Shown one piece after another: positions 1-39,679 of a DNA stretch of 39,679 bases. Origin of the DNA: a virus (taxonomy: Duplodnaviria > Caudoviricetes); the IMG/VR virus record IMGVR_UViG_3300036453_000007, positions 1 to 39,679 of that record, one strand, 5' to 3'. A program made the position numbers and the translations under genes. Under the pieces are notes generated by a model. It did not search any database and was not told the origin of the DNA. It saw only the letters and a program-made list of their open reading frames with translations. Position 1 is the first letter of the stretch; every line of letters starts with the position of its first letter.

Positions 1-130
1 TGTCGAGGCGAGCCCGAGCGGTCTCGGCCGCGAACCCTGAGTCATCGACAGCGGTAGTCCACTCGTCAACACCCTTGGCGCCGGCTTGGTAGAGAGTCGT
101 CGCGGCCGTGATCGTTTCGCGGCCGAAGAC
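1..130. repeat. Terminal direct repeat (circularisation overlap), copy 1
   Basis: Identical to 39551-39679 except GGCCGAAGAC here vs GGCCGAGAC at the end. It lies inside the tape-measure ORF, which reads in frame across the join. Confidence 0.95.
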
Positions 131-1006
131 GATGCCCAACGAGGCATCTCGTGAGGCGTCGTCCATCGTCAAATACGCCTTGCTGAGCTGCCCAGCGGCA
201 TTCTGCATACCGAGGAATGAGCCGTTGGAGTCGTAGAGCGTCAGGCCCAAGCGCTCGATTTCCTTGCGCGCCTCCTTTGATGGCGACGTGAGCGAAGACA
301 GCACGCCCCGTAGAGACGTGCCAGCCTGCTCGCCGATGATGCCCTGCTGAGCGAACAGCGCGAGCACGCCAGTGGTTTCTTCGAGAGATATGCCCATTGC
401 GTTTGCGACAGGACCGACGAACTTGAGCCCGTTGGCGAGGTCGTCAACGGAACCCATCGCCTTGCCCGCACCAGCAGCGAGAACGTCAGCGACATGGCCC
501 GCTTCACTACCGTCGAGCTTGAACTGCTGCAACGTCGTGGAAGCAATCTCAGCCGCCCGAGCCACACCCAACTGACCCGCCGAAGCAAGGTCGAGAGATC
601 CAGCGAGGGCGCCACTGAGAATGGCGGACGTGTCAAGTCCCGCCTTCGACAGTTCCTCGATCGCGTTGGCCGATTCGGTAGCAGAGAACACTGTCGAAGC
701 GCCGGCCTCAATCGCTGCATCCCCAAGGGCCTTCTGATCCTCGGCGGTTGCATGAGTCGCGGCCTGAACGTTCGACATCGCCTGCTCAAAATCGGCGTAC
801 TTCGCAAGCGCCAAACCGACACCGGCCGCGATGGCAGCACCCATAACCAGGGAGGTGCGCCCTAGAAGCTCGAAAGCTTCCTTCTTCTGGGAGAGCTTTT
901 CAGCCTCAGTGCCGGTCTCGCGAGTGGCCTTGGCAGCCTTGTCCATGCCAGAGATGTAGTTGGCGACTTGTGCCTGAAGCGTTACGCGCACGACGCGATC
1001 GGCCAT
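1..1006 (-). CDS. Tape measure protein, N-terminal part (continues at 39550..37812; ~914 aa in total)
   Basis: Not in the ORF track because it runs off the edge. ATG at 1006 follows GGAGG. Translates MADRVVRVTLQAQVANY...FEQAMSNVQAAT...TVFSATESANAIEELSKAG...ADVLAAGA...GLKFVGPVA...QAGTSLR, a TP901-type TMP signature, downstream of the tail chaperones. Confidence 0.95.
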   Translation of the reverse strand, partial: MADRVVRVTLQAQVANYISGMDKAAKATRETGTEAEKLSQKKEAFELLGRTSLVMGAAIAAGVGLALAKYADFEQAMSNVQAATHATAEDQKALGDAAIEAGASTVFSATESANAIEELSKAGLDTSAILSGALAGSLDLASAGQLGVARAAEIASTTLQQFKLDGSEAGHVADVLAAGAGKAMGSVDDLANGLKFVGPVANAMGISLEETTGVLALFAQQGIIGEQAGTSLRGVLSSLTSPSKEARKEIERLGLTLYDSNGSFLGMQNAAGQLSKAYLTMDDASRDASLGIVFGRETITAATTLYQAGAKGVDEWTTAVDDSGFAAETARARLD

Positions 1007-1063
1007 GATTCCTCCGTCGGGTCGGTGTTTAGTTGTGGGGTGCGATCGTGCAAAAACGTGTAG

Positions 1064-1498
1064 CTAGTCCTCGACCTTGCGCGTGCGGAAGATCAGCCCG
1101 TTGAGGTTGGCCTTCTCGCCCGCTTCAACCCGCCAAGCGTCGATGCGATCGAGCCGCGATTTCTCGGCGAAGTCAGTGATGGGTGCATCCGTGACGTACC
1201 GGTAGCCGCCGTCATATTCGTTCGGGTGTGCACGCGGTGACGTGGCCTCCGATATGAGGTGACCATGAGGCCCGATGTCTGCCTCGAGTCGGGCATACGC
1301 GGTCAACCATGCGACCTGCTCATCATCGAACTCAGGCTCGCGATGCTCCATTGACCATGCGAGGCGGCCGTCGTCGTCGTAGCCGTACTCGACAAGCGTC
1401 GAGGGCTCCCACCCGTCCAGGCGGCGAGGCGCGACCTGAAGCTTGGTCGCGAGCGCTAGTTTTTCGTGGAGCGCGCCGTCGCTCCGAATGCTTTTCCC
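1064..1498 (-). CDS. Tail assembly chaperone, -1 frame extension (lambda gpT equivalent)
   Basis: Open frame GKSIRSDGALHEKLA...LIFRTRKVED overlaps the 3' end of the upstream chaperone and is entered at G GGA AAA. It lies directly before the TMP. Confidence 0.8.
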   Translation of the reverse strand, partial: GKSIRSDGALHEKLALATKLQVAPRRLDGWEPSTLVEYGYDDDGRLAWSMEHREPEFDDEQVAWLTAYARLEADIGPHGHLISEATSPRAHPNEYDGGYRYVTDAPITDFAEKSRLDRIDAWRVEAGEKANLNGLIFRTRKVED

Positions 1499-2058
1499 AT
1501 GGCCTCGAGCTGTACCTTTGGCAGGTACTCGTTCAGTCCCCAAATGGTGTTGCGAATACGCGCGACCTCGTGACCGGAACATGCGTCGAGAAGGTCTGCC
1601 CACTCGTCAACCGCAGCAACCCCAGCAGATGCCGGGGTGACGATCAGGGGGATCTCTTCGCCGTCTTCCAGCCGTACGCCGTAACGGTTGCCCTTGGCGT
1701 CGACGTAACGGGCAGCGGCGACCGTCGCGGCGTCGAAGTTGTAGCCGTAGCTCTCATCGATGGGAACGTTCACTCGCGGCGGATGCAGCGACGTAAGCGC
1801 CGCCCACTGGTCACCGGGAAGCTGAGTGAATCGGAACGTGATGATCGAATCGCCGGCCGCTGCTTCCAGCGCGTCAAGCTGTTCCTGCGCGCCAACAGAC
1901 GGCGGGATGGAACCTAAGCGCGGGTCAGGGTCGGGAGCTTCGATTATTGCCAGCAGGCGGTCGCGTTCAGTGGCGAGATCAGCAGCGAGCAGAACGGCAA
2001 CTTCACCTGTAGGTCGTGCGGCCTTCTTGGCTGCGAGTTTTTCAGCAAACGTAGACAT
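1456..2058 (-). CDS. Tail assembly chaperone (lambda gpG equivalent)
   Basis: 200 aa ORF between the major tail and TMP genes, with a slippery site near its end. Confidence 0.85.
   Translation of the reverse strand: MSTFAEKLAAKKAARPTGEVAVLLAADLATERDRLLAIIEAPDPDPRLGSIPPSVGAQEQLDALEAAAGDSIITFRFTQLPGDQWAALTSLHPPRVNVPIDESYGYNFDAATVAAARYVDAKGNRYGVRLEDGEEIPLIVTPASAGVAAVDEWADLLDACSGHEVARIRNTIWGLNEYLPKVQLEAMGKAFGATARSTKN
1492..1498 (-). promoter_or_regulatory. Programmed -1 frameshift slippery site GGGAAAA
   Basis: Minus strand ATG GGA AAA (M-G-K) is an X XXY YYZ heptamer in the correct phase, and the -1 frame is open to 1064. Confidence 0.85.
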
Positions 2059-2145
2059 GGGGAATCCTTCACCGGATCATTCACCGGAAGAGTGGAACCC
2101 CCAGAGCGCTCCGGTGAAAGACGCCCTGGGGGTAGTAGGTGATGG

Positions 2146-2661
2146 TTAGACGACGAGCGCGACGATCGGACCCAGCGAGTCAACGGCAGCGGTCTGCATG
2201 ATCGCGAACTTGCCGGTGCCATCAGTCGGGCCGGGCTGCTGCGGGCCGAGGTTCACGTTGATGACGCGCACCTTCTGAGCTGCAGCCGCGAGCGTGGTCT
2301 GCGGCACGTTGCGGCGCTCGATGAGCTGAAACAGCCCACCAGCAGCGAGGACCACAGCAGCGGAACCGGTGTCGGACGAATCCACGTAGCTCAGGTCAGC
2401 AAGGTCGGGCGTGATCTTCCCGAGCGACTGGCGATCCTGCGGGGAGGTCAGGCGCTCATCCGGGTTCTTGACCTGAGGTGCGGTCAGAACGTACCCACCC
2501 GTCATAAACGAGTAGGTCAGGCGAAAGCACGTGGCGCCACCGAGAGTCGCCGCCGAGGGAGCGGACTGGGAAACCGTGCGACCGGGGATGGCCCAGATCG
2601 TGAGGTTGCCGGTCATGTCAATCGCGGAGGGTCCTGAGAAGAGTTCAGCGACATCAGCCAT
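2146..2661 (-). CDS. Major tail (tube) protein
   Basis: Start MADVAELF at 2661 after AAGGA. Synteny, plus actinophage tail-tube-like motifs (LTYSF, DERLTSPQDRQSLGK). Confidence 0.85.
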   Translation of the reverse strand: MADVAELFSGPSAIDMTGNLTIWAIPGRTVSQSAPSAATLGGATCFRLTYSFMTGGYVLTAPQVKNPDERLTSPQDRQSLGKITPDLADLSYVDSSDTGSAAVVLAAGGLFQLIERRNVPQTTLAAAAQKVRVINVNLGPQQPGPTDGTGKFAIMQTAAVDSLGPIVALVV

Positions 2662-2750
2662 GGGTAATTCCTTTCGGTTCCCCGAGGGCCGGGGGTATGG
2701 ATTCCGGGCATGCCGGAGACACCGACCGGGTGGCCGGTGAAGAGGTTGGG

Positions 2751-3161
2751 TTACGCGGAGAGGGTGGACTCGAATCCGCACTCAGCCGTATGGAACAGAA
2801 GCGGAGGCGTTACGTCGTCGTCGGTCTGGATCGGCTGCGGCGATGAGTACGAGACACGCCCTGCAATCTCGCCCGTGATGGTTGGCGTGACACCGAGGCC
2901 AGCGATGATCAGAACGGCCTTGACTTGCTCGGCAGCCCACGCGCATTGATCGTAGGTAGAGCCGACACTGTGAATCACCCAGCGCGGATTCTGAACGGTG
3001 TCAGGGCCTGCGAGACGGTCTGAGATGTCGCGGCCATCGCTGGGATGGATTAGGACATATGGCAGGGGAGTGTTCGCGGGGGCTACCGTTACGAACGTGT
3101 TGGATGCGAACGCGGGGATCGACTGGATGCGTGATTTGAGCCAGGTGGTGTGGACCCTCAA
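2751..3161 (-). CDS. Tail terminator / tail completion protein
   Basis: 136 aa, PLPYVLIHP motif, position just upstream of the major tail gene. Confidence 0.75.
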   Translation of the reverse strand: MRVHTTWLKSRIQSIPAFASNTFVTVAPANTPLPYVLIHPSDGRDISDRLAGPDTVQNPRWVIHSVGSTYDQCAWAAEQVKAVLIIAGLGVTPTITGEIAGRVSYSSPQPIQTDDDVTPPLLFHTAECGFESTLSA

Positions 3162-3568
3162 AGGCCACCTGCTTTCAGTGCGTCGTCAATGGCCTGCGTG
3201 ATGCCCTTTTCAAAGTCGGCCTCGTTGTCAGTGAGTGCCGTTTGTAGGTCGAGGTGGGGGGCGACTGAGGGGGTGCCGAACTCGCGAATGTTGCCGAGCT
3301 TGCCAGCGCCCTTGTCCTTCGAATAACCGATCTCGGATTCAATCACCGAGCCAGTACCATTCGCGCCGACCGTGATCTCATAGTCGATCGCCGAGGGGAG
3401 AGCGCGCCACTGGTTGCTACCAGACTTGACCGAATTGCGCGCCGCATCCCGGACCAGCCGAGACGTGAACTGGACCGCGGAGTTGATGAACGGGCCGGTG
3501 TTATTGGCGACCTCGCCCAGATCGGCAGAGAGCGAACGGATCTCGTCAAAGTTGAAATCGGGGCTCAC
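3158..3568 (-). CDS. Neck protein (HK97 gp10-like)
   Basis: 136 aa with GNIREFGT...PHL motif; synteny. Confidence 0.75.
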   Translation of the reverse strand: MSPDFNFDEIRSLSADLGEVANNTGPFINSAVQFTSRLVRDAARNSVKSGSNQWRALPSAIDYEITVGANGTGSVIESEIGYSKDKGAGKLGNIREFGTPSVAPHLDLQTALTDNEADFEKGITQAIDDALKAGGL

Positions 3569-3966
3569 GAGATGGACTCCACTGGAAAGCGATGCGCGGA
3601 GACTTGACCAGCCTGCGCGAGGCCCTTGATGCGGAACGTGCGGCCGATCAGGTCAGAGTCGACGGTGGAACCCGTCACCTTCACCACGTCATCGACACGC
3701 ACCTGAGATGCGAGGCCAACGGGAAGGTGCAGAGTCACGTCCTGCGCGGCCAGAGTCTGCCCCACAGGCGTTTGCTCGGAGACTGTGAGTGTTGGGTACT
3801 TGATGCGAGCCTTGCCCGTGTAGTGGGAGACGATGACATCGGGGTATTTGCCCGTGCTCTCGTCCATGACCGTGCCGGGGGTGGTAGTTGTGACCGTGAC
3901 GGATTCGGACATGCGGGCGTTTGCTTGCGCGCGACCCATCGCCAGCGCGCCGGTGAGCATGCTCAC
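3565..3966 (-). CDS. Head-to-tail stopper (head closure)
   Basis: 133 aa beta-rich protein (YTGKARI...LHLPV...VRVDDVVKV...GRTFRI); synteny. Confidence 0.75.
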   Translation of the reverse strand: MSMLTGALAMGRAQANARMSESVTVTTTTPGTVMDESTGKYPDVIVSHYTGKARIKYPTLTVSEQTPVGQTLAAQDVTLHLPVGLASQVRVDDVVKVTGSTVDSDLIGRTFRIKGLAQAGQVSAHRFPVESIS

Positions 3967-4523
3967 CGCATCCCCACAACATGAGTGCCCGTGCTGTACT
4001 GGCGCCGGATCATCTCAACGTTGCGATCTGACAGGCTGATACCCGTCGACTCGCCGGCATCTGCGAACGCCGCCTTGAAGTCATCGATGGCGACTGATGA
4101 TAGACCGCCAGCTGTAAGACCTAGCTTGAGCTCGAGCGGCAGTAGGACCTGAGACACCAGGACCATAGTCCACCGCTTCAAGCCTGCAGGAGCGAGCGCG
4201 TGCCCGTAAGTGAAAGTTATCTCCACCGGCTCGCTGCCGTCGACGTACACGGCAGTATCGCGGCGCTCAAACGTAATCGGCAGCCCGGCGCGAGTGACCG
4301 AACCAACAGATACCACCGGGTGCGCAGGCAAATCAACCCGCCCGCCATCCGGCCACGCCTGAAACGTAGCCGACGACTGGGGGAACACCTGCGCCCCGAT
4401 GACATCCTCACGGAGATAAGTGGACGCATCCTGCAATAGAGCCGTGATCCAAGCCTGCTCGTCAACCGTGAAAACACGCTTGAGTCGCAAGCCGAGATCC
4501 GTGTGTGTAGCGAATGCGTCCAC
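3963..4523 (-). CDS. Head-to-tail adaptor
   Basis: 186 aa, FATHTDL...LLQDAS...EITFTYGH motifs, follows the capsid gene, GTG start after GGAG. Confidence 0.8.
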   Translation of the reverse strand: MDAFATHTDLGLRLKRVFTVDEQAWITALLQDASTYLREDVIGAQVFPQSSATFQAWPDGGRVDLPAHPVVSVGSVTRAGLPITFERRDTAVYVDGSEPVEITFTYGHALAPAGLKRWTMVLVSQVLLPLELKLGLTAGGLSSVAIDDFKAAFADAGESTGISLSDRNVEMIRRQYSTGTHVVGMR

Positions 4524-4532
4524 TTTTTACTC

Positions 4533-4670
4533 CTATTTCTTTGCCGCGGGTACAGCCTTCGGCTTCGGTTCCGCCACAATCACGTAGTCATCCACGTTCT
4601 TGAGCAGAGACTCAGCCAGATCATCAGACACCTCGAGCACGAGCCCGTTAGGACCCTTGATCTTCGGCAT
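4533..4670 (-). CDS. Small protein following the major capsid gene (45 aa)
   Basis: Hand-translated MPKIKGPNGLVLEVSDDLAESLLKNVDDYVIVAEPKPKAVPAAKK. TAATG overlap with the capsid stop; fills the gap to the next gene's RBS. Confidence 0.75.
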   Translation of the reverse strand: MPKIKGPNGLVLEVSDDLAESLLKNVDDYVIVAEPKPKAVPAAKK

Positions 4671-5512
4671 TAGATGATTACGTCAGCCGCAGCCAGAGCG
4701 GTCGGGCGGACAACCTTGGAGCCGTACAGGTGCAGGCCCTTGACGATGTCAGCGAAGCCCTTTTCCTTGCGGGTCGCCTCGGTCTTTGCGATCTGCTCGG
4801 CGTAGGTCGTCGCCATGTCAGATCCGGCGATGATGAGCTTTCCAGCTCCGACGCCGGGACCGTCAGGGGCGTTGTTAGACACGCGAAGGGAGAAGCCAGC
4901 AGCTTCACCGATCAGGCCGTTGGCGCGAACGCCGGCACCCGAAGAGTCGCCCGAAGCAATGAAGCGAGTGTCCTTGAGCAGGAGCCCGCGGAACTTCGGG
5001 GTAACGATGGCGAAACGGCCCTCGGTCGGAACGTTGTCCTCGTCCAGAATTACGGACAGGTCAACGAGCTTCTCGTAAGCGTTCGCAGCGGTGACGGTCG
5101 ACTCGGCGAGCAGGTTGCCCGCGTCGAGACCGGCAGCCATGAGACCGGCAACGTACTGGTCGGCGATGTCGCGCAGCTTGTAAGCGGCTTTGCGTGCCTG
5201 CTCGGAGAGAACTCCGCCGCGGGCCTGACGGGCCTCGATGTCATCGACAGCGAAGGCGAAATACTTCGACTGGTTGATGAGCAGCAGCAGGTTGGTGTCA
5301 TCGACATCTTCAATGACGATGTCGGTGTGCGGCGTGTACGTGCCAATGGTCGGGTCGGCCAGCGACGTGATGCGGACCGTGTCACCGAACTGGGAGATTT
5401 CTCCCTCGTAGTCACGGTTTACGACACCGGGGGCTGCGTACACGAGGGCCTTTTCGAGTGCAACGAGCAGCTCGGCGGACCATACTTCTGGCTTGAATGC
5501 GTCGATCGCCAT
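4670..5512 (-). CDS. Major capsid protein (HK97 fold, P22 coat-like)
   Basis: FKPEVWSAELL...VNRDYEGEI..GDTVRI...INQSKYFAF.VDD...GLHLYGSKVVRP is a recognisable capsid signature. Confidence 0.93.
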   Translation of the reverse strand: MAIDAFKPEVWSAELLVALEKALVYAAPGVVNRDYEGEISQFGDTVRITSLADPTIGTYTPHTDIVIEDVDDTNLLLLINQSKYFAFAVDDIEARQARGGVLSEQARKAAYKLRDIADQYVAGLMAAGLDAGNLLAESTVTAANAYEKLVDLSVILDEDNVPTEGRFAIVTPKFRGLLLKDTRFIASGDSSGAGVRANGLIGEAAGFSLRVSNNAPDGPGVGAGKLIIAGSDMATTYAEQIAKTEATRKEKGFADIVKGLHLYGSKVVRPTALAAADVII

Positions 5513-5544
5513 GTGGGATCAACTCCTTTCGGTTAGGGGGTGTT

Positions 5545-6183
5545 TCAGGATTTGAGGTAGTCGTCAAGCTGCCCAGCGTTCTTCGCGGCAACGATCTGCT
5601 GCGGGCTGAGCTTCTTTAGGTCTTCCCCGTTGAGTTGCGCCGGACGCGTGGACTCGTTGCGAGTGCCGGTGTCGCCCGAACCCTGGAACCGTTTGCCGCC
5701 TTGCGCCGCTAGGTAGGGTTTTGATGCAATGAGGTCGTCAATCGCAGATGCGACTGTGGCGGCGTCAATATCGCCGTCCTCCCCGACTTCAAAGGAGGAA
5801 AGATCAAGGAACCGCAAAGCATCTGCGGGGTCGTTCAGCTTGGTGGCAGCAGCAGCGCGCACCTCGGCCTTGAGGATGCGCTGATTGGCTGCGGAGAGTG
5901 CATCATCGCGCACCTTCTGGTTGTCCTGGTCGAGCTTGTGCTCGGCTTCACGACCCTCGGCGGTGGCCTTGTAGGCGGCGAACTCGGTGGCGGAGTCTTT
6001 GGCGGCCGTTTCGGCTGCGCGCCACTTCGCCTTCATCGAGTCGAGGGCCTTCTTGCCGGCGTCACCGAGGGATTCGGCTCCAGCGTTATCGTCGGCTGCG
6101 GCGGATGCAGCAGTAGCTGCTGAAGCTTCGGCGGCTGCCGTGGCTTCAGCTTCGGCGGCGGTGGTTTCTTCTACGGTGGGCAT
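5545..6183 (-). CDS. Capsid scaffolding protein
   Basis: 212 aa, acidic and helical, LGDAGKKALD...DPADA...KPYLA motifs, immediately upstream of the capsid gene. Confidence 0.88.
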   Translation of the reverse strand: MPTVEETTAAEAEATAAAEASAATAASAAADDNAGAESLGDAGKKALDSMKAKWRAAETAAKDSATEFAAYKATAEGREAEHKLDQDNQKVRDDALSAANQRILKAEVRAAAATKLNDPADALRFLDLSSFEVGEDGDIDAATVASAIDDLIASKPYLAAQGGKRFQGSGDTGTRNESTRPAQLNGEDLKKLSPQQIVAAKNAGQLDDYLKS

Positions 6184-6231
6184 GTTGCTCCAATTTGCTT
6201 GGTCGCCGCATTGCGCGACTGATGGGTGGTG

Positions 6232-7269
6232 CTAGAAATCCATGTATCCGTAACGCGCCAGCAGTTCGCGCGCTCGCTCGGGGTTGTTGCCGGCCATGAT
6301 CTGAATCTGCTCGGGCATCAGGCGCAGCGTCGTCGTGCGGCGGTAGCGACCTTCCTTTGCAGCGGTGAACGTTGCCGCGCCCTCGGACCGTGCGAATGCG
6401 CCTCGAGCGGTCGTGCCCTCGCCGGTGATAAAGACGTTCAGCGGAGATCCGTCAGCCTTCACTCCGATGCGTGTCTGCACGAGTCGCGCAGGTGCGCCGA
6501 GCTCGCCGCCCTTTGTCATGCCGCGGCGGGCATTGACTACGCTGATCGGATTGGCGCCCTCGCGGATGGCAAACGCGCCCGACTTGGTAAACACCCGGTC
6601 TTGCTCGGCTTCAGACAGCGACTCGAAATACTCAGTCGGGGTGTCGTGGAAGCCTTCAGGTGGGCCCTGTCCATTGGGAACGGGAACCGACGTGCAGCGA
6701 CAGCGCGGGTGACGATCGAACGGTTTGCGGTAGTCGTCACGGCCGGCAAGGATTGCGCAGCGTGAGCATGCACCTGCCGAGACAACACGCACATACCGCG
6801 TGAAGCCCTTGCCCGTTGCGAGCGTGGCGTCTGCTTGCCTGCCCATGTCCTGAACGGCCGCACCGATGATCGTCGCCAGGAAACTCGCGCCGACCTCAAA
6901 CGCTCGAGCAGGATTCATGCCCGCGCCGATCGCTCGCTTCGTCGTCGTGACCGCGCCGAACAATGCCGGGGCAACTTCGCGCCCATCGAGCATGACGCCG
7001 CCGAACGCCTCAGGCACCAGGACAGCCCGCTGTGCGTCGTAATCCCACGCCTCCGACACCGCGTTCATGTACGGCGTCGACTGGCGTGCAGCGGTCACCT
7101 GAGCGGCTGTGACCACCGTTGTGAGGGTCGGCGCTATCCGATCCCAGGACGCATCCAAGTTGCCAACGTCACCCTGCCGCCAAATGCGGAGACTCTTAGC
7201 CGTGGCGCGATGCGTGAGACGTTCGCGCCGGTCCTGCAGGTCAACCGCCAGATCAAGGAGTTGGCTCAA
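6232..7269 (-). CDS. MuF-like minor head / capsid maturation protein
   Basis: Follows the portal; YVRVV...CSRCAILAG...FDRHPRCRC Cys/His motif. Confidence 0.75.
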   Translation of the reverse strand: MSQLLDLAVDLQDRRERLTHRATAKSLRIWRQGDVGNLDASWDRIAPTLTTVVTAAQVTAARQSTPYMNAVSEAWDYDAQRAVLVPEAFGGVMLDGREVAPALFGAVTTTKRAIGAGMNPARAFEVGASFLATIIGAAVQDMGRQADATLATGKGFTRYVRVVSAGACSRCAILAGRDDYRKPFDRHPRCRCTSVPVPNGQGPPEGFHDTPTEYFESLSEAEQDRVFTKSGAFAIREGANPISVVNARRGMTKGGELGAPARLVQTRIGVKADGSPLNVFITGEGTTARGAFARSEGAATFTAAKEGRYRRTTTLRLMPEQIQIMAGNNPERARELLARYGYMDF

Positions 7270-8704
7270 TGGGTGCCTCGGAATCTATCGCAGCTTGCAC
7301 ACCGAACGACATCGCCTCTTCGGACTCACGCGCAGCCATAGCAAGCACGCGCTTGACCTCGAGCGGGTCTAGCCCGTCCACCTCCATGAGGTACTCGAGC
7401 GGGTAGCCCATCTGCTTCTTCTTCACGAGAGCGTCGGCAAGCTGGGACTCAGACCGGATCTCCGGGTTCATCCATGCAACCGTCGCCAGCCGTGTCGCCT
7501 GCGCGAGCTTCTGGTCACCCATTGCGAGAGCTACGAGGCGGTACACCTCACGCAGCGCCGGGGTGGCGAACGTCTGGAACTCGAGCGTCTTCTTGACAAG
7601 CCCGATCTCCGACGCCTTCAACCCCTCGCCGTTCACGTTCGACATGCCCGTCTTGGATACGAGGTACGTCGGCGGTGTGCGGGTCTGTGCCGCGATGTGA
7701 CCGACTGCGATCTCGATAGTGTCCGTGAACACGTCGAGCTTGGCGGCATCCCATGAATCGATCGACGTGTCAGGTCCCGACAGGTACAGGAGCCGTTTTT
7801 CAGCTAGGTCCTTCATGTCGACGGCCTTCTTGCCGATCTCCTTGCCGGTGTTATCCAGAATCGGAGTCATCGGCGGGCCTTGGTGCAACACCACACGGGC
7901 AGGCATCGAGGCATAATCAGCAGAGAGAAACAGGTACGCCCAGAGCAGGTTGATCGCGTCCTGCATCGGCATGACGCCCTGAATCTCAGAGACAGGGTCG
8001 CCACGCAGCATCGGCCGGTTCGGGATCTCCACGACAGGGACGACGCCGATCGGGTTCGGCAAGGGCCATACCTCGCCGGCGACCTCGCGCACGGTCCAGC
8101 CGCCCTCAGAAACAGCATCGACCTTCGCCTGCTCAGCCTGGGACTTCTTGTCATCCTTGGCGATGGAGCGCGACCGCTGGAACTTCCACACCTGATCGGG
8201 CGTGTATAGAGTCGCGTATTCCAGCTTCTCGTCAGCCCACGTCTTCAGCGCAGCCTTGCGAATGCGCGGGTTGGCCCAGTCATACTCAATCTCGACATCC
8301 GACGCATGCTCCCACGTGATCGTCGGCTCATCGTTCGAGTCGCCCCAGACAATGACGAACGACCGAGAAGTGATCAGCGACGAGACGAAGCCCTGCGAGG
8401 ACTGCATCTCCATCTCGTTGTAAAGCCACTGATTCCACAGCTTCTCAGCCGCAGCATCCATGCCATTGCCGAGCTTCAAGCCAGTGTGCTTGATCCGCTC
8501 ACCCTCGGCGTCGACCACGGGGCGCGTCCAGTTATCCGAAAAGCCGGCGTACCGGGAAGCGTTCGCCTTCCTCCACTCATCCGTGGCGAACGACAAGGGC
8601 TGCTTGCCCTCGTAATACTGCTCGCGGCGATCGAAGACCGGACGACGACCGACAAGGCGGGCGTAAATCCGGTTCGTGAGCCTGAGGGCTTCCAAGTAAT
8701 CCAA
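7253..8704 (-). CDS. Portal protein (SPP1 gp6-like)
   Basis: YYEGKQPL...NWTRPVVD...NPIGVVPVVE.PN...QDAIN...GEGLKA motifs. Start moved to TTG 8704 after GGAGGG, which avoids overlap with terL. Confidence 0.92.
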   Translation of the reverse strand: MDYLEALRLTNRIYARLVGRRPVFDRREQYYEGKQPLSFATDEWRKANASRYAGFSDNWTRPVVDAEGERIKHTGLKLGNGMDAAAEKLWNQWLYNEMEMQSSQGFVSSLITSRSFVIVWGDSNDEPTITWEHASDVEIEYDWANPRIRKAALKTWADEKLEYATLYTPDQVWKFQRSRSIAKDDKKSQAEQAKVDAVSEGGWTVREVAGEVWPLPNPIGVVPVVEIPNRPMLRGDPVSEIQGVMPMQDAINLLWAYLFLSADYASMPARVVLHQGPPMTPILDNTGKEIGKKAVDMKDLAEKRLLYLSGPDTSIDSWDAAKLDVFTDTIEIAVGHIAAQTRTPPTYLVSKTGMSNVNGEGLKASEIGLVKKTLEFQTFATPALREVYRLVALAMGDQKLAQATRLATVAWMNPEIRSESQLADALVKKKQMGYPLEYLMEVDGLDPLEVKRVLAMAARESEEAMSFGVQAAIDSEAPIEPTP

Positions 8705-8720
8705 GGGACCCTCCAACGGG

Positions 8721-10376
8721 CTAGAAATACACGTACTCGTCTTCGGATGCATCCAGAGCGCCCGAAGCGATCGCGTCACAAACTGCTTCGTGAGCGAGCG
8801 CCGAGGACATCACCTGATCGATCTTTTGATGATCTGCAGGCTTGCCGAGGATGTACTTCTGGCCGGGTCGTGCGCGAATAATTGCGTTACGCATGTGGAA
8901 CTTGGTTTCAAGATCCGCGTCGTGGTGAAAGTCGCTGTCCTTGTTCGTGATGTCCGTGCGGAAACGTTCGAGCGAGGCATGCATGCGGCCGATTGAGTTA
9001 GTCGGCCACTTGACGAACACTTTCTCGCCGTACTTGGCGCCCCACGTGTCGATTTCCGTTTCCCAGAACATCGGGTCGCAGTAACCGCGCACGATCTCAA
9101 ACTTGTTCGCGAGCTCGTCCATCGCCGCCATAACCTCAGAGCGCGGAATGCGATTGCCCCAGTCGGTCGGCTTCCACAGCGTCGGCCGTGAGCCATCTAG
9201 ATAGGTCGGCGTGAACTGGTAGTAGTCGAGAGTTTCGAGACGGATGCCGGTCCAGTCGTTATTGTCCGAACCGTCGAATCCGAGGCACACTTTCGTTCGC
9301 GGAGACACTGTGATCTGTTCGCCACGCCCTGCCTTGCCGTCGAGCCCCTTAGCAACCCAGTCGGCCTCGCGCACCCAATGACCAGAACCAGCCACGATGC
9401 GGTTGCCGAAGAAACGTTCAGCTTCAGCAGGGTTCGTCTCTGCCAGGGCTGCAGACTCGGACTCAATGGAGCGGATGTCCACCCAAGGCGAGCCCGAATA
9501 GTTGAACCGGAAAATCTGCTCTCGGTCCCTCTTCAGCTCGAACTTGAGCGCGACAGGCGGCGGGAAGTAGTGCTTGTATACGTCCTTCTGGGACGACTCG
9601 AACGTGTCCTGCGCCACCGAATTTTCAGCAGGGTCAAACGGGTTAGTCGACTCGCTCACGCGGCCACCCATGCCCGCAGCACCACGCCGCAAAGTGCGCT
9701 GGAACTTCTTCATATTGTTCGAATCAGTCCACAGGCCCGTCTCATCACCGAACGCCCGCGAAACTCGCGCGCCCAGCTTCGAATCGGCCTTAGACGTAAC
9801 AATCTCAATCCGCGAATCACGGTTACCAGACGGATGACGAATAAACGCCTCACCCGTCTTCGGAATCAAATTAGACAGCGGGCCATCATCGATCATCGGG
9901 ACCAAAGCGCCCCAGGTGTTCTCCACCTGATCCTCAACAACAGCCGCAAGCTGAATCCGCGGCGTTGCCCACGGCCGACCCTTAGGCTCGCCCGCCTCGT
10001 AGAAATACATCTCACCGCACGGGCAGCCATGATCGGCGCACACATACGCTTCGCCCTCTTCAGCACGCCCATCGAACAAACACGGACCGACGAACTCGAG
10101 ACACGCCTCAGCAGCGACACCCGGCGACTTGCCCACCTTCTGCGCCGCCATCCACTGACCCAGCCGATACACAAAAGCCGTGTTCCGCTCGCCAGCCTTA
10201 GCACCAGGCCGAACCTCGTACCAATTCGCCAGATACACCTTGTGATCGATCGTCGGCATGAACGGTTCACCCGCAGTGTCACCATCAGGAACAACACAGT
10301 GAGTCTCAATCCACCAGATGCCGAGATAGCCGAGGGTGCGAGTGCGAGGCGGGACCTTGTAGTCAGGCCCCTTCAA
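8721..10376 (-). CDS. terL: Terminase large subunit
   Basis: Walker A-like QKVGKS, Walker B GDETG, nuclease GFDGS and KIDQ motifs; upstream of the portal. Confidence 0.93.
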   Translation of the reverse strand: MKGPDYKVPPRTRTLGYLGIWWIETHCVVPDGDTAGEPFMPTIDHKVYLANWYEVRPGAKAGERNTAFVYRLGQWMAAQKVGKSPGVAAEACLEFVGPCLFDGRAEEGEAYVCADHGCPCGEMYFYEAGEPKGRPWATPRIQLAAVVEDQVENTWGALVPMIDDGPLSNLIPKTGEAFIRHPSGNRDSRIEIVTSKADSKLGARVSRAFGDETGLWTDSNNMKKFQRTLRRGAAGMGGRVSESTNPFDPAENSVAQDTFESSQKDVYKHYFPPPVALKFELKRDREQIFRFNYSGSPWVDIRSIESESAALAETNPAEAERFFGNRIVAGSGHWVREADWVAKGLDGKAGRGEQITVSPRTKVCLGFDGSDNNDWTGIRLETLDYYQFTPTYLDGSRPTLWKPTDWGNRIPRSEVMAAMDELANKFEIVRGYCDPMFWETEIDTWGAKYGEKVFVKWPTNSIGRMHASLERFRTDITNKDSDFHHDADLETKFHMRNAIIRARPGQKYILGKPADHQKIDQVMSSALAHEAVCDAIASGALDASEDEYVYF

Positions 10377-10839
10377 CAGACACCGCAGACAGCCAGTTGT
10401 TATTTTTCGTCTGGCGAGCAGATTTCGACGGCTTTACGTCTTGAAAGTTCGGGTCATTTTCGGATTGTGCGATCTGCCAGCCGAGACTCTTCATGCCAGG
10501 TAAGGAGATACCCAACTCGCCCTCCATGCGGAGAACTGCGGTCTTGAGGCCCGAAACAGCCTTGGGCTCGACAGCCTCGAAGTATGTGCGAACGTACAGC
10601 GCAACGGCATAGTCCAAGCCTTGGATCTCCCACATGAGGGCTTGTGGCTTCTTCCATAGCTTTCCCCACATGTCGAGTTCGTTGCCGGTCACATCGGCAA
10701 TGGGCCATTCAGGCGGAGGATCAGTGCGGCCTTCAGAAGGAAGAGTGACAAAGTCATCTTTGCCCGCCAATCCCTTGATCATTGATCGCATCGAATTCGG
10801 ATCAACGGGGCGTCCAGCGCCCCTGCGTGCTCCACCCAT
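10363..10839 (-). CDS. terS: Terminase small subunit
   Basis: MGGARRGAGRP N-terminus, PPEWP...W.KLWKKPQA..W...ELGISL.GM..LGWQI; directly upstream of terL. Confidence 0.85.
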   Translation of the reverse strand: MGGARRGAGRPVDPNSMRSMIKGLAGKDDFVTLPSEGRTDPPPEWPIADVTGNELDMWGKLWKKPQALMWEIQGLDYAVALYVRTYFEAVEPKAVSGLKTAVLRMEGELGISLPGMKSLGWQIAQSENDPNFQDVKPSKSARQTKNNNWLSAVSVEGA

Positions 10840-10890
10840 GTGTCTTGCCCTCCGTCAGCTTTGCGCCGGCCTCATTGCGAGGCATGGAAA

Positions 10891-11814
10891 TTAGGCGACT
10901 CGGTCACCTTTGGAAACGTTGCAGCGCAGATGCGCTAGTTGGCAGTTCTCGGGAGTGTGCGCCCCGCCGCGAGCAATTGGCATGATGTGGTCGACGCTCC
11001 GACTGAAAGGGTTTGGATAGAGCAGAGCGGGGTCGACCGGCTCGGCGCAGATTCCGCAGGCCAAGCCATCCCTTGCGATAAGGTCCGAAACGCGCACAGC
11101 GCCATGCGACTGAGTGCCCAGCTTTCGAGCCCGCCGAATGTGCGAGTTATTCCGTCTGCGTTCATCCCATGGCGAATTCGGAAGCCGCCCTTGAGTTCTA
11201 AGGATTCGCTTGTAGTGCATATTGCAAACACCCAGTGCGCGCACGGGCCGCTCGCAGTCCATCTCGGAGCATTTCGAGTCGTCTTTGTCGCGTGCAGTGT
11301 CGCGGTGGATGCGAGCCATCGCCAGCCGGTGCTCGTCGCACCACTTATTACTGTGCAATAGGACCACGCCGCAGTGGTCCCATTTGCAAATATGCGAGCC
11401 TGATCTCCGAAGCTCTTCGCGCTTGGCCTTTTCTGCTCGGGCGTATTCCTCGCGGTGTGATTCTGCAACGCATTTCTGAGAGCAGAATTTAGGGTCCGTA
11501 CCGCGAGAGCTCGTCCGCGCAATAGTGGCACCGCAAATGCAGTGTGTCGGCGCGATGTAGCCCGATTCGATCTTCGCTGCTCGCAGTTGCGCCGCGTAAT
11601 GACGTGAGCATAGTCCCCGCACGCCCCTCTTATTGAGGCAGGACTCCATCCCGCACTGCTCGGAAAGCGGCAGCGCAACCCGCGCAGACCTGCCACTCCT
11701 GTGGGTTTCGCACCACTTCGGATGCCGACCCCTGCCGGACCACATAATGGTCACTTCGCAGCCGGGCATTGTGCATGTAAACTCAGTCATATCAACCCTC
11801 ATCCGGTTGGTCAT
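10891..11814 (-). CDS. Large HNH endonuclease with multiple Cys/His zinc-binding repeats (homing-type)
   Basis: C-terminal RDGLACGIC...SVDHIMPIARGG.H...NCQLAHLRCN; N-terminal repeats of C-x4-C...GLC..HY. Start uncertain. Confidence 0.85.
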   Translation of the reverse strand: MTNRMRVDMTEFTCTMPGCEVTIMWSGRGRHPKWCETHRSGRSARVALPLSEQCGMESCLNKRGVRGLCSRHYAAQLRAAKIESGYIAPTHCICGATIARTSSRGTDPKFCSQKCVAESHREEYARAEKAKREELRRSGSHICKWDHCGVVLLHSNKWCDEHRLAMARIHRDTARDKDDSKCSEMDCERPVRALGVCNMHYKRILRTQGRLPNSPWDERRRNNSHIRRARKLGTQSHGAVRVSDLIARDGLACGICAEPVDPALLYPNPFSRSVDHIMPIARGGAHTPENCQLAHLRCNVSKGDRVA

Positions 11815-11905
11815 GCCCCCGGAGTTAGTAGCTCGCGGGGGTCTTTATTTGGGCGATTTGCGCCCAGGGCAAAACGTCTAGATTATGCAGCCGACTAGTT
11901 CGCCC

Positions 11906-11914
11906 TCTCCGGCG
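11906..11914 (-). other. Candidate cos site (CGCCGGAGA)
   Basis: Lies in the non-coding gap after the small HNH gene and a GGGGGAGGGG run, the usual position of 3' cos ends in HNH-terS phages. It resembles CGCCGG-containing overhangs I recall for Arthrobacter phages (unverified). Confidence 0.45.
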
Positions 11915-12009
11915 GTCATTTGGGAGGATGCGATCAAGGCCCCTCCCCCTATCCGAGGTGCCTCTCGCACGCCCCCTGTGACTGCCTAAGGCGATGTCAT
12001 GCTCAGCAC

Positions 12010-12366
12010 CTACTCGCGCACGTTCCATCCGCCTCGTTGCGATGGTGCGCTTGCTGTGGCTTGTGAGTGACAGGTGTGACACAGACCACGACCACGTTCA
12101 GGATCGTTGCTGTCTAGCCCTTGCTCGAGTAGGTCACGCTTCGAGTCGGGGTGGTGGTCAGCCTCGGTTGCTTGTGCTGCATGACACAACACACAGATAG
12201 GGTCACGCTCGAGCACACCGTTACGGAATGCCCGATGGCCATTGCCTGCATACCCTCGCTGCTTAGCTGTACCCCGTGCCTTGTCTGCTGCTGCTTGATG
12301 CTCGGGGCAGCGCGTGTCCTTGCCGGTGTGCATGGTGGGACAGCCGAAGATGGAGCAGACTCTCAT
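12010..12366 (-). CDS. Small HNH endonuclease (terminase-associated, HK97 gp74-like)
   Basis: RGTAKQRGY...VLERDPICVLC...EADHHP...GLCHTCHS; position upstream of terS. Confidence 0.88.
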   Translation of the reverse strand: MRVCSIFGCPTMHTGKDTRCPEHQAAADKARGTAKQRGYAGNGHRAFRNGVLERDPICVLCHAAQATEADHHPDSKRDLLEQGLDSNDPERGRGLCHTCHSQATASAPSQRGGWNVRE

Positions 12367-12587
12367 CGCCCTGCTGCCTCCATGCTGAATCCAATGCGTG
12401 CAGTGACTGGCTTCTGTGCTTCATGGTCGAACTGCATTGCCCGCTCTGTGTGCGCCTCTGACCCGTTCTTATCCGGTTCGGGTGCAACGTCCTCAGCCAC
12501 ATCATGCCGGTGTCCTGAGCGCCATTCCTTGATGCGTGAGTAGCGCATGGATTGAACGAACGCACCGCATGAGCAGGACTCGCGCAT
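12363..12587 (-). CDS. Hypothetical protein (CxCG motif)
   Basis: 74 aa, ATGA-coupled to the HNH gene. Confidence 0.7.
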   Translation of the reverse strand: MRESCSCGAFVQSMRYSRIKEWRSGHRHDVAEDVAPEPDKNGSEAHTERAMQFDHEAQKPVTARIGFSMEAAGR

Positions 12588-12596
12588 GAGATCCCC

Positions 12597-13931
12597 TTAC
12601 AAGAACGCTTGATCAGACCAGCCCAATTGATCGTGCGTACCAACCAGCAGCGCAAGAATCCCTGAACGTGAGTGCTTCCCGTTCATGTCCCTGAGCCACT
12701 TCGATGAGTCGTTACCTTCGCATGAGGGAGCTTGAAATACTGAGCAGCTACCCATATCCCATGCGGCGTAATGGTGGCGGTGAGCGGTGATCCAGATGCG
12801 TGCAGCGTGTGCTTGTGCATCGCCGCGTACTTGACCGTTAAGCCACTTCTCAAATCCGCTTGCGTCGTTGCCTGGGATCTTGTGCCCGTGATTGAATGCG
12901 ACCGGTACGCCTGCGATGTCGGCGTACACGTTCATTTCGTCGTGCGGGATGGTGAACTTCACATGCTCGAACTCGGGTCGACCACGAAGAATACGTTGCA
13001 GCGACTCAGCAAGGAATGCCGAGCCGGTGTCTTCATCGCCAGTGATCGACTTTGCAGCGCCACCCTGACGACCAAACTGCGTGTGGTTACAGTGCACAGT
13101 CACGAACTGGCCCTTGTCGAACTGGGGGAAGAGCTCGCGTGAGTACGCTTCCCAGATGTCGAGTACGTGGTTCATCTGCGCTCTAAGCCCACCTTGTACG
13201 GTGTGGCTCTGGTTCGCGTAGTTGCCGGCGATTCCCTCGAAAGGATCGCCGTTGTTGACCAGGACAAGCTCGGTGATGTTGCGGCCGGTCTTGCGCTGTC
13301 GGTCGATGTACGCCTGAGTGTTTTCGATGCCGTCAAGCATTCGATCCAGTAGGCCCTTGATACCGCCTGATTCGTGCTTACCTGCCTGCATGTCGGCGAG
13401 GTTGACAACCGCGGCAACTTCAGGGCCAATACCAGATCCGGGGATGCGCTGCGGAAGCTTCCACGCCTGCACACGCCGGCGAGTGGCTTCGGTCTCGGCG
13501 GGTGTTGGTTCGTTGATGTGGCGCCGCGTAAACGATGCCCGATAAGAGAACAAATTCACGACATCGCGCGACCCATCATCGAGCGCCTTGGACTGCTGCC
13601 AAGTCCCCATGCGAACGGTATCGCCAACAATGACGAATGCGTTCGGGTCGAGGTTGAACCGGGCGAATACGTCAGCCCAGTCCGTGATCGGTTCGACGGT
13701 TTGCACGTCTATGAATGTGCCGCCATCAGGGCCAAGCTCAAGACGGCCGGAAAGCTTGCCGACTGCCGGGTCTGCCTTTTCGACGCCAGCAATTTGGCGT
13801 TCAAGTTCCAGGCGGGCACGTTGCGCATTCACGGATGACTTACTCGTGTGCCACTTGAGAGCCAGCGCGCGGCCGGATAGTTCGGCGTTGTTCAGGTCGA
13901 CGAGATAACGCGCATCTTCGAGCAGCGACAT
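12597..13931 (-). CDS. Calcineurin-like metallophosphoesterase-fold protein with N-terminal HTH-like segment
   Basis: Ordered motifs LADMQ, NNGDPFEG, HCNH, FNHGH, TAHRHH match the five MPP metal-binding motifs in degenerate form; RBS GGGAG. Confidence 0.75.
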   Translation of the reverse strand: MSLLEDARYLVDLNNAELSGRALALKWHTSKSSVNAQRARLELERQIAGVEKADPAVGKLSGRLELGPDGGTFIDVQTVEPITDWADVFARFNLDPNAFVIVGDTVRMGTWQQSKALDDGSRDVVNLFSYRASFTRRHINEPTPAETEATRRRVQAWKLPQRIPGSGIGPEVAAVVNLADMQAGKHESGGIKGLLDRMLDGIENTQAYIDRQRKTGRNITELVLVNNGDPFEGIAGNYANQSHTVQGGLRAQMNHVLDIWEAYSRELFPQFDKGQFVTVHCNHTQFGRQGGAAKSITGDEDTGSAFLAESLQRILRGRPEFEHVKFTIPHDEMNVYADIAGVPVAFNHGHKIPGNDASGFEKWLNGQVRGDAQAHAARIWITAHRHHYAAWDMGSCSVFQAPSCEGNDSSKWLRDMNGKHSRSGILALLVGTHDQLGWSDQAFL

Positions 13932-14757
13932 ATAGCTCCCTGCCTTTACTTGCGCGAATGGAGCCTTGTAGCTGAATGGCTGGGGTTTATATCCGTCCCC
14001 ATTTATCCGCAGCGGATGACATAGTGTGCTGCGGCACCAAAAGTTTTACCCCTGAGCAGTGACTCGCTCTCTTTCGAGAACCCGTAAGCCTTGCCTGTCT
14101 CGGTCCTACCTTGGGGCAACAGATAGGGCGTCTTGGGCTGCGGTGTGCTTTGTCGGCTTCACGGAATCGAACCGCATCTCCGGGACGCTTCCCGGTGTCC
14201 TAGACCTTGCATGAATCCCAGTTACCGCGAGTTTCTAGAATCGGGTCTGTCGGTTGCGAAGGCCACACCTGTTGGACGATCAGCCGTTATTGCCCCGTAT
14301 GCGTCTGCGGGACCACCAGCACTTATTTCGGCTCTAGGAGTTGCGCCCGATCGGCCCATGTTGGCCTACACGCTCCGGTTTGATCGTCCGTGCTTTCGCT
14401 CGGGACGTCGGCTTCACCGTTGCCGTGCTCGATTCCTGCCGCCGGTGAGCTCCCGGTGTACGGCCCGTTCCGTGTGGGTTCGGGTGGCAAGTGTTGGGGG
14501 CGGTCAGGGAGTGCATGCCCTGCGTAATCCTCACCGTCCTTTGGTGAGGCCCGCCAGCTCGTTTTACTTGCTCCAACGGCGAGCATCACCGTTTACATGG
14601 GGGAATCAGCAACCCCGGCAAGTTAGATCCCCCGTCAGTCCGTCGACCGCCTGTTTTCATGACTCAGCGCACGGCACCAGAGTGGAGATGGTGGAGATTG
14701 TGCCTGCTGGTCTTCAGTGAGGTGAGCGGGTGTGGCTGAGAGGGGAAGCTTAAATAG
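13932..14757 (-). ncRNA. Putative large structured RNA / late-operon leader
   Basis: No credible ORF over ~830 nt in an otherwise tightly packed genome. Many stems, GAAA tetraloops (14067-14080, 14392-14399), a 9-bp long-range helix (14274-14282/14381-14389) and a tRNA-like domain. Confidence 0.55.
14150..14220 (-). pseudogene. Degenerate tRNA-like element
   Basis: T-arm TGCGG-TTCGATT-CCGTG, D-loop-like GGTCTAGGAC, anticodon-position stem CCGGGA/TCCCGG with a non-canonical loop, mismatched acceptor stem, no CCA. Confidence 0.5.
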
Positions 14758-14791
14758 AAAAAGGGCGCCAACCGTAATGGTGGGCGCCCTT
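14758..14791 (-). terminator. Intrinsic terminator just downstream of the late promoter
   Basis: AAGGGCGCC-CACCATTACGGTT-GGCGCCCTT followed by TTTCTATTT. Confidence 0.85.
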
Positions 14792-14843
14792 CGTGATCTT
14801 GGCTGAAACTTTGCCTCTGTGAGAGTCCTGGCCAGCAAGATCA

Positions 14844-14872
14844 ATCCTAGCGCATTTTATCCCGTGTCACAA
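14844..14872 (-). promoter_or_regulatory. Candidate late promoter (SigA-like)
   Basis: TTGTGA-N17-TAGGAT overlapping the stop codon of the upstream regulator. Confidence 0.5.
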
Positions 14873-15569
14873 CCACGTCTTTCTCCGGCGCGTCGTCCAT
14901 CGCCGGATACCCCAGTCTCGCCGCCAGTCGCAGGAACTCATCGGGCATCCATGACACCTTGCACGCCCCGCATTTCGCCCCGATTGACTTGCCGGTTTCG
15001 CGGTCCAACGTGATCTTGAGCGTTGACGATCGCTTCTCTTCACCATCGACCACACGCAGGACATACCGTTCACCGCATTCCGGGCATGCGTTGGGGATGT
15101 CGCGCGATTTTGGCGGGTTGAAGAAGTCCTCAATCCGGCGCACCCATTCCGCGGCGAGTTGCACCGCTGAGTATTCGCGCCGTTCGAGGTAGACAGGCGG
15201 CACACGGTCAATGTTCGTCGCCTTCACCTCGAGCACGTAGGCGGTCATGTCATCCGTCTGCCCAGCCCACAGCCTCACGTAATGCTCAGCGGTGCCGTAC
15301 GGGGTCGGTGCGTGCGTTCTGGCAGCGAGTACGACGGTTGCCTGTTCCGTGATCTCAGCGAGCAGATCCACGGCCGCAGCATCCATCGGCAGTTTGGGAC
15401 CGCCACCGATAGCACCGCCACCTTCACCGCCGCTGAAGATCGCAGCACGTAGTTGCTCGAGCAGTCCGGGCACCATGCACACCGACTGGCCGGCGTCACG
15501 ATTCACCATGACCGGGTGATCCTGAGTTAGCTCGCTAATTAGGACATGGAATGTCTTCGGTTCGGTCAT
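14847..15569 (-). CDS. Zinc-ribbon protein, putative late-gene regulator
   Basis: 240 aa with CPECG...CGAC...W; last early gene, directly before the promoter/terminator pair. Function inferred from position. Confidence 0.65.
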   Translation of the reverse strand: MTEPKTFHVLISELTQDHPVMVNRDAGQSVCMVPGLLEQLRAAIFSGGEGGGAIGGGPKLPMDAAAVDLLAEITEQATVVLAARTHAPTPYGTAEHYVRLWAGQTDDMTAYVLEVKATNIDRVPPVYLERREYSAVQLAAEWVRRIEDFFNPPKSRDIPNACPECGERYVLRVVDGEEKRSSTLKITLDRETGKSIGAKCGACKVSWMPDEFLRLAARLGYPAMDDAPEKDVVVTRDKMR

Positions 15570-15793
15570 TTCACCACTTCCCCTTCCCCCTGCAACTGGT
15601 ACCGGAATATCTCAGCTCGTCCAACGCGCCTTCCCTGTGAGTACTGCGGCATCTCCCTCGTCACGCAAGCCTTCGCGGTACCGAGGCTGAGATACGGTCC
15701 GAGATCGACTGTGTGATCAATGCCTCCCGGATAGCTCCACGTAATCCGAACCCGAAAAACTTCGGTCGGTATGTTGTGCAGGGTGCGACTCAT
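15566..15793 (-). CDS. Hypothetical protein
   Basis: 75 aa, ATGA overlaps on both sides. Confidence 0.75.
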   Translation of the reverse strand: MSRTLHNIPTEVFRVRITWSYPGGIDHTVDLGPYLSLGTAKACVTREMPQYSQGRRVGRAEIFRYQLQGEGEVVK

Positions 15794-16086
15794 CCTCTGT
15801 CCTCTCTCTGCGCCTCTGTAGCGCTGGTACGGGTTGGTGGTGCTAGTTGTGCTGCGAGGGGCTGAGATGGCGGGGTGGGGGCCAGTCCTGCCCTCTCTGG
15901 CACGAGAGCGCTATAGCTGGGGAACAGATCGGATGCCGCCGAGAGTTGCGCGACATCCTGTGCGTCATCCGCGAAGACATCGAGCTTGTCGAGAACGGCC
16001 TGAGCCTCAGCGATATACGCCCGCAGACGGTCGGCCTCGATCGAAGCCATATTGCGCAGACGGTAAAGCACGTCGATCACGTCCAT
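15790..16086 (-). CDS. Hypothetical protein
   Basis: 98 aa, coupled overlaps, RBS GGAGGG. Confidence 0.7.
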   Translation of the reverse strand: MDVIDVLYRLRNMASIEADRLRAYIAEAQAVLDKLDVFADDAQDVAQLSAASDLFPSYSALVPERAGLAPTPPSQPLAAQLAPPTRTSATEAQREDRG

Positions 16087-16289
16087 CAGTTCCCCTCCCG
16101 CTTCATCTCGTCCCGCCTATCGAGCCATGCCTGCGCCTGAGCCCGGCTGTCTTCCGTCCGCACCCATGAGATGCAATCCGCGAAACGGCCATCCCATTCA
16201 GCTTGCAGCCGGTTGCGTAGGGCGGTATGTGCGACGACGATCGCCCTGGCCTTGCGAGCCTGGCGGGTGGTGCGTATGCGTTTGCTCAT
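16086..16289 (-). CDS. Hypothetical basic protein
   Basis: 67 aa, RBS GAGGA, TGATG overlap. Confidence 0.7.
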   Translation of the reverse strand: MSKRIRTTRQARKARAIVVAHTALRNRLQAEWDGRFADCISWVRTEDSRAQAQAWLDRRDEMKREGN

Positions 16290-16308
16290 GTTGTCCTCAA
16301 ATTCGCAT

Positions 16309-16339
16309 AAAAAATGGCCCCTACCGATTGGTGGGTGCC
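16309..16339 (-). terminator. Intrinsic terminator after ssb
   Basis: GGCACCCACC-AATC-GGTAGGGGCC followed by ATTTTTT. Confidence 0.7.
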
Positions 16340-16364
16340 TAGGTGGTGCGGAAGGTGCGGGCTA

Positions 16365-16739
16365 CTACCAGGGAGTCTCATCCGTGAAGGCAGTCGGCGC
16401 GTTCCAGACATCGCCGCCAGTTGCCGGTGCGGTCGTCGGTGCACTCGGCTGCTGCTGCTCCTCGCCCTTGCCCGTGTCGACTCTGGCCTTGTTCACGTTC
16501 ACGTCGATGGACTGGCGCTCGTTGTTGTCGCGGTCGGTCCACGGCTTGCCCTGCTTGACGGAAAAGAACCCGGACACGTTTACCCGATCGCCTTCGGCAA
16601 GTCCCGGCGACTGGTCGAACCATGCTGTGTACCGGTTCGTGTATTCCTTGTCGCCACTGGTCGACTTCTCGGTGATCTTAACGCAGCGGCCGTCCTGGAA
16701 GATGCGGTCGACAGTGCCCTGAATTTTGATGATTGCCAT
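16365..16739 (-). CDS. ssb: Single-stranded DNA-binding protein
   Basis: OB-fold pattern (LAEGDRVNVSG...WTDRDNNERQSIDV) and acidic tail DETPW. Confidence 0.85.
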   Translation of the reverse strand: MAIIKIQGTVDRIFQDGRCVKITEKSTSGDKEYTNRYTAWFDQSPGLAEGDRVNVSGFFSVKQGKPWTDRDNNERQSIDVNVNKARVDTGKGEEQQQPSAPTTAPATGGDVWNAPTAFTDETPW

Positions 16740-16741
16740 GT

Positions 16742-17032
16742 TTATTTCTCCTTTTTCGTGAGGGCTTGTGCCCTCTGTAATTCCTGATAACCGAGCGACT
16801 TGCTGCCACCCGGCCTGTACGTCTGTTTCGGTTTGCGCGGCTGTTTCGGCTTGCGTGCGTTGACCACGTGAGACTCGGCAACCAGCGCGTAGACATCCGG
16901 CAGCACACCCTCGAACCGGGCCACCTTCGCAAGGTGCTCCCGAACCATCTGCCGGTGACCTTCCCCAGTGAATGACTCGCGGGCGATCGTTGCCGGGTCA
17001 ACCTGGGCGAGGAACATCTCGAAACTGTTCAC
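16742..17032 (-). CDS. Hypothetical protein
   Basis: 96 aa, GTGA overlap with the upstream gene. Confidence 0.7.
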   Translation of the reverse strand: MNSFEMFLAQVDPATIARESFTGEGHRQMVREHLAKVARFEGVLPDVYALVAESHVVNARKPKQPRKPKQTYRPGGSKSLGYQELQRAQALTKKEK

Positions 17033-17472
17033 AACACCCTGCCAACCGTGCCGACATCCACCGGCACACCATCGCCCTGATCCAGTGCGAGCCGATCCGA
17101 TGCCTGCCTGCGCTCGAACTCCCGCAGCGTAAACAGTGCGTCGCGGATGTCAGGGGGGAGCAGGTTGCGACTCGGCCACGACTTATCGATAAGGCCGCGT
17201 GCCTTTGCGGATCTCACGTCGGCTTCGATTGCGTTCAGGTTGGACCGGTTATCGACGGTGACCAACGCGACGACATGCGCCACGGTGAACTGTCGACCAG
17301 CATCCGGGCCGGTGTAGTGATCGATGCACGCCTGTTCAGCCTGCGCATAGGTCACGTCACGATTAGCCAGGACACGAAACCATGCGTCCGTCGTCACCCG
17401 GTCAACCTGCACGAACCGGTCGAGGCCGCTTGCAAACAGCAGCAGCGTTCCGATCTCAGGCTTGGTGATCAT
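17029..17472 (-). CDS. Putative helicase loader/inhibitor (G39P-like)
   Basis: Follows the replication initiator; D.R...DAWFRVL...YAQAEQACIDHY pattern. Confidence 0.6.
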   Translation of the reverse strand: MITKPEIGTLLLFASGLDRFVQVDRVTTDAWFRVLANRDVTYAQAEQACIDHYTGPDAGRQFTVAHVVALVTVDNRSNLNAIEADVRSAKARGLIDKSWPSRNLLPPDIRDALFTLREFERRQASDRLALDQGDGVPVDVGTVGRVL

Positions 17473-18302
17473 TGTTCGATTCCCCTCGGTTGGTCGTGCT
17501 CATGTTGCTGCCGGTACAGGTCCTGAACGAAGTCGAGGTTCTGATCGGTGCGGGTCGGTTTGCGGTCTTGCTGATCAGCGACGGGTAACGCTTCGATCCA
17601 TCGCCCTTGGTTCAGCCACGCCTCAAGTCCGGGCGTGAATTTCTCCGCGGTTGTGGCTGCGTATGCTTCACCGAATCTGATGACGTGTTCGGCAAGCTCT
17701 GCAACCGGGATCTTCTTCGCGGCCGTCTTGAACTTGGCGAGTGCAAGTGCGCGCTTGGTTTGCTTCGGCCATGACTTCCATGCGATGTCAAACAGTTCGA
17801 TTTCACGTTCACGTTCACCGGAGGTGGACAAGTCTTTACTTCCCTCTTCCTTCTTCCCCCTTCCCTCTTCCCCCTTCCCTCGTGCCGGAATCCGCGGTTG
17901 AGTGTCGGATAATCCGCCACTGAGTGTCGGACGGTTCGACTCCCGCGTGTTTCCGGGGGTGTTGGCGTCTTCGGGGCCAGGATTTGACCGACGTGCCTTC
18001 TTTTCGGTGCGCTGGTGCGTTTCCCACGTCGGGATCGCGTAGAACTGTCTGCCCGCGACCTCGTAGAAGTCCACGCCGTAACATTCGGATACTTCCCGAC
18101 GCAGTGTCGGATAATCCGCCGCCGAAATGTCGTTGTCATTCGGGAATGCAAATGACACCAAGCGGCCCGCGTTTGCATCACCAATGCCCCAGTCATCAGC
18201 CCAGTTCCACATGGCGATATAGAACAGTCGGCACCGGAGTGAGGCGCGCGCGGTATCTGGTGAATCCCAGAAGTCAGGCTTGATCGATCTGATTCGGGCC
18301 AT
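17469..18302 (-). CDS. Replication initiator (RepA / lambda O-like)
   Basis: MARIRSIKPDFW...YIAMWNWADDWG...WETHQR N-domain; FDIAWKSWPK...A..KF...WLNQGRW C-domain; internal iterons. Confidence 0.85.
   Translation of the reverse strand: MARIRSIKPDFWDSPDTARASLRCRLFYIAMWNWADDWGIGDANAGRLVSFAFPNDNDISAADYPTLRREVSECYGVDFYEVAGRQFYAIPTWETHQRTEKKARRSNPGPEDANTPGNTRESNRPTLSGGLSDTQPRIPARGKGEEGRGKKEEGSKDLSTSGEREREIELFDIAWKSWPKQTKRALALAKFKTAAKKIPVAELAEHVIRFGEAYAATTAEKFTPGLEAWLNQGRWIEALPVADQQDRKPTRTDQNLDFVQDLYRQQHEHDQPRGIEQ
17899..18120. repeat. Iteron-like repeats, probable replication origin
   Basis: AGTGTCGGATAATCCGCC exact at 17901-17918 and 18103-18120; TGAGTGTCGGA at 17899-17909 and 17921-17931; adjacent pyrimidine tract at 17839-17880. 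Confidence 0.7.
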
Positions 18303-18332
18303 TGGGTGCCTCCTTCCTGTTCTTATGCACGT

Positions 18333-18752
18333 TCACGAGATCCGCTCGACTCTCAGCTCGAACCGTGCAGGTCCTTCGCCGGCGCCCAGCTTCACAATCC
18401 GCGGCATGAGCTTGTCCATCTGATCCGGCGTGTCATCCGTGACCACTCCCGCATCCACCAGCCCGTCACACATGGCTTTGAGTGTCGGCACCACGTTGTC
18501 GGCGTCGCGGCGATGGTTCGTGACAACCAGCCATGTCAGGGTTACGCGGCACTTTCCTAATGCCGGGTATCTGGCAGCGGCGAGACTGGTTGCCCGCCGA
18601 ACGTCTTTCGTGATGCTCGCCTTCTTGCGCCAGTGCATCCGCTGGTTCGCGGTGAGTGGCGGCGAGGTGTAGCCGAAGTGCAGGGTCCCGGCGAATGCTT
18701 CTGGCGGTCCCTGGTACGTCTCGGCCATCAACCCTTTATCCATGCTGATCAT
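18333..18752 (-). CDS. rusA: RusA-like Holliday junction resolvase
   Basis: RRDADNVVPTLKAMCDGLVDAGVVTDD catalytic motif; start trimmed to the ATGA overlap with whiB. Confidence 0.85.
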   Translation of the reverse strand: MISMDKGLMAETYQGPPEAFAGTLHFGYTSPPLTANQRMHWRKKASITKDVRRATSLAAARYPALGKCRVTLTWLVVTNHRRDADNVVPTLKAMCDGLVDAGVVTDDTPDQMDKLMPRIVKLGAGEGPARFELRVERIS

Positions 18753-18961
18753 GTTCTCGCTCTCATTGCTCGCCGTTCTGCTACCGATTTGCCCCCGAAG
18801 AATCCGAATTTGTAGTGCATTCCGACCTCGAGGCATTGCGCGGTTACTGGGCAGGTTTCGCAGATGGCACGAATACCGGGTGTGTTCACGCCTACTTCGG
18901 CGAAGAATGCGTCCGGGTCTGTGTTGGTGCAGTCCGCGTAGTCTTGCCAGTGGGCGATCAT
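18749..18961 (-). CDS. whiB: WhiB family Fe-S transcription factor
   Basis: W...ADC...DPDAFF...ICETCPVTAQCL...GFFGG...ER: four Cys plus a G[FW]GG turn. Confidence 0.92.
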   Translation of the reverse strand: MIAHWQDYADCTNTDPDAFFAEVGVNTPGIRAICETCPVTAQCLEVGMHYKFGFFGGKSVAERRAMRART

Positions 18962-19530
18962 TCGGTAGCCTCAGCAGGTTCGCCCGCAGCCTTGATAGCT
19001 GCACCGCGAGCACCGAACGCTGCCTTGAGCTCGTCCGTGTATGCGCCGGGTGTTGCGGTCATTGCCTTATAGAGCGCGGTGAGGGTTACCGTGTCGAGTA
19101 CGGCGTCCATATCGGTTTGCCAGTCGCGGGTGACTGCTGCTGCGAGGGGCTGCACGGTGAAGTTCTTGCGCTTGCCCCTGGTTGCTGTCAGCGCGACGGT
19201 CAGCGGCTTCTCGATGTGGCTCAGGTGCGAGATCTCAATCCCGCCCGTCTTCTCACGCCCGAACGTGATCTCGGGGTTGCGGTAAAGGGTGAGTCTGTGG
19301 CCGGCATATGCTCCGGCTTCCTTGCCCCAGGATGCGACCATGACGCGGCGCATGCTTTTTGAGGGGCGGTAAGCGCGACCGGGGAACTCGACCAGAACCA
19401 CGTCGACCGGCTGCTCTGCGCTGCCTGCCTTGACTTCGGCGATGGTCACGGTGACAGGTCCGGCCATGAGATCGTCAGCGTTGAGTTGGTCGGACTTGGG
19501 GGCGATGCTTTGGGTCATATCCATGGTCAT
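18958..19530 (-). CDS. Hypothetical protein, likely recombination/annealing partner of the exonuclease
   Basis: MTMDMTQSIAPKSDQLNADDL...; lies just downstream of the YqaJ gene. Function inferred from position. Confidence 0.7.
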   Translation of the reverse strand: MTMDMTQSIAPKSDQLNADDLMAGPVTVTIAEVKAGSAEQPVDVVLVEFPGRAYRPSKSMRRVMVASWGKEAGAYAGHRLTLYRNPEITFGREKTGGIEISHLSHIEKPLTVALTATRGKRKNFTVQPLAAAVTRDWQTDMDAVLDTVTLTALYKAMTATPGAYTDELKAAFGARGAAIKAAGEPAEATE

Positions 19531-19700
19531 GCTTCCGTTTCTTCGTTGTTCATTTCCGCTTCTTCGGTCAGCATTTCCGACCACTTCTTCTCGACCGCGA
19601 CTTCAATCGAGCACCACAAGCACATGCCGTCTGGTTGATCCGCGACGGCTCTGCACATGCCGTGGTTGGCGCACTTGGTACAGGTGCAGTCGGCGCTCAC
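19527..19700 (-). CDS. Small Cys-rich protein (57 aa)
   Basis: Hand-translated MSADCTCTKCANHGMC...MCLWC...; GTGA and ATGA overlaps fill the gap exactly. Confidence 0.7.
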   Translation of the reverse strand: MSADCTCTKCANHGMCRAVADQPDGMCLWCSIEVAVEKKWSEMLTEEAEMNNEETEA

Positions 19701-20449
19701 AGCGACATCTCCATATCGGCGTCGTGATCAATCCGTGGCGCAATGGGTGCGCCCTCGGTTGCTGCTTGATAGTCGGCGGTCATGCTCGCCACGTTGATCT
19801 CGAACGTGCTGAGTGCATCCCGAATTACTGCCACCCATGCGGGGTCGGGGTAGACGCGCTTGACCCAGAGCGCGAGGCCTGAGGAATACGACACGTAATC
19901 GATCCAGTCGCGGCCTGAGACGAGAAGCCCGAGTTGCAGTTGCCCGACGTTCTCGGATGGCGGACGGTCAGCAAGGACTGTTTTCATGTGCTCTTTGGCC
20001 TTGCGCGATTTGATCTCGATCAGACCGTCGCTACCAACCAATCCATCTGGCGAATATCCGGCAGTGAATCCGTCGAATCTTCGGGTCATGAATCCGACCT
20101 CAGCGACGGGCGCATAATGCTCGACGTAGAGGGCGCGCGCGTCAGGCTCATCGTCGGACCCGCGCTGCATCTCGAATGAAGGGTGCACGTACTCGACAAA
20201 ACCAGTCATGCGCTCTATCGCCAGGGTCATCGTCAGCCCTCGCGACGTGTCGTTATCCGCGACCTTGAGTGTGGCCGTGACGAGCTTGGTCATTGTCGAT
20301 GCCGTGACTAGTCCGCAACGTGCATCCAGCCACTCGTCCGTGCCTTGCTCTAACTCCCGCCAGATCCTCAGGTCGGGGTCACCGGGAACAATTGACCCCC
20401 GCTGCAAGTCGATCTCAGCGGGGGTAGTGGGTGCGCCTGTGGCGTTCAC
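19697..20449 (-). CDS. YqaJ / lambda-exonuclease family nuclease
   Basis: EQGTDEWLDARCGLVTAS...EPDAR..Y...YSPDGLV...LIEIKS...QLQ...DYVSY. Confidence 0.9.
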   Translation of the reverse strand: MNATGAPTTPAEIDLQRGSIVPGDPDLRIWRELEQGTDEWLDARCGLVTASTMTKLVTATLKVADNDTSRGLTMTLAIERMTGFVEYVHPSFEMQRGSDDEPDARALYVEHYAPVAEVGFMTRRFDGFTAGYSPDGLVGSDGLIEIKSRKAKEHMKTVLADRPPSENVGQLQLGLLVSGRDWIDYVSYSSGLALWVKRVYPDPAWVAVIRDALSTFEINVASMTADYQAATEGAPIAPRIDHDADMEMSL

Positions 20450-20658
20450 AGTCCCACCGTTCTCGTCTGCCCGTTGCGCTCCATGCGTTCGAGCACGAGG
20501 GTTTGGGCGCGGGTTGCTTCGGCGAGGGCTTGCTGTGCTTGAATCGCAGCCACGGCGAGGTCGAATTCGGCGGCATCTAGTCGACAGCCGTGCATGTTCG
20601 CATTCGCCAGCGCGCTCACGACGTTGTCCCGTGAATCTTGAAGGTGTGATCCGTTCAT
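20446..20658 (-). CDS. Hypothetical protein
   Basis: 70 aa, coupled overlaps. Confidence 0.7.
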   Translation of the reverse strand: MNGSHLQDSRDNVVSALANANMHGCRLDAAEFDLAVAAIQAQQALAEATRAQTLVLERMERNGQTRTVGL

Positions 20659-20783
20659 TTCTTGCTCTCTTTCACGATGCGTTCCCAGTCGATCCCGAGT
20701 GCCGCACCGGCTGCATTGAGCACGAGGGGCGCGTCGGAGAAGATGATCTGGGGGATGGTGTGGGATACGGGGAGGGGGGTCAC
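20655..20783 (-). CDS. Small hypothetical protein (42 aa)
   Basis: Hand-translated MTPLPVSHTIPQIIFSDAPLVL...; GTGA/ATGA overlaps fill the gap exactly. Confidence 0.65.
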   Translation of the reverse strand: MTPLPVSHTIPQIIFSDAPLVLNAAGAALGIDWERIVKESKK

Positions 20784-21289
20784 TTTTTGGCCCATTTAGT
20801 GCGCATCTTCTTCAGGTCGTCGGTGAAGTTGCCGACCGACAGAACAACGCGCCCGGTGCCCTGCTCGGGAACCATTCGCAGGTTCAGTGCCGTGGATACC
20901 GCAGCCAGCACCTCCGCGGCCACTTCGGATTCGGGGCGTAGGCGGGTGAGTGGCAAGACGATAAGCAATTCGGCCTCCCATAGCGCATAGGGTTCATCGG
21001 CCCCAAAACCCCACCACTTTCCATCCGCAAGGTGCCACAGTGACCCATCGAGGGCACGGTAGAGGTCATCGTCAGTCGGCAGAACCACGGGCGGAACCTC
21101 CGTGAATACTGACCAATGGCCCGGACGTCCCAAGCTCACGGTTCCGGCGTAATTAGTGACGATCTGGTGATTCCCAGAAGCGATCGATGTAAGCTCGCCG
21201 ACGATCTCATTCGTGCCGTCCGTGACCTTGATGCGCGTGCCAAGCAATCTGGCTGACCACATGGCCGGTTGCCATTCGATGTCGTTCAT
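20780..21289 (-). CDS. Hypothetical protein
   Basis: 169 aa, coupled overlaps. Confidence 0.75.
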   Translation of the reverse strand: MNDIEWQPAMWSARLLGTRIKVTDGTNEIVGELTSIASGNHQIVTNYAGTVSLGRPGHWSVFTEVPPVVLPTDDDLYRALDGSLWHLADGKWWGFGADEPYALWEAELLIVLPLTRLRPESEVAAEVLAAVSTALNLRMVPEQGTGRVVLSVGNFTDDLKKMRTKWAKK

Positions 21290-21444
21290 TTGATTCTCTC
21301 AATCGCGGCCATGAGACCGATAGCAGTAGGCGTGACCATGAAGAGCGCGCCGGAAAGGATCAGCATCGGGTTGGTGACGATGCCGAGATCGACCATGAGT
21401 AGGCCGAGGGTGAACAGGATTAGTAGCCAGTGAGTCGCGGTCAT
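21286..21444 (-). CDS. Small membrane protein (52 aa)
   Basis: Hand-translated MTATHWLLILFTLGLLMVDLGIVTNPMLILSGALFMVTPTAIGLMAAIERIK; ATGA overlaps on both sides. Confidence 0.7.
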   Translation of the reverse strand: MTATHWLLILFTLGLLMVDLGIVTNPMLILSGALFMVTPTAIGLMAAIERIK

Positions 21445-22202
21445 GCGATCGCCTCGAGGTCGAATGGCTGTGCGGTTTCCCGTTCAAGCCGTTTCGCCGC
21501 TGCCTCGCATTGGCTCTCGCGTTTCTCAAATAGCAAGGCTCGGCGACCGAGTTGGCGGGCGGCAACTCCTGCGCTTGCCGACCCAGCGAACAGGTCAACT
21601 ACGAGTCCACCTGCCGGAACCGAACACATGATGTACTGACTCACGAGCTGCACGGGCTTCTCTGTCTCGTTGATCGCCTTGCCGTGCATGGATCTCAGCT
21701 TGATAACCGACCGCATGATTCGGTCGCCGCCGTCCGTGCTTTCGTAGTTCGTTCCTGCGATCGCGCCCATGTGTGTCGGGCGTTCTTTACGGCGCACTGT
21801 CTTGCGCACGGCGTCGGCAGTCTTCGGTGGGTCGTTATACAGCGCGCCCCACTCGCCGAGATACCACTGCACCGCGAACTCATGCACTCGCTTGAATCGG
21901 TCGTTGTGAAACCCCGAACCGTTGTGCTTTTCCCACACCGTGTCCTGTGCCAGCTTCCACTGCACGAACTCTGCAGCCCTCTCATGGAACATGCGGAACG
22001 ATCCGAAGCACCACAGGTTGTCCGTTATCTTCGCGGCCTCAGCGAGCCAACCGGTCGGCCACACGTCCCAGTCGAGGGAGGTCTCGCCATAGGGCGGGTC
22101 TGTCACGATCGCGTCGGGATTCGCAGATGCCAGGATGTCGAGGTGATCTCGGAAGTCCCCGTGATACAGCGTGACCAGATCGTCTTGGTAGTAAGGCTTC
22201 AT
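21441..22202 (-). CDS. Orphan DNA methyltransferase (N6-A/N4-C, beta class)
   Basis: TDPPY catalytic motif precedes DLFAGSAS SAM-binding motif; start MKPYYQ at an ATGA overlap; no cognate endonuclease seen. Confidence 0.9.
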   Translation of the reverse strand: MKPYYQDDLVTLYHGDFRDHLDILASANPDAIVTDPPYGETSLDWDVWPTGWLAEAAKITDNLWCFGSFRMFHERAAEFVQWKLAQDTVWEKHNGSGFHNDRFKRVHEFAVQWYLGEWGALYNDPPKTADAVRKTVRRKERPTHMGAIAGTNYESTDGGDRIMRSVIKLRSMHGKAINETEKPVQLVSQYIMCSVPAGGLVVDLFAGSASAGVAARQLGRRALLFEKRESQCEAAAKRLERETAQPFDLEAIA

Positions 22203-22405
22203 TCGTCGCTCCCAATCGCATCCCACGTCGTCACGTTCTGATGCCCGTTCCCACACGTGAACACCGCGCTGTTGTCGCTGTCCACGTACACGTCGACATC
22301 GCCGTCCCAGTTGCATGGCTTCGGGAACTGCTGAAAGAAATTGATCTCGACTGAACAGACTGTGTTGACCGTGTATCTGACTACGTTCTCGCCAGACGTT
22401 GCCAT
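22199..22405 (-). CDS. Hypothetical protein (Cys/His)
   Basis: 68 aa, coupled overlaps. Confidence 0.7.
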   Translation of the reverse strand: MATSGENVVRYTVNTVCSVEINFFQQFPKPCNWDGDVDVYVDSDNSAVFTCGNGHQNVTTWDAIGSDE

Positions 22406-22665
22406 TACTTGACCATCCCCAACATCCGCATAATCTCAACGTCACGCCCAAACAGCGCCGTGACCCGCTTCGTCTGCGCCGGTGTGTACGCGCTCAGTTC
22501 GGCGTGCACATATACGGGAGCAGCTGGGGCAGTGGTCCGCCCGGTTTCATGCCGGTAGCAGGTCTGGCACATGCCGACACGTGACATGCGCACGGTGCCT
22601 GGATAGTCGATGGCGAGTTGCTTGAACTGGCGCATCGGACGGTTGCAAACTTGGCAGGGGTTCAT
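22405..22665 (-). CDS. Hypothetical zinc-finger protein
   Basis: MNPCQVC...GMCQTCY; ATGA start. Confidence 0.7.
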   Translation of the reverse strand: MNPCQVCNRPMRQFKQLAIDYPGTVRMSRVGMCQTCYRHETGRTTAPAAPVYVHAELSAYTPAQTKRVTALFGRDVEIMRMLGMVK

Positions 22666-22889
22666 GCGATTGCCGTCCAGTTGCGCCACGTCTGCAGCTC
22701 GTACGGCTCTGCGTCACTCGGCCCGCGCAGATTGTCACTGAGCGTCTTCGCTCTGATCTCATACGTGCCGATGTGGGTTATCTCGATAGACACTTGCCCG
22801 TGCTTGGTGCTGCTGGCAAGTTTCGAGCCGACCACGAGGCCATTGGTTCGGCAGGTTGCTGCGGATGTGGATTCGATCTTTATGCTCAT
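22662..22889 (-). CDS. Hypothetical protein
   Basis: MSIKIEST..., 75 aa, ATGA overlaps. Confidence 0.65.
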   Translation of the reverse strand: MSIKIESTSAATCRTNGLVVGSKLASSTKHGQVSIEITHIGTYEIRAKTLSDNLRGPSDAEPYELQTWRNWTAIA

Positions 22890-23083
22890 GCGATGCTCCC
22901 TGCGATCAGGTTGGAAACGAGGACGACTACGGCGCCAAGGAGCGCACCGATAAGTAAGATGAACGAGACGGTTTCGAGCTCGCGGAGGTGGGCGCGCCGT
23001 GCAATGCGTCGGTGCCGGTCGGATTCGAGGATGCGCGAACCGTGGGTCGGTTCGGCGGGGTATGGGGTGGGAGGGCGAGTCAT
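22886..23083 (-). CDS. Small membrane protein
   Basis: 65 aa with one C-terminal hydrophobic helix. Confidence 0.7.
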   Translation of the reverse strand: MTRPPTPYPAEPTHGSRILESDRHRRIARRAHLRELETVSFILLIGALLGAVVVLVSNLIAGSIA

Positions 23084-23463
23084 GCGATCCCCGCATTCGC
23101 GGCCTGAAGCGCCAATGACTCAACTTCGCGGGTCAGCTTTTCCAGATCCCAGAAGTTTTCAGCATCGTTATAGTGATGCACGTACTCCGTGCTACCACCA
23201 ATCTCTGCCAGAGCCTCATATGACCAGTCGTCCCAGGCATGTGCAGTGTCGAATCCAACCCTTCCCTCATGGCATCCGTAGGTCAGCCCGCCGTGGATCT
23301 CTACTTCGATCTCGTCGTAGTCCTTGCCGAACCATGGGTGCGACTCAGGTACGATCACGTAGCCATTGCCGCAGCTCTTCAATGGTGAGAGCCGGATCTC
23401 CCAATGGATTCCCTCGGTGATGCCAGAAGTTACAGGCGGCGTTGATCCCATTTTCTTACTCAT
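23080..23463 (-). CDS. Hypothetical phage protein
   Basis: NGYV..PESHPW...HGGLTY...GFDTAHAWD, a motif set recurrent in phage proteins. Confidence 0.8.
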   Translation of the reverse strand: MSKKMGSTPPVTSGITEGIHWEIRLSPLKSCGNGYVIVPESHPWFGKDYDEIEVEIHGGLTYGCHEGRVGFDTAHAWDDWSYEALAEIGGSTEYVHHYNDAENFWDLEKLTREVESLALQAANAGIA

Positions 23464-23762
23464 GCGATACTCCAAATCTGTGTGCGTCGGTTGAATGGTG
23501 TGCGGCCGTATTCGCCGGTGAACTTCACGAGGCCCTGCAGTTCGAGCTCTTTGCGTGCGGTGCGAATGCGTTGCGGCGTGGCTCGTGCGGTGACTTCCTT
23601 GTAGAAGTACGCGTTGAGGTGAGCGGCGACCAGTTGGCCGTCTGTCTGCGGTTCCTTCGCGAGATGAACGAGCACCCAGCGTTGAAGGGATGAGAGGTTG
23701 TCCTCGGTGATCGCCTCGTCTGCCTCGTGTGAGGTGTGAGGGTCGCGGGTTCTGGTCGTCAA
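23460..23762 (-). CDS. Winged-HTH DNA-binding protein
   Basis: RTRDPHTSHEA...TDGQL...RIRTARKELELQGLV...TPFNR..QIW. Confidence 0.7.
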   Translation of the reverse strand: MTTRTRDPHTSHEADEAITEDNLSSLQRWVLVHLAKEPQTDGQLVAAHLNAYFYKEVTARATPQRIRTARKELELQGLVKFTGEYGRTPFNRRTQIWSIA

Positions 23763-23884
23763 CTGTGGCGACCTCTAATGCCGATGCGGGCGTTCAACTC
23801 TTCCCGGAGTCTCTCTGCTCGCTCCATGGACTGCGCGAGGCTTGTTGGCTCAGCTACGTGCTTGCCGGTATTCTGATTGGGCAT
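23759..23884 (-). CDS. Small hypothetical protein (41 aa)
   Basis: Hand-translated MPNQNTGKHVAEPTSLAQSMERAERLREELNARIGIRGRHS; TTGA overlap. Confidence 0.5.
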   Translation of the reverse strand: MPNQNTGKHVAEPTSLAQSMERAERLREELNARIGIRGRHS

Positions 23885-23908
23885 GTGAATCTCGTTTCTG
23901 TGTCATGG

Positions 23909-23935
23909 CCCCCTGTTCGCGCAGGGGGTTCTTTC
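23909..23935 (+). terminator. Hairpin, possible plus-strand (antisense) terminator
   Basis: CCCCCTG-TTCGCG-CAGGGGG followed by TTCTTT on the plus strand only. Confidence 0.5.
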
Positions 23936-23943
23936 GTTGGTTG

Positions 23944-24159
23944 CTAGTTGGCGGTTACGTTGTCCCAGTCGCAGGACAGGTCGTATCTGGGGCCCTCAAT
24001 GCAGAAGACCTTGCCCCGCGGCGTTTCGACGTAGCCCGAGTCGTAGGAATCGACTCGGGTGAGCTTGTTTCCGGGTGTAACTTCGGCCGCTGACGATGAG
24101 CAGCCAGCCAGCCCGACGATCACGAGTGACGCGGCGGCGAGTGCGGTAAACCTCTTCAT
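23944..24159 (-). CDS. Small lipoprotein
   Basis: Signal peptide MKRFTALAAASLVIVG with lipobox LAGC; paired C-terminal Cys; RBS AAGGAG. Confidence 0.8.
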   Translation of the reverse strand: MKRFTALAAASLVIVGLAGCSSSAAEVTPGNKLTRVDSYDSGYVETPRGKVFCIEGPRYDLSCDWDNVTAN

Positions 24160-24186
24160 TGGTTCTCCTTCTGTTGGTCGTGCGCG

Positions 24187-24513
24187 TTATTGGTTCCGGC
24201 TTTTCTTGCGCATCTTCGCCATGCGTCTAGCGCCGGCGAGGTCGTACAGGTTGCGGCCGGTAGCGCTGGGATGTTCAGCGTCAGCAACCCACCCGGACGC
24301 TTTGGCCCAGAGGATCGTCGTAACCGTTGGCATCCCGTCAGCACCGGCAGCGACACAGACCGTGATGCGGCCTCGTGTGCGCCATTCCGAACGGGTGCGA
24401 GCCGAATAGAACCGATCGCGCGGCCGCTGGAATGCAGCCAGGATCTCGGATGCGTCCACGGCCATATCGACCGCGCGGGATAAAGCGTGATGCGACATGG
24501 CGAAATCGGCCAT
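24187..24513 (-). CDS. DUF4258-like (RelE/BrnT-fold) protein, possible RNase toxin
   Basis: SHHALSR...EILAAFQRP...ITVCV...TVTTILW pattern; strong RBS AAGGAGG. Confidence 0.55.
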   Translation of the reverse strand: MADFAMSHHALSRAVDMAVDASEILAAFQRPRDRFYSARTRSEWRTRGRITVCVAAGADGMPTVTTILWAKASGWVADAEHPSATGRNLYDLAGARRMAKMRKKSRNQ

Positions 24514-24917
24514 GCTGACCTCCTTGCTCGTGGTGAGTGCGACGCCGGGATTGCGGTGTATCTGTCCACCCGGACACTCCTATAACGGACGCGCCGCCGA
24601 CTGGGTTATGCGGGCCAGTCCCCGTTTGAGTCAAGATTTGGTACGACCAGCCGATAGCTCGAAAACCATCGCGAGCTCTAAGCCGGTCCTGCAAAAGCGC
24701 TGTTGAGTTATAGCCAGCCCTCTTTTCTTTGCCGAGTCCAACCCCCGATAGTGCTGGGGGCGAACATGCTCCGCGTGAACGGAGATACGGGTGCGCCGCT
24801 AGTCAGCGGGGCGAGGGGTGGTGCAGATCGTTGAGGACACGACGGGCCCCGGTGCATCCGAAAAACGAATCGCCGGCGGATTGCCCTACCAGTGGCAGGG
24901 CGCGAATGTGGGGCTAG
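24514..24917 (-). ncRNA. Structured intergenic leader in the early operon
   Basis: ~400 nt without a credible ORF, containing at least seven consecutive stem-loops. Confidence 0.45.
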
Positions 24918-25181
24918 TTAGGCAGCCCGCCCGCGGATACGACGCGCAGATGCGTCCGTGAGTCCGTGCGGGTTTGGGGGAGTGGCGGCGATGGTATGGG
25001 CCTTTACGTAGGCGAGGATCGCAGCGCGGGGGAAGGTGAGACAGTTGCCTTGCTTGAGGCAGGCGATGCGCTTCTGATTGACCAATCGGCGCAGTTTCTC
25101 CGGCTTGATCTTCAGGTATTCGGCAGTCTCTTCTAAGGTGTTGATGTCCTCGAGAGTGTTGACATCATCGAGGGCGGTCAT
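24918..25181 (-). CDS. Excisionase-like HTH protein (MerR-type)
   Basis: TLEETAEYLKI....LRRLV....IAC.K.G...FPR.AI..Y; second gene of the early operon. Confidence 0.75.
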   Translation of the reverse strand: MTALDDVNTLEDINTLEETAEYLKIKPEKLRRLVNQKRIACLKQGNCLTFPRAAILAYVKAHTIAATPPNPHGLTDASARRIRGRAA

Positions 25182-25408
25182 GCTGCTACCTGCACCGGCT
25201 TGGATGCAGCGGGTAGGTCTGTCATCCACGAGGCGGCGTCGGCCTTCAACTCGTGGGCAAGCATGAAGATGAATGAGGCGGGGAAGTCGTTCCCTTTAGA
25301 TTCGAGCATCGTCTGAAGCGTTGATTCAGCGAGGGGGGTTAGCGTTACCCCCTGGGCTCTTCTGGTGCTGTTGATCCGTTGCGCTAGTGTTGCTGTTGGC
25401 TTATCCAT
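25178..25408 (-). CDS. Cro-like protein
   Basis: 76 aa XRE-like helical protein divergent from the repressor; leaderless ATG 7 nt after TAGTCT. Confidence 0.65.
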   Translation of the reverse strand: MDKPTATLAQRINSTRRAQGVTLTPLAESTLQTMLESKGNDFPASFIFMLAHELKADAASWMTDLPAASKPVQVAA

Positions 25409-25504
25409 GTAGATAAGACTATCCATTTGGACAATCTGCGCAAGCCCAGAGCGAGCCCAGTTCGGGGGTATATCGGATTATCCATTTGGTAATAAGATGC
25501 CGAG
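25401..25504. promoter_or_regulatory. Genetic switch: divergent promoters and three operators (consensus TTATCCA-NN-TGGATAA)
   Basis: TTATCCATGTAGATAA 25401-25416, CTATCCATTTGGACAA 25419-25434, TTATCCATTTGGTAAT 25478-25493. Leftward TTGCGC-N16-TAGTCT; rightward -10 TAAGAT 6 nt before GTG. Confidence 0.8.
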
Positions 25505-25768
25505 GTGAATGAAATAGCCCCACCGTCGTTCGAAGACTACGACAACGCCCTAGCCTCAGTCCTTCTCGCGCGCAAGAAACAGCTCAAGATGAACTTTTTA
25601 GAGCTCTCCCAGGTCAGCGGCATGAAGTACCAGCAAGTCATGCGCCTAGTAAACGGTCACCGCCCGATGCAGTTCAGCGAGCTCGTCGCCCTCTGCCACG
25701 GGCTCGACATCACCGTTCAGGAAGTGGCGCGGTTGACCGAAGAGCGAGTGGCGAACACGTCCTCGTAG
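25505..25768 (+). CDS. Immunity repressor (XRE HTH)
   Basis: RKKQLKMNFLELSQVSGMKYQQVMRLVNGHR...ELVALCHGLDI is an XRE HTH; divergent from the cro-like gene. Confidence 0.85.
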   Translation: MNEIAPPSFEDYDNALASVLLARKKQLKMNFLELSQVSGMKYQQVMRLVNGHRPMQFSELVALCHGLDITVQEVARLTEERVANTSS

Positions 25769-26013
25769 CTCGCCCCGCTTTTCCGTATCAAGGCGAACAT
25801 CTTGCCGACGTACATATCGCCGGCTGCGATCGTAGCGATAACAGAGCAAGGCACGCCCGCAGTCACTGAAACGAATTCCAGTCTTGCGCGAACGTTTTCC
25901 ATGTATTCCTCAGGCATGAATTTCCCCAGAATTTCCCAATGCCAGAGTGATTTCTCAGAGCATGGTTCAACCCTAAGCGGCACCCCCGACACTCGTTTTT
26001 GATATGTCCTCAT
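25717..26013 (-). CDS. Hypothetical protein convergent with the repressor
   Basis: 98 aa ORF filling an AT-richer gap; weak RBS; 52-nt 3' overlap with the repressor. Confidence 0.45.
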   Translation of the reverse strand: MRTYQKRVSGVPLRVEPCSEKSLWHWEILGKFMPEEYMENVRARLEFVSVTAGVPCSVIATIAAGDMYVGKMFALIRKSGASYEDVFATRSSVNRATS

Positions 26014-26068
26014 TAAAGAGGACCCTCGATCAGGGGTTTATACATGTCTATCCCCCCAATTGGGGGCA

Positions 26069-27316
26069 CTATGGGAGCAGCTGCGGCATCGAGCCCGCCA
26101 GCGTGCGCCCCAGTGACTTCGCAGCGCTCGACATCATGCCAGGGGTCACGTGTCCATAAATATCCGACGTGGTTTTGATCGACTCGTGCCCGAGCTGTAA
26201 CTGCACGACCGTGAGCGGGATGCCGTCAGCTATCAGCCATGACGCGCAGGAGTGGCGCAGGTCGTGAATCCGCGGCACCTTCCCTAGCGGCTTGACTGCG
26301 GGCTTACGATCCCATACCCCCATCGATCGTGCCTCCCACGGCTTATCCGCGCTCCCCTTGGCGGCAGTGAACGGTGGTAGGCCATTGGCGAGCCTTCGCG
26401 CAGGGTTCCACACGCCAGACCAGAAGTTTTGTTGCCGGATCGCACCGCCACGGGAATTCGTGAATACGAACTCGCGCCCGGACTCCACCAGTGGCCGGAG
26501 AATTGGCAGCATGTCCACCGGCAGCGTCAGGAGCCGCTTCGACCGCTTCGTCTTCGGGGCTGCCAGATACCAACCGCGAGCCACTGACGACTTCCACGCT
26601 CGGGATATGCGGACAGTGGGTTGCGGGTCGCCGGCGAGGTCGGTAGCGTCCAGGTCAAAGTCGCCCGGCTTCAATGCCGTCGCCTCACCCCAACGAACGC
26701 CGGTGTTCGCGAGAATCTGCACGAGTGGCTGATACCAGACGGGAATGTAGCTGAGTAGCGTGGTGAACTCGTCGGGGGACAGGAACACCATTTCGCCGCG
26801 TTCGGAATCGGGCAGGTTAGTTTTCGCGCACGGGTTCCGCGTGATCAACTCGTCGTCAACGGCGCTTTGGAACATGGCGCTGAGAAACCCGTGACGATTC
26901 TTGATGCTCTTTGCCGCGTGACCATCCTCGGCTTGGAAGTTGACCCAGCCAGCCACCATCTCTTTGGTCACGGCATCCAGTGGCAGGTCGCCCATCGTCG
27001 GCCCGATGTGCAGGCGTATGAACATCCGGTAATGGTCGAGGGTCTTGCCTTCTACGCCGGACTTCGCGTTTATGTAGTGGTCGGCGTACTGGGCGACGGT
27101 CTGCAATTCTTCTCGGAGATCCCGACCCAGCAGCTTCACGGCTTCGGCTGGACCGATCGCACGAAGAATGCGTGCCCACTTCTGCGCTGCCTTGTCGGAC
27201 GCGAACGATACGCTGCGACTGCGACCATCTATGCGGTAGCGGACATCATGCGCTACGGAACCGTCAGCGCGGGCACGCGGGCGGACGGAACAAGAGTGAG
27301 GGGCAGGTGGGGTCAT
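26069..27316 (-). CDS. int: Tyrosine integrase
   Basis: TGVRWGEA (R), PKT (K), HDLRH, LGHESIKTTSDIY catalytic motifs; start at the ATGA overlap 27316. Confidence 0.95.
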   Translation of the reverse strand: MTPPAPHSCSVRPRARADGSVAHDVRYRIDGRSRSVSFASDKAAQKWARILRAIGPAEAVKLLGRDLREELQTVAQYADHYINAKSGVEGKTLDHYRMFIRLHIGPTMGDLPLDAVTKEMVAGWVNFQAEDGHAAKSIKNRHGFLSAMFQSAVDDELITRNPCAKTNLPDSERGEMVFLSPDEFTTLLSYIPVWYQPLVQILANTGVRWGEATALKPGDFDLDATDLAGDPQPTVRISRAWKSSVARGWYLAAPKTKRSKRLLTLPVDMLPILRPLVESGREFVFTNSRGGAIRQQNFWSGVWNPARRLANGLPPFTAAKGSADKPWEARSMGVWDRKPAVKPLGKVPRIHDLRHSCASWLIADGIPLTVVQLQLGHESIKTTSDIYGHVTPGMMSSAAKSLGRTLAGSMPQLLP

Positions 27317-27495
27317 GGCGAATACACCAACGTCACGTCCCCGATCCCATTCGCCAGGAGAAGCTTGGCTGCGCGTTCGCAAGCGTCCATGATTTCGGGC
27401 GCATTAGACCCGGACCCATTGGAGATGTCGCTGACGAAGAGAAGCTTGGCGATCCGCAGTGCGGTACGGTCGCGCTCTCCACCTTCGGCGGTCAC
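27313..27495 (-). CDS. Hypothetical protein coupled to int
   Basis: 60 aa, GTGA and ATGA overlaps. Confidence 0.65.
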   Translation of the reverse strand: MTAEGGERDRTALRIAKLLFVSDISNGSGSNAPEIMDACERAAKLLLANGIGDVTLVYSP

Positions 27496-27824
27496 TTGGC
27501 GGCCTTGGAGAGAACGGCACGCACTTTGTAGATCGCTACCAAGTCCTCGTCGTCATCCGGCAGAATCCCGGTGCCCCATTCGCTGTGGATTTGGTAGACG
27601 GCACTCTCCGCTGTGTCCAAGACTTCTGGCAGGGTTCCCTCAAGTCCCGCAATCACAGCCAGCGCCGCGTCGCGTTCGATCTTGAGATCAGCGATCTGTG
27701 CAAGTAGCGGATTCATCACTGATGGAAGGGTGATCTCGCATATCAGCCTGACGTCATCCTCCGTGATGTGCGGCGGCAGTCGCTTCTCGTTGCTTCCTGA
27801 CACTTGATCCCCTTTGCGTGACAC
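27492..27824 (-). CDS. Hypothetical protein
   Basis: 110 aa; perfect -10 TATAAT at 27833-27838 just upstream. Confidence 0.7.
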   Translation of the reverse strand: MSRKGDQVSGSNEKRLPPHITEDDVRLICEITLPSVMNPLLAQIADLKIERDAALAVIAGLEGTLPEVLDTAESAVYQIHSEWGTGILPDDDEDLVAIYKVRAVLSKAAK

Positions 27825-27922
27825 AGCCCGGCATTATAACTCACCTTCATTCTACCGTGAAACCCAGTCACCGTGTGGCATGGATGCGTGTTATGGCCTC
27901 AATGATCCGGTGGGAGAGAAGC

Positions 27923-27949
27923 AAAAAACCCCCGTTTACCGGGGGTTTT
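27923..27949. terminator. Bidirectional intrinsic terminator downstream of the attP tRNA fragment
   Basis: AAAAAACCCCCG-TTTAC-CGGGGGTTTT. Confidence 0.85.
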
Positions 27950-27961
27950 CCTGCCTAATTC

Positions 27962-27990
27962 TGGTACCGGTGGTGGGACTCGAACCCACA
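27962..27990 (-). mobile_element. attP core: 3' end of a tRNA gene (probably tRNA-Leu)
   Basis: TGTGGGTTCGAGTCCCACCACCGGTACCA is a T-arm, acceptor 3' strand, discriminator A and CCA, with no 5' half. Near int and flanked by repeats GGGCACTTT (28016, 28027) and GTGTGGCA. Confidence 0.85.
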
Positions 27991-28096
27991 TTACGGGTCG
28001 AGATTGCCGTAATTAGGGCACTTTTCGGGCACTTTCATATCCGATCGGATAATCTTTATACCCCCCTGTGTGGCAGCGTGCCACACCGAATACACA

Positions 28097-28414
28097 CTAT
28101 TGAGGCCTATACGGGTTGCTGGCGAGTGCCTCTCGCAAGGTGTACCCCTTGCCATCGAGGTTCGCTGCCGCGGTGTCGTAGACGGCGGCTTTGACCTCGT
28201 GAAGCTGTGCCAGGTTCTCGGGCAATGGCTCGCCAGCTACTAGCGCGTCCAGCCTGGCCTCTGCGACATCCTCATCCCATGATCCGACAGATTTTGAGTG
28301 GCGCTTTCCCGTGTCGTCTGCCTTGCGTACGGTGCCCACAAAGTACCCATTGTCGCGTTGGAACAGAGTGCCCTTTCCCTTGGCCCGCTTGTTCGGGCCC
28401 TTGGGCGGGGTCAT
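28097..28414 (-). CDS. Protein resembling a stand-alone integrase arm-DNA-binding domain
   Basis: KRAKGKGTLFQRDNGYFVGTV....TGKRHSKSV....EDVAEARL resembles tyrosine-integrase N-termini; no catalytic domain. Confidence 0.6.
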   Translation of the reverse strand: MTPPKGPNKRAKGKGTLFQRDNGYFVGTVRKADDTGKRHSKSVGSWDEDVAEARLDALVAGEPLPENLAQLHEVKAAVYDTAAANLDGKGYTLREALASNPYRPQ

Positions 28415-28770
28415 GCGCCCGGCACTCGGGTGGTGGCTTTAGCAACACTGGTTATAAGCCGGACAGTGACATCAATAACAATATGGGGATCGCCCCGGAA
28501 GATGATCAGGTTTCCACGTTCCACCTGTGTACCGGGCGGCAGGTAGAATGTTCCCCCTTGTTTTCGAGCAACAGATTCCATAATCCGGTAGGGCTCGCTA
28601 TCTCCGTCAACGATAGTGACATATTCAGTAAAAGCGTTTCCCCACATTTGATCCCCTTTGCGTGTAAGTTCGCCGGCGAGGGTGAGACTCGGGTCAGCCT
28701 CGACCCTCGCTGCGAACTCTTGAAGCTGCGCCCGCGTCTTCGGGGTTGCGGGCGGTTCTGTGCTCTTCAT
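28411..28770 (-). CDS. Hypothetical protein
   Basis: 119 aa, ATGA overlap with the downstream gene. Confidence 0.7.
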   Translation of the reverse strand: MKSTEPPATPKTRAQLQEFAARVEADPSLTLAGELTRKGDQMWGNAFTEYVTIVDGDSEPYRIMESVARKQGGTFYLPPGTQVERGNLIIFRGDPHIVIDVTVRLITSVAKATTRVPGA

Positions 28771-28772
28771 GC

Positions 28773-28895
28773 TTACTCAATTCTGCGGGCTCTCCCGCTG
28801 CGTCTTCTTCTGCCGTGCGACAACCACTCCGCCCCGGTCAGCGTTCCGAGGGCTAGGGATCTTCTACGCACAAAGACGCGGGTATTAGTATTCAT
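28773..28895 (-). CDS. Small Arg-rich peptide (40 aa)
   Basis: Hand-translated MNTNTRVFVRRRSLALGTLTGAEWLSHGRRRRSGRARRIE; RBS GAGAGGA; stop 2 nt before the next ATG. Confidence 0.55.
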   Translation of the reverse strand: MNTNTRVFVRRRSLALGTLTGAEWLSHGRRRRSGRARRIE

Positions 28896-28985
28896 GGTGG
28901 GTTCCTCTCTTGTCTATCGCTTGAGTGGAGCTGAGCCTCGCCGGTCTTGACTACCTGCGGGGCTCTTTCGTTTGGGTGTATTCAG

Positions 28986-29013
28986 AGACTAGCGCCAATG
29001 CAGCCATTGTCAA
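28986..29013 (-). promoter_or_regulatory. SigA-like promoter for the att-proximal operon
   Basis: TTGACA-N16-TAGTCT, immediately after the late-operon terminator. Confidence 0.7.
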
Positions 29014-29051
29014 GCCATGGGGGACATTACTTTCTGGCACGTCTCCCGGAC

Positions 29052-29100
29052 AAAGAAAAACGCCCCGCCACCCAGTCGTAGGACTGAGCAGCGGGGCATT
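29052..29100 (-). terminator. Late operon terminator
   Basis: GCCCCGCTGCTCAGTC-CTAC-GACTGGGTGGCGGGGC followed by GTTTTTCTTT. Confidence 0.9.
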
Positions 29101-29139
29101 GTCGTGCAGGTGTTGCCTAGGGATTGGCTCGGGTGAAAA

Positions 29140-30474
29140 TCACGCTGCCGTCCCTGGTAATGAGGTCGGCCATGCCTCGCCAGGAGTCACGTTTATAAAC
29201 ACGCGCGGATTATCCGACGCAACACTGCCTGCCGCTCCAAGCGTTACGCCGTGCGTGCCGACATTCGCAACAGCCCACGCACCTGAAAGTAGAACAGGGA
29301 TGGATTGTGATTCTTCGGCCGCCATTCCGGCAGTCGGCGGGATGGTGGCGCTGGCGTTGAAAGTGGCCCCGATTATCTGCACTCGCAGGTATCGACTGAT
29401 TCGCCGTATGTAGATTCCCCCGGCTACTCCAGTGGTCGGCTCAATGCCAACGATCGGTGTGCCAAGTTTGGCGCCTGAGCTGTTCCACGTGTATAGCGCG
29501 CGCCATCCAGTATCGCCGTTGAGGACAACCCACCCGGTATTGCCAGCGCCGCTCGCCTTGTACCACACGCGAGCGCCAAGGGTCGCGGCGGTATCGGTGT
29601 AGATGCTCCCGACGTTTGCTGTCACAACGCCGAGAGGAACGCCACTGCCTGATGCGATCTTGCTGGCAATAGCAGCCGCCTGCGCAGTTGACACGGGCTT
29701 GAGTGCATCTGATGTGTTGTCGACATTCGCCAGTCCGACGTGTGCCTTGGTGATGCCGGTGGGCGTGCCGGTGAACGCTGGAGACGCGCTCGGTGCCTTC
29801 GGTGCTACGGCTGCCGCGATCGTGGCAGTGAGTTGAGTCGTGGCCAACCGGGTTGGCACGTTCGCCTCAGGCAGCAACATGCCCGCGTCGAGAGGTGCAA
29901 CACCGTTCGCGCCGCCCCTGTTGACAGAGGCAGCGGAAGCAGCAGCCGCGTCCTTCGCGACGACAGCAGCAGCACGAGCCGTATCCGCTTTGGTCGCGCT
30001 CAGTTCGGCCGCGTTCTTGAGCGCGAGAGTGTCAGCGACTGCCTGGGTCCATGCGGCGGTGTCGACGCCAATGTCAGCGGGGACACGAACGACGGTAGAG
30101 AGATCCACGACCTCGTTGATGCCCATGCTAAAGCTGTAGCTTTCGCGCTCGTACCGCGATCCCTCTACGGAAACATCCCATGTCCAATCGTGGGGATTGA
30201 GGTCGATATCGGTACTGGAAATTAGAGGTACGCCGGGCATACCATCCGGGCCGCAAAGCACCCCGTCGTCGTTGGTGGTGGCGGTGAAGTTATTAATGAT
30301 GATGCTGACGGGCGGCGTGGAGGTCTTGTTAACGACGCGCGCGGGCTGAATGCTGGGCGTGAACGTGATATTCAGTCCGCGGATAGGGATGCCCACGAGC
30401 CCTCCAGCGTCAACCTGCGCGCGGAGGAAAACGCCTATTACGCGCCCCTGATTGACATTTGACGGTAGGGCCAT
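29140..30474 (-). CDS. Tail fibre / minor tail protein located after the lysis genes
   Basis: ITFTPS...LNPHDWTWDV anchor domain, Ala-rich coil, TKAHVGLANVDNTSD fibre repeat, GSIYTD...WYKASG.GNTGW...GDTGWR. Confidence 0.75.
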   Translation of the reverse strand: MALPSNVNQGRVIGVFLRAQVDAGGLVGIPIRGLNITFTPSIQPARVVNKTSTPPVSIIINNFTATTNDDGVLCGPDGMPGVPLISSTDIDLNPHDWTWDVSVEGSRYERESYSFSMGINEVVDLSTVVRVPADIGVDTAAWTQAVADTLALKNAAELSATKADTARAAAVVAKDAAAASAASVNRGGANGVAPLDAGMLLPEANVPTRLATTQLTATIAAAVAPKAPSASPAFTGTPTGITKAHVGLANVDNTSDALKPVSTAQAAAIASKIASGSGVPLGVVTANVGSIYTDTAATLGARVWYKASGAGNTGWVVLNGDTGWRALYTWNSSGAKLGTPIVGIEPTTGVAGGIYIRRISRYLRVQIIGATFNASATIPPTAGMAAEESQSIPVLLSGAWAVANVGTHGVTLGAAGSVASDNPRVFINVTPGEAWPTSLPGTAA

Positions 30475-30536
30475 GACTGCTCCTTAAGTGCAAATACCGC
30501 CCGTAGGCGGCAGGTGGTGACGTGTGTGTGTGGGTG

Positions 30537-30821
30537 CTACGCGGCGAGCTTGATCTTCGTGAGCCATTCGTTCACTCCGGGAATCGCCATGATGCGAGCG
30601 ACCGCACCAGCAACAGCACCGATCGTGGCGACAGCAGCGGTTGCCCATGCAAGCCATTCGGGCGGGAGGATCGCAGCGACCGCCTCGAGGAACTGCGGCG
30701 CCAGAACGGCTACAGCGGCGACTAGGGCTGCTGCACCGAGGATGGCACCAGCTACTGCCTGTAGGGCTGTGCGGGCCGTAGCGGTCCAGGGGCGGGCTAC
30801 CTGAGTAGGTGTGGTGGTCAT
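30537..30821 (-). CDS. Holin
   Basis: 94 aa, PW.AT.RTA.Q N-terminus, two hydrophobic segments, [13 protein letters not shown]-terminus; in the lysis cassette. Confidence 0.75.
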
Positions 30822-31474
30822 GGTTTCTCCTTGTTTGGAACGATGGGGTCGACTCGGCAGGGACCGGCGACCTGTCGAGTGCTCTGGTCGGTGAGGGTGA
30901 ACAGCCATGTGCCGTCCGGTTGGCATTCGATGGAAGCAATGCCGGGACCAACAGGACCAACAGGACCAGTTGAACCAGTTGAACCAGTAGGGCCAGTCAG
31001 ACCAGTCGGACCAATAGGACCAGTTGAGCCAGGAGAACCAGTAGCGCCCGCGGTTCCGTCAACCCCGGCGGCTCCATCCAATCCGCTAGACCCCGGCGCG
31101 CCATTCGATCCCGGCGCACCATTCAATCCGGCGCCACCCTGCACGCCCAGAAGCCCGTTGATGCCAGTCGGGCCGATGTCACCACGTGGGCCCTGATCGC
31201 CAGTGAATCCGCGCGGCCCCTGCTGCCCATCCTTGCCGGCGTCACCGGCCTTCCCCGCCTCGGCCTTCGTGTACTCGGCGGTGGGAGCGACTGGCGACTC
31301 TCCAGCTTCTTTCACCTGTTTCCGCAAGGCGTCGGAATTCTCGCCCATCGTCTGAATGAGCGCCTGCTGATTGCCGATCGTGACCGACTGCGATGTAGTC
31401 ATGACGGTGCTCACAATCAGGTATGCGGCCACGGCAAGCGCGGCAATCACCGCGACTGGTTTCTGCGATTTCAT
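30818..31474 (-). CDS. Membrane-anchored collagen-like (G-X-Y) protein
   Basis: N-terminal TM helix, short coiled coil, ~35 Gly-X-Y triplets, C-terminal domain with two Cys. Confidence 0.8.
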
Positions 31475-31481
31475 ACGGTTC

Positions 31482-31721
31482 CTATTCGAAGTAATTGCTT
31501 GGGTACGGTGGCGCGGGTGGATCTCTCCGCGTGTTGATGTGCTCCCGGAGCACCTCGACGTAATCGGACGCGCGGCCGTAGCGTCGCTCCATGTCGGCTA
31601 TGCGCTTCTCGAGCTTTTCCATGCGGCTCGTCAGGTTGGTCTTGCGGGTCGCCATCCATGTCAGGAATCCGAGCGCACCGGTGACGGCGGTCCCAATGAC
31701 CCCCGTCAACCAGTCAGGCAT
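31482..31721 (-). CDS. Single-TM coiled-coil lysis-cassette protein
   Basis: [22 protein letters not shown] followed by a heptad region and Pro-rich end. Confidence 0.75.
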
Positions 31722-31800
31722 CTCTTGGTCGCTCGTGCTGGCATGAATCGCAACTCGGACCACACGTGCACGTGTTCGCCGGGTTGTGACGGCAGCTCAC
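31714..31800 (-). CDS. Cys-rich micropeptide (28 aa)
   Basis: [28 protein letters not shown]; GTGA overlap with the endolysin stop and 8-nt overlap with the next start. Confidence 0.5.
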   Translation of the reverse strand: MSCRHNPANTCTCGPSCDSCQHERPRDA

Positions 31801-32492
31801 AGCACGCGCCCGTCATGGTCAACGCTGCCAACGCGCTTCGGGATGGTGTCGAGGCTGCCTTGTTCGATGGTGCGTTCTCCGGGCCGGTCGCCACTCTCAC
31901 GCAGGACGGACAGCTGCGTCGGGTTCAGGTAGGAACGTTCGCCGGTGTACGGGTCGATGAGGTAGGGGAAGTCCTGCCCTGTTTCGGAGCCGAAGAGGAT
32001 GAACGGTTTCATGCGTGAGCCTTTCGAGGTGACTGCGGTGAGTGTGGTTGCTGCGAGTGTTGCGAGAGCGGGCCCTGCTTTGTACTGCCTGCGTGGGTTG
32101 ACCGGTACGCCTTTGATGCGCGCTTCGAAGTGCAGGTGGGCTCCTGCCGCGTTGCCGGTGTTGCCCTTGGTGCCGACGTGCTGCCCGCCGTCGACGTGCT
32201 GCCCGAGCGTGACGAGCATCGGGGTGTTCGGCTGGTGGGCGTAGAGCGTCGTAAGCCCGTTGCCGTGGTCGATGATGAAATAGTTGCCGTATCCACCCGA
32301 CCTGCGATTGGTCTTCGTGGTCGCGGACCAGCGCAACGATGACACCCGGCCTGATGCAGCCGCGTACACCTCGTATCCGTTGCCCCATCCGTAGTCCTCG
32401 CCGAGATGCACGATGGTGGACACGCCGGGTACAGGGTCGGCCTTGAATGCCCGGATCAGGTTGCCCTTGGATGGGCGGTGAGTGAGGCTCAT
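31797..32492 (-). CDS. Endolysin, M23 family peptidase
   Basis: HLGED (HxxxD), GYGNYFIIDHGNGLTTLYAH, GNTG...HLHFE motifs; RBS AGGAAGG. Confidence 0.9.
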   Translation of the reverse strand: MSLTHRPSKGNLIRAFKADPVPGVSTIVHLGEDYGWGNGYEVYAAASGRVSSLRWSATTKTNRRSGGYGNYFIIDHGNGLTTLYAHQPNTPMLVTLGQHVDGGQHVGTKGNTGNAAGAHLHFEARIKGVPVNPRRQYKAGPALATLAATTLTAVTSKGSRMKPFILFGSETGQDFPYLIDPYTGERSYLNPTQLSVLRESGDRPGERTIEQGSLDTIPKRVGSVDHDGRVL

Positions 32493-32513
32493 GGTTCCTT
32501 CCTGGTACGCGAA

Positions 32514-32539
32514 AGCGGGAGCCCCGAAGGACTCCCGCT
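32514..32539. terminator. Hairpin between the tail enzyme and endolysin genes
   Basis: AGCGGGAG-ccccgaagga-CTCCCGCT; on the minus strand it has a TTCG loop and a short TTT tail. Confidence 0.55.
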
Positions 32540-32552
32540 CGAATGGGTTGCG

Positions 32553-34256
32553 TTAGTTGAGCGCCGTCACAGAGCGCGCGGTCGGGAACTGTTTGAACTT
32601 CTCGATGAGTTCCACCCGCGGCGTTCCGTCATTTGCCCACATGCCGTAATGCTTGGCCGGATCGACAGCCTCCTGGTCGGCGATCGCCCACGACAGGCCG
32701 CCGGCTACGTGCCGCCCGTCGATGCGGGTGTAGGCGATGGATGCACGCACCGTTTCATACCGCGCCACCTGTGCCGTCATGTTTCCCGGCGTGGCGCTGA
32801 ATTCGCCGAAGACTAGGGGCTTGTCCTCACCCTCGGACCAGTATGAGTCAACGTCTGCGGGGGTAACGTCCCAGTAGGCGTGGTAGTCGTAGAAGTCCAC
32901 CCAGTCACGCAGCTGGTCACGGGCGAACCTTCCCGAAGTGTCCGCCGCAAACGTAACTCCCGAGGTGAAGGAGAACGTTATCTTCCGGTCACACACGGCA
33001 CGCAGCGCAGGGACGATTGTCGCCTTGTTGTCGTTGGCGAAGAAGTAGTTCTCCTGGAGGACATCCCAGCCGATGACGTTCTTGTCGCCGTTGATCTCCT
33101 TGCCCAGCTCGACAAGTACAGCCGTTATATCTGCTATGGGGTGCGAGGTTGCGTCGCCACCGCACACGTAGACGTACAGCCCGATGCTTGCGCAGTAGTC
33201 GATCGCCTGCCGCCACTTCACACGGTATTCTGCAGTTGTGAACATGCCATTGATCACGCCGTCAACGTTTCCGAAGATGCGGACGGTGTTCGCGCCGATT
33301 GATTTGGCAAGATCGATCTGCCACTTGATGCGACCCTCCCAGTCCCACACTTGCCAGAACGTGGCCCAGCTCTGATCTACGAGCACCACGTTGGAGCCCT
33401 TGATAAGCTGCCGTCCGGGAAGTAGGTATAAAGAGTCGAGGGCAATGCTGGCGGCCGGACGCACCCACTGGAACATCACAACATGGAACGCGCCCGTTGC
33501 GCTCGAGCCCACGGTTGTCCACCGTGGCGCGATCTTTGCAGGGGGGTACGTGTAGGAGGCGGCGGCGTTGAAATACGTTGTCAGCGCGCCGGAAACAGCA
33601 CCAGTACCCGTGTAAGCCGCGCCGCCAACGTAGGAGCGCAACGTCATCGCTCGGTCTGTTGCGATCGCTGCGAGGTAGTTGCCCTTTTGCAGGAACTTCG
33701 GAGCGGAGAATGTGGCAGTGAAAACACCGGTCGCACTGACACCGATCGCAATCTCTCGGTGTTGGATAATCGTAAGAGGTTGCCCGAAACCATCAGCTGA
33801 ATAGATAGCAACGTTCAGCACCGCAGCAGAGGCAGGGCCAGCAGTCACCTCAAGGGTGAAGTTGTCCAGCCGGAGAGACGCTGTGACCTCGAACGGATAA
33901 TACTGGACGCTCCCCGTTGTTAGAGCGAACGTGCCACTAGCGCGGAACTCGACGCCCGGAACGCCCGAGTATGCCGGACCGCCAGCCGGTGAGGGCATTC
34001 CTGTGGCTGCGGAACCCACAGCATACGCGGCATTCGCGCGGTTGACTTCCTCAGACCGTGCTGCGACGCGGGATGTCTTGACCACAGCGCCTAGTGCCGT
34101 CTTCGTCTCCGAGGTTCCGGTGGTGCTGATATAGCCGGCTGTTGCAGTGTCGTTCGCAACCGCGTTGACACCTGGAAGTCCTTGCGGCCCGATTGGACCC
34201 CCGGGTCCCTTGATGTTGGCGATCAGTTCGTAGTCTTTGTAGATTGTCATATTCAT
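32553..34256 (-). CDS. Tail-associated protein with a C-terminal GH5-like (clan A) glycoside hydrolase domain
   Basis: N-terminal NIKGPGGPIGPQG fibre motif. C-terminal IDLAKSIGANTVRIF, VIGWDVLQE, VDFYDYHAY, KPLVFGEF, GGLSW. Confidence 0.75.
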   Translation of the reverse strand: MNMTIYKDYELIANIKGPGGPIGPQGLPGVNAVANDTATAGYISTTGTSETKTALGAVVKTSRVAARSEEVNRANAAYAVGSAATGMPSPAGGPAYSGVPGVEFRASGTFALTTGSVQYYPFEVTASLRLDNFTLEVTAGPASAAVLNVAIYSADGFGQPLTIIQHREIAIGVSATGVFTATFSAPKFLQKGNYLAAIATDRAMTLRSYVGGAAYTGTGAVSGALTTYFNAAASYTYPPAKIAPRWTTVGSSATGAFHVVMFQWVRPAASIALDSLYLLPGRQLIKGSNVVLVDQSWATFWQVWDWEGRIKWQIDLAKSIGANTVRIFGNVDGVINGMFTTAEYRVKWRQAIDYCASIGLYVYVCGGDATSHPIADITAVLVELGKEINGDKNVIGWDVLQENYFFANDNKATIVPALRAVCDRKITFSFTSGVTFAADTSGRFARDQLRDWVDFYDYHAYWDVTPADVDSYWSEGEDKPLVFGEFSATPGNMTAQVARYETVRASIAYTRIDGRHVAGGLSWAIADQEAVDPAKHYGMWANDGTPRVELIEKFKQFPTARSVTALN

Positions 34257-34693
34257 GCCTTCTTTCGGAAGAGATCACCGGTGAACGGGTCGAGAACGTA
34301 GGCGGTAAACGGGTCAGGTATGCCCGTGGTGATAGCGACAGCGAGAGGGCTGCTCCAATCGCGCACGAGGTCGGTGAACTTCCAGATACCCTCTGGAATG
34401 CGGATCTTGAAGGGGAAATAATCTACCCGGGGCATCCCTATCTCTGAGTCGAGTGAAGTCCCTGAAACCGTGTACCAGCGATCTTGCGCCATCGTCTCCG
34501 TGGAGATGATGGGCATTGTCCAGTCACCCGTCAGGAGGTCAACGTTTGCGCTGTGCGTCCTAGCAGACGATACGAGTCGAGTGGCAGTTGACACTTGCGT
34601 CGCCGATTCGGACAACTTGAACGTGATTGTCGATTGCCAGATGCCCATGCTGAAAGATGCTAGGTCGGTATAATTGCCAGAAATGACTGACAT
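34253..34693 (-). CDS. Minor tail protein (fibre anchor-like)
   Basis: 146 aa beta-rich; RBS GGAGGG; ATGA-coupled to the hydrolase gene. Confidence 0.7.
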   Translation of the reverse strand: MSVISGNYTDLASFSMGIWQSTITFKLSESATQVSTATRLVSSARTHSANVDLLTGDWTMPIISTETMAQDRWYTVSGTSLDSEIGMPRVDYFPFKIRIPEGIWKFTDLVRDWSSPLAVAITTGIPDPFTAYVLDPFTGDLFRKKA

Positions 34694-34755
34694 ATGCCCT
34701 CCAAGGGGGTAGAAGGAAATGCGCGGGTGAGTGCGCGGTGGTATAGGCTGCGGCC

Positions 34756-35184
34756 ATGTTTAAAAAATGGGGGACTGTTCTGGCCGTTGGTGTTGTGCTT
34801 GTGATGAGCGGATGCAGTGCGGCGGCTGAGCCGGTTGTAGAGAGTGCGCCGGTTGAGGCTGCGGCGAGCGCGGAGGCCAGCGAAGTTTCGACCGCCGCGC
34901 CGATTGAGATGGAGTCAGCACCAGCCCCCGATCCGATGACCCCATGGGGTGAAGCCGGATTCTCGAGCGCCGAGGCGTGGTATATCGCGAGCATGGAGTC
35001 GGTCTGGCAAGGTGAGATGCCTGCCGATTCACAGCTGCTCGGTGCAGGTGCGCTCGCTTGTCAACAGATGGCCGGAGGTAGCGTGCCAGAGGAGATTACC
35101 GTTGTGAGCGGCGACAACCCGGACGCGGTTCTCAACAATCGCAACGCGGTCGGCTACTCAATGAGCATTCTCTGCCCTAGTTAG
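34756..35184 (+). CDS. Lipoprotein (DUF732-like) inserted opposite to the tail genes
   Basis: Signal peptide with lipobox MSGC, acidic Pro/Ala linker, LLGAGALACQQMAGG...ILCP domain; -10 TAGGCT 6 nt before ATG. Confidence 0.8.
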   Translation: MFKKWGTVLAVGVVLVMSGCSAAAEPVVESAPVEAAASAEASEVSTAAPIEMESAPAPDPMTPWGEAGFSSAEAWYIASMESVWQGEMPADSQLLGAGALACQQMAGGSVPEEITVVSGDNPDAVLNNRNAVGYSMSILCPS

Positions 35185-35993
35185 CTCGTTCTCCAGAGCT
35201 TGCCCGCAGAGTCAATGTGGAGGTTCGCGCCCGCTCCGGCTTTCGGCTGCAAGCCACCCATGTCGATACCTGTAATACTTGCGCTGACGAAGAAGCTGCC
35301 AGATACGATCCGCGCGCTGTTTGAACTGGCCTCGACGTAGGGCGATCCGCTGCTAACCATTCGCGCGCCCGTTGCTGTGCCCTCGATTGACGAACCGCTC
35401 GAAAAGAACATGGCCGGCAATCCATTCGGGCCGATTCCGAGCGTCAAGGGTGCGGAGCCGTCAATAGTAATCTTGCCGCCACTGTTCACGATCATGTTGT
35501 TCATCAGCGTGATGAGCGCCTCGAGCGTCGTCGCGCCCTTCACTGCTAGCGTCCCGGTGATGTCCTGATTGCCCTGCACGTGGTGCGCGCCGACCTGCGT
35601 CGTGTCACCCTCGAAGCGCGTCATACCCTTAGCAGTGAGCGCACCAGTGATGTCTGTCGCCCCGGTCACATGGAACGGACCGACCTGCGTGGTGTCACCT
35701 TCGAAGCGGGTGGTTCCGCGTGCCGTGAATAAGCCCGTGAAAAGAGCCGTGCCCTTTGCGGTGAAGGTGCTTGTCAGCGTCACGATTCCATCCCACAGGA
35801 GTGAGCCGACACCCTTCAAGACACCAGTCACCGAGGCGGAACCTTTGACGATCAAACCCTCAGGTGACAGGATGCGGAGGGCGCCCCGTGAGATCGCTGA
35901 ACGGCCCAGTGGAGCCGCCGTTTCAAGCGCTTTCAGTCGCCGCAGAACCTGCGCCATCTCGGGCTCGTTCAGGTTGTCAATGCGGGCCATCAT
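35181..35993 (-). CDS. Minor tail protein with 30-aa beta repeats
   Basis: RRLKALETA coil; TRFEGDTTQVG occurs twice at 90-bp spacing (35590-35621, 35680-35711). Confidence 0.8.
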   Translation of the reverse strand: MMARIDNLNEPEMAQVLRRLKALETAAPLGRSAISRGALRILSPEGLIVKGSASVTGVLKGVGSLLWDGIVTLTSTFTAKGTALFTGLFTARGTTRFEGDTTQVGPFHVTGATDITGALTAKGMTRFEGDTTQVGAHHVQGNQDITGTLAVKGATTLEALITLMNNMIVNSGGKITIDGSAPLTLGIGPNGLPAMFFSSGSSIEGTATGARMVSSGSPYVEASSNSARIVSGSFFVSASITGIDMGGLQPKAGAGANLHIDSAGKLWRTS

Positions 35994-37075
35994 GCTCCAA
36001 TCGGTTGCACGTCGAACGTGATCTTTTCGCTCATATCGTTTGAGTAGCCGATGAGTCGCAGCGAGGTCCAGCCGTCAGGAATGCCGCCGAGATCCTTAGA
36101 CCAGATACGGGCCGTGAATCCCAGGTCGACGTTCTCGATCCGTGGACCTTCGCCGGCGAGCATGGACAAAGACCATTGCTCGGTCGGCTTGGAGTACAGG
36201 GCGAGGTCGGCGTTCGCGTGAGCTTGAAGCGCGGGCAGTCCGTGATCCGCGCCCTTGTACGGTGATTGTCGTTCCAGCGCGGGCAGGTCGGAATCCGTGC
36301 GAGCTGTCTTCACCTGCATGTCGACTTCTGAGCCGGTGCCAGTGGCGAAGACCACCGTTGCCTGCTTGGTCGCGTTGACGGTCACCCTGACCCCGAACAG
36401 CCCCGGTTCAGCGGCCGTCAGATTCCACTCCCACGTGCCCGCAGCGATCAGCGGCATACCGACGATCTGCTGGTAGTAGAGAGCGCCCGAAGTGTTCCAG
36501 CGCGGGGCGAAATCGACATCCGGGCCAAGATTTGTAATCTCATCGAGCGCACTATCAAGCGTGGTGAAGTTGTAGTCGTAATACGTGCGCGACTCAGTAC
36601 CAACCGCGCCGCCGTCAGCGAGCAAAATTGGCAAGTCGTAATTCGCGGTCGGGCCAGCGGTACCAGCCCAGACCACCCAAGGAACAATCGATGCCAGCGT
36701 GTAGTTGATCAGCTCGAGCTTGTTATCCGCAGTGTCGCCGGAGTAACCATTCGTTCCCATCGTGTAGCGGCGTGCGAGCAATGCGCGAATGTCGGCGTGC
36801 TGAATCTGCCACATGCCCGAGTCCCAGTCGAAGCTGTACCCGGTGATGATGCCCGCGTAACGTGCGACACCATTTCGGGATACAACTAGAGTGCGAGCCC
36901 ACGGCCGGAACAGCGTCCGGTATGCAGCACGAGACGCGATCGGGATCGCATTGGGGAAACTGTGCGACCCCGACCCTTGCGCGTTCAGTACGCGATTCCA
37001 CGAACCCGACGACGGAAACACCACCGACTGCCGAACCCCTGTGCGGGTATCGACAATCTCATACGTCCAGCTCAT
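35990..37075 (-). CDS. Minor tail protein (baseplate hub / Tal-like)
   Basis: MSWTYEIVDTRTG...WNRVLN..G.GS...GPDVDFAPRW; second gene after the TMP; start trimmed to the ATGA overlap. Confidence 0.8.
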   Translation of the reverse strand: MSWTYEIVDTRTGVRQSVVFPSSGSWNRVLNAQGSGSHSFPNAIPIASRAAYRTLFRPWARTLVVSRNGVARYAGIITGYSFDWDSGMWQIQHADIRALLARRYTMGTNGYSGDTADNKLELINYTLASIVPWVVWAGTAGPTANYDLPILLADGGAVGTESRTYYDYNFTTLDSALDEITNLGPDVDFAPRWNTSGALYYQQIVGMPLIAAGTWEWNLTAAEPGLFGVRVTVNATKQATVVFATGTGSEVDMQVKTARTDSDLPALERQSPYKGADHGLPALQAHANADLALYSKPTEQWSLSMLAGEGPRIENVDLGFTARIWSKDLGGIPDGWTSLRLIGYSNDMSEKITFDVQPIGA

Positions 37076-37815
37076 ATGAACGTGTCCAATACCTTGACGG
37101 CTAGCGAGCCAGAACCAGATGCAGGGACCAGCGTGTGTGTGACCTGAGCGCCACCAGGAATGCTCCACAGTGCCGCCGACGTGACCGCGCCGAACACCTG
37201 CACGCCGCCGACAGTGAGCGCCCCAGTCGCCATGTCGATGACGTGCGGGGTGCCGGATACGACCGCGCGAGTTACCGTGAAGTTGCCGGTTGGACCGACG
37301 ATGGTGTAGCCGGACATTGAGCCGGTCACCGTCAGGATTGGAGTCGCTGCGAAGTTGCCGTAATGGAACGCGACAGGAGCAGTGCCGGTGAACGTGCGCG
37401 ACTCGCCGAACTTGCGGGGGTTGGGGAACTTCACGACAAGCTGATATGCCGCATACGCCCCCCAGAGTTCGATCTCGAACTCAGACCCAGCACGTCGACC
37501 GTCAGCCCACTGCGTACCACCCGGACCGTCCACGACCACGCGCTGCAACTTGCCCGAGCCGAACAGCCCGGACAAGCGCGACGCGTACTGGTCCAAATAC
37601 TCCGCAGACCGTGCATGACACCGACCCGTCAAAGTCAGAATGCGCGGCTCCAAAAAACCCGGAATATCAAAGTCGCCATCAGCCTGAGGACGAGCAACCG
37701 AATCCGTCTTAGGATCGACACCGCCCAACCAGCCCGACCACTCACGAATGAAAAACCCTTCATCGCCCAGCCCGCCCGAAAAGGTCAAACCAGCAATACG
37801 CACATCGAGCGTCAC
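37072..37815 (-). CDS. Distal tail protein (Dit-like)
   Basis: First gene after the TMP; RPQADG...PRILTLTG...PNPRKFG...GNFAATP. Confidence 0.8.
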   Translation of the reverse strand: MTLDVRIAGLTFSGGLGDEGFFIREWSGWLGGVDPKTDSVARPQADGDFDIPGFLEPRILTLTGRCHARSAEYLDQYASRLSGLFGSGKLQRVVVDGPGGTQWADGRRAGSEFEIELWGAYAAYQLVVKFPNPRKFGESRTFTGTAPVAFHYGNFAATPILTVTGSMSGYTIVGPTGNFTVTRAVVSGTPHVIDMATGALTVGGVQVFGAVTSAALWSIPGGAQVTHTLVPASGSGSLAVKVLDTFI

Positions 37816-39550
37816 AGCATCCCCCTAAGGTTCCAATTGAGTTGAGCATTAGCAATCGACGCGATCTCAGACGCAGACGCACCGCCGCCCTGAATCGTCT
37901 GGTTGTTCGTGATCGTCGCGCCCGCCTGCACAGTGGTTGACGGTCGACTGTCGCGGCGATCTGACTGGACGTAGCGCGGGGCGGTGGCATAGCCGACCGC
38001 GCCGCCGGTTGCGTATCCTCTGTGCAAGGATTCGCGGAACGCGTAGACACCCTGCTGCCCGCCCATCGCATCCACGTCGGACGCGGTGAACACGTGCTCA
38101 CCATTCGAAAGCCGCGCAGGGATCGAGTCAGACGTGCCAGTTCCAGGGCCGTAAATCGCGCCACCAGATGCCCTGTACGCGGCCCCAACCGCACCACGTG
38201 CGGCACCGGTCTGCTTTATGACCTCATTGATAACCACGTCACGCTGACCGGGAATGTTGTTCAAGTCGCGCAGGAACTTATCCAACGCGGCCTGAGCCTC
38301 GGCGGCATGCAACGCCACCGCAGTGTCAATGTTCGCCGGAATCAAACCCAGCTCATCGACATAAGCGTCCGCAGCTTCGCCAGTGATGCCGAACTGCGCA
38401 AGCTGTTTGATTAGCTCCTCACGACCGGCCGCGATTATCCCGTTCGCGCTCTCTTGGCTGCCGGACTTCTCGTAGTCAGCAGCGGCAGACTCGAGAGTTG
38501 CCTTGGCGATGGCGTCGATAGTCGCCTGATTCGCGCGGCCCTTCTCGTCAGTGATGTCGAGGCTTGTTCCGTTGTCTTTGACTGATTCCGTGAGCGCGTC
38601 GTAAGCTTCTTCCAGATTGCGAGCGGCATCCCTGGTGGATAGCGTTGCTGATCCGAACCCGCGGATCTGCTCGGCCAGCTCAGAGATGCTGTCCTTTGTC
38701 TCGTCAGACTTGCCCTTGAGCGTGTCCAACGCTGCAGTGTGAACCTCTGCAGCCTCGGCCGCTTCATCGTCAGCGACCTCTTTCTGCTTCGTGATTCGGA
38801 TCGCCTCTTCGATCGAATCAGACTGGCCCTTTACGCCGTTGCGTACAGCCTCGGTAGCCTTGAAATAATCGGCGGAACTTAGACCAAGTTCATCCATCCG
38901 CTTCTTAGCTTCGGCGCCCCCCCTAGTGAAGTTGCCAGTTTCCTTGTTCAAAAATTCGAGGGCTTCAAGGTTTCCCGATGCGGCATCCGTCACTACATCG
39001 ATGCCCAATCCGAGCTGTTCCGCGGCGTCATACGTGGACCCAGAGAATGCGTTAGTAAGCCATGCCCACGAACGCTCGGCGGCCAGATTCTCCTTGACCA
39101 TCTCGCGGGTGGCCTTGGTTATCGTGCCTGTCTGCTTGTCGATCGTGTCCGTGAACGCATCCGTGCGAGCCTTCGCTTCGGCCTGCTGTCCAGCGAAGAT
39201 CGCAATAGCGATGCCCGCAGCAGCAAACGCCAGCCCGATCGGACCAGCAGATGCCGTGAGCATCGCGCCAGCCCTCTGCGCGCTTGGCCCCATCGTTGCG
39301 AGGGCAGCGCTGAACTGTGCAGCCTTCGGGGCGCCCACAAAGAACGCACCGCCAGCGAGCAGAGCAGCAGCAGCCAGGGTGCCCGTTGCCAGAGCAACCG
39401 CCTTGACCGGTTCCGGTGCAGCGTTGTAGAGATCAATGAGATTAGTAAGCGACTCAGCCATGAAACGCAGAACGTCGTTCCCAGCCGAGCCGGTCTGAAT
39501 CAGAGCAGTGTCGAACGCACCCCCCAGTGCTTCGATGTCGCCCTTGAGGT
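37812..39550 (-). CDS. Tape measure protein, C-terminal part
   Basis: In frame with 1..1006 across the join (RLDN-LKGDIEALGGAFDT); contains ASGGAIYGPGTGTSDSIPARLSNGEHV. Confidence 0.95.
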
Positions 39551-39679
39551 TGTCGAGGCGAGCCCGAGCGGTCTCGGCCGCGAACCCTGAGTCATCGACA
39601 GCGGTAGTCCACTCGTCAACACCCTTGGCGCCGGCTTGGTAGAGAGTCGTCGCGGCCGTGATCGTTTCGCGGCCGAGAC
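39551..39679. repeat. Terminal direct repeat (circularisation overlap), copy 2
   Basis: Repeats bases 1-130 with one A missing near the contig end. Confidence 0.95.

Follow-up and report, generated by a model that had tools for sequence, protein, structure and literature searches.

What lies in the 915 nt (positions 13932-14846) that separate two minus-strand genes in an otherwise compact phage sequence? We call the whole stretch analyzed, 39,679 nt, the window. It is a temperate siphophage genome that is read on the minus strand, where Pfam and PHROG matches give the order integrase, replication genes, a DUF7341+DUF7340 gene, the gap, phrog_284, HNH, terminase, portal, capsid, and tail genes. 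Two HNH endonuclease genes (10891-12366) separate the first late gene from the terminase genes. The upstream protein is 86-87% identical to Cryobacterium proteins, and the conserved DNA described below is present in a Cryobacterium melibiosiphilum genome; Cryobacterium is therefore the likely host. The best sequencing run containing the stretch was an ice metagenome. An earlier, sequence-only reading had seen no credible open reading frame in the gap, and this was borne out. At 58% G+C, the gap holds four open reading frames of at least 60 aa (195 aa on the plus strand and 88, 80, and 69 aa on the minus strand), none with a PHROG or Pfam family match, and the stretch carrying the tandem motif has stops in all six frames at two of seven homologous loci. 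The gap and its borders contain the following features:

14847-15569, minus strand: DUF7341+DUF7340 gene (phrog_1467), by Pfam and PHROG matches
14844-14872, minus strand: promoter-like site, TTGTGA-17-TAGGAT, inferred
14750-14792, minus strand: terminator-like site, a GC-rich hairpin (z -5.26) and then a T run
14634-14742, minus strand: domain I, a long irregular stem that relatives conserve, here diverged and carrying a ~55-nt insertion
14557-14622, minus strand: copy A of the conserved unit
14499-14555, minus strand: spacer domain, in this genome a three-way junction (z -2.66) with GGCGG/CCGCC as its closing stem, also aligned among relatives
14427-14491, minus strand: copy B of the conserved unit
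14274-14425, minus strand: lineage-specific cargo domain, including a 9-bp helix
14153-14218, minus strand: tRNA-like remnant with a T-loop hairpin, 6/7 acceptor pairs, a shortened D arm, and a 6-nt anticodon loop
14052-14080, minus strand: GAAA-capped hairpin, in which 14052-14073 matches the motif tail of one related locus (L025) at 20 of 22 positions
13936-13945, minus strand: Shine-Dalgarno-like run for the phrog_284 gene, from the sequence
12597-13931, minus strand: first late gene, PHROG family phrog_284, labelled exonuclease

The sequence-only reading had further described the minus strand as folding almost throughout into one large RNA. Every helix string that it listed is present; the gap as a whole, on the other hand, does not fold better than shuffled sequence (minimum free energy z = -1.00 for the minus strand and -0.59 for the plus strand, 20 shuffles each). 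The proposed excess of hairpins also failed to appear, as the numbers of perfect Watson-Crick stems of 7, 8, and 9 bp (21, 6, and 2) match the shuffle means (20.4, 5.1, and 1.2). Among 21 sliding 120-nt windows on the minus strand, only two had z < -2, both over the terminator. The "perfect 9-bp long-range helix" exists but is no evidence alone, since 68% of shuffles contain at least one 9-bp stem. Helix density here is what 58% G+C yields, and just two structures fold better than shuffles, namely the hairpin at 14750-14792 (z -5.3) and the junction at 14499-14555 (z -2.7). That GGCGG/CCGCC junction, which the earlier reading had also drawn, is real: all seven tandem loci retain its closing stem, while the interior varies freely, being a plain hairpin in some relatives and replaced by a short hairpin in an ice-metagenome contig. 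The GGGGGATC/GATTCCCCC helix fared less well; its strings are there, but it is specific to the window, competes with P1 and P2 of copy A, and is not retained in relatives.

Protein-anchored searches, pattern searches, and a covariance model together identified 11 related leaders besides the window, counting duplicates once (L033, L034, L031, L086, L146, L151, L025, L155, L156, L157, and L158). The order common to these relatives is a regulator-like gene, a promoter-like site, a hairpin with a T-rich tail, usually the domain I stem, one or two copies of the motif, and a variable cargo. By RNAfold and inspection, the hairpin with its T-rich tail precedes the motif in 12/12 loci. A TTG-16/18-TAnnnT pattern is present in four of the 12 loci and an extended -10 in two more, giving a promoter-like site by pattern in 6/12; a consensus scanner called no promoter in the window, and a simple scanner likewise missed the terminator-like hairpin. 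The motif lies within about 200 nt of that hairpin, at the head of the late operon, whatever the packaging module, and a terminase gene follows on the same strand in all five genome-derived loci checked, representing three PHROG families. The consensus fold of domain I in eight relatives has 15 pairs, four of them with double changes, and the form given for the window comes from a single-sequence fold only. We conclude that the gap is a modular leader of the late operon in a temperate phage of a Cryobacterium-like host. In L155, L156, and L157, a near-perfect ~50-bp inverted repeat of GGGACA/TGTCCC units just after the terminator-like hairpin replaces the leader start and could be an operator or a packaging signal.

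The same upstream-gene family precedes the leader in seven loci (L023, L024, L025, L034, L146, L151, and L156), and in five loci the nearest upstream gene is a small excisionase-like HTH gene. From its position only, the DUF7341+DUF7340 product is likely a late-gene regulator. The arrangement recalls the lambda pR'-tR' leader, in which a promoter and an early terminator are followed by read-through under the late regulator Q: both have a regulator-like gene, a promoter, an early terminator, non-coding cargo, and late genes. The predicted structure of the phage protein (pLDDT 73, model from 12 sequences) speaks neither for nor against a Q-like fold; it had no Foldseek match in the PDB at E 0.001 and a best VIA Z of 6.7, to four-helix bundles. 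A difference from lambda is that the HTH gene is the nearest one in the five loci mentioned. Fold searches with the protein suggested no function, and neither DUF7341 nor DUF7340 appeared in the literature searched. DUF7341+DUF7340 (phrog_1467) genes directly precede a late promoter-hairpin in many actinophages, and we regard the pair as a candidate uncharacterized late-transcription regulator. The promoter-hairpin layout recurs in more distant phages that have the flanking genes in common (L003, L006, L007, and L077-L085), but these gave no match to the motif.

The conserved core of the leader, present also in related prophages whose hosts are cold-adapted bacteria, is a ~65-nt three-way junction in which the loop of P3 pairs with the 3' tail to form a predicted pseudoknot. 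Its parts in the window, all on the minus strand, are as follows:

Copy A: P1, 14622-14618 with 14571-14567; P2, about 14616-14600; P3, 14592-14589 with 14579-14576
Copy A pseudoknot: loop GCUC 14584-14581 with tail GAGC 14560-14557
Copy B: P1, 14491-14486 with 14440-14435; P2, 14484-14464; P3, 14456-14453 with 14445-14442
Copy B pseudoknot: loop GCUC 14450-14447 with tail GAGC 14430-14427

The pairing of GCTCG with CGAGC (14557-14584) in the sequence-only reading was thus correctly placed; rather than a hairpin stem, it is the loop-tail pseudoknot of copy A. RNAalifold, given the seven copy-B sequences, returned the three-way junction unprompted, with 16 pairs of which five show double changes. 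When the loop-tail helix was included, 97% of the cells in the copy-B alignment were paired, compared to 22-45% with slid partners. A second, diverged copy (A) lies upstream in all seven tandem loci, with P1 altered at two pairs in two of them. In four tandem loci, copy A has GAUC/GAUC where copy B has GCUC/GAGC, indicating that loop and tail pair inside one copy. Two held-out loci switch the loop-tail helix from GCUC/GAGC to GCCC/GGGC.

In the 19 copies, which come from 12 phage loci, pairing is kept in all but one of the 228 core helix cells (227) at a mean column identity of 57%; all homologues are related and come from one host genus, so permutation p-values overstate their independence. 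By helix, the counts are 76/76 for P1 pairs 2-5 and 76/76 for the 4-bp pseudoknot, both in registers anchored on motifs picked by eye, and 75/76 for P3, whose 5' register was set to maximize pairing (4/4 is reached by 20% of shuffles per sequence). The double changes comprise U-A to C-G and G-C to A-U in P1 (two copies each), C-G to A-U (four copies) and U-A to C-G (two copies) in the pseudoknot, where each change may be one single event, and changes at three pairs of P3. Compensatory changes among homologues were thus found in all three helices, and the proposal of a functional, undescribed structured RNA on the minus strand at the head of the late transcript held up. Seven G-U cells among the helix pairs, against two C-A cells at helix edges, favor the minus strand as the RNA. 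An A three bases before the tail strand is invariant (19/19), and exactly one base separates the pseudoknot strand from P3 in every copy. The junction and P2 sequences, in contrast, are freely variable, and P2 is absent from one copy (L158), so it is a shape that is conserved rather than a catalytic or base-pairing seed sequence. The energies of the two copies do not exceed those of shuffles (z -1.55 and -1.04), and the pseudoknot is only 4-6 bp long.

A covariance model (R1) built from the seven copy-B sequences recovered five held-out loci at 32-75 bits. It matched in 8 of 70 genomes of the genus (L159 and L160 discarded as coding sequence), 8 of 151 of the family (the six loci L164-L169 discarded as coding), and 2 of 151 of the order (L203 discarded), with nothing real outside the host genus among those 151 family and 151 order genomes. 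BLAST with the gap and with the L086 leader found no real match among 50,697 GenBank phages. A BLAST search of 401 family genomes had G001 as its only strong match. Pattern scans of viral contigs gave three distinct true loci from nine matches, one from three, and five from 34; a scan of genomes gave one from six, and a scan of metagenomes none from 27. A loose pattern run over the 401 family genomes produced chance-level counts like those of a reversed control. A descriptor based on structure alone picks up both copies, along with 12 further sites in the genome and four on one shuffled strand, and is therefore no evidence by itself. Rfam matched nothing in the window at the gathering score, nor in the gap with its flanks (13700-15100) at E up to 10. 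Scans of related loci found tRNAs only, and neither the T-loop stretch nor the copies submitted (14 of 19) gave a match. One assembly (L158, G059:C1) carries the same prophage stretch three times, ~52 kb apart, through either tandem amplification or an assembly artefact.

What might the units do? We tentatively favor an analysis in which the tandem units are cis-acting, 5'-protective, directional roadblocks to the host 5'-to-3' nuclease RNase J; it may well be wrong, and it draws on the kept shape, the dispensable P2, the pairing within each copy, and the tandem arrangement, which together correspond to the layout of flaviviral xrRNAs, and on the presence of RNase J in the hosts (TIGR00649 family, over cut-off in all five host genomes tested). 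Transcription would start at the promoter-like site, near 14837, and, by analogy with lambda, RNA polymerase would stop at the terminator-like hairpin until the late regulator permits read-through. The resulting long transcript would carry two units ahead of the tRNA-type cargo and the packaging genes. A putative upstream cut would expose a 5' end, and the units would then stall RNase J, leaving stable RNAs of the downstream parts (tRNAs, small RNAs, and the first late genes).

Published accounts, as far as the portions consulted go, describe the flaviviral xrRNA layout as a three-way junction with a loop-to-3' pseudoknot (PMC7603331), report that these elements, which come in tandem, stop bacterial RNase J1 in vitro (PMC5760640), and note that the ring topology has convergent origins without sequence likeness and that a pseudoknot alone is insufficient for exoribonuclease resistance (PMC12397905). 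The phage units resemble class 1 xrRNAs (ZIKV xrRNA1 and WNV xrRNA2) in size (~65-70 nt), three-way junction, pairing of the P3 loop with the 3' tail, and tandem occurrence (PMC7603331 and PMC5760640, in the same portions); the L3-to-3'-tail pseudoknot (PK2) within a three-way junction is present. They differ in that PK1, which in the class 1 descriptions consulted joins the 5' end to J3/1 (G3-C44), has no counterpart: the upstream 4 nt are A/C-rich with no G in 19/19 copies, and J3/1 is 0-3 nt long with no common complement. Also absent is the U.A-U or C.G-C triple that those descriptions form from the base before P1 and the first P3 pair; that pair is C-G in 13 of the 19 copies, and the base before P1 varies. 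Other differences are the long J2/3 and the setting in a DNA phage of Actinobacteria. The likeness to class 3 xrRNAs (ST9a and PLRV) is one of outline only, namely P1, a bulge on the 5' side, and a hairpin with its loop paired to the 3' tail; the L158 copy lacking P2 has exactly this outline. The phage pseudoknot is shorter, the L2B T-loop that docks the J1/2 bulge in the part of PMC12397905 consulted is absent, and at the position of the AGY motif the phage units have A-N-C in 19/19 copies (the C was part of the anchor) and AGC in 6/19. If the phage units are roadblocks, they would be a separate solution from both classes, just as those two classes are separate from one another, because PK1, the triple, and the L2B T-loop are all lacking. 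The stronger claim, that a bacterial virus here provides its first exoribonuclease-resistant RNAs, converged on the flaviviral layout, duplicated in tandem like their flaviviral counterparts, and stalling RNase J so that a DNA phage can cut stable subgenomic RNAs (tRNA precursors, small RNAs, and late mRNA) from its late transcript, we put forward as a doubtful possibility of this analysis.

An explanation that we consider unlikely is that the late leader releases the units as stable small RNAs, or as decoys for proteins, that act in trans, like STnc100/PasD, perhaps with intermolecular loop-tail pairing. STnc100 (RF02076) and PasD are likewise small structured RNAs in the late region after a regulator gene, near tRNAs and variable in copy number, and they adjoin antiterminator Q genes in prophages (PMC13192938, in the sections consulted); the copy number of the phage units (one or two), their freely exchanged cargo, and the RNA-library contigs on the module also agree with a role in trans. 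STnc100 and PasD are, on the other hand, enterobacterial Hfq-type base-pairing regulators from another host phylum without sequence or model similarity to the phage units, which show no Rfam similarity to RF02076. Neither copy is followed by a terminator-like hairpin with a U run, and the units contain no long conserved single-stranded seed. Self-complementary loops, a sign of kissing dimers in GOLLD and OLE according to the part of PMC12286853 consulted, occur in only 11 of the 19 copies by inspection (AGCU or GAUC). Were the units instead nascent-RNA signals of the put type, keeping RNA polymerase processive along the lengthy late operon, their constant place at its head, within about 200 nt of the terminator-like hairpin whatever the packaging module, would be accounted for. 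We judge this distinctly unlikely; the units are downstream of the first terminator-like hairpin in 12/12 loci and so cannot cause read-through of it. The put sites of HK022 are two hairpins without a pseudoknot, unlike the phage units, and lie between the promoter and the terminators that are overridden.

The remaining explanations are less probable again. Small self-cleaving ribozymes that cut tRNAs or other cargo out of the late transcript, as phage theta ribozymes are reported to do, would suit a compact pseudoknot with an invariant A (19/19) and the tRNAs found downstream in 4 of 11 relatives. We consider self-cleavage very unlikely. Most loci have units without any tRNA, copies A and B share no conserved junction strands, and the 14 of 19 copies submitted to Rfam matched no ribozyme at E up to 10. 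HDV-like ribozymes have a nested double pseudoknot and a catalytic C, and a nested double pseudoknot of this type cannot be drawn for the units. Hand-drawn HDV-like and twister-type folds were discarded. That the whole 915 nt form one large ornate RNA, as the sequence-only reading had proposed on the model of GOLLD and ROOL, is now highly unlikely and largely refuted. The length of the gap and its prophage position near tRNA slots do fit GOLLD, as far as the consulted part of PMC12286853 describes it, and long-range helices can be drawn. Only 14425-14750, however, is homologous as a block, the 3' half is swapped between phages, whereas the same part of that source describes the GOLLD 3' region as universally conserved, and stems are as frequent as in shuffles. 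The GOLLD and ROOL covariance models found no match, and in place of a large conserved architecture there is a small repeated fold, ten times smaller, that is single in five loci and tandem in seven (the window included). It is extremely improbable that the RNA has no function and that the conservation reflects spacer DNA inherited from a common ancestor or a signal at the level of the DNA. The sequences are few and related and carry no energy signal, but near-complete pairing at 57% column identity speaks against this, and imperfect, G-U-containing, pseudoknotted pairing fits a minus-strand RNA rather than a DNA palindrome.

In one ice metatranscriptome, the only three contigs on positions 11000-17500 all fell within 14294-14500, and one of them covers copy B over 123 nt with three differences; three DNA runs, by comparison, cover 26-30 of the 30 bins of the same region. 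Because this run was chosen through the stretch itself and consists of contigs without ends or strand, from relatives and from a single study, we take it as a weak hint that RNA of the motif module accumulates in relatives.

Structured RNAs in phage late leaders are already known; what is new here is a fold family with comparative support. Judged from the alignments, it is a pseudoknotted RNA fold family with covariation support that is absent from Rfam 15. Our searches of the literature on xrRNAs in phages with RNase J1, structured phage RNAs, mycobacteriophage leaders, and Cryobacterium prophages turned up nothing on the motif, and there was no motif or host match in four supplementary files of PMC10690425, a study with ten thousand candidate viral RNAs; the alignment archives of that paper may list the motif. 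If the units block RNase J, the xrRNA strategy would extend from eukaryotic RNA viruses to DNA phages. Such a finding would show whether viruses of bacteria use such roadblocks and would provide a compact 5' stabilizer for actinobacterial expression. If they are not roadblocks, they are still a new conserved late-leader module with a fold defined by natural variants, and the unit is small and its function cheap to test.

Downstream of the motif, only short pieces of the window's 3' half (13932-14425) are shared with relatives, and the cargo differs in each lineage, consisting of tRNAs, other hairpin modules, or small open reading frames. The leader is therefore a mosaic rather than a single molecule that selection acts on as a whole. 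In one 581-nt contig of an RNA library, 14364-14425 recurs (9 differences in 62) between unlike flanks, and the cargo domain may thus move independently as a module. The inner hairpin of this domain (14292-14322) occurs in the window and two relatives, with CCCG/CGGG in L031 and GCCG/CGGC in L151; the remainder of the domain was not found in the 70 genus genomes, and none of six matches in viral contigs was real. The sequence-only reading had also pointed to a tRNA-like domain. The T-loop hairpin and six of seven acceptor pairs are there by eye, but ARAGORN calls no tRNA at 14153-14218, and the Rfam tRNA model gives none at E up to 10; the stretch appears only at the ARAGORN 70% threshold, among seven low-grade calls. 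It is likely a decayed tRNA gene. Four of 11 related loci have an Rfam-grade tRNA in this slot, and the cargo of L155 (1692-1768), L034, and L031 contains tRNAs with abnormal anticodon loops or low scores; tRNA genes in the slot seem to decay repeatedly.

Two smaller observations concern the cargo. A second conserved non-coding module (ACAACTGAACACGCGC...CACGACGGTAGATATCGGG), for which Rfam gave no match at the gathering score, stands directly before a tRNA in three loci:

L033, 1575-1620: ACAACTGAACACGCGC...CACGACGGTAGATATCGGG module
L146, about 1430-1470, minus strand: the same module
L158, about 1430-1475, minus strand: the same module

A hairpin with the loop CAGACGCATA/CAGGCGCATA and a compensated stem recurs in three otherwise unlike cargo regions (L031, 1600-1630; L151, 1770-1830; and the window, 14292-14322).
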